A stretch of DNA of 64,000 bases from Eledone cirrhosa. Taxonomy: Eukaryota. This document shows, one piece after another, positions 1 to 64,000 of the stretch; positions within the stretch are counted from its first letter, which is position 1, and each line of letters begins with the position of its first letter. The DNA is taken from assembly GCA_964016885.1 (NCBI GenBank), contig OZ024740.1, positions 276,334,001 to 276,398,000 of the forward strand, written 5' to 3'. The position numbers were made by a program, and so were the translations under genes. The notes under the pieces were generated by a model. The model did not search any database, had not been told where the DNA came from, and saw only the letters and a list, made by a program, of their open reading frames with translations.

Positions 1-1271
1 AGACCCTCTTCCTGCTATTTCAAGCGTTAAACTAATATATTCCTTCCATATACTGTACTGTTTTTGTTGTTATTTCTGTTTACCTTTTACATATATATGT
101 ATATATACACACATATATATAAATGTCTTGTGTATCCCAGTTTTTAGAAGCAGTGCACTATATTCTTGTGTGTCAAAATAGGGATGACATCAGGAAGGAC
201 AGCTGATGGTAAAACATTGCTTCAAACCATCCTACCCAACCCATGCCTGCATGGAAAGTTGGATGTAAAGATGATGATGATAATCATCATGATATGTGTG
301 GGAATGCATGCACACGTATTTGTATGTTTGCTTGTCAGAGATCTCCCCTCCCATTCCCCACTCTTCACCTGATATATCTCTCCAGTCATGGCACACACCC
401 ATGACATACACCCACACTCCATCCATGTTTATAGGTTAGAGTGGGCTCTTTATTTGAGTCAATGACAGACAACTGCTCTAGTGTTGGTACCACAAAATGC
501 ATCTATTACACTATGTAAGGTGGTGGGCGATAAGAAGAGCAACCCACTGTAGAAACATTGTCAAAGGGTCAAATGGATTATCTAGTTGAGGCACAACAAC
601 CTCTCTAGACTTGGTTTACTACATGATAAACACACCCAGTTCACACTGTAAAATGATTGGTGATAAGAAGGGCATCCAGTCATAGAGAACATGGCAAAGA
701 AAGGGTTAGGAGGATTCTTCAGTTGTGCCATAGACATGACAACCTCCTTGGTGTTGGTAATCTACAGGATAAATGTTCCCAGTACATGCTGTAAAGTAGG
801 TAGTGATAGAAAGGGCATCCAGTCATATAAAACCTGCCGAACAAAAGGTTGGGAGGACTCTTTAGTTTTGTCAAGGACATAGTTTCTCTAGAGTATGTGT
901 TATGATAAAATGCACTCGGTAGGGCATGGGATCGTATGTTGGGCCCATGTTCCATGAGGAGGTCAGTGGCTCCACTTGAATACTGATTTGGTCTGTGATG
1001 ACGTGCTCGACCGTTGCTAGCAGAGAAATTGTAAGCTAAACAATAATGATAATGATGATGATTTACCAGTAATACAATGTGGTTAATTCAATCACTCAAA
1101 TCCTAATCTCAGTGCCTCCAAAAAATGTTATATATACTTGTGTGTGTATCATCATCATCATCAGCATATATATATATATAGTTGTAATATATGGAAGGTA
1201 ATATCCGTAGTGGTAGAGCGCTCAGTCCATGGGACGAGTTAGGTAGAAGGGGTTACACGATAGTTAGTTCA

Positions 1272-1322
1272 CCATACTGAGAACAATTGTTTCACCTTAG
1301 CGGATCCTCAGCTCGTAATGGA
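1272..1322 (-). ncRNA. Minimal type-I hammerhead ribozyme motif in the PLE terminal repeat
   Basis: Minus strand reads GAG-CTGAGGA-TCC GCTAA GGT-GAAAC-AATT-GTT-CTC: CUGANGA and GAAA core, stem I GAG/CTC, palindromic AACAATTGTT stem III region. Stem II is short. Confidence 0.65.
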
Positions 1323-1514
1323 TATGGTTATACGGAACAGGAAGGAGAACCGTATGAACGTGCATGAGCAGAAATGTTCACTTCACATAGGCAATACTAA
1401 ATTGCGTGCGAGAGGTGTAAGGGAGATAACTGCGAAAGCCCGAACATTTCTAGTTGATAAAAAAATTAGGATGTTGTTGTAATTCAATCCGGAGCTTTGT
1501 AGTTATGTAAGAGG

Positions 1515-3363
1515 TGTTACCAGACATGTGGACAACGTGTGAATAATTCATTTCTCGAGTTTAGGCAATCACTATTGTGTAATCTCTTTAGAATATTTAT
1601 TTGTTCATCAATACATAGTCCACAGGACAGATTGCCCCTTGTGTATGGCTTGGACTTATTGATGGCTTTCCATTGAATGGAGTAGTCTATACTTCAGTCC
1701 TTGAGGGACCATACGTGGCTCGCGAGTTTCGTGGATGAACGTCTGTCCGGGTACCTAATGGTCGAGTGGTGGTTCAGGAAGTATTCCTTAAATCGGCCCT
1801 CCGCCATACCCACATAGGATTTGACCTGTGGTTGATTTGGTCGGTTGGAAGTGACCACAGCTTCATAAACTACAGCAGGTGTGTTGCATTGCTGTTGAAG
1901 GGGACAAGCTTCGGGCTTACGACAAGAGCACCTGGTGGAGTGTTGTTGTTAGAGCTGTTGGTGATGTGGGCCTTCGTGTTCTTAGTGCAGGAGGATCCTA
2001 GTTTTACTTTGTGTTGGTTAAAATGGAGCGGTATTTATGACCTATGGGAAAGTGTCTATCTAAGAGGACTAGACATTGTTTTCCTACATTGGTTTTAACG
2101 TTGAGTGAGAAAGGAGGAGAGAACCAGATAGTTTGTCTATTGTTACACTTTCTTTTCTTATTGCTGTTGTTGTTAGTGGGAGAGTAAGTGATAGGTTGTG
2201 AGAAGCTAATGCCGTGTTATAGTAGGATGCCGCTCTGTCAAAGATAGCCTTATTAGAGGAGAGGTTTGAGATTCTAGTACTGATATTATTTACAAAGTTT
2301 CTAAAAACAGTGGGAGGGTGGCATGAGTCCTTGTGAATGTAATTGAGTTTTTCGTTAAGCTTATGGAAGGGTCTGTAGGTGTGTGTGCAAAGGTCTAAAT
2401 TAATGTCTAAGAAATCTACGCTAGAGAGGTTGGTAGCTACTGTTATCCTAAGTCCTAATTCATTGAAGGTAGAAGCTAAGTCTTTTTTAAACCGGTCGAG
2501 GTCATGACCACATTTATGGCTCGATAAGGTCAGTCCATCATCGCGGTATATTCCCGTGTGGAAGTCCGGGAATCTAACACGTAATATGTCTAAAATAAAT
2601 AGGCCAACCAAGTTGCATACGTCAGCACTGTCAAACGATCCCATGGAGACATCGAATATGTCTGAAGTTGTTGACTTCTTTGCCCAGGCTATTCCGTTGT
2701 TGAAGAGGAGGGTTTTCCAGCAGTGAGAAATGATTTCCCTGTCTAAACCATCGACGGTAGTGTAAGTGGTAGCAAAGTCCAACGCTTTGTTTAACAGGGT
2801 CTCTGAGATTGACGGGTAAAAATCAACAATGTCAAACTGTGTGAACTTCGCTGTTTTGGATTTGAAGGAGTTAAACCACTCAATTACGGAGTCGCTGTTC
2901 TTCCACTGGGGCAGGTTGGACTTGGTCCTAATGGTTTTAACTATGTTTCTAAGTATGGCCTTACTGCCTAGTCCCGTATCTGTGCGTGCCGGGTTTAGTA
3001 GTCTACAAGTGGGGTTAGAAGTAAAGTCTACCTTGTGATCTTTCAAGGTGAAGAACCCCTCCTGCTTAGCTAGAGATTGTAGCTTCTTATCTACCTTAAG
3101 AGCGGCGGCAAGTTCTTTGGCTTCTGTATTAATGTTGTGGTAGGCTATAGGGTTAGCTTTCTTATATTTGGAAGTAATAGCGTTATGGGCCAAGTGGCGG
3201 AAAGTGGTGTTGTCGACTTCGTAAATATTATTAGTTTTGTCGGAAAGAACGAAAGTGTTATTAGAAGACCTAAACTTCTTAATATCATTTCTAAGTTTAG
3301 TTTGAAAGGTGTTAGGGTGTTTGCGAAAGGAAATGTTAGCGACTAAGTCAAGAAGGTCCTCCT
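1515..3363 (-). pseudogene. PLE reverse transcriptase plus Cys-rich linker and GIY-YIG endonuclease, frameshifted
   Basis: Manual translation: EDLLDLVANISFRK..FQTKLRNDI..SDKTNNIYE, then RT, a frameshift near 2200, IWFSPPFSLNVKTNVGK..HFP, then CSCRKPEACPLQQQC..VVYEAVV..SYVGMAEGRFKE..H..WSLKD*..CGLCIDE..LNSRNELFTRCPH. Contains stops and frameshifts. Confidence 0.88.
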
Positions 3364-3449
3364 TGTGTTCTTCGAGTTTGGCTTCCTACCCTGTGAGCGC
3401 TCTCTATATCCTCATGTCCTACACAATTTTGTGTCTCATCAACGTCAGT

Positions 3450-3663
3450 ATGGATTTATACAAACTGGATTACTCCCTGAAGAACATTCCCACTCCTTCC
3501 AACCATGTTTACCAAAAGCTTCTACAAAAAGCGGAAGATGTCGTCAGACGCTTAAGATGGCAAGCCCTAGCTTTTGACGGCAAAATTACAGGCACCAATA
3601 ACACGTTAAACATGAAATCGAGAGCCTACCCTCCTAAGGTAACTGAACTTGCTCCTTTCGAGG
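3450..3663 (+). pseudogene. Inverted N-terminal segment of the same PLE ORF
   Basis: MDLYKLDYSLKNIPTPSNHVYQKLLQKAEDVVRRLRWQALAFD...KSRAYPPKVTELAPFE is a typical PLE N-terminus (YSxKNIPxP, RxRWxA). It joins logically to EDLLDLV on the opposite strand at ~3363. Confidence 0.8.
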
Positions 3664-3697
3664 CGTATGGTTGTCCTTCCTGTTCTGTATAACTGTG

Positions 3698-3748
3698 TCC
3701 ATTACAAGCTGAGGATCCGCTAAGGTCAAATAATTGTTCTCGGTATGG
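3698..3748 (+). ncRNA. Mutated copy of the PLE hammerhead motif
   Basis: CTGAGGA at 3709-3715 is retained, but GAAAC is changed to CAAAT (3727-3731). Confidence 0.55.
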
Positions 3749-4251
3749 TGGACTAACTGTTGTGTAACCACTTCTATATATATATATATGGACTATGCAG
3801 CTTCTTCCACTCAGATAACTTTTGGCATAACAACACACCACTTGTGATCAAGACCCCACTGTCATTATATATGTTTTTTTTCCCCCTTCTTACTTTCTAT
3901 TTATCTATATATCTACCTAATCAGCAAGCAAGTAGGCTTTCAGTTTTTCTATTTTACTGTATTCCATTGTACTCTGCACTTGTCTTCCATTCACCATTCT
4001 TTACACTGACTACTAAATTTAGTTGTCAATTCTGACAGATTACAATGTCATGATATGACCTGACCCTAGCTTTGTATAGGGATCTCAAGCAATTAGCTTT
4101 CTTCACAACCAAACTGTCACTTCTGTAGCATTCTAGTATTTTTGTCTTTAGCAACTATTAGTAACATTTTAACCTGTGACACTCTTGCAGATAGCATATT
4201 AAATTTCTCTGTCTGCAATAGTCAATTCCATTTAAGATATTGGAGACAGAA

Positions 4252-4287
<36 letters not shown>

Positions 4288-4737
4288 ATGTGTGTGTGTT
4301 GAAAAGTATATTGAAAAAATGTTTTATTGATTCACAAAATAAACAAAAAATAAACTTGACCCCTAGAATACAAATATTAGAAATTTTAGTTTGATTGATC
4401 AATGTTTGATTGAGGTTTTGATTTCTTTGTTTATTTTATTCATTTATTTTTTTGCATGTTTATTTTTATTTTTTGTGTATTTGTTTAGAAATTTATTACT
4501 CTGATCTCTAAGGATATAAAATGGCAAATGTTTTTTTAGGTAATGGAACTCACAACTGAGGTGCAGTTCATTGCTAGAAGCAGAAGATACAGCATAGAAA
4601 AAAAACAAACTTTTTTATGCTGATTTTAGATAAACTTGTTATTTATATTTTGGAGAGGGAAGGGATGTATTCTGCCAAGCTTATTCAATTCTTCAAGCAC
4701 CGCATGAAGCTGAAAGACTACAAGAATGTCCATATGA

Positions 4738-4921
4738 ATAATTGTTTCTACTTTAGGCACAGGGCCAGCAAATACCCAGTGCATTACTGGTACTTTATTT
4801 TATCGACCCCGTAAGGGTGAAAGGCAAAGTCAACCTCGGCGGGATTTGAACTCAGATCGTAAAGGGACGTAACTATGCTGGAAAGCATGGTGTCCGACCC
4901 TCTACCGATACTGCCAATCCA
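4738..4921 (-). mobile_element. tRNA-derived SINE (family A), antisense copy
   Basis: Reverse complement of the family consensus GGATTGGCAGTATCGGTAGAG..GAGTTCAAATCCCGCCGAGGTTGACTTTGCCTTTCATCCTTACGGGGTCGATAAAATAAAGTACCAG..GCCTTGTGCCTAAAGTAGAAACAATTATT. Confidence 0.85.
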
Positions 4922-5140
4922 GAATAATACAACTTGTTTCACTGACATGCTCTATAATAGAAGTTCAGAGCCAAAACACTTGTTTGAGTGAGGTTTCTTC
5001 TCTGAAGACCTGTTGCCCAGCTCTCCTCAGAGTTTCTTATTACTTTGGTAGGATTGGCTCAAGTTCACCAGAACATAGATGGGAAGCTTTCTTGAGTATA
5101 AAGAAGAATTGCTAAAGCTTTATATTATTGTATTTCTAAT

Positions 5141-5568
5141 ACGGGTGTGGATTGGCAGTATCGGTAGAGAGTCGGACGCCATGCTTTCCAGCATAGTTAC
5201 GTCCTCCCTTTACAGTCTGAGTTCAAATCCCGCCGAGGTTAACTTTGCCTTTCATCCTTACGGGGTCGATAAAATAAAGTACCAGTAATGTACTGGGTAA
5301 TTGATGGCCTTGTGCCAAAAGTAGAAACAATTATTGTATTTCTAATATTTCTATTGTATTTCTAAAGGGCGGTGGATTGGCAGTATCGGTAGAGGGTCGG
5401 ACGCCATGCTTTCCAGTATAGTTACGTCCCTTTACGATCTGAGTTCAAATCCCGCCGAGGTTGACTTTGCCTTTCATCCTTACGGGGTCGATAAAATAAA
5501 GTACCAGTAATGAACTGGATAATTGCTGGCCTTGTGCCTAAAGTAGAAACAATTATTGTATTTCTAAT
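5141..5568 (+). mobile_element. Two tandem family-A SINEs
   Basis: A-box-like TGGCAGTATCGG and B-box GAGTTCAAATCC in each copy; (ATT) tails; locus-specific ATTATTGTATTTCTAAT before, between and after the copies. Confidence 0.88.
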
Positions 5569-5949
5569 AGAATAAACTGCTTATGTGTTTAAATCAATTT
5601 TGAAAATAAACAAAAATTGGAGGAATTTGATAAAATAACCGAATTTTTCAACAATAAGCTGATATTTTGAACATAACTAAACAAACATTTCTAAAAGAAT
5701 ATTAAGAAGGAAGGTTTTAATATGAGATTAAGCATGTTAAAAGGGGCAGTTTTGTATCACAAATCTCAGATGGTTTCAGGTAGTTGTTGGCATATTTTAT
5801 TGACTAATTTTTTGTTGATATTACTATCACAAATTTCCAAGGACACTATTTTTTCTTCATAGATGTATGTGTAATTATGACTATATCTCCAGAATATAAG
5901 AGGGATCAAAATTGTGACCTAATATTCAGGCGCTTACATGCTTACATAA

Positions 5950-6251
5950 CATGGGCATGCAACAGGTAGCCTGCAAGCCACAATCCGGCCTGCCAGACCA
6001 GTCAGAGTGGCCGGTGATGACCATTTTAAATTTTACCTTGTAGGCTTATTTAGAATTTTTTTTCGTAACCATAATACAATTTTCTATTAGTTAACCTATA
6101 TTTAAGAGCTCCACTAATAGAGTTATGTATGTTATAATTTCCCAGTTCCATGTTATGGAAAGAAGTTGTGGTGAACCTTGCTTAATAAATATTAATGTCC
6201 CTAATAGTTGTTCAAAAGTGGCCCGCCAATGGAATATGTTGCACATCCCTC
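5950..6251. mobile_element. Degenerate hAT-like MITE
   Basis: Imperfect termini CATGGGCATGCAAC and GTTGCACATCCCT, with subterminal TCCGGCC/GTGGCCCG motifs typical of hAT derivatives. Confidence 0.45.
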
Positions 6252-6299
6252 CCTTGTTTATAAGATACTGTTAAAAGTAATGCATACTAAACACACTAG

Positions 6300-6578
<279 letters not shown>

Positions 6579-6708
6579 TAATTCTTATATAAAAAAAGAG
6601 GAAAAAAATTGAAAGAAATATATGAACGAATGAAAATATGTATATTGAAATAAATACACATAAAGTAATAGAAATATGAAGATCAAATGTTTATAAAAAA
6701 TAATGTGC

Positions 6709-8540
<1,832 letters not shown>

Positions 8541-8599
8541 CATTAGTGTTATAACTATAACTGTTATTATTATCGTGACTTTTGTTACTAGGACTACAA

Positions 8600-8780
8600 G
8601 GGTGGTGGATTGGCAGTATCGGTTGAGCATCAGACAACATACTTTGCGACATAGAGTTACATTCCGAGTTCAAATCCTGCTGAGGTTAACTTTACCTTTC
8701 ATCCTGACGGGGTCGATAAAATAAAGTACCAGTAATGCACTGGGGTCGATTTAGTTGACTTTCCCTTCCCCCAAAATTAT
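8600..8780 (+). mobile_element. Family-A SINE
   Basis: GGTGGATTGGCAGTATCGG..GAGTTCAAATCC..GGGGTCGATAAAATAAAGTACCAG. Confidence 0.8.
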
Positions 8781-9174
8781 TACTTCTATTAGCCAGCTGA
8801 TGTTAATGAATACTGGGGCTTTGGATACACTGTTGTTTCATCTAATTTTTTATTGTAATATTTCACCTGTCTAATTCCTTCATTGCCTATATCTGCAGGT
8901 AACCCTGGTAGGGTTGTATCACAGGTGTTTTTTCCTGCTGTCAGAATATTTAGATGATACTGCATGTGTGTGTGAGGTCAATTCTTGAAAAATTGTCAGT
9001 CAAACTGTATATGTGTATATGCTTGTATATGTGTACATGTCTGTGTGTTCACAAATGTATATCTATGTTGTTTATACAAAAATATATTGACATGTTTATG
9101 TATACATACATTCATTGATATGTATAAATGTATGTGGAAATATCTTGATCTATCTATCTAACTGTCGGTATGTG

Positions 9175-9241
<67 letters not shown>

Positions 9242-9611
9242 CGTTTCTGAATTTGTTTAGCAAGATTCTTTATCTGAAAACGTGTGTTGAAAGCGATATT
9301 GTTATGCTTTGGGAGGGTCATGTTGCCAATAAGAAAGACACGCACCAGTTGCTTTCACTTCAATTTATTATAAATTAAGTTTATAAATTTAGGAATTTAT
9401 AAATTTCTGGTTGGTTGGTTGGTTGGTTCCATAACCGGACGATTGTTCATATATTGTCATAGTTATATATATATATATATACAAAGTTATATATATATAT
9501 ATATATATATACAAAGTTATATATATTATATATATATACAAAGTTATATATATATATATATATATATATACAAAGGTATATATATATATACAAAGGTATA
9601 TATATATATAT

Positions 9612-9650
<39 letters not shown>

Positions 9651-9653
9651 AAG

Positions 9654-9704
<51 letters not shown>

Positions 9705-9775
9705 GAAAAAGAGATGAAATCGAAAATGCAACTGGAGTCTTATTTTTTTTTTTAAATATATATATTTATTTGGTT

Positions 9776-9813
9776 CCTTTACCGGTTTCGCAGTTCTTCT
9801 GCTTTTCAAAAGG
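9776..9813 (-). ncRNA. Identical U3-A8 hammerhead motif on the opposite strand
   Basis: Exact reverse complement of 9871-9908. Confidence 0.7.
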
Positions 9814-9870
9814 TGAGTTGAGATGGAGGGTCTGAGTTGAGAAAAACCACAGACCCTCCATCTCAACTCA

Positions 9871-9908
9871 CCTTTTGAAAAGCAGAAGAACTGCGAAACC
9901 GGTAAAGG
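9871..9908 (+). ncRNA. Minimal hammerhead ribozyme motif, U3-A8 core variant
   Basis: CCTT-TTGAAAA-GCAG AAGAA CTGC-GAAAC-CG-GTA-AAGG: perfect stems I and II, palindromic ACCGGT stem III, GUA cleavage triplet. Confidence 0.7.
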
Positions 9909-10040
9909 AACCAAATAAATATATATATTTTTTTTTTAAAATAAGACTCCAGTTGCATTTTCGATTTCATCTCTTTTTCTTTATACTTTCACTCGTGTAG
10001 GACACCTCGGTTATTTTTCATTTTGTAAAAAATACCTCAC

Positions 10041-10111
<71 letters not shown>

Positions 10112-10162
10112 TATATACACAAAGTTGTTACGACAAAATCTGATTCAATTTTCAAATATGTT

Positions 10163-10198
<36 letters not shown>

Positions 10199-10349
10199 TG
10201 TGTATATATATGTGTACATGTGTGTATATATGTGTGTGTATATGTATGTGTATGTATATGTATGTGTATGTATATAGATATGTATGTGTATAAATATATA
10301 TCATATATGTACACACATATATATATTTGTGTACACATGTGTGTGTGTA

Positions 10350-10389
<40 letters not shown>

Positions 10390-10774
10390 AATGCCTGCAG
10401 TACAAGGATTGGGAAAACCATGATTCAGAGTAGTACACAATGCATGCTGGGCTACTGAGTGGGTATATTATGTCACTACAATTATTCAGGCATATGTGTT
10501 TTCAGTATTTCAAGCTAGTTTTATATATATGCAAGCTTTTTCTTCTGTTCGGGGCTATCATTTTCATGGTTGCTAACTGCTGTTTCATTAGTCTGGAGTT
10601 TTTTGTATCATATTTGATTGTTGTCTCTTCTCATTGACAACTGGTAGGTTGTTTTTGCATACATTCGTCTTTTTTCTTATTGTATCAATTCATATGATAT
10701 AAACTAGATACAAACAATGCATTATATGTTTATATAAAGGTATATATGATATGGTATGTATAATAATTGTACTG

Positions 10775-11040
10775 TGGAGGCACGTGGCCTGGTGGTAAGG
10801 GTGTTGGACTTATGGTCATAATGTCATGGGTTTGATTCTTGGGCTGGGTTGTATTCTTGAGCAAAACACTTCATTTCACGTTGCTCCAGTATATTCAGAT
10901 GAAAATGAGTACCAGCAATAGCTGGGGGTTTAAACCCGCAATAGACTGGCGTCCTGTCCGGGGTCTTGTATTCTCAGCTGCTTCTCACCATGAAACCGGG
11001 ATAAGCACCGACCAAATAAGCCTTCTGGCTTATGACAGAC
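10775..11040 (+). mobile_element. tRNA-derived SINE (family B)
   Basis: GGAGGCACGTGGCCTGGTGGTAAGGGTG..GGTTTGATTC head, then CTTGAGCAAAACACTTCATTTCACGTTGCTCCAG; related to the copies at 57.2 kb and 58.7 kb. Confidence 0.7.
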
Positions 11041-11388
11041 TTTAGATGCTCATTTACATATAGTACGAACTTGACTGTCTAAGATTAATTAGCAGTAGCA
11101 CTGACATAGCTAGTGTAACAAAAGTATATAAGCTATAGCTTATTCTTGTCTCAGTTCTGATTGAATAAATGGCAGATAAAAAATTCAGAAACATGCATCT
11201 AATATTCTCATATCGATACTGAGATAGCTGTGACATGATCACCACTTCAGATATTCATAGCTAGACTCTTGTATGTTTACTATACATGAACATATCATAC
11301 ATACCTTCATAAACACCTCTATTATGAGCAACACTATGTTAGTGCTACTGTTACCAAATATTGGATGTTAAACAAGGATGATAATAAT

Positions 11389-11513
<125 letters not shown>

Positions 11514-11592
11514 TTATATATGTAGAAGCCTGGTGTAAATCAGGAGGCGACCACTGTTAAAAAGGTACTCAATGCGTTAGTAGAGTATAGGC

Positions 11593-11778
11593 ATATTCTT
11601 TTTATTATAGAAATGACTTCTCCATGACTAGAACTGTTTCATTCATTAAAAAAATCACCAGGATGGTTTCTTATGAATGAAACAGTTCTAGTCTTGTAGA
11701 AATCATTTCTATAATACAAGGAATATATATATATATTCCTTGTATTAGTTGTATTATAGAAATGATTTCTACAAGACT
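11593..11778. repeat. Serial fold-back inverted repeat
   Basis: Arms 11593-11646 and 11673-11727, a palindrome around a TA run, and a third partial copy at 11749-11778. Confidence 0.8.
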
Positions 11779-11784
11779 ATATAT

Positions 11785-12050
11785 CATCATTATCATCATC
11801 ATCATCATCATCAAGGTTTAGCGTCCGTGTTCCACGCTTGCATGGGTTTGGACGGGGGTTTTCCCACTTGAGGCAAGAGTGGTTGTCTTGCTCGCATAGG
11901 ACTGTCTGGCGGGTTTTCTACAGCTGGATGCCCTTCCTAACACCAACCACATTTACAGTGTGGGGCTGGGAGGTTTTTACCGTGTTGCCTACACGGCCAC
12001 ATTTACAGCGTGGACTGTGTGTTTTTTTTGTCGTGACACCTACATGATCT
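11785..12050 (-). mobile_element. RTE 3' UTR fragment or RTE-tailed SINE
   Basis: Reverse complement matches 49290-49540 (GTGGTTGGTGTTAGGAAGGGCA..ACCCATGC..GGACG..(GAT)n). Confidence 0.75.
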
Positions 12051-12889
12051 CATTTGTTTCGGCCTATATATATATATTTATGTCAGCATATTTGTATATA
12101 TAAACCAAACCAAAATGTAGCATTTGAACACAATGTTGTTACCTGGCAACCTGTCTAAGCCATGCAAGCATTGTAAAAACAAATTAATCATGATTTAGCC
12201 AGTTCTTTTGCGCTCCAAGGTGAGCTTCCCGCTAGTCAACTGCATCTCTGACTGGGATTTGATTGTCACTTGAGGCATATTTCACTTCATTTCTAGTAGC
12301 TAGAACTCCTTCAAGAAAGTCATGATCACCACATGATCTCTGTTTCATGTCCATCATAAATATTTGCCTTTCCATCCAAAGATGTAATTAATTGTATGTA
12401 GCCATTATAATTGGCTAGCAGCTAATTGTGGACTTGGAGAAAAATATGTAAATTTGATACTTACATGACTTTTTTTCTTTTTATTTGTCTGTTTTTAATT
12501 TAATGTTTTTTTTAATTTTTATATTTCAATGCTGCATTGAGGGTTTTCTCACCCATGAAAAAGAATAGCAGAGATATACATTTCTTGATGTATATTAATT
12601 GCTTTCTATTTGCAACAATACAATTATAAATTTTGCTTTCTTGCTTCAAGCTTAACAATCATATAGTTCTGAAGCTGATTTTGTAATTGAAGCCTTATAT
12701 TTCACTGTAAATATACATGAATGATATTTTGCTTTCTTTGGCCTGCAGATTCGTACAAGCACACACTGGCACATACATATATCTAACTACACACTCTCTC
12801 ACTCACTCTCACATCTATTCAGGCCTTTAGATAACACATGACTTTTAATTGTCATTAGAAGTTGTAGTAATAGTTGTATGAAATGTAAT

Positions 12890-13515
12890 TAGGTCGCAGA
12901 GTTGGTAGAGTAATGGGTTAAATGGCTTGCATCATTTACTTACTTACTTTCCATTCTGAGTTCAAATCCCGCCGAGGTTAACTTTGCTTTTCATCCTTAC
13001 GGGGTTGATAAAATAAAGTACCAGTAATACACTGGTGAATTGCTGGCCTTGTGCCAAAAGTAGAAACAATTATTTACTTACTTAGGGCAGTGGATTGTCA
13101 GTATTGGTAGAGCATTGGACAACATGCTTTGTGGCATATAGTTATGTCCTTTTACATTCTGAGATCAAATATGCTGAGGTTAGCTTTGCCTTTCATCTTT
13201 ATAAGGTTGATAAAATAAAGTACCAGTAATGCACGGGAGCCTATTTCATCAACTTTCCTGGTCCCCAAAATTGTTGGCCTTGCGCTTGAATCAGAAATCA
13301 TTATTTACTTATTTACAAAGGTCAGACAACAAAATGCTTTGCAGTATTTATTCTGGCTTTTTACATTCTGAGTTCAAGTCCTGTCAAAGTCACCTTAACT
13401 TTTCATCCTTCCAAAGATGATAAAATAAAATACCGGTAAAATGCTGTGGTCTGTATAATCAACTTCACCACCCCACAAATTGCTGGTTTTGTACCAAAAT
13501 TGGAAACAATTATTC
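12890..13515 (+). mobile_element. Three degenerate tandem family-A SINEs
   Basis: Repeated CTGAG(T/A)TCAA..TTTCATC..GATAAAATAAA(G/A)TACC units separated by TATTTACTTA. Confidence 0.7.
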
Positions 13516-14904
13516 ATTTACATTTTGGAGTTCAAATATTGCCACATATTCTCAACCTGTACACAAGTTCCCAAATATTCAGGTAGTGAACAGTTGAATA
13601 AATTTTGAAGAAAGGTTATAATCATTTCCTCTATTTAGCTGGCACTTATTGTATCGACTCTATAACTATGAAAAGGCAAACCCTACTGAAGGCAAATTTT
13701 GACCTTCATCTCTTCAAGATTAAACTGGCTATACCCATCCTATTATATTGAATACATTTTGAGCAATAGTTGTAATCGTCCAGCTAGTATTTATTATATC
13801 AAATCTGTAACAATGATAGTCAAACTCTACTAGAGGCCAAATTTAACTTCCATGTCTCCAAGGTTTACAAAACAATCTTCAGTGATGTACGAGGGTTGAT
13901 TAAACTGACTCTACCACTCCTATTATATTCAAACTCATGTGCATATGTTAACAACCGTTCTTATTACTACACTGGTAGTCATCTATTTATGCTTTTGTAT
14001 AATAAAAAGAAGCAACTAAAAGACTAAAACATTACTATATACGGAGGTAAAAAGAAAAGAAAAGATGTAAAATTTAATATTTTAAATGAGACCCTACAAT
14101 CTAACATAACAATGCTCCGCTTTTTAACTGTTATGAATACAAATTTACCTCTTCATCCATAAGTTGTTGTGTGTGTGTGTGTGCACGTGTGTAGGTATAT
14201 GCATGTGTTATTTAGTATTCCAAGGTTGATGACACAACAGAATTAACTCTATGGAAATTATATTAAAAGATAAATGTAAAAAGTTAGATATTTTACAAAA
14301 TAGAATTTTTTGATTATTTTTCAAGATTATCAGAAACGCATAAGGAGAGTGCATTTCATTTGAAATATAGCCATGAAAATGTTAAAATAATATCTTATTC
14401 CATAACACATAAGTATTAAAATAATACCTTATTTCATAACTATTCTCAATCAAATGTTATGTTATGGTGATGACTTAAAACATCTTATGACTAAAACAGC
14501 TTTTAAATCTAAGAATTTTCTAGGTAAATATTTAGGACTGCTTCTCTATTATTTAGAAGAAATTCTATTTGATAACTGTCTTTCAAGGAAAATATCTTTC
14601 AAGAATCTTCCAAGTTAGGGTTAATAAATACTTGTGTGTAAATGTGTGTGTTTATTTGTGGTTGCAGATGTATAAATATCTGTTGATGTGTGTGTTGATT
14701 TTGTGGATATGTGTTTACTGGTCTGTGAATGTGCATCTGACTGTACACATGAGCATGTATTTCTTTGCATCTTTTGCTATCAGGGATAACGGACATTAAA
14801 TGATGATGATTATATAAATGTAGGTGTATGCGTACACTCATAAATGTTTAATGTATGCATTTGATTTGTGTGTATGCATACGGCAAGTATTGTACTGTAC
14901 AGCG

Positions 14905-17553
<2,649 letters not shown>

Positions 17554-18356
17554 AGTACATAAACAGTCATACACACATGTGTGCACGTTTATGTGCATCT
17601 GTGCAGTGACTTTTTTTATCTATTTATTTTTATTCCATTAAGATCAAATTCTTGGAAACCATTTCTGACATTAGTATGCTTGTTGTTGTTCTTCTTTCTT
17701 TTTTCAATTTTTTTTTCTCTCTCTCTATTGAGTTTTACTAATTTACCTGACATTTTCATTATTTCCCTATGGCCATGTTCTTCATCCTTTCCTCCTGCAA
17801 GTCTTTGAGTAGTTTCTGAAAGAAATGCAGTCTTGGTAGTAACGAGATTCTCCTAACAACTTGCTCACTGTATCATTAACTGCTTTCACGCATCAAGCGT
17901 TGATTTACTCCATTTTAAAATTACGCTCGTCCTGTTGGTGGGAGGGCTTGTTGCTTTAAAAATGCAAACAAGTTTCCTTATTGATTGTAAGAAAAACATA
18001 CATACATACATACATACATACATACATACATACATACATACATACATACATACATACATACATACATACAGATAACATTTGCTGTTGGTCTTCTATAATG
18101 GCTATTGACTGGTTATGTGAGTGTATAACAGAACATATATTGTAATTAGTAATGTTTAGGAGGAAACACACCAGAAATAAACCAAACAAGAATCAGATTT
18201 ACACTTCAGACCAGACCAGAGCAGAGCAGACCAAACTAATCCAGATCTAACCAGACAAGATGTAACTAGACCAGACCAGGTTACTGCACTGGACTGGTTT
18301 AACATCAGACAGCAGACACTAGTACAAAAAAACACACTTGGAGTTGGAGACCTGGG

Positions 18357-18481
18357 TTCTTCTTCTTCTTCTTCTTCTTCTTCTTCTTCTTCTTCTTCTT
18401 CTTCTTCTTCTTCTTCTTCTTCTTCTTCTTCTTCTTCTTCTTCTTCTTCTTCTTCTTCTTCTTCTTCTTCTTCTTCTTCTT
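18357..18481. repeat. (TTC)n trinucleotide repeat
   Basis: Pure TTC run of ~125 bp. Confidence 0.97.
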
Positions 18482-18717
18482 TATCCTCCACCACCACCAC
18501 CACCTCCTCCTTCTCCTTCTCCTCATTGTGTCATTAGAATATTGGAGAACATGCATATAGATATTTGTTTCTGGCCAAGGACAGCTCTGTCTTTTATTCC
18601 GACTAGGGTCAATAAACTAAAGCATCAGTCAAGTGCTAGGATCATTTCAAACTATTAACCCATTGCCTCATTATTTTTCCCCATGTGTCTATGTGCAAAG
18701 CTATTATTATTATTATT

Positions 18718-19140
18718 AGGGTGGTGGATTGGCAATATCAGTAGAGCATTGGACAAAATGTTTTGCAGCATATAATTATGTCCTTTTACATTCTGAGTTC
18801 AAATCCTGCTGAGGTTAACTTTAACATTCATCCTTACAGGATTGATAAAATAAACTACCTGTAATACATTGGGATTCATTTAATCAAGTTTTCTCATAAA
18901 AAAAATAAAAATCATTGGCCTTGTGGCCAACAAATCAAACAATTATTATTGTTGGTAGATTGGCAGAATCGGTAGTGTCGGACACCATGCTTTGCAGCAT
19001 AGAGTTACGACCCTTTACGGTTTGAATTCAAATCCTGCAACGGTTAACTTTGCCTTTTATCCTTACGGGGTCGATAAAATAAAGTACTAATAATGTACTG
19101 GGATAATTGCTGGCCTTGAGCCAAAGGTAGAAACAATTAT
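18718..19140 (+). mobile_element. Two tandem family-A SINEs
   Basis: Family consensus motifs with (ATT)n spacers. Confidence 0.8.
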
Positions 19141-21858
19141 TGGTAGTAGTTGTAATAGTAGTTAGAGTCTTGGGATTTATTCCTGGCCCCTCCATTCTGA
19201 ATCCAGAATTGCTGGGGTCAACTTTGTCTTTAATTCTTCCAGGATCAGTAAAATAAAGTAAATGTCAAGTAATAGGGGTTAGTATAATATTATTATTGTT
19301 GTTGGTGTTGATGTACAAATGTATAGAGTTCACTGGAGATCAAGCTAAAACCAAGAAGTGACTCTGTTATTTAAAGCTCAAGCCAGTAGCATAGAACTGA
19401 ATGTGTATATTTGATCTGTTCATGGCTAAACCTGTGACTGATTATATGGTTTAAGAAAAGAGGTTAACTCGCCCTTTGTTGATAATTACCTGCGTATGTG
19501 TGTGTTTGTAATAACATTGTGTATTTGTGAGAGTGTGTGTGTGTTGAAGGTGAGTGCTGGGTGTCCTGGCAAAAATGGCTTGAGAGAGAAAGAGAGGTCC
19601 AAACGAAAGAGTGAATGAGTAAAGGGGGGATGGGCAGATAAAGGTTTTGTCATAAGCAAGTGAGCTGGGGCAGAGGTGAGTTTTTTTTTTTTTTTTCTGG
19701 GATGAGTGATGGAGGGTGGGTGGGGCTGCAGAAAGTGATTATCTTGTGTATAAAATTCCTGAGTTAATAACTCAAACAGGGAACTACTACTTTCTGTCTA
19801 CTACTACTACTACTGGCACCACTACCACCAACAACAACAGCAACAACATGACTATTAGTAGTAGTAGTAGAGCTGCAATACTAGTAGTTTCAGTAGTTGC
19901 AACTGTGAGTCAAGTGCTCAACAATTTGGACAATGATAAGGTGGGGAAGGAGGTTTATGTTGTTTTATTTTTTTTTTACTATCCTTTGTAATTAATATTT
20001 TTGTCTTGTTTTTTTTTTTTCCTCTATGTCAGCTAAATAAATACCACACAAAAGAATAACATCAAAATAGGAAAACACCAATGGACACATTTTTTTTTCC
20101 TTTTTGACCTTTGATTTTGTACTTTTCTTTTGAGTAATTAATCAACCTGGGTTCCAGCATTAACTTGCTCACAAACACTATATAACAAGCAGAAACACAC
20201 TTACATACATATACACTCTCATAGATGCACATTCATTACATCACACAGACACACTTACATCTATATACACTCTCATAGATGCATACGCATTACATCACAC
20301 AGACACACTTACATATATATATATATATATATACACTCTCATAGATGCATACTAATTACATCACACAGACACACACACATACATTCATAGATGTATATAT
20401 TCACAGAGCAGTTGTGACCTGACCCAAAGCTGATCATACTGACCCAAAGCTGACCAATCTTCTTGGCCTTTAAGCTATCATATACTCATACCCCTTACAC
20501 TTGCCCAGTTGGCTAGCTGGCATGGCTTCTACCTTGCGTTGCAGTCATTTTTATTACAAGGTTAAAATTTAGATTTAGATGAAAAAAGTCAACATTTCCT
20601 TTCATCCTTCTGAGAGATTCATCATCATCATCATCATCATCATCATTGTTTAATGTCCATTTTCCACGCTAGCAAGAGTAGGATGGGTTGTCCCTTTGGG
20701 AGAGATCAGGTCAGAGGACTGTGTTTCGCTCAATCAGGGCTGATTTTGGCTTGGTTTCAACAACTGGATGCCCTTCCTAATGCCAACCACATTTAATAAT
20801 AAAGTTCCGATCCAGGCTGGTATACTGGTGGCATTATCAGATTGATGCACAAGATACCTTGCAGTATTTGGTCGGGTTCTTTGCACTCTAAGTTCAAATT
20901 CTGCTGTGACATGCTTGGATGGTGGAAAACTTAATTTGTCACCTGCTTTAAATTCACTACCTGGCCCTCGCGTGCATTTAGCAGAGTCCTCTCTATTGTA
21001 AGCATTTTGATAAAGTTTGAGGATATCTTCGATTCTCCCTCTCTACCATCAGTCTTGGAGACCCTGAAAATAGTCAGGGGCATTGCCATTCCCTCCTTGA
21101 CTAAGCAATATATATTATATATTATATAAGTGAATGTATATATGTGTGAGTGTCCCAAATCATTGGTTAACTGAAATTTTACTTTCTTCCTTATTCATTT
21201 CCTCTCACCAAGTCCTATCTTCCCTGCATGTCATATAGGAGGTGACTAAAAGAGTTAGTGCCAAGAAGGACATCTGGCCATGAAACAATGCTTCAAAACA
21301 GACCTCATGGTGAGATAAGCACTGGTTTCCAAATATATTTTATCATGGAATTTTTATATAAAGTTCCAAAAATCACAGAGCCTGTAACTATATTCTATGG
21401 ACAATCCTCACCAGTTTAATTTTGATAATACATAAAATGAAACTAAAATTATTTTCCTATAATAACATAATTATTTTTCTAGTTAAATTTTATTAATAGA
21501 TTAAACAACACCTTATCTTGTATAACCTTTGACATTATTATTATTTTTTCCTTTTTTGTGGAACCCACCTTGGAAAATATTGCTGTAGACCAATCCAATA
21601 AAAATATTTCAAAAAATTATCTCTCATAATTATCTGTTCACCTGCTCAAATCTCTCTCTCTCTCTCTCTTTGACTTTCTCCTTTCTTCTCTCTCACCCTA
21701 TTCCTATTATATTTGTTTTCTTTATTCATTTTGCTCCCTTTTTTCTTTCATAATATTTTCCCCTCATCCCCAGGTTTTTCAGTTTCTTCCCTCCTTTTAC
21801 TTTACTTCCATTTGGTTTTATATATTTATAAACTCCTGTCCAGTCTTGGCCTTCAGGG

Positions 21859-21913
<55 letters not shown>

Positions 21914-22297
21914 CAGGAGGAGCAAGGGAACCTGTTCGAAATGAACCTCTGTGACATGCAACTTTTGCCATTTTGACCTTTGCCCTGCCATTACTCACAG
22001 CATACCTTCCACAAAGGGGTGGTGGGTGAGGAAGGAGTTACATGTATGTATATGGGAGTGCTTGTGAGTGTGTGTGTGTATGTGCATTTGTGTGTCTGTG
22101 TCTGTGTGTGTGTGTGTGAAGGGGGATGGGTATGCAAAACAAAAGAAATAAAAAGAAAACAAATGAAAATGTCCATTAAAAAAAAGGTACACTAAAAGCA
22201 AACATAACATACAGTAACTATTGCTCTTACAACAAACATGCACTATAATTACAGGGCTATTATAACCCTCTACTTCTCTCCCTCTCACCCTAGACCA

Positions 22298-22670
22298 TCA
22301 TCACCATTACTACTACCACCACCACCACCACCACCACCACCACCATCATCACCACTACTACTACCACCACCACTACTATTACTACCACCACCACTATCAT
22401 CACCACTACTACTACCTCCACCACTACTATTACTACTATCACAACCACCATCACCACCACCACTATCATCACCATTACTACTACTACCACTACTATTACT
22501 ACCACCAGCACCACAATCCCACCACCACTATCATCACCATTACTACTACTACCACTACCACTACTATTACTACCACTACCACAACCCCACCACCACTATC
22601 ATCACCATTACTACTACTACCATCACTACAATGACTACTACCACCACCACCACCACCACCACCATCACTG
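22298..22670. repeat. Compound (ACC/ACT/ATC)n trinucleotide tract
   Basis: Direct reading of the sequence. Confidence 0.9.
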
Positions 22671-24409
22671 CCATTGCCAAGTCACTGCAAAGGTTTCCTC
22701 ACAAAGCAATCACTTTACCTGAATTTTTGAACTTCCTGTGTACATACATCCCCTACACATATATACATATACAGTAAAGCATGCTCACACACATATACAT
22801 ATACACATGCTTATACATTCCTATAGACACACACTTTGCATTTCTTTTTTATTTTCTCTTTCTCTGTTTAACATTTTTGTTGAATTTCTTATGTGTTCCT
22901 GAGTATGTGTGTTTGCCTATGTTTGTGTATGAATACAGAACCTTTTTTTTAAATAGACACATTCATGTGTTACATACACATACACATTTACATATACATG
23001 AAGATAAATTATCATCAATTTTACATTCGTTTTTTTTTTTCATGATTACTTGTTGATAGCAATAAATATAATTTCCATCTCTGCCTTCAACAGAAAATGT
23101 TGTACCTTCACTCATCATAATCACCATTTTTCAACACTTGCATGGGTTGGATGGGTTCTTCTCAGGACAGCTTCTCTCCACCTGCCACATTCCTTCATCG
23201 TCTTCACTGAGAGTCTCAACAGTTTGAGATCACTTCTCACCACGTCTGCTGCATTCTTTCTTGGTTTAACTCTATTGCAGCTTCCTTCAGTTTGGATTTC
23301 CTAGAATTTCTTCACATAGCAATCATTATCCATGCACATCGCATGTCCCTACCAATTGTAAGCGCATTTAAGGAATGATAGATCACCCATCTGTCCCAAA
23401 CAACATTTCTAGCTATTTGAACTGAGACTCAAAAATTGTCTTCACCAAGATCACAATACAACAGATAAAGACTGACATTGGTTATAATCCAGGTTCATGA
23501 TATGAAAGAGGCTAAACAATACCTAATTTTTCTTGCTTAGTTTCTATTTTATATCAGTATCTGAAACAAAGTATAGTGTACCTTTACAGAAAGTAAGAAC
23601 CATTTTACCTGTTTGTATTACAAACATTACAAGAAGAATCATAATTACTTAACATTTCTTGTATATGTTTGACATGCAGTTAGCTTTAAAAAGAATTTTC
23701 TATTGTTTTGAGTGGTTGATAAATAGCATTAATTAGTAACATTTACATCAATTCCTTTTTCCCTCAACCCCACAAAAAACAAAATGTATGTGCACATTTA
23801 GTTAATTATTTGCATTCTGTAGAATTTATGTATATAATATTCTGCAAGTACATTATATAACAATGAAAAGTTAAAAAAGAAAAGGATGAGCTGAGTATCA
23901 AATAGACTTGATATAAGAGGAAGAACATTGAATGGTATATGTTGTGTAGGTAAAGTGTCACCATTAAATTGTGAAAATATTTCACAGAAGAGTTGATATA
24001 TAGCAGTCAGGTGAAACTAAGTGATCCTTACGATAGGTACACTTAACATGCAATAAACAAACATACCTTCAGGATTTTGACACAAAGAATGATGCTGCTT
24101 TACAAATAGACTTCTTCCAATTACACATGCATGAATGATTTTCACAATGGTGATGATGAGGATGATTATGTGTCAGTATGCAAGTCATGCAAAGCTATTA
24201 CCTTCATATAAATTTCTTTGCCACCTACCATCTCTATGAATGTTTTGAAAAAGATAAATATGCTGAAAATATTTTTACCTCAATCGTGTATTGTCATTTG
24301 CTCACATACAATAGTAACAATCTGAAGTCCGTGACATGGTCATAATCTTCCAAATCACTTAACTTAGCATATTTTCTAAACTCATTTTGGAATACAGAAA
24401 AAAGTAATA

Positions 24410-24800
24410 ATTATTTCTAACATTGGCACAAGGCCAGCAATTATGAAGTAAAGTAAAGTTGATTATATCAATCCTAATACTTCACTGGTACTTTATTTTA
24501 ACGACCTTTGAAGAATTATAGGCAAAATTAACCTCGGTGAGATTTGAAATCACAACATAGAGAGCCATAACAAAATGCTGCAATGTATTTCATCTGGTGG
24601 ACTAACAATTTTGGAAACCCACTACTCTAACGGAGTAATGTAATAATTGTTTCTACTTTTGGCACAAGGCCAGCAATTACTGGTACTTTATTTTATCGAC
24701 CCCATAAGGATGAAAGGCAAAGTTAACCTTAGAGGGATTTGAACGCAGATCACAAAGGGACGTAACTATGCTGGAAAGCATGTCCGACCCTCTACCAATA
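24410..24800 (-). mobile_element. Two antisense family-A SINEs
   Basis: TTTCTA..GGCACAAGGCCAGCAATT..CTGGTACTTTATTT..GATTTGAA motifs. Confidence 0.75.
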
Positions 24801-24821
24801 ATGATTTCTGATTTCATGCCA

Positions 24822-25042
24822 CTAACCCTTTAGCATTTAAACCGACCATATCCGGCCAGAATTCTCTTGCCTCTCTCTGTTCAAACCGGCTGTAACTGGC
24901 CACTCATACTGATGGTATTGTTCTCAAAATAAATAATATCAAAATCTCATAGATTCGATATTATGTGAGATAATTATGTGAAGTAAAGCCTTTTGTGAAA
25001 ATATATTAGTAAATATAGAGTAAATATATACTAAAGGGTTAA
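24822..25042 (+). mobile_element. piggyBac-like MITE, copy 1
   Basis: (C)TAA|CCCTTTAG ... CTAAAGGG|TTAA termini, ~215 bp, with internal sequence shared by three other copies. Confidence 0.8.
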
Positions 25043-25494
25043 GTATGATAGGTACTTATATTTCTCTGATGATTGACCATCAGTAGAGCCTGCATAAAGA
25101 CAAAACTTATAAGTAATTGTCATACCTAATGATTCAAAACCAACTCCCACACACACATATAGAGCAGCAAATTGGTAGAGTTGTTAGAACGTCAGGTGGA
25201 ATATTTTTTCAGTATTTGTTCTGGCTCTTTGCTCTCTGTGTTCAGACCCAGAGAAGGTTGGGCTCCACCAAGCTTAAAATGCCCTAGAAATGTTGTATAC
25301 CACTACAAGGCCCGCACAACTTCATTAAGAGATACAGGACCATATATATATATATATATATATATCAGGATTGAACAAGTATTAAACTAGTTAGACCATT
25401 ATTCAACTGTGTACTTCATATTTGGGATAGTAGAGGGTGACTATATAAGAAAGAGTCTATATATACATAGAAAAGCAGATATAAAAAGGATGAT

Positions 25495-25550
<56 letters not shown>

Positions 25551-26173
25551 ACACACATACACATACACACACACATACACACACACACACAGAGAAAGAG
25601 AGAGAGTTGCAGTGATGTATCTATACAATCTCTATATGAATATTTGTGGTAATTATATTTATCCATTTGAGTGTGTATGTATGTCTCTCTCTCTGTAGTA
25701 GATCAGCCCAAACTTACCCTAAGCTAAATATCTACATCTATAACAGGAGCTGTAACTGTTCACCAGTCCTGTTCTACTCGTCTGTCCCCTATTCTTCACA
25801 TCATTTCTCTCAATCAATCATATTTTTGTTAGTTTCTTCTTTTTTTTTTCCAGTAATTTTTTATTTCATCCTGTGGTTACTGCTCTCGTCATGATGAAAC
25901 ATTGAGTAATTACCGGCTAACGTCCCTTTCTCTCCTCTCTTCCCATATCATATTCTCTCTTTCTTTCTCTCCTCTCTTTCTCTCTCTTCTTCCTCCTCCT
26001 TTCCTCACTGTTTCTGTATCCGTCTTACATTTACTCTCTCCCTTTCTATCTCTATATCTATCTATCAACCAATCTCAATAGTTTTGGTCACTCTTTCTAT
26101 CTCACTCTCTCTCTCTCTCTCCCATCTCCCCCCCCCCCCCTCTCTCTCTCTCTCTCCCATCTCTCTCTCCCCC

Positions 26174-26205
<32 letters not shown>

Positions 26206-26809
26206 CCTCTTTCTCTCTCTCTGTATATATATATATATATATATATATACTCTCTCTTCCCTCTCTCTCACCTCTCTCTCACCCCCTCTCTCCCTCTCAA
26301 AGAAGATCTTGTAAAAGCTTTTGTTTTTATTTCATAGTGAAAGAAGGAACAACCACAACAACCACAACAAGATAGCAAAATTATTACATAGCTCTTATTA
26401 TTACTGTTTCTTCTATTGCTCATCTTATTGTTGCTGTTGTTGTTGTTGGTCTTGTTTATTGTTAGCTCCTAGTTGCAATGTTCCCTGTAGGCTAAATGAA
26501 ACAGACAATCACAGCCAGACTTCGTTTTTTATCCATCAATTCACATCTGTCTGTTGCTCTCTTCATGTCTCTCCTTTCTTCCTTTCCTTCTTTCTTTCTT
26601 CCTTTCCTTCTTTCTTTCTTTCTTTCTTTCTATCTTTCTTTCTTTCTATCTATCTTTCTTTATTTCTTTCTCTTCTTTCTTCCTTTTTCTTTCTATCTAT
26701 CTCTTGTCTCTTCCTATCCATCTCTCCTTTCTTCCTATCAATTATTTACCCTTCTTTAACTCTCACTCTCACTCTCTCTCTCCTATCAATCTCTGTTTTT
26801 CCTTTGTAG

Positions 26810-27425
26810 CACTCTCTCTTTCTCTAACTACAACTCTCTCCTTCCTACTCCCGCAACCTTCATCTTTCTATTTGTATCACTCTCTACCTATAACTCTCTC
26901 CTTCTTACTCACCACCACCACCTCCTTCTTTCTATTTGTATCACTCTCTAACTACAACTCTCTCCTTCTTACTCACCACCACAACCTCCTTCTTTCTATT
27001 TGTATCACTCTCTACCTATAACTCTCTCCTTCTTACTCACCACCACCACCTCCTTCTTTCTATTTGTATCACTCTCTACCTATAACTCTCTCCTTCTTAC
27101 TCACCACCACCTCCTTCTTTCTATTTGTATCACTCTCTAACTACAACTCTCTCCTTCTTACTCACCACCACCACCTCCTTCTTTCTATTTGTATCACTCT
27201 CTAACTACAACTCTCTTCATCTTACTCACCACCACCACCACCACCTCCTTCTTTCTATTTGTATCACTCTCTAACTACAACTCTCTCCTTCGTACTCACC
27301 ACCATCACCTCCTTCTTTCTATTTGTATCACTCTCTAACTACAACTCTCTTCATCTTATTCACCACCACCACCTCCGCCTTTCTATTTGTATCACTCTCT
27401 AACTACAACTCTCTTCATCTTATTA
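26810..27425. repeat. Pyrimidine-rich minisatellite, ~60-bp unit
   Basis: Unit TCTATTTGTATCACTCTCTAACTACAACTCTCTCCTTCTTACTCACCACCACCACCTCCTTCTT, about 10 copies with variable ACC number. Confidence 0.9.
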
Positions 27426-29602
27426 CACTCTCTCTTGCTTTATATATATAATTTTCTCTCTTCCCTTTCTATCTTTCCCTCCTGCTCTCTCTACCTATAA
27501 CATTCTCTTTCTTTAGTTACCCCCTTTACATTATAAGCTAATACCACATATCATTTCTTTCTTTCCGTCATTGGGGATCTTCATAAAATAAGAACCAGTT
27601 ATATACTGAGGTGATTCATTTCATTGTCCTCCCTTCCCCCTAAAAATGCAATGTGCTGCATTATGTCAATATTAGCAAATCAATGTTTAATATAAAACAT
27701 CAGCTCTCTGAATGGGTTGTTATTTTACCCTTGGTGGGCCCTGAACCCTGATCCAGCAAAAGTAGGCTCAAAGGCATTCCAGCCATGACCATACTGTCAG
27801 GAACCAATTCATATGTTGCTTCTTCTTTTGCTTTACAGTTGATTTGAGAAGATGTTTCTAGCAAGACAAGTGACTATATAACATAGATGCACCCTCATTA
27901 GCTCAAAATATCTTGTAATGTTGGCTATCATCAACAACAGCTGAGCTAATTTGTCTGTTTAAGAAGCTGCAATGAGGTGGTAGCTAAGCTGTTTTTTCAA
28001 TTTGAACCATGCTTTACTATTTCACTGAGCTTAAACTAGGTTTCAACATCAAATGTTTTAAGGTCATTTCCTCTGTTAAAGCAGGGATAAGGCATATGGG
28101 CCCCATACTCACCATGGTGTTCTTTTTGAGACAATGTTATATAACCAGATCTCCTTCTTGGCACCAATCCTTATAAAGTACAGTGATACAATGAACCTAA
28201 TCTGAACTGGATACATAACAAGAAACTTGGTCTCAGACACAAAGATTAATTAGAATTCCAACTTGCATATAGTTTGTTTAGCTCCAGGTGAGTTCTGCTC
28301 AAGCAGACATATAATCAAAAATCATTCTAGCCATCACTATGTCAAAATGTATGTGGAATTACATTATCCAATATGTCCTTGTTTCAGACAGCAGGTAGAA
28401 GTGTGAGTGTATTGAGCAAAATGCCTTGCAGTGTTTATTGGAGCTACTTGCTTTCTAAGTTCAAATCCTATCTAGGTCAACTCTGCCTTTCATCCTATTG
28501 GGGTCGATAAAAAAAGTACCAGCTTAGGGCAGTGAACTGATGGAATTGTTAGCAATAGACTGGATGCTTCATTGTATTTCTGCTTGGTTTTTATGCTCTG
28601 TGCTATAATCTCACTGAACTCTACATGGGTGGTAAACTTAATCCATCACCTGGTTAACACCACCACCTTGGCCTTGGGTGTCTTTAGCAGAATTCATTCT
28701 GTTGTAAGCATTTGGGCCAGATGTCTGGTTTGAGTATATCACCCTTCCTCTTTCCCTAGTGTCTCAGAAGCCCTGAAAAAGTTCTTGGATACTTTCCTTT
28801 CTCTTGGGAAAGTGATAAACAAATCAGTGATTTGATAGAGATTTTGGAGCTATTTCTAGCTAGTTAAATGACTTCATAGATGCTCCACATTGGACCACAT
28901 CTAGTACTTGCTGTACATTTTAAACAAGGCGCATTATGTCTGTCTTTAATTTCATCTATCATCTATTTATTCCTGCATTTTGAGCTAAATTTGTATTTAT
29001 TTGTCAGTCTCTCTCAGTTTGTCAGTTGCTGTTTGTCTATGACACTCATTCATCTGTCAGTCTGTTGGTCTTTATCCCCCCCCCCTCTCTTTCTCTCTCT
29101 CTAACTAGTCAATGGTGTCTAGCTTTCTACCTTTGTCTTTATTTCAAGTACTTGTCAGTTTACTTGTTTATTTCTCTGACCTATATGCCAAACTCTATAT
29201 ACTGCTCTTCCTATTTGGGTATCTATTTCTTTGTCTACCTACTTATATGTGTAAATGAAAATATATGTATATATATACATAGATGCACACATACAAACAT
29301 ATTCATATATATCATAATATTTATTTATGTTCATATATGGAAGAAAAACGCTACCTAAGGTTTCAAGGCCCAATATTGACCATATCTCCAAATATATGAG
29401 GGATCAAAATTATGACCTATCTTCAGGTGCTTATGATCATCACCATCATCAACTTTTGATTCTATTCTTCCATGCTAGCATAGGTTATGGGTATAAACTC
29501 ATATAAGTGCTTCTGTTCCATGTATGAACATACATAAATAGTATAATATATCAGCTCTCTTCCCGATTGAGCAATGTTTTCTTTTTTCCTTTTTCACACC
29601 TG

Positions 29603-29676
<74 letters not shown>

Positions 29677-30323
29677 CCAATTGACCCAGGGCATATTTTT
29701 AAGTCTAGTACCTTTTTATCGACCTTTATTTGTTGAACTGCAAAGAGACATATAATAGAGTAGTAGATTTTAAGCAGTTTCAGTTTTAAAAAAATCAGCC
29801 AGACATTTATGCATGCACACACATACACATATATATATAGGCAGGTGTGTTAAGGCACATTGGTTTTAACTCTTTGCATTCTAAGATCAAATTCTCTCTT
29901 GAGCCTACTTGGGTGTTAGGCTAAACCAGTCACCTGATGTAACACTGAGTTTGAGGATACCTTCCACCTAACCTCCTACTAATCTTGGCAGCCTGGGAGG
30001 GGGCCATTGGCACTGTACATTTTCATGACTATATATATATATATATATATATACATGCGATATTTATATATACATATATATATATGATAACTATCTATCA
30101 ATCTGTGTGTATGTGTGTTGTGTCTGCCATTCTTTGTGTTTTTATAGTTCCTCCTTCATGTTCTTTCTCTTCTTCCTTCACATTCTTTAACTTTCTTTAC
30201 ATTCTTTTTCTATCTGTACATACCTCTTCAGCTTTGCATTCTCCCCCCCCCCCCCTCTTCCTCCTCTTCTCTCCTCTCCATCTCCTCCTTCTCATTCTCT
30301 TTCTTCTTCTTCTTCTTCTTCTT

Positions 30324-30356
<33 letters not shown>

Positions 30357-30523
30357 CCCCCCTTCCTCTTCTCACTGCTATGCAGATTTATCACCTCTTT
30401 TTTCAGCCTGGTTTGACAAATCTTACCTGTTCACGTCACTCTTCCACCCCCGACTTACAGAAAGCAAGACCCCTATCCTCACACACACACACAAACTTGC
30501 ATACATTTCTGAAGACAAAATTG

Positions 30524-30561
<38 letters not shown>

Positions 30562-31974
30562 AAAACATAGAGAGAAATTGATAGCCTTACAAGGAAAGAG
30601 AGGAAGACAAAGGGGAGATAATGTGTGTCCAAAGTGAAAGCATGCATATGTGTAGAGAAGTGCTTTTTGGATAGAGAGAAAGAAGGAGAGGGAAGTTGGA
30701 AACAAAAAAGAAAACGTAGGAATATTATTGGTTTGGGTTAGGAATAGATTACCCTTGTTAATATTATCTTTTGAGCAGTGTGTAAGAGAAAGCAGGGTAC
30801 CGCCAGATACTATTGGATGTAGTCTAACATGATGTGACTGTTATATCAAGCATGCGGCGCCATGGACTGTGAAAGAACAGCATGCCTTTTGTCCATCTCT
30901 GCAGATAAGACTCAAAGTGATGAATTCTTAAATTATTTTCTTCCCTACCCTCTCTTCTACTCTCTATCTGTCTTTCTATCTTTCTCTATCATGCTCTCTC
31001 TATTGGTCATTGTTTAGCCTGCTTCCTCCTTACTCACATACACATACATACACATACATACACACACATACAAACACTGACAACTACTTACATACAACCA
31101 CAAACATACATACACACATACATGCACAGTCACACACACACACATACGAACACTCACAAATACTTACAATCACATACATACACATCACTAACACTTATAC
31201 ATACACAAACACACACATACATACAGTCGCACACAAAAAGACACATATACACATACATACACAGAAGCACATGCTCATACATACACATGCTGCTTCACTG
31301 TGTTTTAAAAATATCATCATATACAAAATCTGAAAACTGAACCAAACACTTGTATTTCCTTTTAAGGGACAAGAAAAGATTAAGAAATAGAAAAAAAAAA
31401 TCCATCCTCTCCACTCCCAACACCATCACTATCGCTGCATTACCAAAATTATCTTTCTTTGACTCATGAGCTGTTTAGGGGAGATAATGAGGTGAAAAGT
31501 TACTTCTATAGTAGTGGGTGTTAGACTTTTTTGAAAACTGAAGTTTAGAAATGAGATGAATATTTTTTCTCTTGAATAGAACAGATATTGGATTAAAAGA
31601 AAAAAAAAAAAAAAAGATAATGGAATAAATTATTATTATTATTATTATTATTATTGGAACAGTGGATTCACAGAATTGTTAGAGTTTTACACAAAATGTC
31701 TTGTAATTTGATCTACTTCTTTATGTTTTGAGTTCAAATCATGATGAGGTTAACTTTGTTTTTCACTCTTCTGGGGTCGATATACTAAAATATCAGTTAA
31801 ATACTGGGGTTGATATAATCAACTTCCCCCATCTCCAAATGTTGGTCTTGTGCCAAAGTTAGAAAGCTTTACATTCTGAGTTCAAATCACAGGGGAGTCA
31901 ATTTTGCATTTTATCCCTCTATGCTAGATTTAAAAAAAAACAACTAGTCTCATCCCTTTATTAGGAACCTAGAG

Positions 31975-32345
31975 GATCGGACGCCATGCTTTCCAGCATA
32001 GTTACGTCCCTTTACGATCTGAGTTCAAATCCCGCCGAGGTTGACTTTGCCTTTCATCCTTACGGGGTCGATAAAATAAAGTACCAGTAATGCACTGGGT
32101 ATTTTCTGGCCTCGTGCCTAAAGTAGAAACAATTATTATTATTATTTTAAGGTGGTGAATTGGCAGTATCGGTAGAAAGTCGGACGCCATGCTTTTCAGC
32201 ATAGTTACGTCCCTTTACGGTCTGAGTTCAAATCCAGCTGAGGTTAACTTTGCCTTTCATCGTTACGGGGTGGATAAAATAAAGTACCAGTAATGTACTG
32301 GGTAATTGCTGGCCTCATGCCAAAAGTAGAAACAATTATTATTAT
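31975..32345 (+). mobile_element. Two tandem family-A SINEs, preceded by degenerate copies from ~31660
   Basis: Near-consensus sequence. Confidence 0.85.
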
Positions 32346-34442
32346 TTTAATTGTTTTTGAACAACAAGAAAAGTACTGTACAACTGTATTGTGAATCTGT
32401 TTAGGCATTACACTACATATATAAGAAAATGAGTTAAATTGAATGTAGGAATAAGTTTAAATTATATGTCTTGCTGTGAAAATGTAAACAAATGTAAACA
32501 CATTAGTATTTTCTCTGCAAATAGAAAAATATTCAGATTGCCTTTACATGTTTCACAACTTATTGGTTGTTCATCATAAAACAAGTGTCCTCATTTCTTT
32601 CCACAAAGAGAACAATATATGTATGTGTGTATGCACATACGTGCACACACACAAACACACTTATATAAAATAAGGGAACACAAGGTCATGTCACAACCAC
32701 TTTGTGCTAATGTTGACAAGGAAATAATAATTTAATTTCTTCCTCCCTCCCTAATCACAGTCAATGTTGACAAGATGTTCAGTGGTCATGTAGCAGCTAT
32801 CCATAGCTACCTACCTATGCATCTATTTATCTTCAAACAATTGATACAATATCTATTCATCTACTTAGATATCTGTCTGTCTGTCTACATATTTGTATAT
32901 CTGTCTGTCTACCTGTCAATCTATATATCAACCTCTCTATCTGTCTGCCTGTCAATCAATAATTATTTTTTTAATGTATATTTGCCAATATATCTATCTT
33001 CAGACAAGAACAATAACAACAAGCCCCAAATGCTAATCAGTAAAAAAATTGATAGTTATAAAGATACAAGAGTTCTTGTCTGATGACCCTGTGATAAGCA
33101 GGTGGAACTCCAGAGAAACAAGTTTGTAGAAGTACATGTATGTGTATGTGCATATTTTTATGTATATGTCTATTTCTGTGTTTGTGTGTGTATGTTCACT
33201 ATGTAAACAGACTGGACATTAAAATTGTTTTGCCCTTTATTTTTTGAGCCAATATTGAAATATCAAAAAACTTTTGCATTAAATCAAGAGGGCATAGACA
33301 TTTTTTTATCTCAGAAGAATCAGAAATGACATTCAAGCAGTCTTGTGTTCTTCACAATCAAGCTTCTCTTTCTAATCAATTTCATTTTGCTTTTAATCTA
33401 TTGATAGTATTGAATTACCTACCTATCTTTCTCCCCCTTTTCTGTTTGCCTGCCTCTCATTTTCCCTCTCCTCTCCCTGCAATTCATTCACCACATTATT
33501 ATATCTCTCTCTACCCACTCACACACATTCCTACACTAACATACTACCTCTTATTTCCCTCTAGTCCCTTTTTATAAACAATACATTCTGATTTTCTATA
33601 GAAGTTTTACCTCAGAGAATGTTGTAATGAAATCTTCATTGCTTTTCATTTGGTTGTAAAGGATAGGATTAAACACATAAGTATAATAATTAGAATGCCT
33701 TCTCTCTTTACCTATCTCTCTGCTTACCTCTAAAACTATCTATCTTTCTCACTTTAGCTCTCTCTCTCTCTCCTCATATATGACATATACGTTTTTTTCC
33801 ATTCTTGTTTAAGATGGGTATATATATATATATATATTTCTCAACCTGTCCATCTTTCTAGCTATCTTAGTTATCGGACAACATGCTTTGTGACATATAG
33901 TTACGTCCATTTACCTTCTGAGTTCAAATTCTGTCAAGGTTAGCTTTGCCTTTCATCCTTATGGGATTGATAAAATAAAGCAGCAGTAATACACTGGGGT
34001 TGATTTAATCAACTTTCCCCTCACCCCAAATTGATGGCCTTGTGCCAAACATAGAAACAGATATTTAGATACAGCCCTTTATATTCTGAGTTTCAAGTCA
34101 CATCAAGGTTGAAGTTTGTGTTTCATCCTTACCCCTGTTAAGAAAATAATGTATCTATCAAGTACTGGTTTAATGTAATCAGCTGTTCCCCTTCAGAAGG
34201 TGTGGCCTTGTGACTATATTAGAATTGATTATTATCATTATTACTAGCTGATTCCCATCTCCCCCACTCCACCTCTCTCTCCTTCCCTATTTCCCCTTCT
34301 CTCACATGCTCTCACACAGACATACTTTTTCTATACTTGTTATTACATGTGATTTTGGTGTTGCTGCTATTTAGCCAATTCTGGCTGAAGCCTATGAAAA
34401 TTACTACCCTTACCACCTCCCCCCACTCTGTCTCTCTCACCG

Positions 34443-34492
<50 letters not shown>

Positions 34493-34535
34493 GCCTTCTC
34501 TCTCTCTCTCTCTCTCTCACTCTCACCGCCTTCTC

Positions 34536-34569
<34 letters not shown>

Positions 34570-35128
34570 ACCGCCTTCTCTCTCTCTCTCTCTCTTGCAC
34601 ACACATTTTTACCATCCCCTTTCCATAAACACATGAGATCACCACCCACCCTCTCTTTCACACAGACACAAACTCTTAGCATCTTCTTTCCAGCATGACA
34701 GACATTTTACACCACAGAAACACCAATTTTAATATAATAAATTATCATCATCATTATTATTATTTTTATTATTATTTAGCCATTTATTTCGTCTTACTTC
34801 CAATATACATTGGATTTGTTGTAGAAAACCTGACATCATTGTTTTGGTTATGGGAAGGTTGGTACAATGCCAGCAATGTATATATTGCTACTTTGCAAAG
34901 TAATAATATTAGTAGTGGTAATTGTTATTGTTGTAGTGGGCAGTGGTAGTAGTGATGATGTGGATGGTAGAAGTGATAGTTGCAGTGGCGGTGTTGGTGT
35001 GTTGTTTTATTGTGGGTAGTGGTGTTGGTGGTGGTTGTGGTAGTGGTCATACAATTATTTTTGAGCATAACTGATAAATCTGGCATAACTGTATATGTGT
35101 GTGCATGATTACATGATTGCATGCATGC

Positions 35129-35160
<32 letters not shown>

Positions 35161-35444
35161 ATGTGTATGTATGTATGTAAGTATGTGTGTGTGTGTATGC
35201 GTGTGTCTAGCTTCAGACCTTTTATTTATTTATTATTTATTATTGTTTTTCTAAATTATATTATCGAAGGGTCAGTCTGCCTATGTAGGCAAACACTTTG
35301 GCTAGATGCCCCCCTGCCCCTCTGTCTCTTCCTCACTCCTTCCCTTTCATTCTTCTCTGCCCTCTACACACCCCTTCTCCCAACCCAACCTCATGACCTC
35401 TCCATCCTACCCTTGCCCCACACATACACTTGCAGATAATCAGT

Positions 35445-38400
35445 TAGCGGCCCATTGGTTGGTTGGTAGGTTGGTGGTGGTTGTAACGGTGGTGTGGTGT
35501 AGCGGCCCATTGGTTGGTAGGTAGGTAGGTGGTGGTTGTAATGGTGGTGTGGTGTAGCGGCCCATTGGTTGGTAGGTAGGTTGGTGGTGGTTGTAATGGT
35601 GGTGTGGTGTAGCGGCCCATTGGTTGGTAGGTAGGTTGGTGGTGGTTGTAATGGTGGTGTGGTGTAGCGGTCCATTGGTTGGTAGGTAGGTTGGTGGTGG
35701 TTGTAATGGTGGTGTGGTGTAGCGGTCCATTGGTTGGTAGGTAGGTTGGTGGTGGTTGTAATGGTGGTGTGGTGTAGCGGTCCATTGGTTGGTAGGTAGG
35801 TAGGTGGTGGTTGTAATGGTGGTGTGGTGTAGCGGTCCATTGGTTGGTAGGTAGGTTGGTGGTGGTTGTAATGGTGGTGTGGTGTAGCGGTCCATTGGTT
35901 GGTAGGTAGGTTGGTGGTGGTTGTAATGGTGGTGTGGTGTAGCGGCCCATTGGTTGGTAGGTAGGTTGGTGGTGGTTGTAATGGTGGTGTGGTGTAGCGG
36001 TCCATTGGTTGGTAGGTAGGTTGGTGGTGGTTGTAATGGTGGTGTGGTGTAGCGGCCCATTGGTTGGTAGGTAGGTTGGTGGTGGTTGTAATGGTGGTGT
36101 GGTGTAGCGGTCCATTGGTTGGTAGGTAGGTTGGTGGTGGTTGTAATGGTGGTGTGGTGTAGCGGCCCATTGGTTGGTAGGTAGGTAGGTTGGTGGTGGT
36201 TGTAATGGTGGTGTGGTGTAGCGGCCCATTGGTTGGTAGGTAGGTTGGTGGTGGTTGTAATGGTGGTGTGGTGTAGCGGCTCATTGGTTGGTAGGTAGGT
36301 TGGTGGTGGTTGTAACGGTGGTGTGGTGTAGCGGTCCATTGGTTGGTAGGTAGGTAGGTGGTGGTTGTAATGGTGGTGTGGTGTAGCGGCCCATTGGTTG
36401 GTAGGTAGGTTGGTGGTGGTTGTAATGGTGGTGTGGTGTAGCGGCCCATTGGTTGGTAGGTAGGTTGGTGGTGGTTGTAATGGTGGTGTGGTGTAGCGGC
36501 CCATTGGTTGGTAGGTAGGTAGGTGGTGGTTGTAACGGTGGTGTGGTGTAGCGGCCCATTGGTTGGTAGGTAGGTTGGTGGTGGTTGTAATGGTGGTGTG
36601 GTGTAGCGGCCCATTGGTTGGTAGGTAGGTAGGTGGTGGTTGTAATGGTGGTGTGGTGTAGCGGCCCATTGGTTGGTAGGTAGGTTGGTGGTGGTTGTAA
36701 TGGTGGTGTGGTGTAGCGGTCCATTGGTTGGTAGGTAGGTTGGTGGTGGTTGTAATGGTGGTGTGGTGTAGCGGCCCATTGGTTGGTAGGTAGGTTGGTG
36801 GTGGTTGTAACGGTGGTGTGGTGTAGCGGCCCATTGGTTGGTAGGTAGGTTGGTGGTGGTTGTAATGGTGGTGTGGTGTAGCGGCCCATTGGTTGGTAGG
36901 TAGGTTGGTGGTGGTTGTAATGGTGGTGTGGTGTAGCGGCCCATTGGTTGGTAGGTAGGTTGGTGGTGTGGTGTAGCGGCCCATTGGTTGGTAGGTAGGT
37001 TGGTGGTGGTTGTAATGGTGGTGTGGTGTAGCGGTCCATTGGTTGGTAGGTAGGTTGGTGGTGGTTGTAATGGTGGTGTGGTGTAGCGGCCCATTGGTTG
37101 GTAGGTAGGTAGGTGGTGGTTGTAATGGTGGTGTGGTGTAGCGGCTCATTGGTTGGTAGGTAGGTTGGTGGTGGTTGTAATGGTGGTGTGGTGTAGCGGT
37201 CCATTGGTTGGTAGGTAGGTTGGTGGTGGTTGTAATGGTGGTGTGGTGTAGCGGCTCATTGGTTGGTAGGTAGGTTGGTGGTGGTTGTAACGGTGGTGTG
37301 GTGTAGCGGTCCATTGGTTGGTAGGTAGGTAGGTGGTGGTTGTAATGGTGGTGTGGTGTAGCGGCTCATTGGTTGGTAGGTAGGTTGGTGGTGGTTGTAA
37401 TGGTGGTGTGGTGTAGCGGTCCATTGGTTGGTAGGTAGGTTGGTGGTGGTTGTAATGGTGGTGTGGTGTAGCGGTCCATTGGTTGGTAGGTAGGTTGGTG
37501 GTGGTTGTAATGGTGGTGTGGTGTAGCGGTCCATTGGTTGGTAGGTAGGTTGGTGGTGGTTGTAATGGTGGTGTGGTGTAGCGGTCCATTGGTTGGTAGG
37601 TAGGTTGGTGGTGGTTGTAATGGTGGTGTGGTGTAGCGGCCCATTGGTTGGTAGGTAGGTTGGTGGTGGTTGTAATGGTGGTGTGGTGTAGCGGTCCATT
37701 GGTTGGTAGGTAGGTTGGTGGTGGTTGTAATGGTGGTGTGGTGTAGCGGTCCATTGGTTGGTAGGTAGGTTGGTGGTGGTTGTAATGGTGGTGTGGTGTA
37801 GCGGCCCATTGGTTGGTAGGTAGGTTGGTGGTGTGGTGTAGCGGTCCATTGGTTGGTAGGTAGGTTGGTGGTGGTTGTAATGGTGGTGTGGTGTAGCGGT
37901 CCATTGGTTGGTAGGTAGGTTGGTGGTGGTTGTAATGGTGGTGTGGTGTAGCGGCCCATTGGTTGGTAGGTAGGTTGGTGGTGGTTGTAATGGTGGTGTG
38001 GTGTAGCGGCCCATTGGTTGGTAGGTAGGTTGGTGGTGGTTGTAATGGTGGTGTGGTGTAGCGGCCCATTGGTAGGTAGGTAGGTTGGTGGTGGTTGTAA
38101 TGGTGGTGTGGTGTAGCGGCCCATTGGTTGGTAGGTAGGTTGGTGGTGGTTGTAATGGTGGTGTGGTGTAGCGGCCCATTGGTTGGTAGGTAGGTTGGTG
38201 GTGGTTGTAATGGTGGTGTGGTGTAGCGGTCCATTGGTTGGTAGGTAGGTTGGTGGTGGTTGTAACGGTGGTGTGGTGTAGCGGCCCATTGGTTGGTAGG
38301 TAGGTTGGTGGTGGTTGTAATGGTGGTGTGGTGTAGCGGCCCATTGGTTGGTAGGTAGGTTGGTGGTGGTTGTAATGGTGGTGTGGTGTAGCGGCCCATT

Positions 38401-38948
38401 GGTTGGTAGGTAGGTAGGTTGGTGGTGGTTGTAATGGTGGTGTGGTGTAGCGGCCCATTGGTTGGTAGGTAGGTTGGTGGTGGTTGTAACGGTGGTGTGG
38501 TGTAGCGGCCCATTGGTTGGTAGGTAGGTTGGTGGTGGTTGTAATGGTGGTGTGGTGTAGCGGCCCATTGGTTGGTAGGTAGGTTGGTGGTGGTTGTAAC
38601 GGTGGTGTGGTGTAGCGGCCCATTGGTTGGTAGGTAGGTTGGTGGTGGTTGTAATGGTGGTGTGGTGTAGCGGCCCATTGGTTGGTAGGTAGGTTGGTGG
38701 TGGTTGTAACGGTGGTGTGGTGTAGCGGCCCATTGGTTGGTAGGTAGGTTGGTGGTGGTTGTAATGGTGGTGTGGTGTAGCGGCCCATTGGTTGGTAGGT
38801 AGGTTGGTGGTGGTTGTAACGGTGGTGTGGTGTAGCGGCCCATTGGTTGGTAGGTAGGTTGGTGGTGGTTGTAATGGTGGTGTGGTGTAGCGGCCCATTG
38901 GTTGGTAGGTAGGTAGGTGGTGGTTGTAATGGTGGTGTGGTGTAGCGG
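35445..38948. repeat. 55-bp G/T-rich minisatellite array, ~3.5 kb, ~64 units
   Basis: Unit TAGCGGCCCATTGGTTGGTAGGTAGGTTGGTGGTGGTTGTAATGGTGGTGTGGTG, with occasional 59-bp and 40-bp variants. Confidence 0.98.
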
Positions 38949-39386
38949 AGTCAGATCAGGGTTTTGGTTTGGTCTGGTCTAGTCTGGTCTGGTGGTATGT
39001 TTTGGTGGGTCATAGTTACTGCAGTGAAAAACAGTCACTGATTTGAAGAGCTGCTGTTGGCTTGATTTCCTTTGCACTACTAATCAAGAAGAGCCATTAA
39101 TTATTGGTGTCTCTCTCCTCCCCCTCCCCTCTCCTCATCTCTCTCACACACACACGCACACACATACAAATAAACACACACACATATATACATACATGCA
39201 CACTCTCTCTCTCAATGCTCTCCCTTTCTCTTTCTTTCCTCTCCCTTACTCTGTTTTATCTGTTTACTTTGATCTCTTTTATCAATAAATTCTATTATAT
39301 TTTTATATCTACAAATCAAGGTTAAATGAATGTAGCACTCATATTTGGCTAATTTCAACTTAAAGGAGACACAAAGGTTTTTAGTG

Positions 39387-39782
39387 GGCTGGTTGGTTGA
39401 CTGGCTGGCTGACCGGTTGACTGGCTGACCGGTTGGGTGGCTGGCTGGCTGGTTTGTTGGCTGGAAGGCTGGCTGGTTGGAAGGCTGGCTGGCTGGCTGA
39501 TTGGCACGCTGGCTGATTGGTTGGCTGGCTGGCTGGTCGGTCGACTAGTTGGCCGGTTGGCTGGTTGGCTGACTGGTCGGTTGACTAGTTGGTTGGCTGA
39601 CTGGCTGACTGGTCGGTTGACTAGCTGGCCGGTTGGCTGGTTGACTAGCTCGTTGGTTGGTTGGCTGGTTGGAAGGCTGGCTGGCCGACTGATTGGTTGG
39701 CTGGCTGGTCAGTTGACTAGCTGGCCGGTTGGCTGGTTGGTTGGTTGGTTGGCTGATTGGTTGGCTGGCTGGCTGGTTGGTT
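39387..39782. repeat. Compound (GGCT/GGTT/GACT)n tetranucleotide tract
   Basis: Direct reading of the sequence. Confidence 0.9.
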
Positions 39783-40244
39783 AACTTGGTGCAGTGTGGG
39801 AGTGGGCCAAAAATTGATGGTAGTGATGATGGTGGAGGGGATGGGACATAGAAAGAAACCAGAACTGAAATACAACTGAAATATGTGTATTACAACTTGT
39901 AGGGCTCCTAGGAAATATATTTTGCATTTGTTTGTTGGGGTTTTCCCTTCTGCAAAATATTGTGAAAATCAATAGACTATATTATGACAGTAATTGCTGT
40001 TGTTGTTCATTTCTCTTTGGTCAGTCCTGACTGTGCAGATCTATAATGATCTGCAAGAAATAGCAGCCAAACTTCCCTAAATTTCTACAATCTTGAAAAA
40101 GAGCAAGAAATTTTTATAATCTAGTTTTAGTTTTACTATGTCTGAAAAATATGGGTTGATTAGTGCTGGAATGCTTTTGATCATAACTGTTACCACCTCT
40201 GTATTTCTTTTCTATGCACTATGTATCTTGGACTACATGACATT

Positions 40245-41770
40245 GAGTTGAAATCCTGCCGAGGTTAGCTTTGCCTTTCATCCTTACAGGGTCGATAAAA
40301 TAAAGTACCAGTAATACACTCGGTTGATTTAATCAACCTTCTCCTCACTCCAAATTACTGGTCTTGTGCCTATAATCATTATTATTATAATTATCATAGG
40401 GCGGTGGATTGGCAGTATCGGTAGAGCGTCGGACGCCATGCTTTCCAGCATAGTTATGTCCCTTTACGATCTGAGTTCAAATCCCGCCGGGGTTGACTTT
40501 GCCTTTCATCCTTACGGGGTCGATAAAATAAAGTACCAGTAATGTACTGGGTAATTGCTGGCCTTGTGCCTAAAGTAGAAACAATTATTATTGTCATTAT
40601 TATTGTAGGGTCGGAGGTTGACTTTGCCTTTCATTCTTACGGGGTCGATAAAATAAAGTACCAGTAATGCACTGGGTAATTGCTGGCCTTGTGCCTAAAG
40701 TAGAAACAATTATTATTGTAGGGTCGGACACCATGCTTTCCAGTATAGAGTTACATCCCTTTACGATCTTAGTTCAAATCCCACCGTGATTAACTTTGCC
40801 TTTCATCCTTACGGGGTCGATAAAATAAAGTACCAGTAATGTACTGGGATAATTGCTGGCCTTGTGCCTAAAGTAGAAACAATTATTAATTATTATTGCG
40901 GTGGATTGGCAGTATTGGTTGAGAGTCGGACGCCATGCTTTCCAGCATAGAGTTACGTCCCTTTACGGTCTGAGTTCAAATCCCACCGATGTTAACTTTG
41001 TCTTTCATCCTTACTTGGTCGATAAAATAAAGTACCAGTAATACACTGGGTAATTGCTGGCCTTGTGCCTAAAGTAGAAACAATTATTGTTATATGGGGT
41101 CAATAAAATAAAGTATTCGCAATGCACTGGGGTCGACTTTCCCCTTCCCCAAAATTGCTGGCCTTGTGCCTGTATAAGAAACCATTATTAATTATTATTG
41201 TATGGGGTCGATAAAATAAAGTACTCGTAATACACTGGGGTTGATTTAATCGACTTCCCTCTATCCTCCGAATTTTTGGCCTTGTGCTTTAATCAGGAAC
41301 CACTATTGGCAGTATCGGTAGAGGGTCGGACGCCATGCTTTCCAGGATAGTTACGTCCCTTTACGATCTGAGTTCAAATCCCGCCGAGGTTGACTTTGCC
41401 TTTCATCCTTACGGGGTCGATAAAATAAAGTACCAGTAATGTACTGGGTAATTGCTGGCCTTGTGCCTAAAGTAGAAACAATTATTATTATTGAATTAAT
41501 GTGTTGTTACTAGCCTAAGAAGAAAATATAAGTGTCATAATTTTCTTTTTTCCTTGCATCCTATGTTTATGTAAGGAACTCTTCTTCTGGATTGGCAGTA
41601 TCGGTAGAAGGTCGGACGCCATGCTTTCCAGCATAGTTACGTCCCTTTACGATCTGAGTTCAAATCCCGCCGAGGTTTACTTTGCCTTTCATCCTTACGG
41701 GGTCGATAAAATAAAGTACCAGTAATGTACTGGAATAATTGCTGGCCTTGTGCCAAAAGTAGAAACAATT
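40245..41770 (+). mobile_element. Head-to-tail cluster of ~9 full and 5'-truncated family-A SINEs
   Basis: GTC(G/A)ATAAAATAAAGTA recurs about nine times, all on the + strand, joined by (ATT)n tails. Confidence 0.9.
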
Positions 41771-44007
41771 ATTTATTATTATTTATTATTATTTATTATT
41801 ATTATTGTTAGCAACCTATTCATCATCATCATCATCATCATCATCGTTGTTGTTGCTGCACTCGTCATTATTGTCATTCTTAATGTTCCTTAAAATGTAA
41901 TCTTGAGTGTCATTACCAACATTGAAGAATTTCACAGCAGTAATTACTTTTGTGCTTTCGCAGCTGATTCCTTTCGACAATCTATTTGATATCGACAATA
42001 TCTGAAGTGTTGAAGTAAACAGTGTTGTCCGTTAGATTTACTCTAGACAACAACTGACTGCAGAGAAGATATTAATGGGTCTTACTAAACAACCCCTTCC
42101 CTACACTACCCCTTCACTCTAGTATATGACATATCTTTCTCTAACAGTGACATATTTACCAAATTAACTCTTGTGATCTTCTTCCCCAGTATTTATTTGT
42201 GTGACGGTCTAGATTCTTTTCCTTCTTCTTCTGTCTATGACAAAGTGCAATGTAAGCCACCATGTAAAGCAACATAGGTGTGGTTGGAAGGGAAGGAGAA
42301 GAGGAATGGGGGTGGTGAGTAAATGGATCAAGTCAGAGCAAATGAGATTACTTCATGTCAGATCTATTTCTTTGAGGCTCTTTTGCCTATCTGTTTCCAT
42401 TACATGGTAAGGCCTCACACTACTAATCATTTCACTTATGGGTTAGCAGTAAGCAATAGTTATAAACACGCATGCACACACACACACACACACACACGCG
42501 TGCGCGCACACCCACTCACATACATCCACACCTTAAAAAATGTTAAAGTTTTGTTACACAAGATCTTTAAATTCACTTTATTTTGAGAGTTATAAGATGT
42601 AACCACAGCCCATATACTCTCTCCCTCCCTCTCTATTTCTATCTCTCTCTGCTACTACAATGTTTCTGCTCCTCCAAAATATTTTTCTTATCAATTACTT
42701 AAGAGGAAAGGTGGTACTTGTGAGTCTTTTCAGGGCCTTCAAGACTTGTAGGAAGTAGAGAAGAAACTATCCTCAAATGGAAGACTTGGTTAATATGCTT
42801 GCAAGAGAGTGGACTCAGCTAAAAACACCCACAATTGAAGATTCTAGTGTCAAGCCAGGTGATTAAATCTACCAGCTAATTAATGGAACAATCACCACAA
42901 GTCAACTCATCTGATGCACTAATCATTCTGCTAGTTTACTGCCCCAAACTAGATGAAAGGAAAATTGATCTTAGCAAAACTTGAACTAAGAATGCAAGGA
43001 GCCAGAATAAACCCCACAAGCTTTGTTTCTTCTGGCAGTTTGCTAAGAGCATGACAACCTCCCTTACAAAATATGCCTAGTGGTGTCAGGAAAGACATCA
43101 AGCCTCAGAAACCATGACAAAAATGGATTACACAAGAGAGATGTGGACTGAAGTTTCTAATTGTATACCAATCTCACCATTATTTAGACTATTCTATTTT
43201 AAAGTAGTGTAGTTAATACAAAGCATTGTGAGATATGTAGTAAAAGACAGAATTTTCAAAACGTTGGTACAAGGCGGTAGAAAGATATGATGGGCAAATG
43301 ATGACAAATAAAACAAAGGAAAGTTATGTTTTACCCAGTGTATTTTAACATATTTCAGGGCTATTACATCTTTTTCAAATGTAGAGCTGAATTAGTTCAA
43401 AACAAAACAGTACAAATGATCGATGTATTCTGTTTTACTTATACTCCTTGTATTGTGCAGTCATTTAGACCTTGCATTGAGCATTTCAGTCAATTCTCTT
43501 TCCAGCATTGTATTTCTATGAAATTCTTTGGGATTTTGGTAAATATTGTAAAGAGGTTAGTGATATTAAGAAAACCTGCCAATCAAAGAATCGGGAGGAT
43601 TTTTCAGCTGCATCAAAGAAATGTCAACCTCCTTAGTGCACACAGTAGCATATATGAATGTATGTAAATGAGATGTGAGCCACAAGTGTCTGAGAGAGTG
43701 CTATGATAAAATGCATCTGGCCCACTTGGAAGAGTGTGGGGATGTATGTAAGTAATATGTAGGCCCCAGTCAATGTATTGAAGAGGTCAATAGCTTTGAC
43801 TATTGATGAATTTGATCTGTGAAGACCTGTCCAACTCTCACTATCAGCGAAAATAGATGTTAAATGATGATGTTTATGAGGTTTACATGTACAGTAAAAT
43901 ATGGTGCTTGTATATATTTCTTCACACTTATTTTGCATATGAATACAAATATATTATGTCCACTCCTTTATACCCAGAACATCAACCCACTGGAACATTC
44001 TTCCTGC

Positions 44008-44235
44008 TTAACCTCTTGGCATTTAAACTGGATGTATCCGACCAGAATTCTCTCACCTCTTTCTGTTGAAACAAGCTGTAACCGGCCACTTATACTGATG
44101 TTAAGGTATGGTTCTCAAAATAAATAATATCAAAATCTCATAGATTCAATATATGTGAGATAATAATGTGAAATAAAGCCTTTACCACATAAATACAATA
44201 ATAAATATAGAGTAATGTAAATGTTAAAGGGTTAA
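44008..44235 (+). mobile_element. piggyBac-like MITE, copy 2
   Basis: TTAA|CCTCTTGGCATT ... TGTTAAAGGG|TTAA; internal match to copy 1. Confidence 0.8.
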
Positions 44236-45145
44236 ACTGAACAACCATGATAATCTCAGTAACTTCAGATTAACCTACATAAATCATGGGAGTTCTTCCT
44301 AGCTAAACCATAAATTCTGTCCCCCCACCCCAGTTTTTGTTCAATCTTTCAAAAACATCTATTTTGATCAATATTTAGGCCATAAGGATATCAAATTGGG
44401 CAGTAAGCAGCTGAATTATATGATAAATACATATCTGTAGAGAAACAGTACAGAATTTAACTGAAGATGTGTAAATGAGTAAATAATTACACTGGCATAT
44501 GTAATGATATCTAATTCAATTAGCTACCAATGTAAGAACTAATATTATGCATATTGGAATTTCTAATTTGCTGATACTACCATATTTGGTGGGTTTATAA
44601 AGCCATTAGTTGTGTACATCTCCAAATAGAGTTGAAACTTGAGTCAAAGCCTTCACTCTTTTTCAATCCATAGAGAAATATGTAAATAAGACACATATTT
44701 ACATATGTCAGGATAATTATTGGTACAATTACCCAGCTTTGATTAAATCTTGCACTAACCCAACCTAGCGTAGAAGATAGACGTTAAACGATGATGACGA
44801 TGATGATGATGATATATTTCTCATAAGGATGCAGGTATGGCAGTGTAGATAAGGAATTCACTTTGCAATTATATGGTTTCTGGTTCAGTTTCACAGCTTG
44901 GCTCTTTGAACAATGTTTCTTGGGCATTTTAAGCATAGCAGAGCCCATCCCTTTCTAGGTCTGAATACAACAGATTTCTTTCAGAGAAGGATTTAGAGTG
45001 AAAAAAGGGAAGTGAAAAAGAGATGTAGAGAAAGAATCAACCCCAGTACTTAACAGGTACTTTTTTTATCGACCTTGAAAGGAGGAAAGGCAAAGTTTAG
45101 CTTGGTGGGATTTAAACTTGGAGAGAAGAGAGTCAGAATGAATAT

Positions 45146-45526
45146 CATCATCATCACCACTCGTCGACTACTGTCGAGATGATGGATCTCACTCTCATGC
45201 CCCAGAATCCCCTGTCCCCCATCGCTGCCCCCAGGTCCTGTCTGCTGATTCCCGTATCCCTAGAGATAACGTCAGGGAATGACAGCTTCCTACTCCTAGT
45301 CAGGCTGGAGTCAGGGTTCCAGAGCAAGAGAGCGGATATGATTTCATTGCTGGCACGGTGACCGTGGCCAGCAAATTGAGCTCTCCGGGATTTTAGAAGG
45401 GCAGAGGCTCGAGGGAGTTTGCCATAGATTTTAGACAAGGTGGGATGTCGTTTCCAGGATAGGTTTTGCACTCTCATTAAAAGGCGGCTATATGTGCCAT
45501 CCAATCTCCTCTCAAGTTGTGATGTT
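45146..45526 (-). mobile_element. 5'-truncated RTE-like LINE 3' end with 11-bp TSD
   Basis: Open frame LDGTYSRLLMRVQNLSWKRHPT..RRAQFAGHGHR..W, then a (GAT)n tail; AGAATGAATAT at 45135-45145 and 45527-45537. Confidence 0.85.
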
Positions 45527-45585
45527 AGAATGAATATAATAAAACAGTCTATTCTATGTTCTAATGACTCTGCCAGGTCACTGCC

Positions 45586-45801
45586 TTAACCCTTTAGCAT
45601 TCACATTACTCTATATTTACTATTGTATTTTAACTGTAAATGCCTTATTTCACATAATTATCTCACATAATATCGAATGTACAAGATTTTGATATTATTT
45701 ATTTTGAGAACAATACCTTAACAACAGCATTACCGGTTTGAACAGAAAAAAGGTGAGAGAATTCTGGCCGGATATAGCCAGTTTAAATGCTAAAGGGTTA
45801 A
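45586..45801 (-). mobile_element. piggyBac-like MITE, copy 3
   Basis: TTAA|CCCTTTAGCATT ... AATGCTAAAGGG|TTAA perfect termini. Confidence 0.85.
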
Positions 45802-46291
45802 TATATTATATATATATTGATAGTTTAATGCACTTTTTTCAGGAGACAAATGTAAAACTGAATACACAATAACAATCCAAGAAACTAACAAAAGAGATTG
45901 CAATACTACTATCTATGATGCACTCCCCCACCTGCCCACACTCTATGTCTTGCAAAAAATAATAAAATCAATGGAAGTCTTCTTGTGTTAAATGAAGAGC
46001 TGTTTCACAAAATACATATAGTGGCAGAAGAATGTAGCTATTGCTTTACTTTACTTTATAACTTCTATACATCCCATTGGACCTTTGAGTAAATGAAAAC
46101 ATGTATATGTGTGCGTATGTGTTTATCTATGAGATGTGTGCGTATGTGTTTGTGTATGAGTGTGTGTATGAGTATGTGTGTTGAGGGAGCTTCTATGGTC
46201 ATCACTAGTAGAATATCAACTTAATTCAGTCTAATAGTAATACTTTGTGAGTCATCTTTGAATGAGAGAGAGAGTGAGAGCGATGTAATCT

Positions 46292-47590
<1,299 letters not shown>

Positions 47591-49540
47591 TCAAAGATAT
47601 GAAGACAGGCAAGCAGCTGGGCCTTCGGCGATAGTTGCTGAGATGTTGAAGGCGTCTGGAATGGTGGGACATACTATGGTCATCCGTATAGTTAAGCAAG
47701 TAATACAGAATGGGGTCATACCAAAAGACTGGCGTAGCAACATCATCATTAACTGCTAAAAGGGTAAAGGAGATGCTCTAGAAAGAGGCAACTATAGAGG
47801 CATTAAGTTAGTTGACCAGGTCATGAAGGTCACAGAAAGAGTTATAGCGCAACTAACCAGAGAGCGAATTGATCTAGATGAAATGCAGTTTGGGTTTGTG
47901 TCAGGTAAAAGTACCACAGACGCTCTTTTCCTTGTACAACAACTACAAGAGAAGTACCTAGCTAAAAGTAAACCCCTCTACTTAGCTTTTGTAGACCTGG
48001 AAAAAGCCTTTGACAGAATCCCTCACTCCATTATCTGGTGGGCTCTTAGAATTTAGTGTAAAAGTTGGTGTTCACCAAGGGTCTGTCCTTAGCCCCATCC
48101 TATTTATTATTGCCCTTCAGACTATAACAGAGGAGTTCAAGACCGGCTGCCCATGGAAACTCCTATACGCAGATGATCTAACATTCAGCTGAACTAGAAA
48201 AGAAATGGCTGAACTAGAAAAGAAATTCCAAACATGGAAGCATGGCCTAGAATCAAAAGGCCTTAAAGTTAACTTGTCTAAGACTAAAGTCCTAGTTTGT
48301 AGAAAGGAAAATAAGGCACAGGTACCCTCAGGGAACTGGCCTTGTTCATTGTGTAGGAAAGGAGTAGGCAGAAATTCAATTTTATGTCCCAAATGCTATG
48401 TATGGGTACATAAAAGATGTAATGGGATCACAGGTAAACTATCTAAGAACGTAGACTTAATATGTGGCCGATGCTCAGGTGCAATAGGTAGCAAGTGTTC
48501 ACAGGATACTAGCCCCTTCTATTGCCCAGATGGTTCTATAGAAATAGTAGACACTTTCCGTTACCTGGGTGACAAAATCAGCAGTAGTGGAGGGTGTTCT
48601 GAAAGTACAGTAGCCAGAGTCAGAACGGGATGGAAAAAGTTCAGAGAGCTTATACCGCTCTTGGCTACAAAAGGTTTCTCTCTAAAAATGAAAGGCTGAT
48701 TGTATGATGCCTGTATACGAACAGCAATGTTACATGGCAGTGAGACATGGGCATTGCATGCAGAGGACCTGTGTAGACTGGAAAGGAACGAAGCATGCAT
48801 GCTCCGTCAGATGTGTAATAGTAATATATGTGAACGGCAAAGCATAAATGAACTAAGTGAGAAATTAGGAATAAGAGGAATCAGATGCTGTTTACTTGAG
48901 AGAAGACTACGTTGGTAAGGCCACGTGATGCGCATGAAAGACGACAGCTGTATAAAAAAGTGCAGGGCGATCAAAATTGATGGTAGTTACGGAGTAGGTA
49001 GACCCAGAAAAAAAACCTGGGACGATCTGATAAATTCCGACCTAACACACTTGCACCTTTCCAAGACAATGTCACTGGACCAAGATCTTTGGCGCTATGC
49101 AGTAATACAGAAGACCCGCCTTGCCTATGTACAAAGCGAAACCTACAGTCAGTAGGCACCTCTTAACCAAATATACACCCCAATCCACTACCTCTACTCT
49201 GTCCTCCCACTCCCACCAACACCACCCTCTCTCTATAAAGTTGGTACCACAACATCCAGTCTAAATAAATGAGATAAATGAGATCGAGATCGTGTAGGTG
49301 TCACGAGAAAAAAACACAGTCAACGCTGTAATGTGGCCACGTAGGTAACACGATAAAAAGTTCCCAGTTCCACACTGTAAATGTGGTTGGTGTTAGGAAG
49401 GGCAACCAGCCATAGAAAACCTGCCAGATAGTCCTATATGAGCGAGACATGGTCACCCGACTAACCTTGCCTCAAGTGGGACAACTCCCGTCTAACCCAT
49501 GCTAGCATCGAAAATGGACGTTAAACGAAGATGATGATGA
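47591..49540 (+). mobile_element. 5'-truncated RTE-clade LINE (RT pseudogene, 3' UTR, GAT tail)
   Basis: KGDALERGNYRGIKL, QFGF..GKSTTDA, AFVDLEKAFDRI, GVHQGSVLSPILF, LLYADDL, FRYLGD, MLHGSETW, RLRW*GHV, GRPRKKTW. Stops at 47757, 48697 and 48916; internal deletion at ~48050; 3' UTR ends GGACGTTAAACGAAGATGATGATGA. Confidence 0.93.
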
Positions 49541-49984
49541 TATATATATATATACACACACACACACAAATATGCACAAATACATTTCTTTAATAAGTGT
49601 GTACATCTATTCATCATCATCATTGAACGTTTATTCACCCTGCTACCTACTAGCAAGGGTTGAATGGGTTTTCACTGACCAAATCAGTAGTTAATGAGAA
49701 CTATTGACCTCTCAGATTGACTGGTGATGGAGGGAGAGGGACATCTTGTTTGTATATGTTCCCACCCATTCTATTGCATAGAGGATCATAAGTAAATCAT
49801 GGTTGCATGAAGAGTGTAGTGAGGGATGGGCCATGCATCTGAGAGAGAAGTGCTTGGCTGTTGACAGTGATACTAGCTCCCTTTTAGCTCATTCTTACTT
49901 TGGCTACAACAATTTCACTGCTGATTAGGTCACCTAAGAAACAAAAGAAGTCCACAATTTCTAGGGAGCCCCTTTGGCAGTTAG

Positions 49985-50430
49985 GCACTTTATTTTGTGT
50001 GTGTTCTTAATGCTTATTTCCCTTCACATCTGTTGCATACAAAGTCTAGCTTCTCTGTTAATTTGCCCGTAATTCCACTACATCTCATGTACATCCATCA
50101 ATTATACATTGTGCACTTTATGAAGTTTCTGCTCACCTCTTTTTGACATTTCCCAGATGATATCAAAGTCCTGTTGTCTTTCCTACTTATTAGGTCTTCA
50201 GTTTTTACTAAGTTTACTTTTAGGCCTTTTGATTCAGATGTTTCTTTCATGTCTGGAATTTCACCTCTTAACTCTTACATGGATTAGCTATAAGGACAGA
50301 CAAGATCATCAATATTCAGGAGCATAAAAGGGTAGCCAGTATTAAACTCCTCTGTTATGGCCTGAAAAACAATTATGAACAGAAGTAGACTGATGACTGA
50401 GCTCTGATAGATCTGTACTTGCACTTCAAA
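49985..50430 (-). mobile_element. Older degenerate RTE fragment of the same family, inverted
   Basis: Minus translation QAITEEFNTGYP..DDL..ESKGLKVNLVKT..RCSGITGKLTEKLDFVCNRCEG parallels 48060-48490. Confidence 0.75.
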
Positions 50431-53400
50431 TTTGCCACTATATTCATTAGGACATGACTATACAGCTATATATGTGTGCCTATATAACTATATTTTCTGG
50501 ATATATGGCATGTGTAGTGCATAAGCACACACGTACATACACACACATATTTGCATACTTGTGAAAAATACATTTATACAGAAAAACAACAAAATATACA
50601 CAGATTTACAGACACACATATACACCATTCATACTTTTACAGCAGGCATGTTGTGAGGAATCTGAATACTTTTATATTTTATTTCTATGCTCTCTGGAAC
50701 TATTTCCTTCCCCACTTGTAACACTGAAGTATGTTTCTCATTATTTGTTTATTCAACATGTCTATTTTTCATATGGTCATCATTTTTGTCATTTCAAATT
50801 TTCAACATTGTATAACATTTTTTTTTTGTATTTAAAAACATAGTGAACTATGTTTTCGCTTTCTTGTGCCAAAAGTAGAAACAATTATTTTTTAAATCTT
50901 ATATTATTGTATAGGTACTTACACCATCACTATCATAGCATCACCATAATTTGTTTTTAATATTTTAATCTTTTTCAACACATATGTACAGAAACTTACA
51001 CATTCATGTACATATATATATATATGTCTTTATGCATGTATGATATATAACTGTTTGTATGCATATATATATATATGTGTGTGTGTATGAATATATGTAT
51101 GTATGTATGTATATATATATGTCTGTGTGTGGTGTGTATGTGTATGAATATATGTATATATAAATATGTGGGTGTGTATATATATAACATAATTTAAATT
51201 CTTCCATTTTAGAATTAACATGTAAGACACATTATCAAATTTGTATTATCCTTTCCACATTTTCATTGAGAGACAAAAGCCTACTGTTGGAAATGTGAAA
51301 TTCTAAACCACACTAAACCAATTTTCATGAACGAAAATGTCAAACTTTTTCAACTTTAAAAAAAATTTTTTTTTGAGCAATTCAGGAATTTAGAAAAAAA
51401 ATGTCTTTTTCTTTTTTTTTCTTTCTTTTATGCATGTCTTTTTTCTATGTCACCATCAGTAGGGCAATTTGGATTTAGCAAAATCTGGACATTTGTTGAT
51501 TGTTTGAGAAAATGCTTTGTTCTCTTGGATACTCTGTCGTATGGTTAACCACTTAACTAAGGAATACAAGTACTTGTAGTGTTTGTTCCAACTCTTTTTA
51601 TTCTGAGTTCAAATCCCGCTGTGGTAGACTTGGGTGGTAGACTTAATTCATCACTTGATTTAACTCTGTCAGCTGGCATTTGGGTGCCTTTTAACAAGGT
51701 CCACACTTTTGTAAGCATTTGAGCCAGGTCTTACTACTGCAACAAATTTATTCAACTTGATCACAGCATTTGTCTTGATCCTGTATACTATTTGGGAGAT
51801 CAAGAGATCAAGCATCCCATGTATTTACATAGCTGGTTCATGAAGGTTTTTGCTGGATGACTGACCTGTGTAATTCCATGTCAAAATAACCATAGAAGTG
51901 TCTCACTAATGAGTTTTTATTTAACCCCACACCCAGGAATATCTTGCTAAGTACTTACATCATGCTCTAATGACATCAGCTCAGCCTTTAAAGTGGTTCT
52001 ATTAAATTCTACACAAATTCAAAATCTTAAGCTCTTTGACAAAGAAGATTGTAATATTTAAAATGTGTGAGATAAAATGCATTAGTTTCAGTCAACAAAA
52101 TATCTCATACTACCTATACACTTATTATATAACTAATTTTTTCTATTGTTTCTTTAAACTTGTATTGATACTATATAAAGCTATTCTCAGAAAGGAACAC
52201 TATCTGTCAAAGAAATAAATTTTCTTTATAGTTTCATATCATTCACATTTATTCCTACCAATCTTTGATTCAATATTTTCAACATATGGAGACAAATTGA
52301 CTGAGTCCTTAAAAGCCTTGAGGTATGTGTTCCAACTTTCTGTGCTCTGAGGTCAATTCTCACTCAAGTTAACTTTGTCTTTCATTTTTTCAGCATTGAT
52401 AAATAAATTACTAGTCTTGGGTGGTAATCAGAGGAATTCTTAGAGGAGCTGTTACTGTGTTGGACAGGATTCCTCATGTATCTGTTCTGGTTCTATGTTG
52501 TCTGAGTTCTAAACCCACCTCTTGTTACTGGGAAAATGATAACATGATAGGTCTGAGTCCTCCATCATTAAAATATTGCTGGCAGGGAAAGCAGGTCTTA
52601 AACAATGATGTTAATGATGATGATAAAAGCTCCTATAGAGATCAGGATTAAACCTATGCTGGTGTGAGTTGTAACAACAACAACAACAACTTCATTATAG
52701 CTGCTAGCTACAAACTGAGTTACATAAAAGTTTTCAGTTGAAAATGAACCAACTTTAGAAATCAGATGAAAATTCAAGAAAGTCTTCTTTTTTGTCTTTT
52801 TTTTCCTAAGTCTCCATGATTGACTAAACTTACAGAATCTGTAAATTACAACCTAAGAAGTTAATTGTCTTCATTTACTCTTTATACAATCAGGCTGTTA
52901 TTCAAGGATAGTGCTTAAGCTTCTTTTTAATCTCAGTGCCCCAAGGTTTACAAATGTAAACCTGTATAGATTTATACTTATTAGTAGTCAATACTGCTAT
53001 GCCTCTTAGTTAATGTTTCTACTGGCAGTCTTTTACTCAGTTAGCTTCTGCCAGGCATGATGTTTAGAGTCAATTAGATAGCCACCTTCACCTTAATTTT
53101 TCTATAACTGGGAAGATTGTTTCCCTTTTCTTAACCTATCTATCTGTCTGTCTCTCTGTCTGTTTTTCTGTCTGTCTGTCTATTCATCCCTCCATCTCCC
53201 AGACCCCCTATCTATCTATTTATCCATCCATCCATATATATATGTGTGTGTATCTATTTATATTGAGAGCATGTATATATGTATGTATCTGTGCCTTTGA
53301 GAAAATGAAAAACAGATTCTATTTATGGCAAGACTGAATGTAGTTTAGCATTTTTGGAATAGTTAGTATCTAAACATTGCAGCAGATTACCTAGACTTTG

Positions 53401-53589
53401 TCTTTAATTTTTACCTTTTTTATTATTATTTTTACCATTTCAGCTATATCTACTACGATAATATATTTACAACAATGTTGACCTTTTCATTACCATAATT
53501 CTAATGAAAAACAGGATTTTCAAATCATTTTGAAAATAATCAAAAATTTGGAGAAATTTAGTAAAATAACTGACTATCATTATTTACCT

Positions 53590-53985
53590 GTTATTGGCAG
53601 TATCGGTAGAGGGTCAGACACCATGCTTTCCAGCATAGTTACGTCCCTTTACGATCTGAGTTCAAATCCCGCCGAGGTTGACTTTGCCTTTCATCCTTAC
53701 GAGGTCGATAAAATAAAGTACCAGTAATGCACTGGGATAATTGATGGCCTTGTGCCAAAAGTAGAAACAATTATTTACCTGCTAAGGGTGGTGAATTGGC
53801 AGTATCGGTAGAGGGTCGGACGCCATGGTTTGCAGCATAGAGTTACGACCCTTTATGATCTGAGTTCAAATCCCGCCAAGGTTAACTTTTCCTTTCATCC
53901 TTACGGGGTCGATAAAATAAAGTACCAGCAATGCACTGGGATAATTGCTGGCCTTGTGCCAAAAGTAGAAATAATTATTTACCTG
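53590..53985 (+). mobile_element. Two tandem family-A SINEs
   Basis: Near-consensus; ATTATTTACCTG before, between and after the copies. Confidence 0.88.
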
Positions 53986-54708
53986 GTATTTGGATCATAA
54001 CTTAACACAGTGAAACTTTTTTTTTAAATGAAAATTTTTTTTAATCATTGAACTAGGGATGTTTCTGGCTGTTTGAAATATGAAGGATTAGGATTGAGAG
54101 ATGTTTTTTTTTTCTTTCTTTAGTAAACTTTATACAATATCCTTTGATTCTTTAGCATATTTTCTTGCCCACAACTCTGTTAGAATGCAGTAGTAATCAA
54201 ACATGTTCTCTTTTCTACATTACTACATAACCTTTGCAAAGCTTGAAGGACACACTGTGTCAGCTAGTTCTAAATTGTATATCATTACATATAAGACTGT
54301 TCATGGTGAAAAACTCTGAAGCTAGTCATTTCAGCGTTTCTTCATTATCATATTATTTATTTTTATTTTTTTAGCTGCAGGGCTTTTTCTAAATCTAGAA
54401 GATTGGGCTATTGGGCTGAATTACTGACCAAAATCACCTTACATGGTCAGTGGCTCATACCATATTGACCTACCTCAGAACAGACCATTCATTCTTCTCC
54501 CTGAAATTATAGCTCATCGAATAAATAGAATTACTGGTTTTATTTCTTGTTAGCAAGACATTTAAAGGAAACTTTTAGTTATCTAACAACTGGCCCTGTA
54601 GGGTAACATTATACACATATACGCATGTGCACAATCACACACACACAAACATATATTTATATATCTCTCTTTCCTTTTCTCACTATATCTCTCAATATAT
54701 TTACAGAC

Positions 54709-54786
<78 letters not shown>

Positions 54787-54862
54787 TGTGTATATATATG
54801 TATATATGAATACACACACACATATATATATATACATGTATATATATTCATACATATATATA

Positions 54863-54910
<48 letters not shown>

Positions 54911-55637
54911 TGCTTTCTGGTATCCTGGATGTTTAAGAGTACTATATTTTGCTTTTATGTTGCAATTTTGACATGGCCTCTATGGCTGGATGCCCTTCCT
55001 AACACTAACCCTATTAGAAATTGTAGTTGGTGCATTATATCTTGGCACCAGCACTTGAGAGGTTATCATCATAAAACTGCCATGTCTAAAGAGTTCTCTC
55101 TTTCCTATTTCCATGCAGTGTTTATGTATATTCATACAATATATGGATTATTTGCCCCACACTTTAGCAAAAAAACTATGCTTTCACTTTAAACTAAAAG
55201 AATTTAAAAACTGTAAAACAGTATTATCTATCTATATATATGAATTAATATAGTTAATAGGGAGCATTGTAAGAAATGTAATGAAAGACTGATAAGTTTC
55301 AAAATGCTGGTACAATGCTGTAAAAAATATAGAGGGCAAATGGTGATAAATAAAACAAAATAAAGTAATATTTTACCTAGTATATTTCAACGTGATATTT
55401 CAGAACTATACACTCTTTTCTAATGTGGAGTTGAAACAGTTAGAAACATCAACATTTATTAACCATGAAATATAGTCAAATAAGTTGGGTGTATAAACCC
55501 AACTTAGATTATTCTCCAGGGTATATATACCCACTATATCAAACTATTTTTTATATTCAATAAATGTTGATGTTTTTAACTTAGAAATTCAAACTTCCTA
55601 TTGCTCAACAGTTCTAAAAATAGATTGTTTATGTATG

Positions 55638-55710
<73 letters not shown>

Positions 55711-56059
55711 GTGTGTGTGTTTGAATAATAGGCACACAGGCACATACATATATATATGTATGCATATGTCTAGGTTTTCTTTGACGTAACTGTATTTTAT
55801 CTGTCATGGATTATATCATTTTATATATTTGTGTGTATGTGTGTAATTTGCTTTTAAAGGATGTTCCTTAACCATTCTGAAAATTATCGTTGATTTAATC
55901 CACAATTTCCCCTCCTCCTTTAACTTATGATGCATGAAATCATCTCCCTCTCCCCATCTTGAAGGTAACAATCCATGAAAAGGCCTGCCTGGGGGAGAAG
56001 CTACATTCTTCACAACTAATTCATAATGGCAGTTGTAGATGCTTCTGGAACTGACAGCT

Positions 56060-56106
<47 letters not shown>

Positions 56107-56112
56107 TTACCA

Positions 56113-56153
<41 letters not shown>

Positions 56154-56404
56154 AGTACATGTATATATTTATACAGTCACACATACATATAGGAGGCAAA
56201 TTGGCAGTTAGAACATCAGATGCAATGCTCTACGGTATTTGCTCTTTCAATTCAAATCCTGCAGAGGTCAACTTTGCCTTTCAGCCTTTGAAGGTCATTA
56301 AAAAAATTACCAGTCCAATATTGGAGTCAAATCTCCCTCTGTATCTCTTCTTCAGTTTCTCTCTATCACTCACACACACACTGTGTCTCTCACTCTTTCT
56401 TTGG

Positions 56405-56520
56405 GAAAAATCAGCTGTGTTCAAACATCTTGAGGAGTTGGACCCCACCAGGTTTAAAAGAAATACCCAAGAAGCTCTGTATATTTCTACAGTGCCCTTA
56501 AAGTCCCACCAGGAGTTATG
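56405..56520 (+). mobile_element. Possible remnant of a second PLE GIY-YIG C-terminus
   Basis: KSAVFKHL..RFKRNTQEALYI resembles the SAVxxH and RxxxEAxxI motifs of Penelope endonucleases. Confidence 0.4.
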
Positions 56521-56535
56521 GGTCCATACCATCTG

Positions 56536-56580
<45 letters not shown>

Positions 56581-56633
56581 GATAGCGTGGAAGATGGATG
56601 TTAAACGAAGATGATGATGATATATATATATAC

Positions 56634-56679
<46 letters not shown>

Positions 56680-57234
56680 ATGTATGTATATATATATTAA
56701 CATATATATATATATTATTAACACACACACACACACATATATATATATTTATATATATATATATACATATATATATATGTGTGTGTATAGAATAAGGAAA
56801 ATGTGAAATTCAGTGTAGATATTAAAAAGTCCTTTATTAACAAAGCTATGATACATATTTCAATGGTGATCATGGCTACGTGATTATTCAATCATATGAC
56901 CAGTCATGTGATATCACCAGACAGAATCTTATGTAATAATGTTACATTTCTGAGGCAATTCAATCCAAAGGCAAGGGAATGGAGAGCAATGATGTTTTCA
57001 TAGCCAAAGGCTCTCCATCACTGACTGACAAATCATATTTTGAAGAAAATACATGATGTTGAGTGCTTAAATCGAATTGCATCATTATTCACTGATTGGT
57101 GTATTGTATATATTAGTCAATATGTTTACCATAGGCCTATATATATATATATATATATGTTTACCATAGGCCTATATATATATGTTTGCCATAGGCCAAT
57201 ATATATATGTTTACCATAGGCCTATATATATAAT

Positions 57235-57745
<511 letters not shown>

Positions 57746-57762
57746 CAGTTGCAAGAGTGGGA

Positions 57763-57817
57763 GGGATCATCCTGATGAGAACCAGTTCAGTTTGAAATGC
57801 GCATAGACAATTGTCCC
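57763..57817 (+). ncRNA. Minimal hammerhead ribozyme motif with CpG decay
   Basis: ATCATC-CTGATGA-GAAC CAGTTCA GTTT-GAAAT-GCGC-ATA-GACAAT: canonical core, palindromic ATGCGCAT, outer GGGA/TCCC pairing. Confidence 0.7.
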
Positions 57818-58732
57818 CCTTGTTTCTGCTGGACACCGCCTGACAGTGTTAGCCGCTGGTGTTTTGGCATAGCTACGGCTCTCTAAATGTTTACTTTAAA
57901 CATACCATATTTCTTTAGAAATACAAAATTCCGATACCCCCCCCCCCCCCCCCCCATATATATATACACATATATATACACCTCTACCCTACTATATATA
58001 TCTTACAAAAATGCTCTGATGTTTGACATGTTTTGAAAAATGACTTTTATTTAAAACATAAAACCTACTTATATATACTCTGCCTAAGCTTTCTACTTTA
58101 CCCCCCTTTCCCTTTCTTCTCTAAATAGTAGTTTATTTAAAATAAAATTAAATGGTCAGTTCACTAATGACCACTGAGTTAAAAATGAAACAGAATATCT
58201 TTCTATGTGAAGGCAATGCTTTCATATATTATCCTCTCTCCTGCCGTCTTACGTTTTGTTTGTATTTTTCTGTTATTATATTTTACCATGAAGGCTAATT
58301 ATTTCACATTTAATTGGCATTGCTTTCTTCAATCCTTGGCTGATATATCAATGATCTGTTTATTTGCTTTCCATTTGATATATCATTTAATTCTAAATGT
58401 GTATTGCAGTATCTATGTTATGTATGCTCAATGTCTGTCTTCCAGTTAGCCTATTATCAATTTATTTAGCCTACATATAATGTCAAATTTATTTCAAAAT
58501 ATTCAAATATATTCCCAGGATAAAACTACATAAAACTACATAAAAATATTAAAGAATTGAATATTTAGTCAAACATATAGAAAAAGAAAGTAATATTGGA
58601 AAGGACTATAAATGCTATAAATGAGAGGAAAAGGAGGGAAAGAACAAGGATTATTAGGCAACGAAAGAAAGAAAAGAGGAGGGTGACAGACTCTACAACT
58701 ATTGTCAGCAAATTTTTTTTTTTTCATTTTTT

Positions 58733-59056
58733 CATTTTACGTCCGCTTTTCCCTGCTTGCAAGGGTGGGACGGGAACTGATTCTGACTTGATTTCTACAG
58801 CTGGATGCCCTTCCTAACACCAACCTCATTTACAGTGAGTGCTGGGTGCTTTTTTGCCGTGGCACCTCCACGACCACTTTGCAATGGAATGATAGGGACC
58901 CCAGTCCCTACCATCTCATTTCTACAGCTGAGTAAACTGGAGCAATGTGAAATAAAGTGTCTTGCTCAAGGAAACAACACATCACCTGGTCTGAGAATTG
59001 AACTCACAACCTTTCGATTGCAAGGCCAATGCTCTAACCACTAAGCCATGTGCCTT
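58733..59056 (-). mobile_element. Second near-identical family-B SINE
   Basis: Aligns by eye to 57248-57569 with few substitutions. Confidence 0.8.
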
Positions 59057-59520
59057 TTAACTTTTAACCAAATATACTTAGAAAGTTAGTCTACCATCTC
59101 ACACACACACGCACACACACACACACACTTAGTTTCCCTTTATTCTGCAAATAGATACAGCATTGCTGATTAGTTAAGAAGAATCATTTATTATCATAAG
59201 ATTTTGGTCTCATTACATGGCACCTTGAGCAGGTGTCTTTTACCATTATCTTGGGACAACTCAATCCTTGTAGGTGATATAGGGAGGTGGAAACTGTTTG
59301 GAACCCTGTTAAATTGACTGTACCTGTAACTCAAAAGGCCAGCAGTGTTACACACAGTATCACACTGAATCTCCCTGAGAATTATGTTAAGGGTACATGT
59401 GCCTGTGCAGTACTCAGCCACTTATACCCTTATTTAATGTATAGTCTGTTCTGTTGATCAAATCACTGGAACATTACTCATCAAAACTGACAGAGATACA
59501 TTTCTCTTATCTCTCCAAAT

Positions 59521-60011
59521 TACCATATGTACTCAAATATAAGCTGATCCTTATTTTGTTTGAGAAATAGGCAAAAATCCAAACCATTTATAAGTCAAGG
59601 CAGCTAATCAACACATGTTTAGATGGCACAGTTTTGAAATTCTCGTGACTAGAGAATATATTTATGAAGTTTTAAAATTTTAATACTTGAAATGTGTTAA
59701 CTGTTGTTTCGAGTATAGTTTCGGTTTCACAATCCTTTTTGTAATAATATTTTTTACCAATTTCCAACCGTTTTATTAAAATATATAAAAAAAACCGTTT
59801 TATTAAGATATATAAAAAAAAACTATAAACATTTTCACTTCAAAAGTGAAACCACTGCAAAAATATCTCCCAAACAAAAATAGTTTAGCACATCACTTAT
59901 GTAGAATTTGAAGTTGGTGAAAATCAACAAAATATTGATGTCGAACATAAGCCTGTTACTATCAAATATTTTGTCACATATTTCTCAGATTATGTTCAAG
60001 TATATACAGTA
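59521..60011. mobile_element. Degenerate Tc2/pogo-like non-autonomous DNA transposon
   Basis: TA|CCATATGTACTCAAATATAAGCTGA ... TCAGATTATGTTCAAGTATATACAG|TA imperfect TIRs. Confidence 0.5.
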
Positions 60012-61207
60012 ACTTAACTACTGATGATTTACGATTTTCCATAATATTAGCTAACTATCTTTTCGTTTATTAAGTAGGCTAACTATTCACCCGAAGTTAG
60101 TCTAATGTCTTTCAAGTAAAACTATGCTAAGAAAGATTTTGACTCACTATTCTTTATCATCTGAAGAGAACTCACATAAGAAAGTATTTGTTGATGGCAA
60201 GATACTTAACAAGTGAACTAACATTTTCTATCAATTCACTTGATGCTGTTCTTGTATTTTTTTTTTATTTTCCTTAAATTTTCTGTTATAAACATTTGCT
60301 TAATCTTGTCTCCTCTCTCTAACAACCAATCACAAGAGTTTCCACTGTATTCTTTTTACAGAGTTTGTGACCTTGCCTTCTATAATATATACTATGTTAG
60401 CATTCTTCAATAAACTGGAATTATGGTTGCTAGCCAAAACATTTTTTCTCCTTCTTTCTTCTCAGTCTTTTCGTTTTATTCCTCTATTTTATGTTTTATC
60501 TTTATACACCCGTCTCTTATTTTTTTTCTTTGCTTCCTTTTGTTGAATGAAGACCACCCTTCCATCAATGCTATCTAGATTCTTCTCATAGACATCAACT
60601 GAATCATTTTCCTCTGTTTTCGATTGTAAACCTTGTTTAGTTTACACAGCTCTCTTTCTCTCTCTGCCTCTCTCACTCTCTCTCCCCCACTCTCTCTCTC
60701 ACACTCTCTCTCTCTTACACACACACACTCTCTCTTTCTCACAAACTCTTTCTTTTTTTTCTCTTTCTCTCTTTTTCTATCTCTCTTTCTCTCTCACACA
60801 CACAAACTTTATCTCACTTTCTCTCACACACGCAAACTCTCTGCCACTGTCTGTCTCTCTCCCCCTCTCTCGCTTTCTCTCACACACTCTGTCCCTCTCC
60901 CTCTCTTCTATCACATACACACACACACTCTCTCTCTCACTTTCTTTGTTAGATATTTTCATGATAATTTTTTTCTAATTTTCTCTCTACTCTCCCATCT
61001 GTTTCTCTCTTCCTCTTCTTCTGTCTCCTTCTCTCTCACCCCCTCTCTCTCTCATTTTGTTTTTATTCTACTCAACTATTTCATAGCTGCCTCAAATCAG
61101 TCTCCTACAAAAAACCAAAACAACAAACAGTTCATGTGTTCTGACCACATTTATTTTCTTTGATGAGAGCTGAGTGATTTTAGTCTGTCTGTCAGTCTGT
61201 CTGTATG

Positions 61208-61239
<32 letters not shown>

Positions 61240-61429
61240 TGTATGTATGTATGTATGTATGTATGTATGTATGTATGTATGTATGTATCTCTTTGTCTCC
61301 TACATTTCGAAGAAGATTACCAACCAAACAAGTGTATAAACTGATAAACATTCAGTATATTAAAGGTGATGAATTTGAGTTGTCTTTACTTTCTTAGCTA
61401 ATATGATCAGAATAGCTTTAACTGAGGTG

Positions 61430-61647
61430 TATGAGGGTCAGCTGAAATGTTCATAGGCCGGAAACTTCATAAGCTGAGCAAGGTACTCTCATGGAATGAT
61501 CAAATGAGGTTTATTTTTCAACATAGTCTTTAGAAAGAATAATTGCAGTTGCTAATAAGAAGAGTTGAAATTAATGCATGCAAGATTTCACAGCTCTAGC
61601 ATCACTCCTTCATAGTCAGCCTATGAACCTTTCAGCTGACCCTTGTA
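61430..61647. mobile_element. Mariner-like MITE
   Basis: TA|TGAGGGTCAGCTGAAATGTTCATAGGC ... GCCTATGAACCTTTCAGCTGACCCTTG|TA. Confidence 0.8.
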
Positions 61648-62769
61648 CTGCAAATCATCTCTGTCTCTGTTAAGAACAGTGTGAATTATTACATGTCTCT
61701 CTATATATATATATATTGAATGGAGTTTGACTAAAAATAGGGAAATCAATTTTGATGATAGCTTTGTGTATAAGACCAGTAGGTATTTATGTTGCAGCCT
61801 TATAACACCTAGATAGAGTTCATAACAACAATAAAAGCTGAGATTAATAATCTGAAATAAAACTTATCTACAAACAGCTAATTACTGTAGCTGATTTTTC
61901 ATAGCTCTGACTTTGGTAGGTTGGTGGTGGCATCCAAAGCCATACTGTTTCAAGTCTTGAGGCCAAGAGCAACTTGCTCAACATAGACAATAACCATATT
62001 TAAGTTTTGTAAGAAATTTTCTTAGTGTTCAGATTGTTACCTAATAACTTCATTAAGGGTTAGCTAAACATCTAACACTCTAATTGATAAATATACCCAT
62101 GATGTTTAAATAGAAAGTCAATTTTCTCAGTGTTAACAACCAAATCTAATGATTAAAAAGCATGTACTGTTTTGAATATAGTCATCAATGTCACCATCAT
62201 CAATATTATCATCATTTTATGCCTGCTTTCCATGTTGGCATCGGTTGTATGAATTGTTGCAGTCCAGGTCAGCTCTCATTCTGAGTTACCACCCTCCTTG
62301 GCAGATCAGAGGACCACATCTCCCTTGTATGTTTCAATTTGGCATGGTCGCTCTGGCTGGAAGCCCTTGATAACACCAATTGCTTTACAAAATGTATTGA
62401 GTACTTATTATTTTGGCACCAACACTAGAGAGGTTGCCATGTCTTTTCTACTATACTCTGTATGTATTCATTCATCAACCACATTACAGGATGTACTAAA
62501 TATATTTTAATATAGCACCAACACTAAAGAGGTTGTTATGATCTCTTTACCCTATGATGTCTCTGTTCGATTACCAATGATTTTACAGAATGATTTTGGT
62601 GCATTTTACTATGGCACCAACACTAGAGAGGTTATCATATCCTCTTTACCCTACATTATATCTTTTCAATCACCAACCACTTTGCTGAGTGCATTTTACT
62701 GTGGCACCAACACTAGAAAGGTTGACTTGTTCTTTGAAGGTTAATGTTACTGCAAGTATTTAATAGAAT

Positions 62770-63035
62770 TGGATACTATGGGCATGTGGTTAGAATGTGT
62801 CAGGAAAAAATTCACTGGACAGATTTTACGAGCAAAACCAACCGGTAAGAGAACCAGGGGTAGACCTTGAGAAAGATGGTTGGATAGCATCCATGAGCTT
62901 GGCTGGTCACACTTGGAGATCCAGCTGGATCAGTTGGAGACTGGTTGCTTCTGACAGGACCTCCTGGAAGGAGTGTTTGATGACTCTGCCCCAACAACCC
63001 TTGCAGGAATAAGTGGGCAAAGAAGAAAAAGAAAA
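62770..63035 (+). mobile_element. Degenerate RTE-like LINE 3' fragment
   Basis: AKPTGKRTRGRP*ERWLDSI motif typical of RTE C-termini. Confidence 0.55.
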
Positions 63036-63895
63036 GGAGTAATGGCCAACATGTTTAAATAGGAGAAGAAACAGTGAATGCATTAAATCTTAAATCATTG
63101 GAAAGAGACCCTACAGTAGAATTGTTGATGGCTACAACTTGACTATTGATTGAACTATTATTTTATCAATATTACCTTTACTGTAAGCACATACCAAAGT
63201 TATCTAAAATTAACAACAGTAACACCAACATTAACAACAACAATATTGTAATGTGTTTTGTATAACAGTTTTTTTTATTCTATATATATTACACAACGAT
63301 CAGTATATTTGATAACATACAATAATTTTCATTTAAGTATCATAGCTTTTTCAATATTGGTCAGTGACTTTTGTAAGTCATAATTACCTAACTCTCTTTC
63401 AAAATACTTTTTTTGCTCTCGTGACTTATTGTAGTGAAAAAATAAATAACTATAAAATTGGATGAAATAAAAATAAAAAAAACAACAAAAAACAGCAAAA
63501 AACAAAGCAAGCTTACAAACTCATGATGTCTGAAAATGGGAAATAATGATTTGTAAAATGCTTTTTACTGTAAAAGTGTATGCTTTGAATCATTACATAA
63601 ATGTTATTTTTAATATTTAGGTAAAATGGAGGAAACTAAGGCAAATGAAATTGGAAAGCCCCAAACTAAATGCATTACAGCATTTAATTTCATCCCCTAT
63701 AGCTGTATCTAAGATTAAATCCGATATAATCCTAACACATTTAAAGTGGTGTGCCTGTGGGTTGGCTGCTTACATCTATTTAATCAAATACTGTACCATA
63801 GACCAGCCTACTGCGCCATAGACATAGCTGACTCAGGTTACTTAATACTACAGCAACATTTATACAATCTCACTGTATCCAAACAGCTTAACCAT

Positions 63896-64000
63896 TTAAC
63901 CCTTTAGCATTTACAGTACTCTATATTTTCTATTATATTTTCACATAATTATCTCACATAATATTGAGTCTATGAAATTTTGATATTATTTATTTTGAGA
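63896..64000 (-). mobile_element. piggyBac-like MITE, copy 4 (cut by the window end)
   Basis: TTAA|CCCTTTAGCATT start; matches copy 3. Confidence 0.75.

What the first reader, a model, noticed from the sequence alone, without database searches (positions are those of the whole stretch)
9700..10047. Long hairpin made of two opposed U3-A8 variant hammerheads
Seen: ~135-bp near-perfect arms, each containing CCTT-TTGAAAA-GCAG..CTGC-GAAAC-CG-GTA-AAGG. The usual C3-G8 core pair is replaced by compensatory U3-A8, and stems I and II pair perfectly. The right arm continues ~60 bp to a (TA)n tract. Transcription in either direction gives one ribozyme plus its complete antisense, so the RNA is either a self-inhibited ribozyme or long dsRNA. 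Inference: an inverted PLE terminal-repeat insertion or a fold-back mini-element, and a likely ADAR or Dicer substrate ~3 kb downstream of the MEF2 exon.
Basis: partly seen in the sequence, partly recalled or inferred. Interest (0 to 1): 0.75.

Follow-up and report, generated by a model that had tools for sequence, protein, structure and literature searches.

The report
Head-to-head Penelope retrotransposon stub hairpin
This hairpin is one of more than a thousand head-to-head stubs of a young Penelope-type jumping gene in this genome, with a ribozyme variant already described in print, and it likely formed when the element's RNA was copied from both sides of a DNA break back to the RNA's predicted start.

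Summary
Real but mostly ordinary. The 135-bp arms and the U3-A8 hammerhead motif are confirmed. They are two head-to-head pieces of the terminal repeat (pLTR) of a young, two-ORF, Neptune-like Penelope element (RT plus GIY-YIG), inserted in (TA)n inside a ~164-kb MEF2 intron. The motif has 6,009 exact copies, and 1,104 similar hairpins exist. This junction is single-copy, so this hairpin has not spread as a unit. U3-A8 cores, opposed hammerhead pairs, inverted truncated copies and a one-sided tail are all published.

The anatomy adds a likely mechanism. Outer ends fall at two fixed sites (+152, +214), one of each per hairpin (23 of 27, none alike). Inner ends cluster 30 nt below a TATA box. 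In three long insertions neither arm can be a copy of the other. This favours two cDNAs primed on both target strands, run off the predicted RNA start and joined by microhomology, over fold-back self-priming. The scan noted this idea before for other families in this genome.

Cleavage, editing and dicing are untested. Arm ends show no peak at the ribozyme cut.

The parts
9464..9702 (.). (TA)n target tract, left flank
   Evidence: Tandem Repeats Finder
9700..9834 (-). Short arm: pLTR piece from about +18 to +152 (numbered from the predicted transcription start), ending at the tail-less site
9776..9813 (-). U3-A8 type I minimal hammerhead motif of the short arm
9833..9842 (+). Junction: 10-nt direct repeat of 9814-9823, i.e. 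a 3-nt insert (9835-9837) between 2-nt and 5-nt microhomologies; likely a templated insertion; single-copy in the genome
   Evidence: sequence; uniqueness
9838..10047 (+). Long arm: pLTR piece from +6 to +214
9871..9908 (+). U3-A8 hammerhead motif: core 9875-9881, stem II 9882-9894, predicted cut after 9904; 6,009 exact copies genome-wide
9914..9941 (+). AATAAA hexamer (9914-9919) followed by a T10A4 run; the other arm has T3A11, which is the 7-nt mismatch; the run drifts after insertion
9985..10047 (+). One-sided 'tail' of 62-63 nt; in full elements it leads on into ORF1
10047..10387 (.). (TA)n-rich target tract, right flank
6357..6560 (+). Host context: MEF2 MADS/MEF2-domain exon; the next exon found lies at G000:C1:276505041, so the hairpin sits about 3.1 kb into an intron of about 164 kb

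Best explanation
The hairpin is a single, non-coding insertion of two head-to-head terminal-repeat pieces of a young Penelope-like retrotransposon, likely made by two separate reverse-transcription events primed on opposite strands of a cut (TA)n target. Shown: family identity, copy numbers, two fixed outer ends, clustered inner ends, one-long-one-short pairing, unique junction. Inferred: (1) the element's GIY-YIG endonuclease nicks both strands of (TA)n; (2) each 3' end primes at one of two internal TA-bearing sites of the RNA (+152, +214), which gives the one-sided tail; (3) when copying starts in the 5' pLTR of a capped transcript, both cDNAs run off the RNA start after 150-215 nt; (4) the two cDNA ends are trimmed and joined by microhomology, here with a 3-nt templated insert. 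The hammerhead is a passenger. In the parent RNA it is predicted to be a weak, dimer-dependent ribozyme; in this copy it is predicted to be locked in duplex. Any transcription of this copy would be as part of the MEF2 intron.
For: Parent: ORF2 hits RVT_1 and GIY-YIG above Pfam cut-offs; all 20 regions fetched around 775-aa frames show it, 19 of 20 with the pLTR downstream within the fetched stretch. Outer ends: 99 of 109 arms end at +152/153 (41) or +212-214 (58); 94 of 109 are followed by (TA)n. Pairing: 23 of 27 short hairpins are one long plus one short, 0 are alike, 4 have an irregular end; about 49% mixed is expected by chance. Inner ends: 53 of 109 lie within -3..+6; 4 of 4 long copies checked have TATAAAA at -30 and CCAAT at -80 of that point. 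In solo arms with an intact +1, 5 of 8 have G before it where the element has C, as a copied cap would give (weak). Against fold-back copying: in L133, L142 and L150 the ORF-bearing arm ends at +152 and lacks the tail, while the inverted arm has the tail and lacks the ORF; the short arm reaches further 5' in 8 of 23 hairpins and the long arm in 10. Arms share lineage SNPs in 23 of 25 pairs at each of two sites (shuffled means 14.0 and 12.7). Published biochemistry on a Poseidon element shows both-strand cleavage and extension, two internal start sites bounding the tail, and no need for ribozyme cleavage (PMC11167929).
Against: No RNA data: the transcription start, cap and poly(A) site are predictions from DNA. 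Some of the five G-at-minus-1 cases adjoin GA or GT repeats. The sample is the first 100 exact motif matches on one contig, so it needs an intact hammerhead and under-samples shorter arms. SNP sharing between arms also fits fold-back copying or later conversion between arms. The T/A-run difference between arms, first taken as support, is void: segmental duplicates of one insertion also differ there. The anole element starts at sites not homologous to the target, whereas here both ends lie in TA motifs, so priming may differ. Arkhipova et al. 2013 prefer self-priming on an antisense template (PMC3846280).
Confidence: 0.7

Rival explanations
1. Fold-back self-priming: one cDNA (or an antisense RNA) folds on itself at a palindrome and templates the second arm.
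For: Proposed in print for head-to-head Penelope structures (PMC3846280). Arms share lineage SNPs. Several junctions are near-perfect palindromes.
Against: In L133, L142 and L150 neither arm contains the other. The 5' reach is symmetric between long and short arms, 10 against 8. Unpaired arms ending at +152 exist, so +152 looks like a start site in its own right.
Confidence: 0.15
2. The hairpin is an autonomous-shaped fold-back mini-element (MITE- or retrozyme-like) that moves as a unit.
For: 1,104 hairpins of similar size exist, and a few junction sequences recur.
Against: This junction is unique. Recurrent junctions occur in both polarities and on different haplotypes. Arm lengths grade continuously up to ORF-bearing copies. 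No tandem monomers at this locus.
Confidence: 0.04
3. The hairpin has been kept as a regulatory duplex (ADAR or Dicer substrate, or ribozyme switch) in the MEF2 intron.
For: It lies on the sense strand of a MEF2 intron and would form a 135-bp duplex. An earlier scan note reports edited Penelope hairpins in this genome (not checked for those loci).
Against: The copy is nearly identical to a young family, is one of over a thousand, and shows no sign of selection. The arms carry no A>G changes. Editing as a by-product would not need selection.
Confidence: 0.06
4. Inner ends are set by ribozyme cleavage or by a structural block to RT, not by the RNA's start.
For: The motif is intact in 42 of 42 ORF-selected arms at the seven 5' core positions.
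Against: Inner ends cluster about 70 nt upstream of the cut. Among the 100 listed of 157 hairpins with one arm ending near the ribozyme, 3 end exactly at the cut and 12 within one base, against about 11 at a microhomology 3 nt upstream (counted by eye). A TATA box at exactly -30 favours a promoter.
Confidence: 0.05

Closest known systems
Canonical EN+ Penelope-like element insertion (inverted 5'-truncated copy plus one-sided tail, (TA)n bias; Craig et al. 2021 PMC8557442; Arkhipova et al. 2013 PMC3846280)
   Same: Head-to-head inverted pLTR pieces, tail on one arm only, microsatellite target, hammerhead in the pLTR, TATA/Inr-like motifs in the pLTR.
   Different: Tail is 62-63 nt, not 30-40. 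Both arms are stubs that stop at a predicted transcription start. The strict long-plus-short pairing was not seen in the passages read.
PLE minimal hammerheads, including the U3-A8 variant of Schistosoma Cercyon elements (Cervera and De la Pena 2014, PMC4209133)
   Same: Type I topology, 4-bp stem I, palindromic short stem III, U3-A8 core (about 1,300 hits there), and pairs 100-700 bp apart on opposite strands.
   Different: Stem II is 4 bp, not 7-8, and has no unpaired base at its 5' end. The family here is highly uniform. Activity was not tested.
Poseidon element of Anolis (Frangieh et al. 2024, PMC11167929)
   Same: Two fixed sites bounding the tail near the pLTR-ORF junction; AT-rich targets; no sign that cleaved RNA is the template.
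   Different: Here both ends lie in TA motifs that can pair with the target, no stable hairpin follows them, and the element has a Zn-finger linker and two ORFs.
Neptune/Nematis-type PLEs with a CX2-5CxxC linker
   Same: C-terminal GIY-YIG, DKG and GxKF motifs, CX4CxxC linker, (TA)n targeting.
   Different: A ~400-aa ORF1 overlaps ORF2 in the -1 frame. No phylogeny was run, so Neptune against Nematis is not settled.

Membership tests
EN+ Penelope-like element | [quoted passage not shown] | tested here: met
   RVT_1 30.1 bits (cut-off 29.6) and GIY-YIG 23.4 bits (cut-off 22.6) in L061
EN+ Penelope-like element | pLTRs in direct tandem and inverted arrangement, with a one-sided tail | tested here: met
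EN+ Penelope-like element | Hammerhead motif in the pLTR | tested here: met
EN+ Penelope-like element | Target-site duplication | tested here: inconclusive
   Both flanks are (TA)n, so none can be read
Neptune/Nematis clades | CX2-5CxxC linker between RT and EN; DKG motif | tested here: met
   Both read directly in the ORF2 translation; definition from PMC8557442 passages
Neptune/Nematis clades | RT phylogenetic placement | not tested
Hydra clade | DKT motif, CxCX5C linker, no GxKF | tested here: not met
   ORF2 has DKG, GLKF and CX4CxxC (definition)
Naiad clade | N-terminal endonuclease, no canonical hammerhead | tested here: not met
   EN is C-terminal
Type I minimal hammerhead ribozyme | Core positions, 3-8 Watson-Crick pair, G10.1-C11.1, palindromic stem III | tested here: met
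   U3-A8, G-C closing pair; predicted dimer via the palindrome at -20.3 kcal/mol against -6.4 for a monomer
Type I minimal hammerhead ribozyme | Covariation of stems across related families | tested here: inconclusive
   Family too young (5 differences in 1,596 positions); no C3-G8 copy; one subfamily changes the outer stem I base without compensation (L012)
Type I minimal hammerhead ribozyme | Self-cleavage | not testable with these tools
   U3-A8 cores are reported active in vitro in other contexts (PMC3088659 passage)
Non-LTR retrozyme | Tandem head-to-tail hammerhead-bearing monomers | tested here: not met
   The two copies are inverted; no tandem array at the locus
MITE / fold-back element | The whole inverted-repeat unit is multi-copy | tested here: not met
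   Junction found once with up to 1 mismatch
Known microRNA precursor | Rfam gathering score | tested here: not met
   Best hit on the hairpin 45.8 bits against a threshold of 100

The most novel reading that the evidence does not exclude
Penelope pseudo-LTRs work like true retroviral LTRs (promoter, repeat, priming region). A dimeric RT-endonuclease primes on both target strands at two fixed sites just inside the RNA's 5' end and makes two 'strong-stop'-like cDNAs. If both run off the cap and are joined, a stub hairpin like this one results; if one transfers to the RNA's 3' repeat, an ORF-bearing copy results. This would explain the inverted structures and tails of the class and replace the published antisense self-priming proposal.
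Probability: 0.4. Interest if true: 0.6.

Novelty: new member of a known kind. Interest (0 to 1): 0.3.

Why it matters
The locus itself is a routine transposon stub. Its family is useful because it is young, abundant and has sharp ends, so it gives concrete predictions for an open question named in the literature (how PLEs form inverted structures; PMC8557442): a capped start at +1, RT starts at +152 and +214, and one of each per insertion. Over a thousand perfect 130-150-bp duplexes, some in introns, are also a plausible bulk source of dsRNA, but nothing here shows a function for this copy.

Tried and rejected
1. T/A-run asymmetry as proof of two RT events. The run keeps a total of 13 in 75 of 98 arms and is uncorrelated between arms, but duplicates of one insertion also differ (L007/L021, L018/L022). 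Rejected as evidence. It resembles the known NTT[A>T]AAA hypermutability (10.1101/108290 passages); consensus error is not excluded.
2. Ribozyme-cut RNA as template: no peak at the cut (by eye, 100 of 157).
3. A C3-G8 version of the motif: 0 copies.
4. Hairpins behind the two outer ends, as earlier notes report for Hydra elements: none here (z 0.36-0.74, one copy folded).
5. An ADAR-like A>G cluster in a 3' UTR subfamily: no overall excess (A>G 252, G>A 213, T>C 195 over 45 copies).
6. Expression: no RNA holder listed.
7. Independent check of this junction: no listed contig spans it; this proves nothing either way.
8. ORF1: no Pfam hit, no credible NCBIfam hit, 6 unnamed homologues at 38-50% identity. 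The protein atlas gave no answer.
9. PMC1986816 is not held; its result is cited only through PMC3088659.
10. The scan index had no look-alike of this arm and no note with all of my key words.

Full report
OBSERVATION. The hairpin is real. Arms 9700-9834 and 9850-9984 match at 128 of 135 nt, differing only in a 7-nt block of a T/A run. The region folds at -228 kcal/mol, z = -32.6. Each arm holds a type I hammerhead motif (9871-9908 on +, 9776-9813 on -) with U3 and A8, 4-bp stems I and II, a palindromic stem III/loop and a predicted cut after 9904. Both ends abut (TA)n. Rfam lists no hammerhead here, only sub-threshold miRNA models. No listed public contig spans this junction; three contigs cross a sister junction.

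WHAT IT IS. The window lies at G000:C1:276334001-276398000 in a 3.0-Gb genome; the earlier scan notes call it octopus-type, which I did not test. The 38-nt motif has 6,009 exact copies against 0 for the reversed control. Following longer copies upstream gave a 0.6-1.3-kb 3' UTR and a 775-aa frame with RVT_1 and GIY-YIG above Pfam cut-offs. The 150 best-scoring matches to its C-terminal 209 aa are 98-100% identical, so the family is young. ORF2 has GLKF, DKG and a CX4CxxC linker, which fits Neptune/Nematis and not Hydra or Naiad as defined in PMC8557442. No tree was built. A ~400-aa ORF1 follows the tail and overlaps ORF2 in the -1 frame.

THE HAIRPIN FORM IS COMMON, THIS JUNCTION IS NOT. A gapped pattern finds 1,104 hairpins with 50-80 nt between the motifs (the pattern is its own reverse complement, so 1,104 per strand is one count). 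The junction of this copy occurs once, even with one mismatch. It carries a 10-nt repeat of 9814-9823, read as a 3-nt templated insert between 2-nt and 5-nt microhomologies (the mechanism is inferred).

END MAPPING. I took the first 100 exact matches on contig C1 and their neighbours: 112 arm alignments, 3 dropped because a locus edge cut them, 109 kept. Numbering is from the point where inner ends pile up. Outer ends: 41 at +152/153, 58 at +212-214, 10 elsewhere. Only 2 end near the longer TA stretch at +88-96 (at +84 and +98), so the sites are not simply the best TA match. Inner ends: 53 in -3..+6, 16 in +7..+40, 17 in -4..-386, 23 beyond the reference. Four of four long copies have TATAAAA at -30, CCAAT at -80, the ribozyme cut at +72 and AATAAA at +82. 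Five of eight solo arms with an intact +1 have G before it, where the element has C; some adjoin GA or GT repeats, so this is weak. Of 27 short hairpins, 23 pair a long with a short arm, none pair like with like, and 4 have an irregular end; chance would give about 49% mixed. This copy is +18..+152 against +6..+214.

TWO cDNAs OR FOLD-BACK. In L133, L142 and L150 (3 of the 21 ORF-bearing regions mapped) the ORF-bearing arm ends at +152 without the tail, and the inverted arm has the tail but no ORF. Neither can be a DNA copy of the other. The short arm reaches further 5' in 8 of 23 hairpins, the long arm in 10, and 5 are equal; fold-back from the long cDNA predicts the long arm every time, though microhomology blurs a few bases. 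Arms agree at two lineage SNPs in 23 of 25 scored pairs each (32 pairs found; shuffled means 14.0 and 12.7), which fits one source lineage but also fits the rival. I first read the T/A-run difference between arms as support; duplicates of a single insertion also differ there, so I withdrew it.

THE RIBOZYME. U3-A8 is family-wide: 42 of 42 arms chosen by ORF, not by motif, and no C3-G8 copy exists. The monomer fold is marginal; a dimer through the palindrome is predicted at -20.3 kcal/mol; in the full hairpin both stems have probability 0. Arm ends show no peak at the cut: 3 of 100 listed end exactly there and 12 within one base, against about 11 at a microhomology 3 nt upstream (by eye, 100 of 157). 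One subfamily alters the outer stem I base without compensation (L012).

HOST CONTEXT. The MEF2 exon is at 6357-6560 (+). The next exon found is at C1:276505041, giving an intron of about 164 kb if no exon lies between. A pre-mRNA would carry the antisense arm first, then the sense ribozyme. No editing footprint is in the DNA.

WHAT IS KNOWN. Cervera and De la Pena 2014 (PMC4209133; parts 1-2 of 4 read) report the U3-A8 variant in PLE hammerheads, opposed pairs 100-700 bp apart, and low, dimer-dependent activity. Perreault et al. 2011 (PMC3088659; passages) report natural U3-A8 cores. Craig et al. 2021 (PMC8557442; passages and section 11) describe inverted truncated copies, 30-40-bp tails and (TA)n bias, and call the mechanism open. 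Frangieh et al. 2024 (PMC11167929; parts 1-2 of 4) show both-strand priming and two start sites bounding the tail. Arkhipova et al. 2013 (PMC3846280; passages) propose antisense self-priming. Also seen: PMC12602865 (passages), 10.1101/108290 (passages), 10.64898/2026.07.22.740005 (abstract and outline). No supplements were opened; those of PMC8557442 may already list this family. One search for Penelope with pLTR, strong-stop, twin priming or transcription start site listed three papers, none with both pLTR and either mechanism term; searches added nothing on this point. The library lacks most subscription papers, so this is weak evidence of absence. The retroviral LTR analogy and the microhomology-joining reading rest on my own knowledge.

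EARLIER SCAN NOTES. I stated the start-site and two-site reading before the first look-up. Notes e1-10353012 and e1-9550100 give the same idea for other families in this genome; that is not independent support. The ORF1 frameshift was also noted before.

VERDICT. A new member of a known kind. Identity as an inverted PLE stub is close to certain; the two-cDNA, run-off mechanism is likely but inferred. Interest 0.3.

Noticed in passing
L131:4053-7516 (G000:C2): Parent element has two overlapping ORFs (about 400 aa and 775 aa, -1 frame) with a T TTT TTA heptamer in the overlap, a candidate programmed frameshift. ORF1 has no Pfam hit and 6 unnamed homologues. Earlier scan notes report the same for Neptune elements.
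   Followed up: partly
window 9928-9941; L007/L021, L018/L022, L132: The T/A run shifts its boundary at nearly constant length (sum 13 in 75 of 98 arms; rho -0.96), also between duplicates of one insertion. One lineage has T3 with A17-21 just below AATAAA, which might be a captured poly(A) tail.
   Followed up: partly
window 1694-3692 (-): Broken RT-bearing element with a DKT motif and an endonuclease-like tail, likely a Hydra-clade Penelope element (motif definition). No hammerhead was found near it by my simple scan.
   Followed up: no
window 35445-38948: 55-bp satellite, 64 copies, 92% matches.
   Followed up: no
window 5126-5569, 31977-32346, 40491-40719, 53593-53985: Tandem pairs of a ~200-bp SINE-like repeat; the SINE label is recalled, not tested.
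   Followed up: no
L004, L005, L011, L016, L019, L029 and others: Many other unrelated perfect palindromes of 100-750 bp lie in the flanks of fetched loci, which suggests fold-back insertions of other families are dense in this genome.
   Followed up: no
L012, L017, L018, L022: A subfamily changes two bases at the 5' edge of hammerhead stem I without a compensating change; public contigs show the first of these changes at about half the depth in run X1.
   Followed up: partly
G000:C4:320.0-320.9 Mb and C25:25.07-25.14 Mb: Insertions of this family are carried within tandem segmental duplications, four copies each.
   Followed up: partly
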